Shown here: positions 1 through 10,574 of the stretch, in pieces
Layout of the letters: each line of letters begins with the position of its first letter
How positions within the stretch are numbered: position 1 is the stretch's first letter
UHGV virus genome: UHGV-0338520
Source: a virus
Length of the DNA: 10,574 nucleotides
Reading direction: 5' to 3' (one strand)
The notes under the pieces: model-generated
Seen by the model: the letters and a program-made list of their open reading frames with translations, nothing else
What the model was told of the DNA's origin: nothing
Database searches by the model: none
Made by a program: the position numbers and the translations under genes

Positions 1-1
1 A

Positions 2-88
2 GACGAGAAAGTTGTCGTTTTCGTGATTTCTGTTGGGAAAAGAGAACGCTCGGAAGTATATAGCGAGGCGGTCAAACGCATTCTCTGA
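2..88 (+). CDS. relE: RelE mRNA-interferase toxin, C-terminal fragment (gene begins upstream of the window)
   Basis: Frame starting at nt 2 translates DEKVVVFVISVGKRERSEVYSEAVKRIL then TGA at 86-88; this matches the C-terminus of E. coli RelE as recalled. Synteny with hokD immediately downstream. Confidence 0.85.
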   Translation, partial: DEKVVVFVISVGKRERSEVYSEAVKRIL

Positions 89-159
89 ACCAAAGCATGA
101 CATCTCTGTTTCGCACCGAAGGTGACACTTCTGCTTTGCGTTGACAGGAGAAGCAGGCT

Positions 160-315
160 ATGAAGCAGCAAAAGGCGATGTTAATCGCCCTGATCGTCAT
201 CTGTTTAACCGTCATAGTGACGGCACTGGTAACGAGGAAAGACCTCTGCGAGGTACGAATCCGAACCGGCCAGACGGAGGTCGCTGTCTTCACAGCTTAC
301 GAACCTGAGGAGTAA
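160..315 (+). CDS. hokD: Hok/Gef-family type I membrane toxin (HokD/RelF), 51 aa
   Basis: ATG 160 to TAA 313-315 translates MKQQKAMLIALIVICLTVIVTALVTRKDLCEVRIRTGQTEVAVFTAYEPEE, the Hok-family signature. AGGAG at 145-149 upstream. Only 71 nt after the relE stop, consistent with the relBE-hokD operon. Not in the ORF track because it is under 60 aa. Confidence 0.9.
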   Translation: MKQQKAMLIALIVICLTVIVTALVTRKDLCEVRIRTGQTEVAVFTAYEPEE

Positions 316-384
316 GAGACTCGGCGAGTGAGAAATCCCTCGCCACCTCTGATGTGGCAGGCATCCTCAACGCACCCGCACTTA

Positions 385-410
385 ACCCGCTTCGGCGGGT
401 TTTTGTTTTT
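385..410 (+). terminator. Rho-independent terminator after hokD
   Basis: Stem acccgc (385-390), loop ttcg, stem gcgggt (395-400), followed by tttttgttttt. Confidence 0.6.
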
Positions 411-531
411 ATTTTCAACGCATTTGAAGTTCTGGATGGTGCCGGAATAGAATCAAAAATACTTAAGTAGTGCGCAGGGATAAGAGGGATGGTCCCTTAA
501 AGGGGAGAGCTAATTATCCGGAAGGATTCTG

Positions 532-783
532 ATGATGAACATCGAAGAACTGCGTAAAATTTTTTGTGAAGATGGCCTCTATGCTGTGTGCGTTGAAAAT
601 GGAAATATTGCTAGTCATTACCGCATTGTGTGTTTGCAAAAAAATGGGGCTGCGTTAATTAATTATGTGGATGCCCGAGTGACGGACGGATTTATCTTGC
701 GCGACGGTGAGTTTGTCACTTCATTACAGGCATTGAAAGAGATCGGAATAAAAGCTGGCTTTTCTGCTTTTTCAGAAGAATAA
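532..783 (+). CDS. rem: Small prophage protein, Rem-like by position and size (83 aa)
   Basis: ORF with GGAAGGA Shine-Dalgarno 5 nt upstream of ATGATG. Name assigned from the recalled Qin gene order relE-hokD-rem-ydfU and matching length; not verified by alignment. Confidence 0.6.
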   Translation: MMNIEELRKIFCEDGLYAVCVENGNIASHYRIVCLQKNGAALINYVDARVTDGFILRDGEFVTSLQALKEIGIKAGFSAFSEE

Positions 784-849
784 ACTCATCTACAATCTTG
801 CGCGGGGCTGAACTCCCGCTGAGTAACACCGTGCCACCGGAGAAAACCG

Positions 850-1128
850 ATGGCACGCAACGCAAAATATTACAATCATGATAATTCGACCGTTCTTGCC
901 CACACGCACGAGCGGTATTCTCACGCATTTAAGTCAGACTGGTACCAGCATCCCCCATGCACTGAAGAACAGGCCGAATGGCTCATTCAGTGTTACCGCA
1001 GGCGCGGATGCGAGGTTAAAAAAGCCCTTAGCCTCGACTACCGTCACTGGATAATCTCCGTCAGGCTTCCTTACTCCGAACGCCCACCGCGTCCGTCCCG
1101 CACATTCCAGCAACGCATCTGGAGGTAA
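850..1128 (+). CDS. Hypothetical phage protein (92 aa)
   Basis: GGAGA RBS about 6 nt upstream of ATG 850. Stop TAA 1126-1128 lies 1 nt before the GTG start of the next gene, suggesting translational coupling. No family recognised. Confidence 0.55.
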   Translation: MARNAKYYNHDNSTVLAHTHERYSHAFKSDWYQHPPCTEEQAEWLIQCYRRRGCEVKKALSLDYRHWIISVRLPYSERPPRPSRTFQQRIWR

Positions 1129-1129
1129 C

Positions 1130-2176
1130 GTGCGGGTATTACTTCGACCTGTTCTGGTACCGGAACTCGGGCTGGTGATCGTTAAGCCGGGCCGTGAACC
1201 CATGCCGGTATTCCACAATACCCGGTTACTGGTGGAGCCGGAACCGAAAAGCATGCGTAATCTGCCGTCCGGGGTCGTTCCTGGCGCTCGCCAGCCGCTG
1301 GTGGAAGACAAAACATTGCTGCCGTTTTTCAGTAACGCACGGGTGATTCGTGCTGCTGGTGGTGCTGGTGCATTGTCTGACTGGCTGTTGCGCCATATTA
1401 AATCCTGCCAGTGGCCACACGGCGATTATCATCACAGCGAAACCGTCATTCACCGTTATGGTACCGGCGCAATGGTGTTGTGCTGGCACTGCGACAACCA
1501 GCTGCGTGACCAGACATCCGAATCACTCGAGCAACTTGCTCATCAAAACCTGTCAGCATGGATGATTGACGTCATCGGTCACGCAATAAGCGGTACGCAG
1601 GAGCGTGAATTATCTCTGGCTGAATTATCCTGGTGGGCGGTCCGCAATCAGGTGGCGGACGCGCTACCGGAAGTGGTATTACGTCGTTCGCTGGGGTTGC
1701 GTGCGGAAAAAATCCGCTCAATGTACCGTGAAAGCGACATCGTACCGGGAGAGCAGACCGCCACCAGCATACTGAAGCAGCGCACAAAAAATCTTGCGCC
1801 GCTGCCTCACGCCCACCAGCAAAACCCGCCACAGGAAGAGACGGTGGTCAGCATTGCCGTTGATCCTGAGTCTCCGGAATCTTTCATGAAACGACCTAAA
1901 CGTCGCCGCTGGGTTAACGAGAAATACACACGCTGGGTGAAGACACAGCCGTGTGCGTGTTGTGGTAAGCCAGCCGACGATCCCCATCACCTGATTGGTC
2001 ATGGTCAGGGCGGAATGGGGACAAAATCTCACGATATTTTCACGCTACCGCTGTGTCGGGAGCATCACAACGAGCTTCATGCGGATCCTCTGGCGTTCGA
2101 AGAAAAGCATGGTTCTCAGGTTGATTTAATTTTTCGTTTTCTTGATCACGCCTTTGCAACTGGCGTGCTTGGGTAA
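1130..2176 (+). CDS. ydfU: DUF968-family prophage protein (YdfU-like) with Cys/His-rich C-terminal motif
   Basis: GTG start at 1130 preceded by GGAGGT with 4-nt spacing. 348 aa. C-terminal region QPCACCGKPADDPHHLIGHGQGG...LCREHHNELH resembles a zinc-finger/HNH-like motif recalled for DUF968. Synteny with the Qin-type block. Confidence 0.75.
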   Translation: MRVLLRPVLVPELGLVIVKPGREPMPVFHNTRLLVEPEPKSMRNLPSGVVPGARQPLVEDKTLLPFFSNARVIRAAGGAGALSDWLLRHIKSCQWPHGDYHHSETVIHRYGTGAMVLCWHCDNQLRDQTSESLEQLAHQNLSAWMIDVIGHAISGTQERELSLAELSWWAVRNQVADALPEVVLRRSLGLRAEKIRSMYRESDIVPGEQTATSILKQRTKNLAPLPHAHQQNPPQEETVVSIAVDPESPESFMKRPKRRRWVNEKYTRWVKTQPCACCGKPADDPHHLIGHGQGGMGTKSHDIFTLPLCREHHNELHADPLAFEEKHGSQVDLIFRFLDHAFATGVLG

Positions 2177-2188
2177 AAGAGGTGACTG

Positions 2189-2548
2189 ATGCTCATAGAT
2201 TTGGTTTTACCTTACCCGCCGACGGTGAACACTTACTGGCGACGCCGTGGCAGCACATATTTTATCTCGGAGGAGGGAAAGCGTTATCGCCGGGCTGTGG
2301 CGCTTATTGTTCGCCAGCAGCGGCTGAAATTAAGCCTGTCCGGAAGGCTGGCGATAAAGGTGATTGCAGAGCCACCGGATAAGCGTCGTCGCGACCTGGA
2401 CAATATCCTGAAAGCACCGCTGGATGCGCTGACGCATGCGGGAGTGCTCATTGATGACGAGCAGTTTGATGAAATCAATATTGTACGTGGTCAGCCAGTA
2501 TCTGGTGGACGGCTGGGTGTGAAGATTTACAAAATTGAGAGTGAGTGA
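2189..2548 (+). CDS. rusA: RusA-family Holliday junction resolvase
   Basis: 119 aa with AAGAGG RBS. Contains RRRDLDNILKAPLDALTHAGVLIDDEQ, matching the RusA catalytic core (RRRDLDN...DD) as recalled. Usual location in lambdoid nin regions upstream of Q. Confidence 0.85.
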   Translation: MLIDLVLPYPPTVNTYWRRRGSTYFISEEGKRYRRAVALIVRQQRLKLSLSGRLAIKVIAEPPDKRRRDLDNILKAPLDALTHAGVLIDDEQFDEINIVRGQPVSGGRLGVKIYKIESE

Positions 2549-2556
2549 GCGTAAAT

Positions 2557-3108
2557 ATGATATATCCGGAAATTACAGGCAAAAGCGGCGAACATTTACG
2601 CCTGAACACGCTGGAAGCAGTCTGGATCCAGGGGAAATTACGGATGTGGGGGCGGTGGTCGTATATCGGTGGGGGTAAATCCGGAAATATGTTTAACCGG
2701 TTACTGGTTTCGAAAAAGCTGACGAAAACAGCAGTTAATGAGGTTTTACGCAGAATGAAGAAATCCGGGCTGGAAAAACCGGAACTTGAGGCATTTTTTC
2801 GGGATATGACAAGAGGAAAGCAGAAGAGCTGGTTGTCACATTGTACAGACACAGAGGCGTTGATTATTGATCGCGTTATCAGTGAGGTGCTTGGGGAATA
2901 TCCCGGGCTAATCAATGTTCTCCGGCAAAGGTACGAAGGACGGGGAATGAGCAAACTGAAAATGGCCGAAAGGTTAAATGCAGATCATCCTGATTGGTCG
3001 TTGGTTACGTGCAGACGCCGAATTGATCAATGGTTGGGGGTATCTGAATTTATGTTATATGCCCCCATGCGCATGGCTTTTGTTACAGAGAAAAATGTTG
3101 CAAACTGA
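2557..3108 (+). CDS. Putative late-gene antiterminator (Q-like)
   Basis: ATG 2557, with an alternative in-frame GTG at 2545 overlapping the rusA stop. Lies directly downstream of rusA and upstream of a strong terminator, the canonical Q position. Contains a W-G-x-W segment (KLRMWGRWSYIGG...LLVSK) reminiscent of the RWGAW...LITSK segment recalled for Stx-phage Q. Family assignment unverified. Confidence 0.5.
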   Translation: MIYPEITGKSGEHLRLNTLEAVWIQGKLRMWGRWSYIGGGKSGNMFNRLLVSKKLTKTAVNEVLRRMKKSGLEKPELEAFFRDMTRGKQKSWLSHCTDTEALIIDRVISEVLGEYPGLINVLRQRYEGRGMSKLKMAERLNADHPDWSLVTCRRRIDQWLGVSEFMLYAPMRMAFVTEKNVAN

Positions 3109-3186
3109 TCAATAAACTGCTTCAATCCGTATAAGCTTCGCAAAGCTGTATCGCGAGGCGAAACGCAAGTTTTTTTCGCACAAGGA

Positions 3187-3209
3187 AGCCACCGGAAGGT
3201 GGTTTTTTT
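3187..3209 (+). terminator. Rho-independent terminator downstream of the Q-like gene (tR'-like candidate)
   Basis: Stem ccacc (3189-3193), GGAA tetraloop, stem ggtgg (3198-3202), then seven T (3203-3209). Confidence 0.6.
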
Positions 3210-3332
3210 GTGTCCGCGATATACAGTAGCGCAATAAATTCGCTGGTGGTTATTAATACCGTTCTTTCAGCTTGCTGGCTTTTTCTACAAGAGTTATTGG
3301 TGTGTCACGTTAACCGAAAAAGGGAAAAAGAC

Positions 3333-3530
3333 ATGCTAAAACAGCAGGATATGACAGAAACCGCCAGAGTGGTGTTTAATGAATTAAGCGTTACCGAACC
3401 GGCGACAGTCGGGGAGATAGCGCAGAATACTTACCTTTCACGCGAACGCTGCCAGTTAATACTGACCCAGCTGGTTATGGCGGGTCTGGCAGACTATCAG
3501 TTCGGTTGTTACAGACGCCTTCCGCAGTGA
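3333..3530 (+). CDS. Small hypothetical protein (65 aa), possibly winged-helix DNA-binding
   Basis: ATG 3333 preceded by AGGGA with 7-nt spacing. The longer ORF-track start at 3210 has no RBS and begins inside the terminator. Sequence composition is suggestive of a small wHTH fold; this is inference only. Confidence 0.45.
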   Translation: MLKQQDMTETARVVFNELSVTEPATVGEIAQNTYLSRERCQLILTQLVMAGLADYQFGCYRRLPQ

Positions 3531-3557
3531 AGGCTTTTTTATTTGTGGTAAATGGGC

Positions 3558-3588
3558 GGCTGGTGGGTGTTAGGGGCACCCACCAGCC
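3558..3588. repeat. Perfect 12-bp inverted repeat (stem-loop) between the small ORF and the methyltransferase gene
   Basis: ggctggtgggtg (3558-3569), loop ttagggg, cacccaccagcc (3577-3588). No U-tract follows on either strand, so it is not a canonical intrinsic terminator. Confidence 0.7.
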
Positions 3589-3680
3589 ATCTGCTCATGC
3601 GTTGGGTTCACAAGCAAACCTCAGGCCCACTGCTTTGCGCAAAAGCAGAATGAGCCTATCAGAGACAGGCTTAATGAACC

Positions 3681-4730
3681 ATGCTTAATACTGTAAAAAT
3701 ATCCAGTTGTGAGTTAATCAACGCCGACTGCCTGGAATTTATCCGGTCGTTACCCGAAAATTCTGTTGACCTGATAGTCACGGACCCGCCGTACTTTAAA
3801 GTGAAGCCTGAGGGCTGGGATAACCAGTGGAAGGGCGACGATGATTACCTGAAGTGGCTGGACCAGTGTCTGGCGCAGTTCTGGCGGGTGCTGAAACCTG
3901 CCGGAAGTCTTTACCTGTTCTGTGGTCATCGCCTGGCATCTGATATCGAAATCATGATGCGTGAACGCTTCAGTGTGCTGAACCATATTATCTGGGCGAA
4001 GCCGTCCGGATGCTGGAACGGATGCAACAAGGAAAGCCTGCGGGCGTATTTCCCCGCCACAGAGCGCATTCTGTTCGCGGAACATTATCAGGGGCCGTAT
4101 CGTCCGAAAGATGCCGGGTATGAGGCGAAGGGCAGGGCACTGAAACAGCATGTGATGGCCCCGCTGATTTCTTACTTTCGTGATGCGCGCGCGGCCCTGG
4201 GGATAACGGCAAAACAGATTGCAGATGCCACAGGAAAGAAAAACATGGTGTCGCACTGGTTCAGTGCCAGTCAGTGGCAGCTACCGAACGAAAGCGATTA
4301 TCTGAAATTACAGTCGCTGTTTGCCCGGGTGGCAGAAGAGAAACATCAGCGGGGAGAACTGGAAAAGTCCCATTACCAACTGGTCAGCACATACAGTGAG
4401 CTGAACCGGCAGTATACGGAACTGCAGAGTGAATATAAGCATCTGCGGCGGTATTTTGGCGTGACGGCGCAGGTGCCGTACACGGATGTGTGGACGCATA
4501 AACCGGTGCAGTACTATCCAGGGAAACATCCGTGCGAAAAACCGGCAGAAATGCTGCAGCAGATAATCAGCGCAAGTAGTCGTCCTGGTGATCTGGTTGC
4601 GGATTTTTTCATGGGGTCGGGTTCAACGGTAAAAGCGGCGATGGCACTGGGGCGTCGTGCGATTGGTGTTGAGCTGGAGACCGGACGTTTTGAGCAGACA
4701 GTCAGGGAAGTTCAGGATTTAATCGTTTGA
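3681..4730 (+). CDS. DNA methyltransferase, beta-class amino-methyltransferase (N6-adenine or N4-cytosine); orphan
   Basis: 349 aa. Motif IV DPPY near the N-terminus (IVTDPPYFKV) and motif I FxGxG near the C-terminus (FFMGSGSTVKAAMALGRRAIGVE), the beta-class order. No adjacent endonuclease-like ORF. Confidence 0.88.
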   Translation: MLNTVKISSCELINADCLEFIRSLPENSVDLIVTDPPYFKVKPEGWDNQWKGDDDYLKWLDQCLAQFWRVLKPAGSLYLFCGHRLASDIEIMMRERFSVLNHIIWAKPSGCWNGCNKESLRAYFPATERILFAEHYQGPYRPKDAGYEAKGRALKQHVMAPLISYFRDARAALGITAKQIADATGKKNMVSHWFSASQWQLPNESDYLKLQSLFARVAEEKHQRGELEKSHYQLVSTYSELNRQYTELQSEYKHLRRYFGVTAQVPYTDVWTHKPVQYYPGKHPCEKPAEMLQQIISASSRPGDLVADFFMGSGSTVKAAMALGRRAIGVELETGRFEQTVREVQDLIV

Positions 4731-4779
4731 AACGGATGAGATTGCAGAATTAATTACGCACCATTATTATTCTGCTCCC

Positions 4780-4855
4780 GGCCCTTTAGCTCAGTGGTGA
4801 GAGCGAGCGACTCATAATCGCCAGGTCGCTGGTTCAAATCCAGCAAGGGCCACCA
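4780..4855 (+). tRNA. tRNA with anticodon CAT; ileX/ileZ-like tRNA-Ile2 (lysidine) by similarity, formally Met by anticodon
   Basis: Cloverleaf read by eye: acceptor ggccctt/aagggcc, D-stem gctc/gagc, anticodon loop ctCATaa (CAT at 4813-4815), T-arm gctgg-ttcaaat-ccagc, discriminator A and encoded CCA. Closely resembles E. coli ileX as recalled. Confidence 0.85.
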
Positions 4856-4957
4856 TCACAAACCGCCATTAGCTTATCAGGAAGAGCAGACGACACGATA
4901 ACAGGGTTGTTGGTGCGGGGGGGCTGGTCCCCGATGGCGGTCCATTATCGGTATTCA

Positions 4958-5034
4958 GCGTTGTTAGCTCAGCCGGACAGAGCAATTGCCTTCTAAGCAA
5001 TCGGTCACTGGTTCGAATCCAGTACAACGCGCCA
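4958..5034 (+). tRNA. tRNA-Arg (anticodon TCT, reads AGA/AGG)
   Basis: Acceptor gcgttgt/acaacgc, D-stem gctc/gagc, anticodon stem attgc/gcaat with loop ctTCTaa, T-arm cactg-gttcgaatc-cagt, discriminator G and encoded CCA. Confidence 0.88.
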
Positions 5035-5171
5035 TATTCATCCTTCCAGATTCCTTCCGGCAGAGCCTTATACTGGAATATACCTGGCTCAGGATATTGT
5101 TGAAAATATTATATGTTTGTCAAAAATAAAAGTTCTGTTAAGTATTGATTGAGTGTTTGTTATACGGTCTA

Positions 5172-5498
5172 ATGGTTTTTTCAGTATTAAATATTTATCA
5201 TTCATATGGTGTGGGTAGAGTGAATATTGATGGGGCGTCGGGGTGTTTCATCCTTAGGCAGCGTATTGATATAGTCAATGCAGCACGAGCAAAGGCCTTC
5301 AGCCGTTTTACAGTTTTGTTCTGTACTCCTGATCGTCTTTCGGGAAGAGACGTTATTATTCTGAATAGTGATGCTATACAGAGGGTTTGCGATGAGTTCA
5401 TGGTTGCTAATTCAGAATTATTTGCTCTTGTTCAGGAGTACAACAGAATAGCCAGGACCTGTGGTATGGATGAACTTCGGATTACTCATCTGGGGTAG
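5172..5498 (+). CDS. Hypothetical cargo protein (about 108 aa; start uncertain, alternatives TTG 5145 or GTG 5220)
   Basis: Longest ORF in an AT-rich island. Protein-like composition, no recognisable family and no strong RBS. Nine of 108 codons are ATA/AGA/AGG. Confidence 0.45.
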   Translation: MVFSVLNIYHSYGVGRVNIDGASGCFILRQRIDIVNAARAKAFSRFTVLFCTPDRLSGRDVIILNSDAIQRVCDEFMVANSELFALVQEYNRIARTCGMDELRITHLG

Positions 5499-5889
5499 AT
5501 ACATATCTGGATTATCACCTGTTACGGTAAAAAGTGATAGCTTACTGTTTTTGTGAATGGCATTGCAGCAGCCGGATAATGTCAGTGCTGGCTGACGGTG
5601 TGCTGGTGGCGGGTGTGGTGGTTGTTGCTTTCCCGTTGCTGAAAAAGAAAACGCCAGACTGTTAGCCGGGTATCAGTTAGCGGGAGAAATTTTTAAATAC
5701 TTCACAATTCAGGCGGTTGACTGTTGTCTGGTTTGCGGGGAGTTTGTTAAAAGAAACTGGCATGGTGAATCCCCCTGTGCGGAGGGGCAATCAGCGAGTA
5801 GGTATATGGGATAATCGCGGATTCAGGTGCTGGTACTGAATTCACCGGGAGGCACCCGGCACCATGCAATGGCACATAGCGCCACTCTC

Positions 5890-5918
5890 CAGCCCCTCTC
5901 CGGAGGGGCTGTTTATAT
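5890..5918 (+). terminator. Rho-independent terminator inside the cargo island
   Basis: Perfect 9-bp stem cagcccctc (5890-5898), loop tccg, gaggggctg (5903-5911), followed by tttatattgatttt. Confidence 0.6.
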
Positions 5919-5945
5919 TGATTTTGTCAGATGTGAGTAAACTCC

Positions 5946-6281
5946 TTATGGACTTTGTTGTTTTAGCCCATAAGGACATATTTGCAGAGTGCAACGGTTA
6001 TTAAAGCATTCATTCAATACGTTATCTGTATTTGTAGGGCATTCCTGGCTGTTTTTGATTAAATTCCAGAATGTTTTATTGAATGGTACTACGTTGTAAA
6101 TGGTTACAGGTAGCACTTTGTTATTGAGCATGATACCTGTGTGAGTCAGTGTAAATATACTTTCAGGAGGTAAGAAAGCATCCGATTGATACCAGATTAT
6201 TAATTTTATTTTACTCCATATGACTGAAAAAGATATTCCGCATGATGGCTGGATAACTGTATCAATCACAATCCACTTCAT
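5946..6281 (-). CDS. Hypothetical cargo protein (111 aa) on the opposite strand to the late operon
   Basis: Minus-strand ORF with AAGGAA Shine-Dalgarno about 7 nt upstream of its ATG. Six ATA codons, five Cys, no recognisable family. It is one of only two supported minus-strand genes in the window. Confidence 0.55.
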
Positions 6282-6321
6282 TTAGTTTCCTTGTTTATGC
6301 CTTGCTGGTGATGTTCTGAAA

Positions 6322-6348
6322 AGTATAAATGATATTTTTGATTGTAAA
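6322..6348 (-). promoter_or_regulatory. Candidate sigma70 promoter for the minus-strand cargo gene
   Basis: On the minus strand: TTTACA (plus 6343-6348), 15-nt spacer, TATACT (plus 6322-6327), about 40 nt upstream of the RBS. Sits in a very AT-rich 245-bp divergent intergenic region. The spacer is short, so this is weak. Confidence 0.3.
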
Positions 6349-6541
6349 CCATAGAGCAGAATTATTTTTCTGATGTTGTTTATTGTTTATTTAAATGCAG
6401 GGTGGTTTATATCTCGTCTTGTAGTTTATCCATGCATATCTGCTTGATGATGAGGTTTTTATTTAAGGTATGGTTTTGTGTTTTTTCTGTATTACATGTC
6501 AGGTATTTTAAAGAATCATTTTTCAGATGGTGGAAAGAACC

Positions 6542-6730
6542 ATGGCATTTAAACACTATGATGTTGTCAGGGCGGCGTCGCCGTCAGATCTTGCGGAAAA
6601 GCTGACACATAAACTGAAAGAGGGCTGGCAGCCGTTTGGTAGTCCGGTGGCCATAACCCCTTATACCCTGATGCAGGCGATTGCAGCAGAAGGTGATGTG
6701 GTGGTCAGTGGTGCAACTGAGCCGGAGTGA
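6542..6730 (+). CDS. Small conserved-looking phage protein upstream of the holin (62 aa from ATG 6542)
   Basis: ORF-track ORF 6527-6730; the second ATG at 6542 has a GGTGGAAAG RBS-like sequence upstream. Sequence MAFKHYDVVRAASPSDLAEKLTHKLKEGWQPFG... is protein-like; family not confidently recalled. Confidence 0.5.
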   Translation: MAFKHYDVVRAASPSDLAEKLTHKLKEGWQPFGSPVAITPYTLMQAIAAEGDVVVSGATEPE

Positions 6731-6974
6731 TACTACGTCATCGTACTGGCCCGGCATTCCAGGCCATAAAAGACGGTCTGGCAGTGGGACTAAATGCACT
6801 GACGCTGACGGATATTACCAAAAATGCAACGTATGGCGTTGAGATAGAAAGTCTGGTGCTGGAGATAAATGCACCGGCATCATCATAAAAAGTGAGCCAG
6901 TCAAATGGAAGGTATCGTTAAACTCACCGGTAGTGTCAGTGGGTCGTCTGAGACGCCTGCATGAGTTATCAGAG

Positions 6975-7005
6975 CCATCAGTACTTAACTGGTGGCTTTT
7001 TTATT
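6975..7005 (+). terminator. Terminator-like hairpin about 35 nt upstream of the holin start
   Basis: Stem ccatcagt (6975-6982), loop actta, stem actggtgg (6988-6995) with one G-U pair, then c and ttttttatt. Confidence 0.4.
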
Positions 7006-7037
7006 GTTGTCAGCTTCCGGATAACGGGAGACGGGGT

Positions 7038-7253
7038 ATGTACCAGATGGAAAAAATCACAACAGGTGTGTCATACACCACGTCAGCGGTGGGAACGGGC
7101 TACTGGTTCCTGCAGTTGCTGGACAGGGTTTCCCCGTCTCAGTGGGCGGCAATAGGCGTGCTGGGGAGTCTGCTGTTTGGGCTGCTGACATATCTGACTA
7201 ACCTGTATTTCAAAATCAAAGAGGACCGGCGTAAGGCGGCGCGGGGAGAGTAA
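7038..7253 (+). CDS. Class II pinholin, phage 21 S-like, with dual start (Met1 antiholin, Met4 holin)
   Basis: Translation [71 protein letters not shown] (71 aa) closely matches S21 as recalled (...[25 protein letters not shown]...[20 protein letters not shown]). GGAG RBS. The ORF-track start at 6933 is an upstream extension. Confidence 0.9.
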
Positions 7254-7257
7254 AGTG

Positions 7258-8148
7258 ATGAATAAAAAATATGAACTGGTTGTTAAGGGGATAAATAATT
7301 ACGGGGATAAGGTTACTGTTACTGTGAAGCCGGAAGGTGACGGGCAAGCGTCGCTGTTGTTGCCAGATGTGGCGATTAGTCTTGACCGTACTGAAGGTGC
7401 CACGCTGGAGTTTTACGAAGCTGAGGCGAAAAAGCAGGCGAAGCAGTTTTTCATGGATGTTGCTGCCGGGTTATGTGAAGGGGATGGTCCGTTGCCGGAA
7501 AAGCGCCCCGTAATTTTAGAGGCGCAGGATGTGTTGATAACCTACAAAGGAAAGCTACCGGGAAGAATTACTTGTTCTCTGAAGATGCCGCCGTCAACAC
7601 TGCGGTCAGAAAAAGATGATGTTGAATCACGTATTGAAAAACTGGAGAGCTACGTCGTTGAGCTGAATAAGAAATGGTCGATATTGGTGCCTTCTGGCGA
7701 TGAAAAGCAGTTTGCTGCGTTTGACGATTATTGTCGGAAAGTGATGAGCAGAAATCTCGCAGAGTGTTTCAGTATTCATAATGATAATTTCAGTGACCCG
7801 GAATGGGAGTGTAACCGGCCATCCTTTGTTGTATCCGGTGATGCTGGGAAAATAACCATCTCAGAAAATGGGAAAGTAACACCTCCATCGCACCAGCACA
7901 GTGAGGAGCTCATTGAATTTGCCATTGATTACCTGAAGAACAATAAAAAGCAGGGGCTGATGAAGCGCGTTGGCCGTTGCATGGGATATCTGCAGGTAGC
8001 TGCTGAGATTGAAGCGCTGGCCAGTGGTGCTGATAAGGATGCAATTGTGCGGGAGGCTCTTCTTCGTGATTTTAATACTCCACCCTTTAAAAAAGTGCCG
8101 GCTTACTGGCTTCATCCGGGGCTGACTTATCTTAAAGTGCGTATTTAG
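7258..8148 (+). CDS. Hypothetical soluble protein (296 aa) inserted between pinholin and endolysin
   Basis: GGGAGAG RBS 7 nt upstream of ATG 7258; start lies 4 nt after the holin stop. No transmembrane segments or catalytic motifs recognisable by eye. Confidence 0.75.
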   Translation: MNKKYELVVKGINNYGDKVTVTVKPEGDGQASLLLPDVAISLDRTEGATLEFYEAEAKKQAKQFFMDVAAGLCEGDGPLPEKRPVILEAQDVLITYKGKLPGRITCSLKMPPSTLRSEKDDVESRIEKLESYVVELNKKWSILVPSGDEKQFAAFDDYCRKVMSRNLAECFSIHNDNFSDPEWECNRPSFVVSGDAGKITISENGKVTPPSHQHSEELIEFAIDYLKNNKKQGLMKRVGRCMGYLQVAAEIEALASGADKDAIVREALLRDFNTPPFKKVPAYWLHPGLTYLKVRI

Positions 8149-8184
8149 TGGGCCAGGGACAGCGGCTGAATATTTAATATATCC

Positions 8185-8718
8185 ATGAACACCAAAATCA
8201 AATACGGCCTGTCGGCTGCCGTTCTGGCGCTGATTGCCGCTGGTGCGCCTGCGCCTGACATTCTCGACCAGTTTCTGGATGAAAAGGAAGGTAACCACAC
8301 CACGGCATACCGTGATGGTGCGGGTATCTGGACCATCTGCCGCGGTGCCATCCTGGTGGATGGCAAACCTGTCGTTCCGGGCATGAAGTTGTCGAAGGAA
8401 AAATGCGACCGGGTTAACGCCATTGAGCGTGATAAGGCGCTGGCATGGGTGGAGAAAAACATCAGAGTGCCATTGAGTGAACCCCAGAAAGCGGGGATCG
8501 CGTCATTCTGTCCGTACAACATTGGTCCCGGTAAGTGTTTCCCGTCGACGTTTTATAAACGAATTAATGCAGGTGATCGCAGGGGAGCGTGTGAGGCGAT
8601 TCGCTGGTGGATTAAGGACGGTGGCAGAGACTGCCGTATTCGTTCAAACAACTGCTACGGTCAGGTATCCCGTCGTGACCAGGAGAGCGCGCTGGCGTGC
8701 TGGGGAATCGACAGATAA
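8185..8718 (+). CDS. SAR endolysin (T4-lysozyme-like muramidase, R21-type)
   Basis: 177 aa. N-terminal Gly/Ala-rich weakly hydrophobic SAR segment GLSAAVLALIAAGAPAP. Catalytic triad spacing E35-x8-D44-x5-T50 (EGNHTTAYRDGAGIWT), identical in position to R21 as recalled. C-terminal lysozyme-like region. Confidence 0.9.
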   Translation: MNTKIKYGLSAAVLALIAAGAPAPDILDQFLDEKEGNHTTAYRDGAGIWTICRGAILVDGKPVVPGMKLSKEKCDRVNAIERDKALAWVEKNIRVPLSEPQKAGIASFCPYNIGPGKCFPSTFYKRINAGDRRGACEAIRWWIKDGGRDCRIRSNNCYGQVSRRDQESALACWGIDR

Positions 8719-8808
8719 GCAGAATATTTTGCTGAAAAATAAGGTATGGCCACGCGGGCGGATAACACGAAATCCTGCGAACTGGCGAAACGTAAGTGAA
8801 TAAAAGTA

Positions 8809-8847
8809 AAAACCCCGTTTGTTGGCACCAAGCGGGGTTTTGTGTTT
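8809..8847 (+). terminator. Terminator-like hairpin between endolysin and Rz
   Basis: 9-bp perfect inverted repeat aaaaccccg (8809-8817) and cggggtttt (8833-8841) around a 15-nt loop, followed by T-rich gtgtttcc. Confidence 0.4.
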
Positions 8848-8877
8848 CCTGACTCCGGAAAAGTCAAAGGAGAAAGT

Positions 8878-9015
8878 GTGTTTGATTTTAGCAAACTGAT
8901 TCGGGAGATTCGAGTGATGGCTGAAAAATTATCCACCTGGAAGTTCATTCTTATCTGGCTGGTGTTTGTGATTATGGCCTCCGGTTATTTCATCGGTCAG
9001 ATACGCTGGTGGTGA
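8878..9015 (+). CDS. Small single-pass membrane protein candidate (45 aa from GTG 8878, or 32 aa from ATG 8917)
   Basis: AAAGGAG RBS 5 nt upstream of in-frame GTG 8878. Translation [45 protein letters not shown]. Stop TGA 9013-9015 is 1 nt before the Rz ATG. Not in the ORF track because it is under 60 aa. Confidence 0.4.
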
Positions 9016-9016
9016 A

Positions 9017-9484
9017 ATGAACCGCGTACTGTGCGTGGTCATCATTGCCCTGCTGGTGGCCTGTGGTGCGCTTAGTCTGGGGCTGAATCATTACCGTGAT
9101 AACGCCATTACCTACAAAGCCCAGCGCGACAAAAATGTCAGAGAACTGAAGCTGGCGAACGCGGCAATTACTGACATGCAGATGCGTCAGCGTGATGTTG
9201 CTGCGCTCGATGCAAAATACACGAAGGAGTTAGCTGATGCGAAAGCTGAAAATGAAACTCTTCGCGCTGACGTTGCCGCTGGTCGTAAGCGCCTGCGTAT
9301 CAACGCCACCTGTCCAGGTCCCGTGCGTGAAGCCACCGGCACCGCCCGCGTGGATAATGCAACCGGCCCCCAACTGGCAGACACCGTTACACGGGATTAT
9401 TTCACCCTCAGAGAGCGGCTGATGACGATGCAGAAGCAACTGGAAGGGGCGCAGGAATATATCCGTACTCAGTGCCTGAAATAA
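9017..9484 (+). CDS. Rz: Rz i-spanin
   Basis: 155 aa. [56 protein letters not shown]... is near-identical to lambda Rz as recalled. N-terminal transmembrane segment. Confidence 0.92.
9237..9422 (+). CDS. Rz1: Rz1 o-spanin lipoprotein, embedded in Rz in the +1 frame
   Basis: [25 protein letters not shown]...[32 protein letters not shown] matches lambda Rz1 as recalled. Lipobox LVVSAC and proline-rich region. Confidence 0.88.
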
Positions 9485-10107
9485 GTTTTGTTGATGCGCC
9501 GTATCGTCGCTGTATTCCCTCATTAACAGAGACCGCAGCCCGACAGGGAGACTCCTCTGCGCGAGTGTGCGGGGATAATCAAAAACGATACACACCGGGG
9601 TTTACCGCGTTAACGGAGCGCGGCGTTGTCCCCTCATAGTCGCCTGTCCGGTGCGATGGTGGAAGAAACCGGATGTTTATCACTATTAATTGATGACACA
9701 GAAATGGATTCATTGAATTTCAGCACGTTTTTGTATTCGTGTTATTGAACATCTGTTTATTTTACTTTTAACATATTGATAATAAAAAGAGCTGTAAATC
9801 TTTAGATGAGTCGATTTTGTCCGGGGAAGTTCAAGTGGATTTTATGCTGACGGTTTCTGGTGTGGTTATCCTGTCCATTGCTTATACTGCAGATAAATAT
9901 GGCTGCCATTTGTTATCACGTATTGGCGCTTATTGTTCGTTGATGCTGATTTTCTCGTCGCTTTTTTTTGAGTAAGTTATATTAATTATAACAAATAATT
10001 TTCTGTGTTATTTTTTCAGGCTATCCCGTCAGAGGGGAAGCCTGTACTGCCGGGGAGCGAATGGAAAACTGATGTGTCCGGTAACTGCGTGTTCTGTGAA
10101 CACCATG

Positions 10108-10293
10108 TTACTTAATTATGTAATTCATACCCGAACTCTCTGTTGACAGCCTTCTTCTGCAGGCTTCAATAACCCACGCTGAAAAGTTTCCTGAACCTTT
10201 CAGATCAAGAGCGATGTTAATTTGTTCAATCATCTGGTTTGGAAATCGGATGTTGCGGGTTGTTGTTCTGCGGGTTCTGTTCTTTGATGACAT
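10108..10293 (-). CDS. Ribbon-helix-helix (Arc/Mnt-like) DNA-binding protein, 61 aa
   Basis: RNIRFPNQMIEQINIALDLKGSGNFSAWVIEACRRRL fits the Arc/Mnt pattern (NxRxP...A...GxSxNSxI...V) as recalled. GGGGA RBS-like sequence and a GATAAT -10-like hexamer upstream on the minus strand. Confidence 0.6.
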   Translation of the reverse strand: MSSKNRTRRTTTRNIRFPNQMIEQINIALDLKGSGNFSAWVIEACRRRLSTESSGMNYIIK

Positions 10294-10367
10294 AATGTTT
10301 CCCCATATTCAGTGTTGCTGATTTGTATTATCTGAAGTTGCTTTTACGTTAATTTGATGCAGATCAA

Positions 10368-10457
10368 TTAATACGATACCTGCGTCATAATTGATTGTTC
10401 GCTGCATAGCGGTCCGACCCCGTACTGCTCACGCAGCTTATCCAGCAGTGGCATCAT
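10368..10457 (-). pseudogene. Truncated IS3-family OrfB (first about 20 codons, then unrelated sequence and a stop)
   Basis: The -1 frame relative to OrfA gives [20 protein letters not shown] then QSIMTQVSY*. An intact OrfB would be about 290 aa. Confidence 0.5.
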
Positions 10458-10574
10458 TTTTTCCAGAGGCGGTCGAACTCCGCCTTCGCAAAATAAGCGG
10501 AAGCCTGGCGAAGGATATCGTTACTGCGGCGCAGTTCACGATTTTCACGTTCCAGCTCTTTCAGACGCTGACGT
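10395..10574 (-). mobile_element. Truncated IS3-family insertion sequence (IS629/IS1203-like from memory); continues beyond the window end
   Basis: Minus-strand translation ...[39 protein letters not shown] is a typical IS3-family OrfA leucine-zipper C-terminus. An overlapping -1 frame starts [20 protein letters not shown] (OrfB start) but hits a stop after 29 codons, so similarity appears to end near 10395-10398. Confidence 0.6.
10454..10574 (-). CDS. IS3-family transposase OrfA, C-terminal 39 codons (partial; start lies beyond the window)
   Basis: Open minus-strand frame from the window edge to the stop at plus 10454-10456, with an A6 slippery-like run immediately before the stop and the overlapping OrfB ATG. 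Confidence 0.6.

Follow-up and report, generated by a model that had tools for sequence, protein, structure and literature searches.

How does a temperate phage keep a DNA methyltransferase that can harm its host silent in the lysogen, and then release it? M.EcoGI and M.EcoGII, from prophages of E. coli O104:H4 C227-11, are non-specific N6-adenine methyltransferases (Murray et al., 2018, PMC5778455); their family methylates adenine regardless of sequence context and is silent in lysogens (PMC5778455, PMC6602927), homologues being inactive in O111 lysogens too, and constitutive expression leads to slow growth and clone instability (PMC5778455). How such an enzyme stays silent and is then released has no prior description. 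The locus studied here lies in a 10,574-nt stretch of the virus genome UHGV-0338520 (hereafter, the window), where a methyltransferase gene follows a 65-aa ORF and a perfect 12-bp inverted repeat—an arrangement likened in the initial annotation to the controller proteins and operators of restriction-modification systems. We find that the repeat belongs instead to a conserved RNA leader, which, as its predicted structure suggests, probably helps keep a harmful methyltransferase off until the phage turns lytic.

The methyltransferase matches Pfam PF01555 (N6_N4_Mtase) at E=5.4e-45 (154.5 bits; cut-off 26.7) and shows the beta-class motif order, with TDPPY at aa 34–38 (motif IV, N-terminal) followed by FFMGSG at aa 309–314 (motif I, C-terminal), both essentially invariant across 181 distinct homologues. 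It is identical to M.EcoGII at 335/350 positions (96%) over its full length, a count in which a few differences may be reading errors, since the reference sequence was machine-read from the PDF supplement of PMC11551740. By its length, identity, motif order and prophage location, the window methyltransferase is an M.EcoGII-type enzyme, and that part was already known; the window allele carries R111C, unique among the 181 homologues, plus about 14 other substitutions, and its activity is a prediction from sequence. A PDB sequence search returned no solved M.EcoGII structure, the best matches being other beta-class enzymes (1e-26). Both the methyltransferase and the 65-aa ORF are annotated by RefSeq in an E. 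coli O15:H18 chromosome with 99.9% identity; phage 1720a-02, which among phage DNA matches the window best, carries a close relative of the enzyme, and relatives occur in 2579/5426 complete E. coli genomes, in up to 8 copies. No restriction endonuclease gene lies within the window or its 19.7-kb annotated context, so that the orphan, beta-class phage enzyme with intact motifs described in the initial annotation stands as described, and its suggested anti-restriction role is in keeping with membership of a characterized family. As that family is silent in lysogens, the check first suggested, sequencing a lysogen’s methylome, is known to detect no activity of it (PMC5778455, PMC6602927).

The genes around the methyltransferase (Table 1) share one strand and run in the order Q-like gene, terminator, small ORF, terminator, methyltransferase, ileZ/argO tRNAs, lysis genes, with DUF968/HNH-like and RusA genes also 5′ of the methyltransferase and the sRNA STnc100 (5731–5920) and an IraM homologue also 3′ of it. 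Assignment of the Q-like gene draws on PF06576 (DUF1133, E=3e-105), PF06530 (Phage_antitermQ, E=2.6e-7), phrog_753 (“anti-termination protein Q-like,” E=1.6e-75) and a RefSeq CDS in locus L001. The terminator beyond it (fold of 3125–3225, −39.3 kcal/mol, z=−5.0) resembles tR′ by position, and we infer that the promoter pR′ lies in 3105–3145; a promoter consensus scan did not find a sigma-70 site for it. Most related prophages are homologous to the window only from ~3232 rightwards, which indicates that the Q gene, promoter and terminator move together, as a module of their own. The second terminator, t2, overlaps the end of the small ORF, whose stop codon falls in the t2 loop and 3′ arm; its hairpin is retained through compensatory changes in other genera, with a U tract of variable quality, and is present also in loci without the small ORF. 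In phiP27 and other Stx2 phages, the methyltransferase module with its ileZ/argO tRNAs stands immediately 5′ of stx2. On balance we favor the reading in which the late operon of a lambdoid prophage has its first cargo module here, a placement that fits the silence reported for the enzyme family in lysogens.

Table 1. Features of the methyltransferase locus, numbered along the window.
Feature	Position	Strand	Remarks
Q-like late antiterminator gene	2557–3108	+	Marks start of late operon
Strong intrinsic terminator	3178–3213	+	Core CCACC-GGAA-GGTGG (3189–3202) and T7 (3203–3209); ~70 nt past Q gene
65-aa ORF	3333–3530	+	phrog_331, function unknown; PGAP name “TrmB family transcriptional regulator”
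Canonical intrinsic terminator t2	3517–3544	+	GCCTTC-CGCAGT-GAAGGC and TTTTTTATTT; terminator scan
Hairpin 1	3552–3598	+	47-nt stem-loop; MFE fold
Chi octamer GCTGGTGG, exact	3559–3566	+	One per repeat arm; Chi activity predicted from sequence
Chi, reverse-strand twin	3580–3587	−	As above
Leader domain 2	3605–3680	+	Helices P2, P3, P4; RNAalifold and single-sequence folds agree
Methyltransferase ORF	3681–4730	+	349 aa; beta-class N6-adenine DNA methyltransferase, M.EcoGI/M.EcoGII family
tRNA-Ile2 (anticodon CAU, ileZ type)	4780–4855	+	ARAGORN, Rfam, annotations of L001 and phiP27
tRNA-Arg (UCU, argO type)	4958–5034	+	ARAGORN, Rfam, annotations of L001 and phiP27

Judged by its synteny and substitution pattern, the 65-aa ORF is a genuine gene, conserved and under coding constraint. 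An RBS (AGGGA at 3321–3325) lies ~8 nt 5′ of its ATG, a homologue (tblastn, 37–100% identity) directly precedes the methyltransferase in 65/80 genome loci, in a neighborhood that spans Escherichia to Xenorhabdus, and differences at codon positions 1, 2 and 3 number 888, 568 and 1488. The AlphaFold2 model (pLDDT 89, topology H-H-H-beta-beta) confidently predicts a winged helix, for which Foldseek returns generic winged helices (IclR, MarR, O-methyltransferase dimerisation domains, SelB). The good RBS and possible winged-helix character noted in the initial annotation are thereby borne out; the domain searches gave only a TrmB match below the Pfam cut-off (E=0.0026), no Xre-type HTH or C-protein match in Pfam, and nothing in NCBIfam. 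Its net charge is about −1, helix 3 (RCQLILTQLxxAGL) is largely hydrophobic and kept from E. coli to Photorhabdus, and no more than one or two Cys are conserved in the family. A profile built from 18 diverse members found 428 homologues, and the 120 listed were all short, stand-alone proteins, with no domain fusion among them. A literature search for a small ORF, hairpin or RNA motif adjoining N6_N4_Mtase genes found nothing relevant.

Downstream of t2, the two 12-nt arms of the repeat, GGCTGGTGGGTG (3558–3569) and CACCCACCAGCC (3577–3588), are 100% complementary and 7 nt apart, the sole perfect pair among seven inverted repeats in the window. A Rho-independent terminator was considered for this GC-rich repeat and rejected, in agreement with the initial annotation: the sequence that comes after the stem, ATCTGCTCATG / AUCUGCUCAUG, contains no T run, and the terminator scan does not return the repeat. 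In the fold, the repeat is the upper stem (loop 3570–3576) of a two-tier structure, hairpin 1, whose lower stem pairs AUGGGC (3552–3557) with GCUCAU (3593–3598) and whose tiers are separated by a 4-nt internal loop on the 3′ side (3589–3592). Neither this lower stem nor t2 nor the Chi octamer in each arm appears in the initial annotation. The two-tier architecture recurs in 32/32 diverse leaders, at −19 to −34 kcal/mol, and the stem itself varies, with a bulge in most genera and an arm-to-arm span of 15 to 31 bp around a stem base, GGCUGG/CCAGCC, that is kept from E. coli to Photorhabdus.

Hairpin 1 opens a leader of ~130 nt (3552–3680; z=−3.9 for the fold in the window) whose second domain reaches the methyltransferase start. 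In domain 2, P2 (3605–3610 and 3612–3615 with 3669–3672 and 3675–3680) ends one base 5′ of the AUG, P3 pairs 3623–3629 with 3651–3657 and P4 pairs 3630–3636 with 3642–3648, and two conserved strands at the junction, (C)GAACC and AUCAGAG, stay unpaired. P2 is predicted to pair bases −1 to −12 before the methyltransferase AUG, so that positions −12 to −3 have a predicted mean P(unpaired) of 0.26, the AUG itself being fairly open (0.69). No Shine–Dalgarno sequence is evident for the enzyme, i.e., no GGAG-like motif stands at SD distance. On paper, GCUCAU (3593–3598) could alternatively pair with GUGAGC in P3, in columns that are near-invariant. Two further candidates were rejected: a pseudoknot between the hairpin 1 loop (UAGG) and a 3′ junction CCUA, which by eye suits E. 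coli and many others and fails in Providencia and Mixta, and an overlapping upstream ORF that couples its translation to the methyltransferase, for which the open frames differ among leaders.

Across 89 distinct sequences, 95.8% of the leader’s pair cells are standard-paired, versus 26–45% with slid partners; by element the figures are 99.4% for the lower and 97.3% for the upper stem of hairpin 1, 97.2% for P2 and 94.5% for P3. Doubly changed, compensatory pairs number 11 (five in the upper stem, four in P2, two in P3) versus 2.9±1.2 in shuffles, none of 500 of which reaches 11, a covariation kept modest (11/39 pairs) by the high conservation of the sequences; controls on related sequences can overstate support. 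An alignment of 32 leaders gave a similar result. One compensated pair, U3608:A3677, is seen in the window itself, its nearest relative and 10 viral contigs having U·U there. G·U outnumbers A·C by 257 to 43 in the leader overall (six to one) and by 169 to 13 in hairpin 1 (13:1), which argues for RNA of the + strand and against a DNA operator. At the nucleotide level the spacer is more conserved across genera (82% mean column identity) than the proteins on either side (62–80%).

The element also keeps its place. A covariance model (R1) recovers it whole in 47/80 genome loci at E=1e-17 to 1e-35, one per locus, always ending at the methyltransferase start codon, and hairpin and leader are retained in 13 genome loci without the small ORF. 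Among 120 viral contigs with the domain 2 core, the methyltransferase start lies directly 3′ in 118/120, the exceptions being one internal deletion and one contig end. In Xenorhabdus and Photorhabdus, a hairpin-1-like stem is kept, domain 2 is absent and the genes have SD-like starts of their own, which means that a translational lock is not universal to the methyltransferase family; a MAFFT alignment of these spacers gave no consensus fold. Taken with its predicted fold, this pattern marks the leader as a conserved, strand-specific structured RNA in fixed position relative to the methyltransferase and, by its structure, as probably of a cis-regulatory kind, in keeping with the earlier suggestion that the hairpin could be a regulatory or RNA-processing element. 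It is apparently new and seemingly undescribed: the published work on M.EcoGII (PMC5778455) does not describe the upstream small ORF, terminators or leader RNA, and cmscan of the whole window (Rfam 15, E<=1) returned no match on the + strand of 3517–3680, the leader’s lone match being a sub-threshold, minus-strand P26 (24.2 bits vs. a gathering score of 36, E=0.16). The pR′-tR′ transcripts and “moron” sRNAs (AgvB/AsxR, Pas, STnc100; PMC4104026, bioRxiv 10.64898/2026.05.13.724894) share this neighborhood downstream of Q. However, those sRNAs follow cargo genes or are confined to Escherichia and Shigella, whereas the leader stands 5′ of the methyltransferase in many Enterobacterales genera and has no Rfam match.

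We consider it somewhat probable that two layers, Q-dependent late transcription and a folded leader that limits translation, together keep the methyltransferase off in the lysogen. An M.EcoGII-type enzyme, in methylating adenine in any context, would shield progeny phage DNA from many restriction systems, and the same activity would be harmful to the host if constitutive. The anatomy suggests the outer layer: with the enzyme gene placed behind a Q-dependent promoter region and two terminators (Table 1), only RNA polymerase that Q has modified to resist terminators would transcribe it, once the prophage is induced. The inner layer would be the leader, at whose 5′ end the repeat forms the upper stem of hairpin 1. 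From the predicted pairing of the start region and the lack of an evident SD, we infer that P2 limits translation of the methyltransferase, i.e., that initiation is held low and that stray read-through transcripts in the lysogen would yield no enzyme. Hairpin 1 would then clamp the 5′ end stably, and it may in addition be a site for processing or for mRNA stability. More speculatively, the 65-aa protein may tune the leader or the enzyme, and it would not be required in cis. A stronger version, in which the leader is a new class of cis-regulatory RNA gating translation of an m6A writer in response to a trans input (the phrog_331 protein as an RNA-binding activator or enzyme-binding partner, or SAM/SAH at the two conserved junction strands), is one that we entertain as unlikely.

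A related system is com-mom of phage Mu, in which a toxic late DNA-modification gene is activated at translation by Com, a zinc-finger RNA-binding protein whose gene overlaps mom. The two systems share a harmful late DNA-modification enzyme, a small ORF just 5′ of it and an enzyme mRNA whose start lies in secondary structure (predicted here). Yet the small protein of this locus is predicted to be a mildly acidic winged helix, its gene is separated from that of the enzyme by a terminator and ~150 nt, and the leader occurs also without the protein gene. A Com-type activator was rejected for the 65-aa protein, given its predicted fold, its paucity of conserved Cys and the absence of overlap with its target gene.

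The most serious competitor to gated translation is a hairpin 1 that serves mainly in RNA processing or stability, e.g., through an RNase III cut in the 3′ internal loop, which would give the small-ORF message a 3′ hairpin that protects it and the methyltransferase mRNA a new 5′ end. The lambda N-leader and sib and the T7 R1.1 RNase III sites have this two-tier shape, and like them hairpin 1 is a long stem (two stacked stems, 18–20 bp in total) with an asymmetric internal loop, placed between genes of a phage polycistronic transcript; the 4-nt loop is found in 32/32 leaders, and the hairpin has no U tract. Processing would also suit a hairpin common to both modules, which is found behind the small ORF in a prophage that has another gene in place of the methyltransferase, and ahead of the methyltransferase where the small ORF is absent; because it is kept in that prophage, hairpin 1 may work for the gene 5′ of it, or mark a junction between modules, instead of working for the methyltransferase. 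The known sites, however, share no sequence homology with it and lack a second conserved domain that reaches a start codon, and processing leaves the conservation of domain 2 and the pairing of the start region unexplained. RNase III has no sequence motif that could be sought here. Processing is compatible with control by the leader and not exclusive of it; as the main role of hairpin 1, we rate it rather improbable. The repeat might alternatively act as DNA. Chi is a recombination hotspot, and one exact copy per orientation could guard replicating or packaged DNA from RecBCD and focus recombination at a module-exchange junction, the RNA hairpin being a by-product. Chi occurs 11 times in the window, where shuffles lead one to expect 0.39, and eight of the 11 are on the late-transcription strand (Chi density in related loci of other genera is 0.6–1.3 per kb). 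The window and other prophages cease to be homologous at 3550 and at 3567–3570, the other edge of the small-ORF module (~3232–3241) abuts a Chi at 3242, and a deletion in locus L084 joins the 3559 region to a Chi-containing repeat at 5602. Yet these coincidences are based on just two junction classes; and while the forward Chi of hairpin 1 is kept in most Enterobacteriaceae and in some loci of Photorhabdus and Xenorhabdus, its reverse-strand twin occurs in only four of the examined loci and a minority of E. coli variants, Providencia and several Xenorhabdus retain the stem with non-Chi arms, and neither the lower stem nor domain 2 is accounted for. We therefore give a DNA role for the repeat little credence.

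The controller analogy of the initial annotation, in which the winged-helix protein would be a DNA-binding regulator and the palindrome an operator gating methyltransferase transcription, fares slightly worse still, and we think it very unlikely. It has in its favor a small HTH-type protein gene directly upstream of the methyltransferase, a nearby palindrome that is perfect in the window, and the conservation of both helix 3 and the stem base from E. coli to Photorhabdus; a small HTH-type protein encoded beside a methyltransferase, with an inverted repeat close by, is also seen in type II restriction-modification systems with their C proteins and C-boxes. But here there is no Xre-type HTH or C-protein match and no endonuclease partner, and the protein is slightly acidic with a largely hydrophobic helix 3. 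The repeat lies 3′ of both the ORF and its terminator, with no inverted repeat of at least 10 nt in 3210–3332 to serve as a palindromic operator 5′ of the ORF, and the element persists in the 13 loci that lack the ORF. The stem is conserved as RNA pairing and not as a pair of DNA half-sites: its 13:1 excess of G·U over A·C, its bulges in most genera and its variable span would be intolerable in a fixed dimer operator. Least probable of all, and rejected as a main model, is a transcription attenuator in which a mini-ORF from AUG 3553 (MGGWW…) acts as leader peptide, governing formation of the hairpin and downstream expression. That AUG is invariant in 32 leaders, and the mini-ORF climbs the 5′ arm of hairpin 1 and stops in the loop in many genera, encoding the seven-codon MGGWWVL* in most Enterobacteriaceae and, in Photorhabdus, MDGWWS*; both have two Trp codons in tandem. 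However, the frame runs for 34 codons in the window, is likewise long in variants from Citrobacter and Mixta and is missing from several Xenorhabdus, and no open frame is consistent across leaders; the AUG has no usable SD and lies inside the lower stem, which already accounts for its conservation, and hairpin 1 has no U tract for termination.

The proposed control by late transcription and a folded leader bears on an enzyme, M.EcoGII, that is widely used in the laboratory and whose relatives often lie directly upstream of Shiga toxin genes. The conserved leader RNA and its winged-helix partner offer two mutable handles on how the methyltransferase is silenced and then released, and both bear on which elements the late promoter transcribes together with stx. 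Were the leader a passive clamp only, these results would amount to a tidy annotation of a known module; if it is a responsive switch, it would represent a new RNA class in phage late-gene control.

The perfect 12-bp inverted repeat flagged by an initial annotation between the small ORF and the methyltransferase gene is the visible tip of a conserved leader RNA of ~130 nt, which is apparently undescribed (the leader had no match in Rfam). The repeat itself was confirmed and, as proposed, is no canonical terminator, there being no T run after it. The inter-gene spacer has 82% mean column identity across genera at the nucleotide level, exceeding the conservation of either flanking protein, and folding recovered a common two-tier stem-loop (hairpin 1) in 32/32 diverse spacers, of which the flagged repeat forms the upper stem. 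The palindrome is perfect in E. coli and E. albertii only; elsewhere the stem is maintained via G·U pairs, a bulge, or wholesale compensatory change (e.g., GACUGUAAAGGUG paired with CACCCUUACAGUC in the Providencia upper stem). In the adjoining domain 2, helix P2 terminates one base before the AUG and encloses P3 and the P4 hairpin, with unpaired, conserved junction strands.

Standard pairs filled 95.8% of paired cells in 89 distinct sequences and 94.4% in 32 sequences, compared with 26-45% and 27-44%, respectively, when partners were slid. Pairs changed on both sides numbered 11 and 10 in these sets vs 2.9±1.2 and 2.1±1.2 in shuffles, which reached the observed value in 0/500 cases each. In the window, U3608:A3677 is a compensated pair, where the closest relatives have U·U. 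Further, G·U exceeded A·C over the whole leader (257 to 43) and in hairpin 1 (169 to 13), and the excess favors a + strand RNA over a palindrome in DNA or a transcript of the minus strand. A covariance model found the whole element in 47 of 80 genome loci (one genome per species, from Escherichia to Xenorhabdus, Photorhabdus, Providencia, and Rosenbergiella), once per locus and with its 3' end always at the start codon. The domain-2 core occurred in 120 viral contigs, with the methyltransferase start directly 3' in 118 (the exceptions being one internal deletion and one contig end). A mini-ORF also begins at an invariant AUG within the lower stem (MGGWW...); in most Enterobacteriaceae it spans 7 codons and stops within the hairpin loop, in Photorhabdus it reads MDGWWS*, and several Xenorhabdus lack it.

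Coordinates of features in and around the leader
Feature	Position	Strand	Detail
Q-like gene	2557-3108	+	
Structured region 3' of Q-like gene	3109-3213		
Intrinsic terminator	3178-3213		z=-5.0
Small ORF	3333-3530	+	65 aa
Second terminator, canonical	3517-3544		contains small-ORF stop codon
Hairpin 1	3552-3598	+	
Hairpin 1 lower stem	3552-3557 with 3593-3598	+	6 bp, AUGGGC with GCUCAU
Hairpin 1 upper stem (flagged repeat)	3558-3588	+	12-14 bp across 32 diverse spacers
Hairpin 1 internal loop	3' side	+	4 nt
Mini-ORF	3553-3654		34 codons in window
Domain 2	3605-3680	+	P2, P3, P4
P2 helix	3605-3615 with 3669-3680		
Methyltransferase	3681-4730	+	349 aa
Codon 111 (R111C)	4011-4013		
STnc100 sRNA	5731-5920	+	132 bits, E=1e-29
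iraM homologue	5946-6281	-	
ALIL pseudoknot	10400-10499	-	75.9 bits
Chi	1297, 1355, 3242, 3559, 5602, 8603, 9005, 9052	+	
Chi	1761, 1813, 3580	-	

The methyltransferase is an already known enzyme, with 335/350 residues identical to M.EcoGII (reference sequence as given in the SUPREM paper's supplement, PMC11551740). Its coordinates and its order of motifs (DPPY, then FxGxG) had been read correctly, its catalytic and SAM-binding motifs are intact, and no restriction endonuclease gene lies near it, as the initial annotation had noted. Among 181 distinct homologues, residue 111 is R in 144 and P in 34, and Cys occurs only in the window's lineage. M.EcoGII methylates adenine in any context, is prophage-borne and unexpressed in the lysogen, and when expressed constitutively yields slow-growing, unstable clones (Murray et al., PMC5778455); homologues in O111 STEC are likewise inactive in lysogens (PMC6602927). 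A close relative is carried by phage 1720a-02 (PMC5778455), the best phage DNA match to the window.

A homologue of the small ORF, whose coordinates and RBS were also correctly called, lies directly 5' of the methyltransferase in 65/80 loci (37-100% identity), and its substitutions show third-position bias (888/568/1488 at codon positions 1/2/3). The suspected wHTH character is borne out by a confident AlphaFold2 model (pLDDT 89) of a winged helix with three helices and two strands, and by Foldseek matches to generic winged helices; Pfam gave only a sub-threshold TrmB match, and PHROGs assigned family 331, function unknown. Of 428 homologues, 120 were listed, each a short stand-alone protein. 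Helix 3 (residues 37-52, RCQLILTQLVMAGL; RCQL[I/L]LTQ..AGL) hardly varies from E. coli to Xenorhabdus, although identity over the remainder falls to about 40%. Because this helix is for the most part hydrophobic and the net charge is about -1, a slight negative charge unusual for a nucleic-acid binder, there is a hint that the target is a protein partner and not a nucleic acid. The proposed likeness to a controller protein and its operator is wrong, as its hallmarks are absent: the protein does not belong to the Xre-type HTH class, an operator 5' of the ORF and an endonuclease are both lacking, and the stem's conservation pattern is that of RNA rather than an operator-like DNA element.

The annotated surroundings belong to a lambdoid prophage, in its late-regulation region, with the gene order hokD, a DUF968/HNH-like gene, rusA, the Q-like antiterminator gene, the small ORF, the methyltransferase, tRNA-Ile2 and tRNA-Arg, the sRNA STnc100, an iraM homologue on the opposite strand, and holin, lysozyme, Rz, and terminase genes. 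A prophage in the E. coli O15:H18 ST69 chromosome is 99.9% identical over 1681 bases here, and related sequence occurs in 2579/5426 complete E. coli genomes (up to 8 copies per genome), Stx2 phages, phage 1720a-02, and phiP27. In phiP27, the small ORF, methyltransferase, and tRNA block lie directly 5' of stx2e; there, a GIY-YIG nuclease-family gene separates the Q-like gene from the small ORF (L002 2624-3853), an apparent insertion of the homing-endonuclease type into the same leader region. Next to STnc100, which is related to PasD sRNAs (2026 preprint), lies the iraM homologue, a prophage-borne version of that anti-adaptor gene. The window's right end, 3' of the lysis genes, borders on an insertion sequence, and an ALIL pseudoknot (IS3-family frameshift signal) was detected.

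A strong, bidirectional-looking intrinsic terminator lies ~70 nt 3' of the Q-like stop codon, and in most related prophages homology to the window starts only at ~3232 and continues rightward, which fits Q, promoter, and terminator travelling together as a specificity module. A hairpin equivalent to the second terminator is kept via compensatory changes in other genera, even without the small ORF. Given the established behavior of lambdoid late operons, we infer that methyltransferase synthesis would depend on read-through of both terminators by Q-modified polymerase. The short structured region ending in the first terminator resembles a pR'-tR' unit, whose product would be a short RNA (~70 nt) like the 6S transcript of lambda or StxS of Stx phages; a consensus scan located no late promoter.

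Both repeat arms contain an exact Chi (GCTGGTGG); the mini-ORF's tandem Trp codons correspond to an in-frame reading of this octamer. The 10.6-kb window holds 11 Chi vs 0.39 expected from shuffles, 8 of them on the late-transcription strand, and related loci in Salmonella, Kluyvera, Klebsiella, and phiP27 are similarly rich (0.6-1.3 per kb); the corresponding mean for the E. coli chromosome is about 0.2. Homology breakpoints at ~3232-3241 and 3550-3570 flank the small-ORF module and adjoin the + strand Chi at 3242 and 3559. One related locus (L084, 2860-2890) carries a deletion, with loss of methyltransferase and tRNAs, in which the 3559 region has become joined to the repeat with Chi at 5602 inside a DUF3927 ORF; in another (L085, 2930-2960), the methyltransferase gives way, just 3' of the hairpin's left arm, to an unrelated gene with an HTH domain. 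Since the reverse Chi is rare among loci and stems with non-Chi arms exist, Chi is possibly a second, DNA-level role of the repeat, not the reason for the hairpin.

As to the initial annotation's suggestion of a regulatory or RNA-processing element, the RNA structure is conserved and part of a larger leader, and its function is inferred. As no Shine-Dalgarno sequence is evident in the leader before the methyltransferase and positions -12 to -3 are predicted to be mostly paired (mean P(unpaired) 0.26), we favor a translational lock on the methyltransferase formed by the folded leader, of which hairpin 1 would be the stable 5' element. Three observations limit this claim: Xenorhabdus and Photorhabdus loci have a hairpin-1-like stem only and their own SD-like starts, the full leader occurs without the small ORF in 13 genome loci, and in an O103 prophage hairpin 1 lies 3' of the small ORF with a different gene in place of the methyltransferase. 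Hairpin 1 is therefore common to both modules and sits exactly at a mosaic junction. A role as an RNase III-type processing or stability element is a serious alternative, or addition, to the lock. The translational lock would back up transcriptional control of an enzyme intolerable to the host.

Follow-up and report, generated by a model that had tools for sequence, protein, structure and literature searches.

The ileZ-argN-argO cluster, a set of tRNA genes in Shiga-toxin phages, reportedly lies upstream of stx in 933W and Sakai. A cluster of this type is also seen in Lahn2, Nil3 and the Stx2a phage EH2201, and in Stx2a phages the genes follow one another in the order Q, a hypothetical gene, methylase, ileZ-argN-argO, stx2AB and, on the minus strand, iraM. 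A literature search on ileZ, argN and argO found nothing relevant. More generally, phage tRNAs are held to compensate for differences in codon usage between phage and host (Bailly-Bechet, Vergassola and Rocha 2007, as cited in PMC7946995). In lambdoid phages, those bearing tRNAs are codon-adapted no better or worse than those without them (PMC4631060), and tRNA genes just downstream of Q are common there, among them those for Asn and Thr in P22-like and SfI-like phages, of which only one had a convincing codon match (PMC3636060).

The window, that is, the whole stretch of 10,574 nucleotides from the viral genome UHGV-0338520 that was analysed, carries an stx-less counterpart of the Stx2a-phage locus, and the first-pass annotation was right in likening it to the arrangement of stx and ileZ-argN-argO. 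From the Q-like gene onwards, terminators, methylase, tRNAs, cargo and holin succeed one another in the same order as in Stx2a phages (Table 1). It had also been proposed that the two tRNAs read exactly those rare codons that are enriched in the adjacent cargo genes. The evidence assembled here points to another interpretation, namely that the tRNA genes probably belong to a conserved module of the backbone that supports decoding in this AT-rich prophage in a general way. The observation is genuine and unremarkable; ileZ and argO of Shiga-toxin-type prophages are already known.

Table 1. Features of the late-region start and cargo slot (positions in the window).
Feature	Position	Strand	Evidence or remark
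Q-like gene	2545-3108		
tR'-like intrinsic terminator, CCACCGGAAGGTGG then T7	3189-3209	+	about 80 nt past the stop of the Q-like gene
Second terminator	3517-3540 (listed also as 3517-3534)		terminator scan
N6/N4 DNA methyltransferase	3681-4730	+	Pfam PF01555, E = 5e-45
Promoter-like element, TTGCAG-17 nt-TATTAT	4742-4770	+	conservation; ends 9 nt before ileZ
ileZ, tRNA-Ile2, anticodon CAU	4780-4855	+	ARAGORN; Rfam, 72.5 bits; PGAP tRNA-Ile
argN (tRNA-Arg UCG) pseudogene	4856-4957	+	alignment to intact argN of Lahn2/Nil3
argO, tRNA-Arg, anticodon UCU	4958-5034	+	ARAGORN; Rfam, 70.1 bits; PGAP tRNA-Arg
Small protein, phrog_2873	5220-5498	+	PHROG, E = 3e-68, full-length
DUF3927/TciB-like small hydrophobic protein	5534-5665	+	Pfam PF13064, E = 2e-27; phrog_1470
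STnc100 prophage sRNA	5731-5920	+	Rfam RF02076, 132.4 bits vs gathering score 47
IraM-family anti-adaptor homologue	5946-6281	-	NCBIfam NF007393, 162 bits vs cutoff 121
Holin	7038-7253		

The tRNA block and its upstream backbone

ARAGORN calls the two tRNA genes with exactly the boundaries given in Table 1 (anticodons CAT and TCT), DNA identical to both is annotated as tRNA-Ile and tRNA-Arg by PGAP, and each gene is 100% identical to its copies in phages Lahn2 and Nil3. In a pairwise alignment, ileZ matches K-12 ileX at 68 of 76 positions (89%), with the anticodon loop CUCAUAA unchanged, C4-G69, C5-G68 and A73 in common and the 6-67 pair changed compensatorily; the top of its anticodon stem holds an A27-C43 mismatch. 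CAU in a CUCAUAA loop, C4-G69, C5-G68 and A73 are the determinants of tRNA-Ile2 (TilS/IleRS), and C34 of ileZ is presumed to be modified to lysidine and hence to read AUA. The ARAGORN label of an elongator tRNA-Met was rejected because of the 89% identity to ileX and the tRNA-Ile call by PGAP. The second gene, argO, agrees with K-12 argU at 56 of 77 positions, shares its anticodon loop and A20, and reads AGA and, through wobble, AGG. The original assignment of the pair to Ile2 (AUA) and Arg-UCU (AGA/AGG) is thus borne out by ARAGORN, Rfam, PGAP and the alignments with ileX and argU. Moreover, 6.6–7.8% of sites vary in the tRNAs vs 34–43% in the argN spacer and the flank upstream. Both ileZ and argO, which are intact and change more slowly than the DNA around them, look functional and not like pseudogenes.

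Between them lies the remnant of argN, in which the acceptor stem (ccgccat/atggcgg) is kept and the interior is scrambled and lengthened. Neither ARAGORN nor Rfam calls a tRNA in this interval, and the remnant folds no better than shuffled sequences (z = -1.4).

The tRNA block is conserved irrespective of whether the upstream gene is the methylase or Q, with homology starting at the -35 of the promoter-like element, and in mEp460, 813R8 and 640R1 a hairpin with a T-run directly precedes this element, which is a possible promoter of the block's own. Because a consensus promoter scan gave no excess over shuffled sequence (6 sites vs 6.6 expected, the element itself falling below the threshold), it is conservation that points to this candidate. 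Further upstream, the terminator behind the Q-like gene probably acts as tR', judging from the tR' annotated in phage Nil3, and together with the second terminator it places the tRNAs downstream of late-operon terminators. The tRNAs would be expressed from the Q-antiterminated late transcript, from the promoter-like element, or from both. The methyltransferase is a backbone gene, also found 5' of the tRNA cluster in Stx2a phages (locus L094).

Phage tRNAs can counter defences that target tRNAs, and a role other than codon supply has to be weighed, either in resisting tRNA depletion and the anticodon nucleases of host or competitor, where they could be decoys or replacements, or as perfectly conserved homology anchors for the swapping of morons at the left edge of the slot. 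It would fit such roles that the tRNAs are identical across phages with differing flanks, that homology breaks at the 3' end of argO or inside it, and that the complement of tRNAs beside IraM varies. However, the tRNAs carry exactly the anticodons of the scarcest decoders in the host, and the codons they read are several-fold enriched in the prophage, a direct fit to codon supply; ileZ keeps the anticodon loop of ileX, with no sign there of changes for escaping a nuclease; and PADLOC, which reports nothing for DUF3927 or IraM, finds no nuclease or defence gene among the neighbours. A role outside codon supply is quite improbable, and general decoding support is kept as the preferred reading.

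Occupants of the cargo slot

The small protein encoded at 5220-5498 occupies the position of stx (stx2AB) in Stx2 phages. Its reading frame is that of ORF 5172-5498 of the first-pass annotation, with a conserved core beginning at GTG 5220. That this ORF is no gene at all, its rare codons merely reflecting a non-coding AT-rich spacer past the tRNAs, could be argued from its absence from the PGAP annotation of two complete genomes and from the annotation of mEp460, from codon counts equal to random expectation, and from the frameshifted and indel variants that occur among close homologues. Against this, it has full-length homologues of 30–62% identity with a shared conserved motif, some of them from beyond E. 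coli (Citrobacter braakii and a metagenome-assembled genome), and a PHROG family match covers it from end to end. Among 72 loci, variable sites fall on the three codon positions as 2, 2 and 7 (seven of eleven at the third), with no stops and no frameshifts. An AF2 model (pLDDT 78) predicts a hairpin of two long helices, with residues 1–16 disordered. On the basis of the distant homologues, the third-position bias and the confident structure model, ORF 5172-5498 seems to be a real gene, and the non-gene reading is highly improbable.

Pfam, NCBIfam and PADLOC gave no match for this protein, and the predicted fold retrieved only generic helical hairpins from the PDB (best E = 0.05). A profile search of genome contigs with a five-sequence alignment of the family recovered 3 loci only, and a search of viral contigs recovered only copies of 96–99% identity, which are usable for polymorphism counts and are not independent evidence of linkage to the tRNAs.

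Downstream, both Ile codons of the DUF3927 gene are ATA. The STnc100 match spans the full length of the model and has its own terminator (5890-5911); STnc100 is a prophage-encoded sRNA (bioRxiv 10.64898/2026.05.13.724894). The IraM homologue shares 59% identity with IraM of K-12 and 72% with the copy in the Stx2a phage, and as its gene runs convergent to transcription of the tRNAs and cargo, it needs a separate promoter. Besides stx, the slot of Stx-type prophages also takes small cargo such as the phrog_2873 protein, DUF3927, STnc100 and IraM.

Rare codons in the cargo and in the prophage

The codon counts on which the proposed pairing was founded are exact on recount, with 3 ATA, 3 AGA and 3 AGG in the 108 codons of ORF 5172-5498 and 6 ATA in the 111 codons of the minus-strand iraM homologue. 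The cargo also lies, as claimed, far above E. coli core genes, which in a strain carrying this element have 2.3 ATA, 0.9 AGA and 0.7 AGG per 1000 codons. The same holds prophage-wide. At 9.2 ATA, 7.2 AGA and 4.4 AGG per 1000, these codons occur 4–8 times as often across the prophage as in host core genes, and the early region is the richest (12.8, 11.7 and 6.2 per 1000). Another ATA/AGR-rich prophage gene encodes a helix-turn-helix protein (16959-18062 of locus L008). The annotated prophage genes hold 113 ATA, 89 AGA and 54 AGG in total and the two cargo ORFs together 9 ATA and 6 AGR, so that about 94% of these codons lie outside the cargo.

Whether the cargo is enriched depends on what it is compared with. 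Its ATA, AGA and AGG exceed both host core genes and the prophage average. Compared with prophage genes of GC3 < 0.40, the excess is not significant, either for ATA among Ile codons (0.39 vs 0.29, P = 0.25) or for AGR among Arg codons (0.50 vs 0.35, P = 0.25). Regression on GC3 predicts an ATA share of 0.28–0.31, and 3 of 10 are observed in ORF 5172 and 6 of 13 in IraM; mononucleotide shuffles reproduce the cargo counts (P = 0.21–0.35). In ORF 5172-5498, the densest of the window for the three codons (8.3 per 100), the AGR share of 6/11 nominally exceeds a host-only regression (P = 0.02). Other small ORFs of the window are equally rich, with 4 ATA in the 53 codons of hyp53 (6727-6888) and 2 ATA plus 2 AGA in the 65 codons of hyp65. 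IraM, with no AGA or AGG and just one Arg codon, has no use for the Arg tRNA. Thus the cargo does not shun these codons as the host does, and it shows no enrichment beyond composition; its rare codons follow from low G+C, with no special match between tRNAs and cargo. The statement that the tRNAs match precisely what is enriched in the cargo goes too far: the excess over core genes stands, and it is not borne out against composition-matched genes, the GC3 regression and shuffles.

It had been reasoned, moreover, that the rare codons support the cargo ORFs as real, expressed and horizontally acquired genes. Horizontal acquisition agrees with the AT-rich, mobile DNA. The first two conclusions do not follow from rare codons, because non-coding AT-rich DNA yields the same counts, and a high rare-codon count beside a phage tRNA is no evidence of coding or expression; comparisons of rare codons need correction for G+C.

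The codon load of the cargo can also be followed where the tRNAs differ. Chromosomal iraM of K-12 uses ATA for 8 of its 18 Ile codons, and the surrounding 10 kb contain no annotated tRNA. Among 80 viral contigs bearing IraM, the tRNA complement is three, two, one or none, and the gene carries 5–7 ATA in 79 of them and 11 in one copy; in the 8 contigs devoid of tRNAs it still carries 6. The ATA content of IraM is independent of the presence of the tRNAs. For ORF 5220, two distant homologues lack these tRNAs and differ in codon pattern, the one in Citrobacter having 0 ATA, 1 AGA and 0 AGG and a tRNA-Thr(UGU) 2.3 kb upstream.

These data bear on the proposal of cargo-specific co-adaptation, according to which the tRNAs are kept beside the slot since its morons (stx2A, or ORF 5172 and IraM here) need AUA and AGA/AGG decoding, and the pair travels together. 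The codon density of ORF 5172 and the composition of stx2A, in which 15 of 20 Ile codons are ATA and 8 codons are AGR, speak for it. So does linkage: of 79 loci with enough upstream sequence (78 close-relative viral contigs and one E. coli genome locus), all have at least ileZ ahead of ORF 5172 and 75 have both ileZ and argO there, although these loci represent one DNA block of 96–99% identity and not independent events. In phages 813R8 and 640R1, ORF 5172 is lost and argO is truncated, and ileZ is kept beside ATA-rich, AGR-free IraM. This pattern is what cargo-specific pairing predicts, and one deletion event would account for it just as well. That the truncation of argO marks an integration of the ORF 5172 module targeted to the tRNA was considered and set aside, there being no integrase or repeat and a simple deletion being equally likely. 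Beyond this, the gene of IraM lies on the other strand and does not share a transcript with the tRNAs, most of the rare-codon demand arises elsewhere in the prophage, and the two distant ORF 5220 homologues are unpaired. As neither a codon excess over composition-matched genes nor a dependence on the tRNAs was found, co-adaptation to this cargo is unlikely.

General decoding support would account for these observations as follows. The ileZ-(decayed argN)-argO module stands where the late operon begins, at the left edge of a variable moron slot (stx2AB in Stx2 phages), and adds further genes for the two E. coli decoders in shortest supply, tRNA-Ile2 (AUA) and tRNA-Arg(UCU) (AGA/AGG). The AT-rich cargo (ORF 5220-5498, DUF3927 and IraM) shows no avoidance of these codons, and the extra tRNA would raise translation throughout the prophage and in whatever AT-rich moron enters the slot. 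As the rare codons of the cargo are set by base composition, such support would be general and not tuned to this cargo. A further extension, itself unlikely, is that the block is an autonomous, constitutive unit driven by the 4742-4770 element and not purely late-phase, in which case prophage copies would supply most of the gene dosage of tRNA-Ile2 and tRNA-Arg(UCU) and raise the expression of AT-rich acquired genes genome-wide in lysogens, IraM-type regulators with positionally conserved ATA being among the beneficiaries.

If the pairing were specific, prophages would carry translation licences tailored to single virulence or fitness genes. The evidence favours a generic module, which the majority of complete E. 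coli genomes carry (3061 of 5426 have the ileZ-argO block, at 7597 places in all and up to 13 per genome).

Comparison with Stx phages and other tRNA-bearing systems

The locus agrees with the codon-compensation model in that its tRNAs read codons which the prophage uses far more than host core genes do, an effect that runs through the whole prophage and is not peculiar to the cargo. As in P22-like and SfI-like phages, the tRNAs stand at the start of the late region; the isoacceptors differ. The anticodon loops are shared with host genes (ileX, argU) and, unlike host ileX/ileY and argU, ileZ and argO are prophage-borne and multi-copy in many strains.

The likeness is greatest to the ileZ-argN-argO cluster of Stx phages, with which the locus shares identical ileZ and argO, the backbone order, and tRNAs reading ATA and AGA/AGG, codons frequent in the gene that follows; homology to other phages stops at the 3' end of argO. 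Unlike in that cluster, argN is a pseudogene here and not an intact tRNA-Arg(UCG), and the slot holds ORF 5220-5498, DUF3927 and STnc100, with no stx2AB downstream. The cargo is also much less biased towards ATA than stx2A, and composition accounts for the bias that it has, whereas the ATA share in stx2A is well over the value of about 0.2–0.3 given by the GC3 regression at GC3 0.34–0.35, stx2A itself standing outside that regression. Some occupants of the slot may therefore truly benefit from the tRNAs, and in its stx-less form the locus retains the backbone of the Stx2a-phage arrangement with a less biased cargo.

Layout of the segment and expression of the tRNA genes

The window is the nin-to-lysis segment of a lambdoid prophage of E. 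coli (Table), and the 1.7 kb around the tRNA genes and their cargo, that is, ORF 5172-5498 and the IraM-family gene, are 100% identical to chromosomal prophages of several complete E. coli genomes. The ALIL pseudoknot, an IS3-family programmed-frameshift element, indicates that the right end holds an insertion sequence of the IS3 type. The YdfR/DUF1327 ORF is whole here, whereas the nearest complete genomes (L001, L002) have it in truncated form or annotated as a pseudogene.

Table. Features of the window
Feature	Position	Strand	Remarks
hokD, DUF968 gene, rusA			Left end, in this order
DUF1133/Q-like antiterminator	2545-3108		After rusA
tR'-like intrinsic-terminator-like hairpin	3189-3209	+	~80 nt past Q-like stop codon
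hyp65 (65-codon ORF)	3333-3530		After Q-like gene
Second intrinsic-terminator-like hairpin	3517-3540	+	Between Q-like gene and methylase
N6/N4 DNA methyltransferase	3681-4730		Directly before the two tRNAs
Promoter-like element	4742-4770	+	TTGCAG, 17 nt, TATTAT; just 5' of ileZ
ileZ (tRNA, anticodon CAT)	4780-4855	+	ARAGORN; Rfam 72.5 bits; PGAP tRNA-Ile
Decayed argN (tRNA-Arg UCG) pseudogene	4856-4957		102-nt ileZ-argO spacer; aligns to argN
argO (tRNA, anticodon TCT)	4958-5034	+	ARAGORN; Rfam 70.1 bits; PGAP tRNA-Arg
AT-rich stretch			1.3 kb, between the two tRNAs and DUF1737
ORF, phrog_2873	5172-5498	+	Core from GTG 5220; between tRNAs and iraM
DUF3927/TciB-like mini-protein	5534-5665	+	Between tRNAs and iraM
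STnc100 prophage sRNA	5731-5920	+	Rfam 132 bits; own terminator 5890-5911
IraM-family anti-adaptor homologue	5946-6281	-	NF007393, 162 bits; 59% identity to K-12 IraM
DUF1737 gene			After AT-rich stretch, before holin
hyp53 (53-codon ORF)	6727-6888	+	3' of DUF1737
Class II holin	7038-7253		
YdfR/DUF1327-family ORF	7255-8148	+	297 codons, intact; after holin
Lysozyme, Rz			After YdfR-like gene, in this order
ALIL pseudoknot	10400-10499	-	75.9 bits

Both tRNA genes are intact, the decayed argN excepted, and the isotypes proposed in the first-pass annotation, Ile2 (CAU) and Arg-UCU, agree with the ARAGORN anticodons and the PGAP calls. The CAU tRNA is identical to K-12 ileX at 68/76 positions, including the anticodon loop, C4-G69, C5-G68 and A73, with a compensatory change at pair 6-67, and is therefore tRNA-Ile2; the same likeness rules out tRNA-Met. 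The anticodon loop of the Arg tRNA is that of argU, and both genes match those of phages Lahn2 and Nil3 (ileZ, argO) with 100% identity. In the spacer, the argN pseudogene retains its acceptor stem with a scrambled interior, and tRNA recognition gives no tRNA there; other phages carry argN intact, as do a minority of the related viral contigs. The codon cognate to argN, CGG, is nevertheless used at 14.1 per 1000 in the prophage versus 2.9 in host core genes. Of 5426 complete E. coli genomes, 3061 have the tRNA block, in up to 13 places per genome.

The hairpin past the Q-like gene resembles tR', which would end the short pR' leader RNA. Because ileZ and argO lie 3' of both terminator-like hairpins, a Q-modified late transcript should read through them, and the tRNAs are probably expressed in this way. 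In addition, a 40-nt block 5' of ileZ that includes the promoter-like element is conserved whichever gene precedes it, homology among phages with differing upstream genes begins at the -35 of the element, and in three phages a terminator-like hairpin with a T-run abuts its 5' side, which hints that an independent tRNA promoter may lie here. The IraM gene, being on the opposite strand, requires its own promoter.

ORF 5172-5498 has no PGAP annotation in complete genomes with identical DNA, and some of its close relatives are frameshifted. Even so, full-length homologues of 30-62% identity with a conserved motif came up in an exhaustive profile search, the conserved core beginning at residue 17 (GTG 5220), and the AlphaFold model (pLDDT 78) has residues 1-16 disordered and the remainder as two long helices. 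Of the 11 variable sites in 72 loci (41 distinct sequences), 7 fall in the third codon position and none gives a stop or frameshift; neither a fold search of the PDB nor PADLOC was informative. On the strength of the distant homologues, the model from residue 17 and the third-position bias, the evidence favours a real small gene of ~92 codons at 5220-5498, with a predicted two-helix hairpin. Rare codons, which had been taken to support the cargo ORFs being real and expressed, show neither. Nearby, STnc100, a recognised prophage sRNA (bioRxiv 10.64898/2026.05.13.724894), is convergent with iraM, and a partial minus-strand 'hypothetical protein' of PGAP overlapping it (~5750-5875) is probably spurious.

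Rare codons and base composition

The rare-codon counts of the first-pass annotation were exact on recount: ORF 5172-5498 has 3 ATA, 3 AGA and 3 AGG in 108 codons, and the minus-strand ORF has 6 ATA in 111, with a single Arg codon and no AGA or AGG, a total of 15 versus 256 in annotated prophage genes. Codon statistics were computed in strain 09-02E, whose tRNA-cargo region is identical to that of the window. ATA, AGA and AGG occur at 2.3, 0.9 and 0.7 per 1000 in host core genes (13,587 codons), at 9.2, 7.2 and 4.4 in the whole annotated prophage (12,338 codons), and at 12.8, 11.7 and 6.2 in its early region. Enrichment over other prophage genes, which the first-pass reading requires, is present in crude form, for ATA with the two ORFs pooled (9/219 vs 105/12,184; OR 4.9; P = 2e-4) and for AGA/AGG (AGR) in ORF 5172-5498 only (OR 5.0; P = 0.002), but not when composition is matched. 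Cargo GC3 is 0.34-0.35, and against other prophage genes with GC3 < 0.40 there is no difference in the ATA fraction of Ile codons (0.39 vs 0.29, P = 0.25) or the AGR fraction of Arg codons (0.50 vs 0.35, P = 0.25); logistic regression on GC3 predicts 0.28-0.31 and 0.30-0.36, respectively. Moreover, within-ORF nucleotide shuffles match the observed in-frame counts (P = 0.21-0.35), while host genes (ftsZ and aceE, for example) have zero ATA, AGA and AGG against the 5-16 of each predicted from composition alone. The signal is thus an absence of rare-codon avoidance, as AT-rich mobile DNA should show. Within the window, other small ORFs are as rich in rare codons as the cargo, with 4 ATA in the 53 codons of hyp53 (4/5 of its Ile codons) and 4 rare codons in the 65 of hyp65.

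Codon load and tRNA context across relatives

In K-12, chromosomal iraM has ATA at 8/18 Ile codons although the 10 kb around it contain no annotated tRNA; the Stx2a-phage copy has 7/14. Among 80 viral contigs bearing IraM, the nearby tRNA sets are CAU+UCU, CAU+UCG+UCU, CAU+UCG, CAU alone or none, and the ATA count is 5-7 in 79 and 11 in one; in the eight contigs that have neither ileZ nor argO, even as a trace, within ~3.3 kb, IraM still has 6. ATA occupies aligned positions 16, 21 and 101 in the window, Stx2a-phage (L094 6459-6782, minus strand) and K-12 (L010 5680-6003, minus strand) copies, whose proteins are only 59-72% identical.

For ORF 5172-5498, ileZ and argO almost always precede the close relatives, all of which share a single DNA block (96-99% identity). 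Two distant homologues with genomic context have no ileZ/argO-type tRNAs nearby; the first has 3 ATA, 0 AGA and 2 AGG, and that of Citrobacter braakii has 0, 1 and 0. Phages vB_EcoS-813R8 and 640R1 are without this ORF and keep ileZ and IraM, and their argO breaks off just past the anticodon loop, where it runs into a TciB/DUF3927 gene whose N-terminus is longer (L004 ~3290-3360, and L005; vs window 4958-5534); the Pfam profile matches the window DUF3927 ORF from position 7 only. This junction indicates a rearrangement breakpoint inside the tRNA gene. The joint loss of the ORF and an intact argO is suggestive of tRNA-cargo pairing, but one deletion explains it. After composition control and in this comparative context, the claim that the tRNAs specifically match this cargo is unsupported.

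Relation to Stx phages

The tRNAs most likely provide general decoding support for the AT-rich prophage and whatever lands in the moron slot 3' of them, a role of prophage tRNAs that is already known biology. In lambdoid phages, tRNA genes 3' of Q are common (PMC3636060), and codon adaptation is no more and no less with tRNAs than without (PMC4631060). The backbone of the Stx2a phage consists of Q, a 65-codon ORF, a methylase, ileZ-argN-argO, stx2A, stx2B and iraM on the minus strand; that of the window is the same, but the slot holds ORF 5172-5498, DUF3927 and STnc100 instead of stx2AB. The 933W genome paper reportedly placed ileZ-argN-argO beside stx and raised the idea that they help to translate toxin genes rich in rare codons. 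The likeness to this arrangement drawn in the first-pass annotation is borne out by the homologous backbone, which makes the window locus a stx-less version of the classical arrangement.

Follow-up and report, generated by a model that had tools for sequence, protein, structure and literature searches.

IraL, encoded in the potB prophage of CFT073, has been characterised in experiments as an anti-adaptor of RssB (Hryckowian et al. 2014, PMC4045071). It confers a higher level and stability of RpoS in unstressed log-phase growth, and iraL is over-represented among uropathogenic, prostatitis and Shigella isolates (PMC4045071). IraM of K-12, a PhoP-induced RssB anti-adaptor encoded beside prophage e14, belongs to the same family and likewise lies in prophage-derived DNA. 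Small RNAs of the STnc100 family are represented by 11 transcribed copies in EDL933, one of which was confirmed by Northern blot. STnc100 overlaps the Hfq-bound EcOnc27/sRNA103 downstream of stx2B, and transcription and Hfq binding of the family have been reported in the EHEC strains EDL933 and Sakai. STnc100 has also been found in vesicles of STEC strains and is regarded as PasD-related, and the idea of a recombination substrate has already been raised for the Pas small RNAs. The locus analysed here, positions 5040-6520 of an E. coli lambdoid prophage, very probably represents a mosaic, partly decayed cargo region made up of iraL, an STnc100 small RNA, a remnant of tciB and a further gene, ORF1, at the same locus as in the CFT073 potB prophage.

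Results

Organization of the window

The window (the whole stretch that was analysed, 10,574 nucleotides of UHGV virus genome UHGV-0338520) is a 10.6-kb late region of an E. coli lambdoid prophage. Its features are listed by position, strand where assigned, and description.

Start of the window: hok-type ORF, the first feature
1130-2176: DUF968
2189-2548: RusA
2545-3108: Q antiterminator, DUF1133-type
Between Q and the DNA methylase: small hypothetical gene
3681-4730: DNA methylase
4780-4855, + strand: tRNA with CAT anticodon (Met according to ARAGORN), left side of the cargo slot
4958-5034, + strand: tRNA-Arg (TCT), the last feature in common with the Stx2a phage before the cargo
5039-5219, + strand: junction and leader, 32.6% GC
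5220-5498, + strand: ORF1, most likely 92 aa, phrog_2873
5534-5665, + strand: putative tciB/DUF3927 remnant, 43 aa (Pfam PF13064)
5731-5920, + strand: STnc100 small RNA assigned by Rfam (RF02076), ending in an intrinsic terminator
5946-6281, - strand: gene assigned as iraL, 111 aa (NCBIfam NF007393; product identical to CFT073 IraL)
6282-6348, - strand: iraL 5' UTR and promoter, from the published 5'-RACE sequence mapped onto the window
6349-6526, no strand: iraL upstream region, ~29% GC, part of the iraL insert, whose end coincides with the start of nanS-p homology (6541)
6527-6888, + strand: NanS-p/YjhS sialate esterase remnants, right island border
3' of the nanS-p remnants: holin, DUF1327/YdfR-like gene, lysozyme, Rz/Rz1
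Far end of the window: IS3-family insertion sequence, frameshift element

The RefSeq annotation labels a gene identical to the CAT-anticodon tRNA at 4780-4855 as tRNA-Ile (the ileZ type of Stx phages). The island at 5040-6520 has a GC content of 39.6%, compared with 50.8% in the left and 48.4% in the right flank, and the values fall to 34.5% in the iraL gene and 29.4% in the region upstream of it; the AT-richness claimed in an earlier, sequence-only reading of this DNA was therefore confirmed. Of 5426 complete E. coli genomes, 863 contain 80% or more of the segment 5040-6520, and many E. coli chromosomes match it at 100% identity. No full-length match to the whole window was obtained among the same 5426 genomes, the best having 85% coverage at ~98% identity.

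Comparison with an Stx2a phage

Window positions 3235-5038 aligned at 93% identity to the Stx2a phage Stx2_95 (LC567838) through the hypothetical gene, the methylase and the tRNAs, and the alignment ended at 5038. In Stx2_95, stx2AB takes the place of window 5039-~5700. Homology returned in the small RNA (5702-5788 and 5835-5916), which in Stx2_95 is located directly 3' of stx2B, and then at the start of nanS-p (6541-6594). The window follows the order of the Stx2a phage slot (methylase, ileZ-type tRNA, tRNA-Arg, cargo, STnc100, nanS-p, holin, YdfR-like gene, lysozyme, Rz), and its flanks on both sides are 90-94% identical to Stx2_95, so that the late-region layout of Stx phages, as proposed from the sequence, was borne out by the alignment. 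Unlike Stx2_95, the window carries ORF1 and the tciB remnant in place of stx2AB, iraL as an extra insert of ~620 bp between the small RNA and nanS-p, and a nanS-p gene that is internally deleted. The latter consists of an N-terminal remnant (DUF1737, 6527-6730) and a C-terminal remnant (6727-6888) separated by an internal deletion of ~1.5 kb, as judged from phrog_143, which was matched at 1-58 and 582-632 of its 634 positions, and from blastn against JLK-2012. With regard to stxA and stxB, the window had no homology to positions 3223-4463 of locus L003, and the ORFs of the slot are unrelated. In a lambdoid E. coli prophage that is not an Stx phage, the island is the cargo (moron) region of the stx-equivalent slot.

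The minus-strand gene

The 111-aa minus-strand protein matched the NCBIfam model NF007393 ('anti-adapter protein IraM') over residues 1-110 of 111 with 162 bits (cutoff 121). It is 100% identical to WP_000871291.1, the IraL of the CFT073 potB prophage, and 62% identical over 107 aa to K-12 IraM. By protein identity, the gene at 5946-6281 is assigned as iraL, an RssB anti-adaptor of the IraM/IraL family.

The published 5'-RACE sequence of iraL (ACATCACCAGCAAGGCATAAACAAGGAAAC) was found in the window and places the transcription start at 6314 on the minus strand. Upstream of it are a -10 element (TATACT, 6327-6322) and a -35-like element (TTTACA, 6348-6343); the spacer to the assigned -35 is short, 15 nt. 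An AAGGAA RBS lies 5' of the ATG. The sequence-only reading had described an opposite-strand 111-aa gene at 5946-6281 with this RBS and promoter-like elements, all of which are present, and the published start together with the mapped elements means that its guesses were correct. As read from these matches, iraL has its own sigma-70 promoter and is expected to be expressed from the lysogen, as had been supposed for a moron at this position.

The resemblance to the CFT073 potB prophage extends beyond the gene. The tRNAs, DUF3927, the iraM-like gene, the DUF1737 remnant and the holin occur there in the same order, and identity to the CFT073 locus is 95% over window 4741-7593. The two differ in the upstream backbone, which comprises a DNA methylase and a DUF1133-type Q here and an IS200 with three tRNAs in CFT073, and in the lysis region, where identity is only ~85%. 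Homology to K-12 iraM, in contrast, is confined to the coding region (72.5% at the nucleotide level); the promoters are therefore unrelated, which fits the differing regulation reported for the two genes. PhoP control as in K-12 iraM was considered for iraL and rejected, since the single PhoP-box-like repeat (6377-6393) was no better than chance.

Lying on the strand opposite to the late operon, iraL would be transcribed leftward from its sigma-70 promoter in the lysogen. IraL would bind the N-terminal domain of the RssB adaptor and so prevent delivery of sigma-S (RpoS) to ClpXP, with the consequence that RpoS would accumulate already in log phase. The experiments behind this mechanism were carried out with the identical protein elsewhere, and the link to the present locus is identity of the protein and of the start-site sequence. 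The gene would then represent a lysogenic conversion acting on the host stress response.

The tciB remnant

The 43-aa ORF at 5534-5665 matched PF13064 (DUF3927) with 95.6 bits against a gathering score of 25, and was placed in a 'TciB-like' PHROG labelled 'inhibition of cell division or resistance to colicin'. Papers retrieved for the name TciB were all unrelated. Full-length TciB, taken as the reference, has ~50-54 aa and two hydrophobic helices and is coupled to an upstream TerB-like gene, tciA. Compared with the full-length proteins of JLK-2012, L018 and L010, the window protein kept only '...SSRIMSVLADGVLVAGVVVVAFPLLKKK...', and at the nucleotide level the window is homologous to full-length tciB from 5566 onward. 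The ORF has kept its second transmembrane helix and C-terminus, and 10 unrelated residues stand in place of the first hydrophobic helix. TerB-like tciA is absent from the window locus, and the ORF falls short of a full-length tciB. As in the tciA-tciB cassette of JLK-2012, the ORF lies before STnc100, and the C-terminal 30 residues are nearly identical; unlike that cassette, the window has neither tciA nor the first helix of TciB, and the 10-residue N-terminus is new. Judged from these alignments, 5534-5665 is a deletion remnant, a 5'-truncated tciB left after loss of tciA and the tciB start, and it is probably not functional.

The small RNA and its terminator

Rfam STnc100 (RF02076) was matched at 5731-5920 over the full model (positions 1-206) with 132.4 bits, the gathering score being 47. 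The region folded better than its shuffles (z = -2.26) and contains a terminator with a nine-pair stem (7 GC pairs, 5890-5911) followed by the T-run TTTATATT. By its model match, the small RNA is assigned to the PasD/EcOnc27-related STnc100 family. Like the Hfq-associated prophage small RNAs PasD and EcOnc27/sRNA103, it matches the model in full length and ends in a terminator, and like known copies of the family it lies 3' of the slot cargo and 5' of the sialate esterase gene. Its 3' part differs from the mEp460 and JLK-2012 copies from ~5868 onward. HnrS (PMC13502914) was ruled out as the window small RNA, being a different RNA of 66 nt. A structured region of roughly 390 nt ending in a terminator had been noticed from the sequence alone; the hairpin and T-run stood, but the region proved to be the DUF3927 ORF and the catalogued STnc100, both of which that reading had overlooked.

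The terminator is located 26 nt past the iraL stop codon. In the lysogen it may shield iraL from rightward (+ strand) transcription of the side bearing the tRNAs, ORF1 and the small RNA, and after induction a Q-modified polymerase would be expected to read through it, antisense across iraL. The small RNA itself is a regular constituent of the region in Stx and related phages.

ORF1: sequence, start and predicted fold

ORF1 matched phrog_2873 end to end (positions 1-108, 3e-68) and phrog_4827 weakly. Profile searches gave no Pfam, NCBIfam, PADLOC or PDB-sequence match, and Pfam scans of all 13 ORF1 family members gave nothing consistent. HMMER, run exhaustively against 1.84 billion representative proteins, yielded only 21 relatives, several of them 30-60% identical and 91-95 aa long. 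Conserved motifs of the family are R23, P37-D-R/K, N64 and Y74-N75 (92-aa numbering).

The homologues align from window residue V17, which corresponds to the GTG at 5220, and in the homologue of L018 an AGGAG lies four bases 5' of the aligned GTG, at a position where the window has GTGGG. On account of both observations, ORF1 most likely spans 5220-5498 and encodes 92 aa. Starts at TTG 5145 or ATG 5172 were rejected, since other alleles and subfamilies do not preserve the reading frame of the upstream extension and the aligned GTG has an AGGAG in a homologue. The ORF of about 108 aa at 5172-5498 that had been called from the sequence is thus present, but probably with a later start and a shorter product. 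In the leader (5039-5219), positions 5039-5142 had no counterpart among the related loci examined, homology to the leader of ORF1 homologues begins at 5143, and promoter-like matches were weak only. Since ORF1 is co-oriented with the late operon, it would be expressed at least after induction.

The 92-aa product has a pI of 6.5 and no membrane segment. AlphaFold (AF2) gave a pLDDT of 89.9 when supplied with the family alignment, compared with 37.7 for the 108-aa single sequence. The model has two long antiparallel helices (3-34 and 50-81) with a short beta-hairpin between them, and the product is accordingly predicted to be a cytoplasmic helical-hairpin protein. Fold searches returned generic antiparallel coiled-coil hairpins only, with Foldseek E-values >0.06. 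The similarity to the anti-activator TraM (2q0o_D), with a TM of 0.74-0.78, is not specific.

Genomic context of the ORF1 relatives

Homologues of two subfamilies, 58-62% identical to ORF1, lie 20-130 nt 3' of a 241-242-aa AraC (HTH_18) gene on the same strand, and this regulator is most similar to YdeO and GadX. In the E. coli loci L018 and L019 the order is methylase, AraC, ORF1 homologue, tciA, tciB, holin. In STEC1585 (L016) it is tRNAs, a TolA-like gene, STnc100, a methylase fragment, AraC, the ORF1 homologue, three STnc100 copies and nanS-p. The Citrobacter loci L010 and L011 have an ORF1 version between Q and holin, followed by tciA-tciB. Homologues in Citrobacter and in other E. coli prophages occupy the slot in which ORF1 lies here. 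Among more distant relatives, some are encoded on IncF plasmids of pig and cattle origin, next to a PapB-type fimbrial regulator, and others follow a bfp-like type IV pilus operon or lie near a GerE regulator. In the literature, the PsrA/PsrB/PatE group comprises prophage acid-resistance regulators.

The position of these relatives next to regulators suggests, and does not prove, that ORF1 is a small partner of regulators. Our best guess, in which we have little confidence, is that the protein serves horizontally acquired transcription regulators as a small, protein-binding regulatory partner. More broadly, ORF1 might tentatively be placed in an undescribed helical-hairpin family of prophage slots and plasmids, commonly missed in the annotation of E. 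coli genomes, whose members travel with YdeO/GadX-like AraC, GerE- or PapB-type regulators and with pilus operons and modulate these regulators or host stress and acid-resistance circuits.

A narrower alternative, also doubtful, is that ORF1 works as a co-regulator or anti-activator dedicated to the prophage YdeO/GadX-like AraC protein, the window copy having been orphaned by loss of the regulator. The AraC gene directly 5' of the homologues in two subfamilies speaks for it, as do the GerE- and PapB-type regulators and pilus operons near other homologues and the unspecific resemblance of the fold to small helical-hairpin binders such as TraM. However, the AraC neighbour occurs in 2 of ~8 ORF1 subfamilies, and the versions of the window, CFT073, mEp460 and Citrobacter have no adjacent regulator. 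The similarity in fold is generic.

Selection on ORF1

That ORF1 is instead a spurious or decaying frame, with iraL and the small RNA alone being of importance, was judged very unlikely. The NCBI pipeline leaves it unannotated in three RefSeq genomes (CFT073, WP5-S18 and STEC1585), and the window allele has a weak Shine-Dalgarno sequence. Most differences between close alleles are non-synonymous (3 versus 0-1 synonymous, too few events to interpret), and rare alleles have internal deletions. Against these points, comparison of the window with a homologue of 58% identity gave a dN/dS of 0.28, and comparison of two other subfamilies one of 0.23, whereas shifted frames gave 0.8-1.2. Length and motifs are conserved even in homologues of 30-40% identity from Citrobacter, plasmids and metagenomes, the L018 homologue has a good AGGAG 5' of its start, and the AlphaFold model became confident once the alignment was given. 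ORF1 is a real gene under purifying selection.

Mosaic structure of the island

In mEp460, ORF1, the truncated tciB and STnc100 occur with no iraL, and phage 640R1 has iraL with no ORF1. Each gene is thus found without the other, and the two do not form a two-gene system. Together with its AT-rich upstream DNA, iraL (5917-6540) replaces ~170-220 bp between STnc100 and nanS-p of JLK-2012 and Stx2_95. Breakpoints relative to the related phages are at 5038, 5566, 5702, 5868/5876, 5917 and 6541, several of them at or inside STnc100. The comparison across prophages put the outermost breakpoints at 5038 and 6541, with ORF1 and iraL as independent modules between them.

In the related loci, a copy of STnc100 follows every cargo cassette (stx, tciAB, AraC-ORF1, TolA-like and iraL), the copies being located after stx2B, tciB, the TolA-like gene and the ORF1 homologues. 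The modules were very probably joined by recombination at shared sequences, and a copy after every cassette would be expected if the shared element is the recombination substrate. STnc100 copies could then serve as recombination linkers and terminators between exchangeable stx-slot cassettes, which we regard as a weaker reading than that of the ORF1 family as modulators of regulators.

Discussion

The locus is an ordinary lysogenic-conversion locus that has already been described, as CFT073 iraL, and the novelty that remains is the unannotated 92-aa helical-hairpin gene. The sequence-only reading had called the island uncharacterised and found neither of its proteins recognisable. The first description does not hold, since iraL and STnc100 are known and ORF1 alone is of truly unknown function, and the second applies only to ORF1, which has no Pfam or NCBIfam family. 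The profile and structure searches it had called for identified IraL and gave ORF1 a PHROG and a confident fold, but no informative fold match.

It had also hinted at virulence, defence or superinfection exclusion, and nothing indicating a toxin, a defence system or exclusion was found, the PADLOC defence models giving no match to ORF1, the truncated TciB or IraL at E <= 0.1. That the two proteins jointly provide a novel function of this kind, as the classic AT-rich moron slot, an ORF1 of no known function and the PHROG label of DUF3927/TciB might suggest, is highly improbable, given that the minus-strand protein has a known function, that of IraL, that PADLOC matched no island protein, that ORF1 and iraL occur independently, and that tciB is truncated with one transmembrane helix lost.

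The corrective value of the analysis is that the slot carries a documented lysogenic-conversion gene, iraL, and not an unknown toxin or defence gene. ORF1, conserved at 92 aa and lacking a Pfam family, would be a cheap target for functional work. The comparison of related loci shows the stx slot rebuilt from cassettes, each with a copy of STnc100 behind it.

STnc100 copies in the cargo region

Copies of the prophage small RNA STnc100 (Rfam RF02076) were located in four loci.

STnc100 copies in the window and in related loci
Window, 5731-5920 (+): one copy
Stx2a phage Stx2_95 (L003), 4538-4752: one copy
Related prophage locus L005, 3945-4138 and 4414-4602: two copies
STEC1585 (L016), 3575-3787, 5547-5742, 5806-6005 and 6067-6256: four copies

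The related prophages had an STnc100 copy downstream of every cargo cassette carried in the stx slot, whether this was stx2B, tciB, a TolA-like gene or a homologue of ORF1, and one STEC prophage carried three copies in tandem. Several of the mosaic breakpoints fell inside STnc100, which suggests that this element separates neighbouring cassettes, serving either as a linker for recombination or as a terminator.

In window 5890-5946, only 26 nt separate the STnc100 terminator stem from the stop codon of iraL, the RssB anti-adaptor gene on the minus strand. On that strand the terminator hairpin is not followed by a U-tract and, given the short gap, transcription of iraL may run on into STnc100 in the antisense direction. 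Pairing between the iraL transcript and STnc100 is possible.

RefSeq genomes have a partial "hypothetical protein" pseudogene annotated antisense within STnc100, at window 5747-5875 (-). This call is almost certainly spurious.

Flanking regions

The NanS-p/YjhS sialate O-acetylesterase gene beyond the island was reduced to two pieces by a deletion of ~1.5 kb relative to phage JLK-2012; at the deletion junction the alignments overlap by 16 nt (window 6746-6761). The features from this gene to the right end, and at the left edge, were as follows.

Features flanking the island (window coordinates)
160-315: Hok-family toxin ORF
6527-6888: remnant NanS-p gene
6527-6730: N-terminal piece, DUF1737
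6727-6888: C-terminal piece
6971-6999: hairpin of 12 pairs with a T-run, immediately upstream of the holin gene
7255-8148: ORF of 297 aa, flanked by the genes for holin and lysozyme
10400-10499 (-): ALIL pseudoknot (RF01497, 75.9 bits), an IS3-family transposase frameshift signal

The small RNAs PasA and PasC are located between esterase and holin according to the literature; the 6971-6999 hairpin, which has no Rfam entry, lies at this position. The 297-aa ORF has a DUF1327/YdfR N-terminus and matched phrog_1085 over its full length, whereas its counterparts in the CFT073 prophage and 640R1 are far shorter (~115 aa). The ALIL pseudoknot places an insertion sequence just past the lysis genes, and the prophage may therefore be defective. 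In related loci the sok antisense RNA of the Hok-family ORF spans the position of the window start, so that sok is cut off here.

In the K-12 iraM locus (L002), the iraM-ymgK-ymgL-ycgX segment occupies 7681-9108, and iraM neighbours the DUF1398 gene ycgX. In the CFT073 prophage, a gene of the same family, ydfO, lies directly after the lysis genes. Because the DUF1398 family is common to both, the surroundings of iraM in K-12 may also derive from the late region of a lambdoid prophage, of which they would be a remnant.

What the first reader, a model, noticed from the sequence alone, without database searches (positions are those of the whole stretch)
8809..9015. Terminator-like hairpin and a small membrane-protein ORF between the endolysin and Rz
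Lambda has no gene between R and Rz. Here the roughly 300-bp gap contains a 9-bp-stem hairpin with a T-rich tail and then a 45-codon ORF with a near-ideal AAAGGAG RBS, one predicted transmembrane helix, and a stop 1 nt before the Rz start. Small membrane proteins in lysis cassettes can be antiholins, lysis regulators or exclusion factors. The R-Rz interval is a known moron site in related phages.
Basis: partly seen in the sequence, partly recalled or inferred. Interest (0 to 1): 0.5.

Follow-up and report, generated by a model that had tools for sequence, protein, structure and literature searches.

The report
Portable small membrane-peptide cassette in prophages
The hairpin and the 45-codon reading frame between the endolysin and Rz genes are a real, conserved and portable prophage gene cassette that encodes a tiny membrane peptide of unknown role, and sequence conservation suggests it also carries a hidden antisense promoter that may keep the peptide switched off.

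Summary
The hairpin (8809-8841) has a 13-pair stem. The 45-codon GTG ORF (8878-9015) follows an AAAGGAG ribosome-binding site and stops 1 nt before the Rz ATG. It encodes one amphipathic helix plus one transmembrane helix.

Comparison with about 400 related loci changes the picture. Hairpin, roughly 36-nt leader and ORF form one portable unit. It sits between at least six endolysin types and several spanin types, and also inside baseplate, tail and head operons, from E. coli to Actinobacillus and GC-rich hosts. The protein is under purifying selection (pN/pS 0.31). Nine of the 12 hairpin pairs show compensatory changes.

Synonymous sites in codons 1-20 are nearly frozen. On the minus strand the invariant bases spell an extended -10 promoter, TGCTAAAAT (8893-8885). 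It also survives in GC-rich relatives, where amino-acid changes fall only outside the motif. This predicts an antisense RNA of about 78 nt that covers the ribosome-binding site and ends at the hairpin, a layout like type I toxin-antitoxin or SymE/SymR.

No expression data exist, and the peptide's function is unknown. The family (phrog_6632) is catalogued but uncharacterised.

The parts
8185..8718 (+). R21-type (SAR-like N-terminus) phage lysozyme; the upstream neighbour, not part of the cassette
   Evidence: PF00959 E 1e-23 and phrog_7 endolysin. PGAP names it lysozyme or rrrQ.
8719..8808 (+). About 90 nt of conserved non-coding spacer that travels with the lysozyme gene; role unknown
   Evidence: Conserved in E. 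coli prophages that lack the ORF (query 1-158/164/185 matches), in Sakai Sp15 up to the hairpin foot and in Salmonella phage FSL SP-016.
8796..8808 (-). A-rich run on the + strand, which reads as the T-rich tail (TTTTTACTTTTAT) following the hairpin on the minus strand
   Evidence: Read from the sequence. An equivalent A-run precedes the hairpin in every context examined.
8809..8841 (.). GC-rich hairpin with a 13-pair stem and 7-nt loop; intrinsic-terminator shape on both strands; the 5' boundary of the portable cassette
   Evidence: -18.9 kcal/mol, z -3.0. 9 of 12 consensus pairs have compensatory changes in 44 homologues. It is stable on both strands.
8842..8850 (+). T-rich tail of the hairpin on the + strand (GTGTTTCCT, following the stem's own TTTT)
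8845..8873 (+). Leader mini stem-loop in which UUUCCU pairs with AGGAGA of the Shine-Dalgarno sequence (predicted SD sequestration)
   Evidence: MFE fold of 8800-8940. Each leader type has its own short stem just before the SD by inspection (CCTT/AAGG, CGTTA/TAACG, GACT/AGTC). RNAalifold did not recover it.
8866..8872 (+). Shine-Dalgarno sequence AAAGGAG for the long form
   Evidence: An SD 5-8 nt before GTG/TTG is kept in all five leader types.
8878..9015 (+). 45-codon ORF (GTG start, TGA stop): [45 protein letters not shown]
   Evidence: phrog_6632 positions 1-45 of 45, E 1e-29. Homologues. pN/pS 0.31. The other five frames carry stops in nearly all homologues.
8903..8907 (+). Internal GGGAG, a candidate SD for the internal start
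   Evidence: GGAG at 8904-8907 is invariant in 40 homologues.
8917..9015 (+). Possible 32-aa short form starting at the internal ATG (Met14)
   Evidence: Met14 is invariant, and nearly so in distant relatives. Baseplate-context variants keep only this part (L012/L304, L142, L138).
8938..9003 (+). Codons 21-42: the predicted transmembrane helix
8885..8893 (-). Predicted extended -10 promoter element, TGCTAAAAT on the minus strand (reverse complement of codons 3-6)
   Evidence: The bases are invariant although they include synonymous sites: GAT 89/89, TTT 72/72, AGC 92/92, AAA 92/92. pS is 0.00 for codons 3-6. The exact motif is kept in GC-rich relatives. A single match in one window is not itself unusual (3 found, 3.1 expected).
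8908..8913 (-). Weak -35-like hexamer TCGAAT, 17 nt upstream of the -10 on the minus strand
   Evidence: Read from the sequence. The Arg codon CGA (rare in E. coli, from general knowledge) is used in 91/91 sequences. Only 3 of 6 bases match the consensus.
8800..8879 (-). Predicted cis-antisense RNA of about 78 nt: 5' end near 8879/8877, contains the anti-SD CUCCUUU, and ends at the hairpin plus U tail
   Evidence: Inferred from the promoter and terminator geometry. The minus-strand fold is -23.2 kcal/mol, z -3.2. No expression data. No Rfam family matches here.
9017..9484 (+). Rz i-spanin, with Rz1 embedded at 9237-9422; the downstream neighbour, whose start lies 1 nt after the small ORF's stop
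   Evidence: PF03245 E 4e-51 and phrog_13. Rz1 ORF with a lipobox-like SAC motif.

Best explanation
The feature is a self-contained, horizontally mobile cassette inserted in sense orientation into phage late operons. It has four parts.

(1) A GC-rich hairpin flanked by an A-run and a T-run, which has the shape of a bidirectional intrinsic terminator.

(2) A leader of about 36 nt with a strong SD that is partly sequestered in a small stem.

(3) A 45-codon gene that starts with GTG or TTG. Its product is a single-pass, N-in inner-membrane peptide made of an amphipathic helix and a TM helix. A conserved internal ATG with its own SD could give a 32-aa form.

(4) An extended -10 promoter on the opposite strand, embedded in codons 3-12.

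Proposed mechanism, which is inferred and not shown. The minus-strand promoter constitutively makes an antisense RNA of about 78 nt. This RNA is complementary to the start codon, the SD and the leader, and it stops at the hairpin. In a lysogen three things keep the peptide off: the hairpin blocks read-through into the cassette, the antisense RNA masks the ribosome-binding site, and the start codon is weak. Once late transcription, which resists terminators under Q antitermination in this Stx/H-19B-type phage, floods the region, the sense mRNA outnumbers the antisense RNA. The peptide is then made together with the lysis and virion proteins and acts in the cytoplasmic membrane. Because the next gene (here Rz) starts 1 nt after the stop, its translation is probably coupled to that of the small ORF.

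What the peptide does in the membrane is unknown. Its frequent position between endolysin and spanin genes, and the layered repression typical of toxic peptides, fit a membrane-perturbing helper or lysis-timing factor.
For: Shown directly.
- Anatomy of the hairpin, SD, ORF and stop.
- The ORF matches phrog_6632 over its full length.
- Homologues of 45 aa occur in Escherichia, Salmonella, Citrobacter, Enterobacter, Klebsiella, Edwardsiella, Yersinia, Serratia, Sodalis, Izhakiella, Providencia and an Actinobacillus phage, and in loci with 59-60% GC.
- Purifying selection: pN/pS 0.31. The TM half has normal synonymous turnover, with pS 0.77.
- The start codon is GTG or TTG in 309 of 320 instances and never ATG at that position; the other 11 have lost the start or the frame. 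One GC-rich relative outside that set, L344, starts with ATG.
- The hairpin shows covariation in 9 of 12 pairs.
- The cassette boundary lies at the foot of the hairpin in unrelated contexts.
- Contexts include R21 lysozyme, GH19, Peptidase_M15_4, GH108, CHAP and an unassigned 138-aa lysin upstream, followed by Rz, DUF2570/LysC or other spanins. Others are baseplate spike to sheath initiator, a JAB/NlpC-P60 tail gene, DUF2612, and scaffold to head-decoration protein.

Supporting the antisense promoter.
- pS is 0.32 in codons 2-20 against 0.77 in codons 21-45 (Mann-Whitney p = 8e-6), and 0.00 in codons 1, 3-6, 10 and 12.
- The frozen third positions give A-8, A-11 and G-14 of TGnTAnnAT. The one variable base falls at -9.
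- The block is flanked on both sides by diverged sequence, namely the leader types and the TM half, so recent transfer does not explain it.
- RNAalifold finds no conserved structure there.
- GC-rich relatives keep TGCTAAAAT exactly, while the amino-acid changes D->N and K->R touch only bases outside the motif.
- The distance from the motif to the hairpin is conserved.
- Variants that lost the motif also lost the hairpin but kept the 32-codon part.

Precedent. PasB is an 83-nt sRNA validated by Northern blot, encoded antisense in a prophage tail operon, and it ends at a hairpin directly after the upstream gene's stop (PMC8550237 table S6; sequence).
Against: - There is no transcript, start-site, ribosome-profiling or phenotype data for this locus. 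A search of the Sakai Ribo-seq supplement for the peptide strings found nothing. No paper on the family was found in seven literature searches.
- The -35 element is weak, with 3 of 6 bases matching.
- The promoter scan did not flag the site.
- The -10 pattern alone occurs at the chance rate in one window.
- Frozen 5' codons could instead reflect constraints on translation initiation at two starts.
- The N-terminal helix is also conserved at the amino-acid level in distant relatives, so part of the conservation is protein-level.
- In this window a U-G pair makes the hairpin stronger on the + strand than on the minus strand.
- One distant relative (L346) has the hairpin but not the exact motif.
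- A strong + strand terminator inside baseplate operons, which are not known to be antiterminated, is awkward for the read-through part of the model.
- Toxicity or a role in lysis is pure inference. Related prophages do without the gene.
Confidence: 0.45

Rival explanations
1. An ordinary accessory late gene with no antisense RNA. The hairpin is a transcriptional insulator, a partial terminator or a 3' stabiliser of the upstream message. The frozen 5' codons reflect the needs of two overlapping translation-initiation regions (GTG plus SD, then the internal SD plus ATG) and of a functionally important N-terminal helix.
For: - GGAG at 8904-8907 and ATG 8917 are invariant and lie inside the frozen block.
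- The N-helix motif SK(L/I)I(R/K)E(L/V)RxM is kept at the protein level in distant relatives.
- The + strand hairpin is at least as stable as the minus-strand one here.
- The -35 element is weak.
Against: - Initiation constraints do not explain why Ser is always AGC, why Arg is always the rare CGA codon, or why GAT and TTT stay T-ending in 59-60% GC genomes.
- They also do not explain why the only tolerated amino-acid changes avoid the 9-base motif.
- The leader next to the start codon is itself highly variable.
- The hairpin is lost together with codons 1-6 or 1-13 in the deletion variants.
Confidence: 0.3
2. A dedicated lysis accessory factor. The peptide would interact with the pinholin, the SAR endolysin or the spanin to set lysis timing, as an antiholin or pro-holin or as a functional analogue of Lcc6 or releasin.
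For: - About half of the independent contexts lie exactly between an endolysin and a spanin gene, across at least six endolysin families and several spanin families.
- The Rz start is 1 nt after the stop.
- The two conserved in-frame starts recall holin/antiholin pairs.
- Small TM proteins are known to be needed for lysis in pinholin/SAR systems: LambdaSo Lcc6 (bioRxiv 10.1101/2024.01.23.576932) and Mu gp25 releasin (PMC9239132, cited there).
Against: - The same cassette sits in baseplate, tail and head operons far from lysis genes.
- It accompanies non-SAR endolysins and non-pinholin holins.
- It is absent from closely related functional lysis cassettes.
- It has no similarity to holin, DUF2730 or spanin families.
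- It has no charged C-terminal tail.
Confidence: 0.25
3. A lysogenic-conversion or superinfection-exclusion moron expressed from the repressed prophage, in the manner of HK97 gp15.
For: It is a small inner-membrane protein that is polymorphic between otherwise similar prophages and is located at classic moron positions in late operons.
Against: - No sense-strand promoter-like site lies between the hairpin and the ORF or elsewhere in 8000-9700, and the leader is only about 36 nt.
- Conserved sequence starts at the hairpin, so no promoter travels with the cassette.
- A terminator precedes the gene instead of following it.
- There is no PADLOC hit.
Confidence: 0.07
4. The ORF is mainly a translational-coupling leader that delivers ribosomes to Rz (its last codons, TGGTGGTGA, act as the SD for Rz), and its peptide is incidental.
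For: - The stop lies 1-3 nt before the next start in many contexts.
- The alternative C-termini encode SD-like strings (…AAGGGGTAG before the next ORF in L254).
Against: - Protein-level purifying selection acts across the TM helix.
- The (R/K)WW end is kept in distant relatives and where no gene follows closely.
- The family occurs without Rz.
Confidence: 0.05
5. A chance ORF next to the terminator of the endolysin gene.
For: Most GenBank and PGAP annotations omit the ORF.
Against: All the conservation evidence.
Confidence: 0.01

Closest known systems
SymE/SymR of E. coli (a type I toxin-antitoxin-like pair)
   Same: The layout matches what I recall of SymR: the promoter of a short antisense RNA (about 77 nt) lies inside the 5' end of the ORF, and the RNA covers the start codon and SD. 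This rests on general knowledge.
   Different: SymE is a soluble protein of about 113 aa with an SOS-controlled promoter of its own. Here the product is a 45-aa membrane peptide with no sense promoter. The antisense RNA here is only predicted.
Membrane-peptide type I toxin-antitoxin systems (hok/sok, tisB/istR-1, ldr/rdl, zorO/orzO)
   Same: A hydrophobic single-TM peptide of under 60 aa, several layers of repression (structured leader, weak start, antisense RNA over the ribosome-binding site), and carriage on mobile elements, sometimes in tandem copies.
   Different: No sequence relationship to these families. There is no toxin promoter, no evidence of toxicity, and the cassette sits in sense orientation inside phage late operons.
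Phage P22 sar RNA / ant
   Same: A phage-encoded antisense RNA of about 70 nt that overlaps the ribosome-binding site of a phage gene and limits its translation (general knowledge).
   Different: Different gene, different genomic region (immI) and different regulatory logic. No homology.
PasB sRNA of EPEC prophage PP6 (PMC8550237; bioRxiv 10.64898/2026.05.13.724894)
   Same: An experimentally detected 83-nt RNA encoded antisense within a prophage late (tail I-J) operon. It ends at a hairpin placed directly after the stop of the upstream late gene.
   Different: Unrelated sequence. It is Hfq-dependent and trans-acting. The opposite strand there holds only an unrelated 22-codon frame, and PasB is restricted to Escherichia and Shigella.
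LambdaSo Lcc6 and Mu gp25 releasin
   Same: Small single-TM phage proteins that turned out to be needed for lysis with pinholin/SAR-endolysin systems.
   Different: The domain order is opposite (N-terminal TM with a cytoplasmic tail). They are encoded elsewhere in the genome and are not homologous. The gene here is dispensable in related phages.
Classical morons (lambda bor/lom, HK97 gp15; Juhala et al. 2000, as cited in PMC4104026)
   Same: Extra DNA between conserved late genes that is present or absent among relatives.
   Different: Morons carry their own sense promoter upstream and a terminator downstream. Here the terminator is upstream and the only promoter-like element points the other way.

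Membership tests
phrog_6632 (PHROGs, unknown function) | Full-length profile match | tested here: met
   E 1.2e-29, residues 1-45 against profile positions 1-45 of 45.
Intrinsic (Rho-independent) terminator | GC-rich stem-loop followed by a U-rich tract | tested here: met
   Stem of 13 pairs (6 GC) with a 7-nt loop and a T-rich tail on the + strand. On the minus strand a comparable stem is followed by TTTTTACTTTTAT. Covariation in 9 of 12 pairs.
Intrinsic (Rho-independent) terminator | Actually terminates transcription | not testable with these tools
   This needs in vitro or in vivo termination assays in both directions.
Type I toxin-antitoxin system | Small hydrophobic membrane peptide (under about 60 aa) | tested here: met
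   45 aa, TM at residues 24-42 (KD 2.13), helices 4-17 and 20-44.
Type I toxin-antitoxin system | Antisense RNA that base-pairs with the toxin mRNA | tested here: inconclusive
   A conserved minus-strand extended -10 element and a terminator at a fixed distance predict such an RNA. There are no expression data, and no Rfam family matches.
Type I toxin-antitoxin system | Peptide is toxic when over-produced | not testable with these tools
   An experiment is required.
Type I toxin-antitoxin system | Homology to a known toxin family (Hok, Ldr, TisB, Ibs, ShoB and others) | tested here: not met
   No Pfam or NCBIfam hit at E <= 0.01, and only noise at E <= 10.
Moron (sensu Juhala et al. 2000) | Extra gene present or absent between conserved neighbours in related phages | tested here: met
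   The lysozyme and Rz genes overlap in K-12 Qin and three EPEC prophages. The slot is occupied by other cargo in Sakai and EDL933.
Moron (sensu Juhala et al. 2000) | Own sense promoter upstream and terminator downstream | tested here: not met
   There is no sense promoter-like site. The hairpin lies upstream, and the next gene starts 1 nt after the stop.
Holin / antiholin | Match to a holin family, and a charged hydrophilic C-terminal tail | tested here: not met
   No holin Pfam or PHROG hit, whereas the true S21-type holin at about 7041-7253 hits PF04971. The peptide ends with RWW directly after the TM helix.
Holin / antiholin | Dual-start motif giving two products | tested here: inconclusive
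   Two conserved in-frame starts, each with an SD (8878 and 8917), and stand-alone 32-aa variants exist. Use of both starts has not been shown.
Releasin (Mu gp25, DUF2730) / Lcc6 | DUF2730 domain, or an N-terminal TM helix with a cytoplasmic tail | tested here: not met
   No Pfam hit. The topology is the reverse.
Known anti-phage defence proteins (PADLOC) | Profile match | tested here: not met
   0 families at E <= 10 for five family members.

The most novel reading that the evidence does not exclude
The cassette is a previously unrecognised, widespread family of antisense-RNA-gated membrane peptides (type I toxin-antitoxin-like) that lives inside phage late operons. The promoter of the antitoxin RNA is written into the first codons of the toxin gene, and the hairpin is the antitoxin's terminator. 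The peptide is released only when late transcription swamps the antisense RNA, and it helps to collapse the membrane at the end of infection. About one in six complete E. coli genomes, including Stx-phage lysogens, would carry such a switch.
Probability: 0.35. Interest if true: 0.7.

Novelty: new variant of a known kind. Interest (0 to 1): 0.55.

Why it matters
The gene is usually left unannotated, yet a near-complete copy is present in 899 of 5,426 complete E. coli genomes. These include many Shiga-toxin phage lysogens, and it also occurs in prophages of at least a dozen other genera.

If the antisense-promoter reading is right, this is a compact example of three overlapping codes (protein, promoter and RNA target) in about 40 bp. 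It would also be a new family of RNA-gated membrane peptides tied to phage late gene expression.

If the peptide affects the timing of lysis in pinholin/SAR-endolysin phages, it bears on phage and Shiga-toxin release, which depends on lysis. It would also add to the recent finding that holin, endolysin and spanin are not always the whole lysis machinery (Lcc6, releasin).

Even under the conservative reading, the result gives a clean, testable definition of a portable cassette and a reason to annotate it.

Tried and rejected
- Rfam scan of the whole window on both strands at E <= 1: nothing at 8700-9015.
- Pfam, NCBIfam, PADLOC and PDB sequence searches for the peptide: no meaningful hits. One UniRef name, "DUF2474", on a Sodalis relative was not reproduced by hmmscan.
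- The promoter-like site on the minus strand at 9000-8971 lies in the fast-evolving TM codons and is not conserved in FSL SP-016. Rejected.
- The 95-aa antisense ORF (8661-8948), annotated in CP-1639, has stops in nearly all homologues. Not a gene.
- A sense-strand promoter inside the cassette: none was found by scan or by eye.
- An antiterminator pairing between AGCAAAC (8890-8896) and GUUUG in the hairpin arm. The hairpin arm varies while AGCAAAC is invariant, so there is no covariation. Rejected by inspection.
- An integron attC-like recombination site: the hairpin has a terminator-type A/T flank and, by eye, no attC core motif such as GTTRRRY (from general knowledge). Rejected by inspection.
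- RNAalifold on hairpin, leader and 25 codons: only the hairpin is a consensus structure.
- Literature. Seven completed searches found no paper on this family. The Sakai Ribo-seq supplement, the Tree et al. CRAC supplement and the Pas sRNA supplement contain no matching sequence strings. PasB turned out to be a different element with a similar layout. EPEC E2348/69 lacks the cassette in the three lambdoid lysis regions I checked, so I did not look for it in its RIL-seq data.
- My crude energy-based 2x2 test of hairpin against -10 motif was not specific enough. The co-loss statement therefore rests on inspection of the individual variants.
Full report
**1. What is in the window**

The window is the late region of an H-19B/Stx-type lambdoid prophage of E. 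coli. The stretch around the finding is 100% identical to strain AR_0013 and 96% identical to phage H-19B and many Stx1/Stx2 phages. The gene order is as follows.
- tRNA-Met and tRNA-Arg.
- An STnc100-family RNA at 5731-5920.
- An S21-type holin at about 7041-7253 (PF04971).
- A 297-aa DUF1327/YdfR-family ORF at 7255-8148.
- An R21-type lysozyme at 8185-8718 (PF00959).
- The finding itself.
- Rz at 9017-9484 (PF03245), with Rz1 embedded at 9237-9422.

**2.

The hairpin is at 8809-8841. Its folding energy is -18.9 kcal/mol, z = -3.0.

The ORF runs from GTG 8878 to TGA 9013-9015. AAAGGAG lies 5 nt before the start. One base separates the stop from the Rz ATG.

The product, [45 protein letters not shown], has one strongly hydrophobic segment at residues 24-42 and a positively charged N-terminal part, which suggests an N-in orientation. 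AlphaFold2 models it as helix 4-17 plus helix 20-44, with pLDDT 83.

**3. The ORF is a real gene**

- It matches phrog_6632 end to end, with E 1e-29. Some records annotate it: CP-1639 as CAH23245.1, and PGAP as "hypothetical protein" in some genomes but not in most.
- Salmonella phage FSL SP-016 is only about 72% identical in DNA. It still keeps the hairpin, the SD, the GTG start, all 45 codons and the stop 1 nt before Rz.
- Protein and locus searches found the family in many genera: Escherichia, Salmonella, Citrobacter, Enterobacter, Klebsiella, Trabulsiella, Edwardsiella, Yersinia, Serratia, Izhakiella, Sodalis, Providencia and Cronobacter. It also occurs in an Actinobacillus phage and in viral contigs with 59-60% GC.
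- An exhaustive profile search of 1.84 billion representative proteins found only 51 relatives, all 24-86 aa long. The family is small, narrow and made entirely of mini-proteins.
- Among 40 distinct 45-codon versions, pN/pS is 0.31. The other two sense frames and all three antisense frames carry stop codons in nearly every homologue. This also removes the 95-aa antisense ORF annotated in CP-1639.
- In complete E. coli genomes, 899 of 5,426 carry at least 80% of hairpin plus ORF.

**4. Hairpin and ORF form one portable unit**

I compared 320 instances from about 330 loci, which gave 94 distinct canonical sequences. Similarity between unrelated genomic contexts begins a few bases before the hairpin and ends at the ORF stop.

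In Sakai Sp15 an antirepressor gene and another small TM ORF replace the sequence exactly from the 5' foot of the hairpin. The 90 nt between the lysozyme stop and the hairpin (8719-8808) stay with the lysozyme gene. The hairpin therefore belongs to the small ORF, not to R.

The hairpin is a selected structure. In 44 homologues, 9 of the 12 consensus pairs show changes on both sides that keep the pair, for example CCCCG/CGGGG, GCTCCG/CGGAGC, GGCCCAG/CTGGGCC and GCCCGAG/CTCGGGC. It always has an A-run before it and a T-run after it, and it folds about equally well on either strand. That is the shape of a bidirectional terminator.

**5. Contexts**

About half of the independent contexts lie between an endolysin and a spanin gene.
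- Upstream lysins: R21-type lysozyme, GH19, Peptidase_M15_4, GH108 with PG_binding_3, CHAP, and an unassigned 138-aa lysin.
- Downstream spanins: Rz (PF03245), DUF2570 with LysC, or other spanin-like pairs.

The second common site is between the baseplate spike (Apex) and the sheath initiator of myovirus-type prophages.

Other sites are:
- after a lambda-K-like JAB/NlpC-P60 tail gene;
- after a DUF2612 baseplate gene;
- at tail-fibre ends;
- next to IS66;
- in a GC-rich phage, between a scaffold-like gene and a head-decoration gene.

In every case examined the cassette has the same orientation as the surrounding late genes. Related prophages without any insert have overlapping lysozyme and Rz genes.

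**6. The unexpected feature: a nucleotide-level freeze of the first third of the gene**

The start codon of the long form is GTG (231 instances) or TTG (78) among the 320 instances and is never ATG there. One GC-rich relative outside that set (L344) does start with ATG.

Synonymous diversity is normal in codons 22-43 (0.25-0.67 per codon). It is zero at the following codons.

| Codon | Usage |
|---|---|
| GAT | 89/89 |
| TTT | 72/72 |
| AGC | 92/92 |
| AAA | 92/92 |
| GAG | 92/92 |
| CGA | 91/91 (a rare Arg codon) |

Pairwise pS is 0.32 for codons 2-20 against 0.77 for codons 21-45, while pN is similar. The per-codon Mann-Whitney test gives p = 8e-6.

The frozen block is bordered on one side by a very variable leader, of which there are at least five unrelated types, and on the other by the fast-evolving TM codons. 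Recent spread therefore cannot explain it. RNAalifold finds no conserved structure in it.

Read on the minus strand, the invariant bases are TTGCTAAnAT. This is an extended -10 promoter, TGnTAAnAT, at window positions 8893-8885. The frozen third-codon positions supply A-8, A-11 and G-14, and the one variable base falls at -9. A weak -35-like hexamer (TCGAAT or TCGCAA) lies 17 nt upstream and uses the frozen CGA codon.

The strongest single piece of evidence comes from the GC-rich relatives (L333, L334, L343, L344, L345). They keep TGCTAAAAT exactly in 59-60% GC loci, and their amino-acid changes (Asp to Asn, Lys to Arg) touch only bases just outside the motif.

The distance from the motif to the hairpin is constant. 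A transcript starting about 7 nt downstream, near 8879/8877, would run through the start codon, the SD and the leader. It would end at the hairpin and its minus-strand U tail at about 8800. This RNA would be about 78 nt, contain the anti-SD CUCCUUU, and fold into two stem-loops (-23.2 kcal/mol, z -3.2).

Natural deletion variants in baseplate operons have lost the hairpin together with codons 1-6 or 1-13. They keep the internal SD, Met14 and the 32 C-terminal codons. The hairpin thus goes with the putative promoter rather than with the TM peptide.

**7. How it most likely works**

Shown:
- a conserved single-pass membrane peptide gene;
- a conserved hairpin;
- a portable cassette located in late operons;
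- extra DNA-level constraint that matches a minus-strand promoter.

Inferred: a constitutive cis-antisense RNA that masks the ribosome-binding site, with the hairpin as its terminator. The hairpin would also act as a barrier to read-through from upstream in the lysogen. A further layer is a small leader stem that pairs UUUCCU with the SD, together with the weak start codon.

During lytic growth, antiterminated late transcription would outrun the antisense RNA. The peptide would then be made with the lysis proteins. Rz translation is probably coupled to it, because the stop is 1 nt from the Rz ATG and the last codons, TGGTGGTGA, are SD-like.

What the peptide does is unknown. Layered repression of a tiny hydrophobic peptide is typical of type I toxins, and pinholins and SAR endolysins are triggered by loss of membrane potential. 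A membrane-perturbing helper of lysis is therefore a reasonable guess, but only a guess.

The invariant internal Met with its own SD, and the existence of stand-alone 32-aa versions, suggest that two products are made.

**8. Comparison with what is known**

- The layout resembles SymE/SymR (antisense promoter inside the 5' end of the ORF), hok/sok-type systems and P22 sar/ant.
- The nearest experimentally verified neighbour in kind is PasB. This is an 83-nt sRNA encoded antisense in a prophage tail operon that ends at a hairpin right after the upstream gene. It is unrelated in sequence.
- Lcc6 of LambdaSo and Mu releasin show that small TM proteins can be essential for lysis in pinholin/SAR systems. 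They have the opposite topology and no homology.
- The peptide fails membership tests for known toxin, holin, releasin and defence families. It is a member only of the uncharacterised phrog_6632.
- It meets the presence/absence criterion of a moron but not the architecture of promoter, then gene, then terminator.

**9. Verdict**

The finding is real and more interesting than an unannotated ORF, but its function remains unproven. The gene family is already catalogued though uncharacterised. The cassette structure and the embedded antisense promoter appear not to have been described: seven literature searches and Rfam turned up nothing. I rate it a new variant of a known kind (an antisense-gated small membrane peptide) with moderate confidence, and I give it an interest score of 0.55.

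Noticed in passing
L254 2923-3486 (also L387 and L389; about 65 E. coli viral contigs): In many related prophages the R-Rz gap holds four tightly packed single-TM mini-ORFs in a row: a 44-aa member of this family ending AIKG, the 43-aa MSDKLIT...SGLLG, an ORF of about 38 aa containing ...AFAIKWVAV..., and the 28-aa MSAELIRAMAFAIRIVAIAVLVWAIRWW, which stops 1 nt before Rz. Some of them look like diverged paralogues of one another.
   Followed up: partly
L095 2750-2863 (EDL933 prophage) and L332 2749-2895, minus strand (Sakai Sp15, ECs_5741): Other small TM ORFs occupy the same slot. EDL933 has a 37-aa ORF ending AIRWW 1 nt before Rz, preceded by the same hairpin and leader but with an 8-codon mini-ORF at the usual start. 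Sakai Sp15 has an antirepressor followed by a 48-aa TM ORF.
   Followed up: partly
window 8719-8808: About 90 nt of non-coding sequence after the lysozyme stop is conserved in more E. coli genomes than the ORF itself, and also in Salmonella phage FSL SP-016. No function is evident, and a 17-codon frame inside it is not conserved.
   Followed up: partly
window 5731-5920 (+): A strong match to the sRNA family STnc100 (RF02076; 132 bits, E 1e-29). A 2026 preprint relates this family to the prophage sRNA PasD.
   Followed up: no
window 10400-10499 (-): An ALIL pseudoknot (RF01497; 76 bits), the frameshift element of IS3-family transposases. An insertion sequence therefore lies at the right end of the window.
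   Followed up: no
window 4780-4855 and 4958-5034 (+): Two tRNA genes, tRNA-Met(CAT) and tRNA-Arg(TCT), sit in the late region upstream of the lysis genes. From general knowledge this is typical of Stx-type phages. No stx genes were seen in the part of the window examined (positions 1-7000 were not inspected gene by gene).
   Followed up: no
window 7255-8148 (+): A 297-aa ORF with an N-terminal DUF1327/YdfR domain (phrog_1085) is inserted between the holin and the lysozyme. K-12 Qin has a 103-aa YdfR at the same place. This is another variable slot inside the lysis cassette.
   Followed up: no
L003 2393-2503 (Salmonella phage FSL SP-016): A further unannotated 36-codon hydrophobic ORF (MSKRDVSALCFLMAAAVAISGNDGWGWLIFAGIIIL) overlaps the end of the endolysin gene, upstream of the conserved spacer and cassette.
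   Followed up: no
window 8661-8948 (-); L001 2472-2759: The 95-aa antisense ORF annotated as a hypothetical protein in phage CP-1639 is open only in this sequence type and is broken by stops in nearly all homologues. It is probably a mis-annotation.
   Followed up: yes
L334 3066-3290: In a GC-rich phage the cassette is followed closely by another small TM ORF (MNAKDAGIVGKRLANAALILATGVAIASIIAAIGVVLG). Pairing of small TM ORFs may therefore be general.
   Followed up: no
window 324-405 (+): A weak sub-threshold match to isrK (RF01394; 20.7 bits, E 0.59). This is probably chance, although from general knowledge isrK-like RNAs do occur near Q genes in Gifsy-type prophages.
   Followed up: no

Follow-up and report, generated by a model that had tools for sequence, protein, structure and literature searches.

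The minus-strand open reading frame (ORF) at 10108-10293 of the window, by which we mean the whole analysed stretch of 10,574 nucleotides from virus genome UHGV-0338520, is the local ylcI/ynfO gene, a standard and already annotated part of lambdoid prophages. Its 61-residue product likely has a ribbon-helix-helix (RHH) fold, and we propose, as the reading that we hold to be fairly probable, that it is an autoregulated repressor. The sequence-only reading had presented the gene as an isolated regulator whose partner might have been lost to an insertion sequence (IS). This apparent anomaly arises because the window ends inside an IS remnant and because the homologous ORF of lambda is often left unannotated. 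The window itself is of little consequence, since its gene is already annotated and no partner gene was deleted. The family, in turn, is notable in that the literature searched reports no function for ylcI, ynfO or the domain DUF3950, even in phage lambda. Lysis genes precede the stretch 9485-10396 (the lysozyme gene, recognised with Pfam, lies at 8185-8718), and the features from there to the end of the window are the following.

9017-9484, plus strand: Rz (i-spanin); Pfam PF03245, E 4e-51
9237-9422: Rz1 (o-spanin), embedded in Rz; Pfam PF06085, E 1e-19
9472-9639, plus strand: 55-aa ORF; phrog_6954 'Rz-like spanin', E 1.4e-16
9485-9639: segment of normal GC content (53-54%) after Rz, outside the AT-rich block
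9640-10107: AT-rich cargo segment downstream of ylcI, delimited by composition
9835-9975, plus strand: 46-aa hydrophobic ORF; RefSeq CDS WP_000347013.1
10089-10103: weak terminator-like hairpin in the AT-rich cargo segment
10108-10293, minus strand: ylcI/ynfO-family gene, 61 aa, DUF3950; from the ORF list
10294-10396, minus strand: surviving native upstream region of ylcI, 103 bp; from the sequence
10397-10574, minus strand: IS3-family remnant (left end and orfA), continuing past the window end; from Rfam and megablast

Rz, with Rz1 inside it, stands directly ahead of the stretch as had been claimed, and this end of the lysis cassette is transcribed opposite to ylcI. The description of some 900 bp as AT-rich holds in part. 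The GC content is 53-54% until about 9640 and 33-45% from there to about 10400, and therefore only the right three quarters of 9485-10396 are AT-rich. Similarly, the ORF that had been singled out as the only convincing gene is real, but RefSeq annotates a second one, the 46-aa ORF at 9835-9975, which lies on the plus strand and is convergent with ylcI. No Pfam match was obtained for the 55-aa ORF at 9472-9639, and the AT-rich cargo segment at 9640-10107 had no match in Pfam, PHROG or PADLOC.

A profile search with the 61-aa product of 10108-10293 (MSSKNRTRRTTTRNIRFPNQMIEQINIALDLKGSGNFSAWVIEACRRRLSTESSGMNYIIK) assigned it to the DUF3950 or YlcI/YnfO family, with E 9.2e-19 and 67.5 bits (cut-off 25) against Pfam DUF3950 (PF13132), 35.2 bits (cut-off 30) against NCBIfam NF041551 'YlcI/YnfO family protein', and E 9e-32 against PHROG 949 (phrog_949), to which PHROG assigns no function. 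RefSeq names the protein YlcI/YnfO (WP_001329960.1), and about 1000 contigs are on record with exactly this sequence. Many E. coli chromosomes carry the 912-bp stretch at 100% identity, and part of it is matched in 4344 of 5426 complete genomes. Over codons 1-50 of 21 distinct alleles from lambdoid loci, the variable sites at the three codon positions number 9, 5 and 30, and synonymous differences exceed non-synonymous ones by 2569 to 824. Third-position variation, together with conserved homologues in other genera, makes the ORF a real protein gene, and one under protein-level selection.

Lack of conservation had been considered as grounds for discarding the ORF, and the opposite was found. 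The distant homologues are 33-55% identical, 51-77 aa long and stand-alone, and all belong to the Enterobacterales (Serratia, Xenorhabdus, Pectobacterium, Brenneria, Klebsiella, Enterobacter, Pantoea, Tatumella, Proteus, Rahnella and Gilliamella). They share the core K-[NG]-IRFP-h-x-LIE-x-I ... NFSAWV-[IL]-[DE]-AC, and among 19 diverse members residues I15, R16, F37 and V41 are invariant and F17, W40, A44 and C45 nearly so. In the conserved core, from residue 1 to about 50, a basic N-terminal arm precedes the IRF strand and two helices. An exhaustive HMMER search of 1.84 billion representatives gave only 106 clusters. Many of these clusters are error-ridden reads of lambda DNA, and many apparent homologues in unrelated genera are likewise lambda DNA (contigs of about 3.5 kb, error-ridden reads), which was left out of the homologue set.

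The truncated IS had been placed at 10395, which is correct within 2 bp. Megablast homology to IS3-family transposase genes begins at 10397, and an ALIL frameshift pseudoknot lies at 10400-10499 on the minus strand (Rfam RF01497, 75.9 bits). By its OrfA sequence, the element probably resembles IS629/IS1203. What it interrupted can be read from two related loci. The first (L001) is identical to the window across 9485-10574 and carries a remnant of 445 bp (L001 6913-7357), after which come a lambda-type cos (cosQ/cosN), terS, terL, a head-tail joining gene and a portal gene. The second (L002) is intact and shares 99.9% identity across the 912-bp stretch; here ylcI on the minus strand is followed by about 400 bp containing GGGCGGCGACCT, which is the lambda cosN cohesive-end sequence, and then by terS. 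When the two loci are aligned, the remnant falls between ...CATAATTGATT and CACATGTTGTG..., and the phage DNA missing at this point amounts to about 24 intergenic bp, ATTTCTCGTGGTTTGATGGCGTA[CA]. The IS event removed no gene. Nothing was deleted beside ylcI, because cos and the terminase genes sit just past the 445-bp remnant, and the loss of a partner is contradicted by the intact cos, terS and terL of identical genomes.

The contrast that had been drawn with lambda, in which an RHH gene takes the place of the cos region, proved to be wrong. Lambda encodes the same protein (81% identity) near its right cos end, at complement 48110-48304 of the 48,503-bp record, with the start codon 199 nt from the right cohesive end. 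Several lambda-type records leave this ORF unannotated. In a re-annotated lambda derivative the order is S, R, Rz/Rz1, bor (minus), a 411-bp gene (minus), a 207-bp gene (plus), the ORF (minus) and the end at cos, and in the DLP12 prophage of K-12 it is rzpD, borD (minus), ybcV (minus), ybcW (plus), ylcI (minus), 388 bp and nohD (plus). The lambda ORF and the YlcI of DLP12 thus resemble the gene of the window both in family (77-81% core identity, same Pfam and NCBIfam models) and in layout, which runs from Rz through cargo genes and ylcI on the minus strand to about 390 bp holding cos and a Nu1 homologue. The window differs from both in the C-terminal tail of the protein, in the AT-rich segment with its 46-aa ORF where lambda and DLP12 have ybcW/p79, a DUF1398 gene and bor as cargo, and in the IS3-family remnant between the gene and cos. 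YnfO (Qin) is paired here with YlcI by family name only. The lambda orf64 of CRISPRi and two-hybrid papers is described as promoter-proximal in the PR' late transcript and lies between Q and S. We take it to be a different ORF, and results on it were set aside.

Inspection of intact homologous loci showed which gene normally neighbours ylcI: the head of the packaging module is constant, while the downstream side varies. We compared 89 loci, 80 of them from viral contigs and 9 others; the 80 are those most similar to the query, and the proportions given here are not population frequencies. In 88 of the 89, ylcI is divergent from the packaging-module head. Of the 89, 68 have the exact lambda cosN 12-mer upstream and a Nu1-type small terminase (TerS) gene on the opposite strand; the distance from the ylcI start codon back to the 12-mer is 211-219 bp in 67 loci and 632 bp in the two loci with the IS remnant. 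Nineteen of the 89 are without the lambda cosN and have instead a divergent HNH endonuclease gene that starts 41 bp away and is followed by a Terminase_2 (P27-type) TerS gene and then TerL. The last remaining locus is a linear lambda genome, which ends at cos. With either cosN and Nu1 or HNH and P27-type genes on its upstream side, the gene therefore has the head of a packaging module before it in all cases. On the other side, the DNA is of the window's AT-rich type in 47 of the 89 loci, a DUF1398 gene in 22 and something else in 19, and the window-type tail with its AT-rich segment is found beside both packaging types. In every case ylcI lies where cargo region and packaging module meet. As for membership of a well-characterised module, which had been considered possible, the gene does have a fixed place at the lambdoid junction of lysis, cos and terminase genes, but this characterisation does not extend to its own function.

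The assignment to an Arc/Mnt-like RHH regulator was probably right about the fold but not about the sequence family. In an AF2 model made from a 13-sequence alignment, the chain is extended to residue 18 and continues in helices at 19-32 and 37-55 (core pLDDT 87-91), which is the strand-helix-helix topology of about 45 residues required of the RHH superfamily; the model is a monomer, in which the strand cannot pair. Searches of solved structures in the PDB, by phmmer with YlcI alone and by a profile built from 9 sequences, returned no match. Foldseek against the PDB gave no significant match either, and its top entry was HP0222, an RHH protein. With hhalign, the probabilities against Arc (3.3%) and Mnt (0.7%) were not significant, and the register was the expected one, NIRFP against NLRWP. 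None of 19 members matched a Pfam family besides DUF3950, even at E <= 10. Weak PHROG matches (E 8e-5 to 0.03) pointed to HicB-like and Arc-like repressor families, the HicB-like PHROG being matched by 7 of the 19 members and three 'Arc-like repressor' PHROGs by single members. On the model and these remote PHROG matches together, the DUF3950 protein likely has an RHH fold. Membership of the Arc or Mnt families was rejected on the Pfam and hhalign results. Moreover, Arc of P22 is co-transcribed with ant, whereas YlcI stands alone.

The distant homologues offer a view of what such a protein could do. Most of them are found in islands beside tRNA genes. Integrase, AlpA and primase-helicase genes are present there, often along with a gene for an AntA-type antirepressor, and this gene set has the architecture of PICI or P4-like satellites. 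The satellite DUF3950 gene is the only gene on its strand and is divergent from an operon that opens with a structured leader and runs from a small, weakly Icd-like gene (E 1.7e-4, under the curated cut-off) to the primase gene. Within 200 bp upstream of the DUF3950 gene, 23 satellite loci have three 12-bp sites of the form GTG-N6-CAC, with spacings of 23 bp and 46-47 bp that are fixed in nearly all of them. This triple arrangement exceeded all 200 shuffles in each of the three satellite loci tested. Site 2 abuts a conserved GTCAA(C/G), which on the other strand reads as a putative TTGAC -35 of the divergent operon, and site 1 would likely lie just beyond the putative -10 of the same promoter. 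Site 3 begins right after the TATA of what reads as a putative TATAGT -10 of the DUF3950 gene itself.

The three sites co-vary inside a locus and differ among loci, and they do so in step with the protein. An arm ending in STTKG goes with GTGCA[CT]A[AT]ACAC (nine loci in four named genera), one ending in SAKKN with GTGTGCGCACA (Klebsiella, Rahnella) and one ending in SAKKH with GTGTG[AT]ACCCAC (Xenorhabdus, Pantoea). Over the 23 loci, a Mantel test relates site sequence to the seven residues that precede the IRF strand (r = 0.71, p <= 2e-4). As a partial correlation this stays at 0.69 when the rest of the protein is controlled for and at 0.61 when the spacer DNA is; the rest of the protein, with the arm controlled for, gives 0.08, which is not significant. 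This covariation is the pattern expected of an RHH repressor that reads its operator through the N-terminal arm and strand. It shows that some factor co-evolves with the sites, for which the N-terminal arm of DUF3950 would be the best candidate. The satellite homologues therefore present a directly testable case of repressor-operator co-evolution, in which seven residues track a 12-bp site; if confirmed, it would provide a function for DUF3950 and a control element of the satellites' replication operon.

On these comparisons the satellite homologues appear to act as Mnt-like repressors. Mnt of P22 is divergent from the arc-ant genes that it represses, with an operator lying across the divergent promoters and a specificity that depends on the N-terminal residues of the protein. 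YlcI and Mnt are both small and have an RHH-type core (for YlcI, a likely one), and the satellite homologues further resemble Mnt in their divergent layout, in the correlation of arm and site, and in the AntA-type gene nearby. On the other hand, no sequence relationship between YlcI and Mnt is detectable, and the satellites have three 12-bp sites spaced by 23 and 46-47 bp where Mnt has one operator. The analogy with P22 immI, which had been suggested for the window, thus fits the satellite homologues well. It fails for the window: neither there nor in the intact locus L002 was an ant gene found, AntA-type genes occur near the satellite homologues only, and in the window and lambda the divergent neighbour is cos with the terminase genes. 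The satellites are also comparable to the icd/ant region of P1 immI, in that their divergent operon opens with a structured leader and a weakly Icd-like gene and that an AntA-type gene is nearby, a comparison that is not applicable to the window. An Rfam scan of the satellite leaders gave neither a C4-like RNA nor any other known one, apart from a sub-threshold symR match, and P1 immI is not known to have an RHH repressor.

For the YlcI of the window we infer the RHH fold, DNA binding, repression and any lambdoid target. The protein would pair via its IRF strand, and DNA would be read by the same strand together with the preceding basic arm. In satellites, the sites would overlap the putative -10 of its own gene and the putative divergent promoter of the operon from the icd-like gene to primase. 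In lambdoid phages the gene sits at the junction of lysis-cargo and packaging regions, against the late operon and with its 5' end toward cos or the first packaging gene. By extension from the satellites, we propose that YlcI is there an autoregulated repressor, expressed from a weak promoter of its own and separately from the late operon. In the window, the IS3-family remnant splits ylcI and its 103 bp of upstream DNA from cos, with no gene removed.

The upstream DNA of the window holds a -10-like GATAAT (10332 to 10327, minus strand) with no good -35, and a consensus promoter scan of 10294-10396 gave no promoter for ylcI. A search for operator-like inverted repeats upstream had been suggested, and it found a dyad-symmetric element at 10349-10395. 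Its parts are TAATTTGAT (10350-10358), ATCAATTA (10363-10370) and TAATTGAT (10388-10395), its 13-nt arms lie at 10363-10375 and 10383-10395, and two of the three exact TAATTGAT copies of the window are inside it as an inverted pair. This element, which is nearly invariant among cos-lambda-type loci, is a candidate operator. It is absent from HNH-type phages with the same protein arm, and may therefore belong to the cos side and not to YlcI. No motif common to the upstream regions of cos-type and HNH-type lambdoid loci was found. Triple sites of the satellite type were not significant in lambdoid upstream DNA when compared with shuffles, and RNA folding of the ylcI upstream region was no better than in shuffles. 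The best triple in lambda coincides in its offsets with the satellite triples (-99, -76 and -31), with a score no better than that of shuffles.

Alternatively, YlcI could act on cos or terminase, by binding near cos, by modulating TerS or in a packaging conflict between phage and satellite, although we consider this unlikely. The gene always stands beside the head of the packaging module, with either type of terminase, and the 200 bp from ylcI to cosN vary hardly at all, including in loci with a different cosB and Nu1. Moreover, three distinct 129-aa proteins from a satellite consist of a DUF3950 core fused to the N-terminal HTH of a Terminase_2/P27-type TerS. However, ylcI is transcribed opposite to the packaging genes, and its satellite homologues are not beside packaging genes but between alpA/antA and the primase operon, in what looks like a promoter and operator architecture. 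For the packaging of lambda DNA in vitro, terminase, IHF, gpFI and proheads suffice. There was also no PADLOC match, and the constant position may reflect no more than where the cargo region ends. The orientation of the gene and the putative operators of the satellites favour a transcription regulator over a packaging role. The Listeria TerI system and the PICI protein Rpp were considered as analogues and set aside, as neither involves the DUF3950 family.

A regulator of transcription could also look the other way, toward the cargo. YlcI might be the first gene of a leftward operon that continues with DUF1398 (ydfO/ybcV) and bor, with the cargo swapped in the window and the gene left as an orphan, which may control the AT-rich segment or nothing. 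This we regard as doubtful. A co-oriented DUF1398 gene is next in 22 of the 89 loci and starts about 20-70 bp after the ylcI stop codon (43 bp in L035), gene calls that fuse DUF3950 to DUF1398 exist, and in lambda and DLP12 a DUF1398 gene and bor lie further on in the same strand. The protein tail after about residue 50 varies with the downstream module, which places a recombination joint where the conserved core ends; this mosaic joint at about codon 50, with the tail travelling with the cargo, would suit such an operon. Against it, the downstream neighbour is not conserved across the loci (47, 22 and 19 of 89), the opposite-strand p79/ybcW interrupts the unit in lambda and DLP12, the satellite homologues are without such cargo, and the 46-aa ORF of the window is on the other strand.

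The repressor that we favour might be given a wider role, in which YlcI-family proteins are specificity-determining repressors of a widespread class of integrase-AlpA-primase satellites in Enterobacterales and the homologue that lambdoid phages retain between lysis and packaging genes takes part in phage-satellite cross-talk or silences terminase in lysogens. We think it quite improbable in this extended form. If it were true, a regulatory gene 200 bp from cos would have gone unnoticed in lambda, and silencing of terminase would spare the chromosomal cos from cutting in lysogens.

An antitoxin role had also been put forward, in which the toxin has been lost, or is the 46-aa hydrophobic ORF or an RNA in the AT-rich segment. 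This is very unlikely. The window has no partner ORF that is co-oriented, adjacent or overlapping, none is conserved in the family, whose downstream neighbour varies, and YlcI is without the toxin partner or two-gene operon of RHH antitoxins such as TacA (DUF1778) and the C-terminal domain of HicB. The 46-aa ORF converges on ylcI instead of being transcribed with it, and lambda, DLP12 and the satellites do not have it; the IS event took only about 24 bp, and these from the opposite side of ylcI; and PADLOC gave no match. Finally, the notion that the ORF is not a protein gene at all, and is conserved merely through constraint on near-cos DNA, can be dismissed with near certainty: the 200-bp cos-side flank is indeed as conserved as the ORF in cos-lambda-type phages and several lambda-type records do not annotate it, but variation is concentrated at third positions with synonymous changes in excess by about 3:1, the same core occurs beside the unrelated HNH-type module with different flanks, and other genera have homologues of 33-55% identity that are not close to any cos.

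Two published observations touch on expression of the gene, the first in favour of the repressor reading and the second against it. In K-12, ybcW and ylcI are among the convergent pairs with overlapping transcripts, and according to a review, lambda lysogens express only cI, rexAB, lom and bor.

Three features lie in the stretch from the end of Rz to the ylcI start codon:

9472-9639, plus strand: 55-aa ORF that overlaps the stop codon of Rz
9835-9975, plus strand: 46-aa ORF, hypothetical protein WP_000347013.1 (RefSeq)
10253-10273, plus strand: terminator-like hairpin with a T-rich run after it, within the ylcI coding region

The 55-aa ORF matched phrog_6954 ("Rz-like spanin") in PHROG with an E value of 1.4e-16, and a Pfam search of it returned nothing. 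In P0123, a fused gene call from metagenomic data that is itself error-ridden, the GC-normal segment following Rz directly adjoins ylcI, which suggests that the AT-rich segment at 9640-10107 is an inserted cargo block. Within this segment, the 46-aa ORF is convergent with ylcI and encodes two hydrophobic stretches; the protein is present on at least 1000 contigs, and no family was assigned to it by Pfam, PHROGs or PADLOC. A minus-strand promoter-like site at 9798-9770 faces Rz, that is, away from the 46-aa ORF.

The hairpin inside ylcI lies on the strand of late transcription, which runs toward cos, and could act as a stop for unantiterminated rightward transcripts ahead of the terminase genes. 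It falls in the ylcI codons for RTRRTTTRN and may just as well be incidental to the coding sequence.

Outside the window, two features belong to the satellites, the integrase-AlpA-primase islands that carry a DUF3950 gene:

L005 (satellite locus) 4714-5103, plus strand: fusion gene; fusion proteins P0193, P0248 and P0251
L049 (satellite locus) ~3560-3640, with equivalent leaders in L046-L082: conserved GC-rich stem-loop between the divergent promoter and the first gene of the operon

In the fusions, found as three distinct 129-aa proteins, a DUF3950 core is combined with the helix-turn-helix region from the N terminus of a small terminase subunit of the Terminase_2 type. Their genes are flanked by an integrase and a 69-aa gene occupying the AlpA position on one side and by the primase operon on the other, and GTGCACAAACAC sites occur upstream of them too, as in the satellite homologues. 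The stem-loop precedes a weakly Icd-like first gene; one example reads GCCTCGA...TCGAGGC on the ylcI-sense strand, with a T-rich run after it. It may serve as a leader with a regulatory function or as a small RNA; Rfam gave nothing at threshold for it, only a sub-threshold symR match of 28.5 bits.

DUF3950 genes of Pantoea and Erwinia (L059, L061, L063, L064, L083-L085) and of Tatumella (L047, L051, L054, L074) do not lie at the packaging junction of a prophage, nor in the regulatory region of a satellite. The Pantoea and Erwinia gene directly follows two tandem genes of ~550-590 aa that, in our own reading, look like ABC transporters. In Tatumella it has long ORFs on both sides; judged by eye, these resemble genes for transporters and metabolism.

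The lambda ylcI region, at 90% protein identity, was also recovered on ~3.5 kb contigs (L009, L011, L013, L016, L020, L024, L026, L034, L066 and others) from assemblies of unrelated organisms, including Kitasatospora, Cohnella, Brevibacillus, Arcanobacterium and Pedobacter. These contigs look like lambda control DNA remaining in the assemblies; a 3.6-kb lambda amplicon serves as a control strand in nanopore sequencing. The same DNA, frameshifted, makes up many of the library "representatives".

In the window, upstream of the lysis genes, the late-region leader contains the following:

4780-4852 and 4958-5031, plus strand: two tRNA genes
5731-5920, plus strand: one copy of the STnc100 sRNA (132 bits)

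Lambdoid prophages of the Stx type typically have such content in their late regions.
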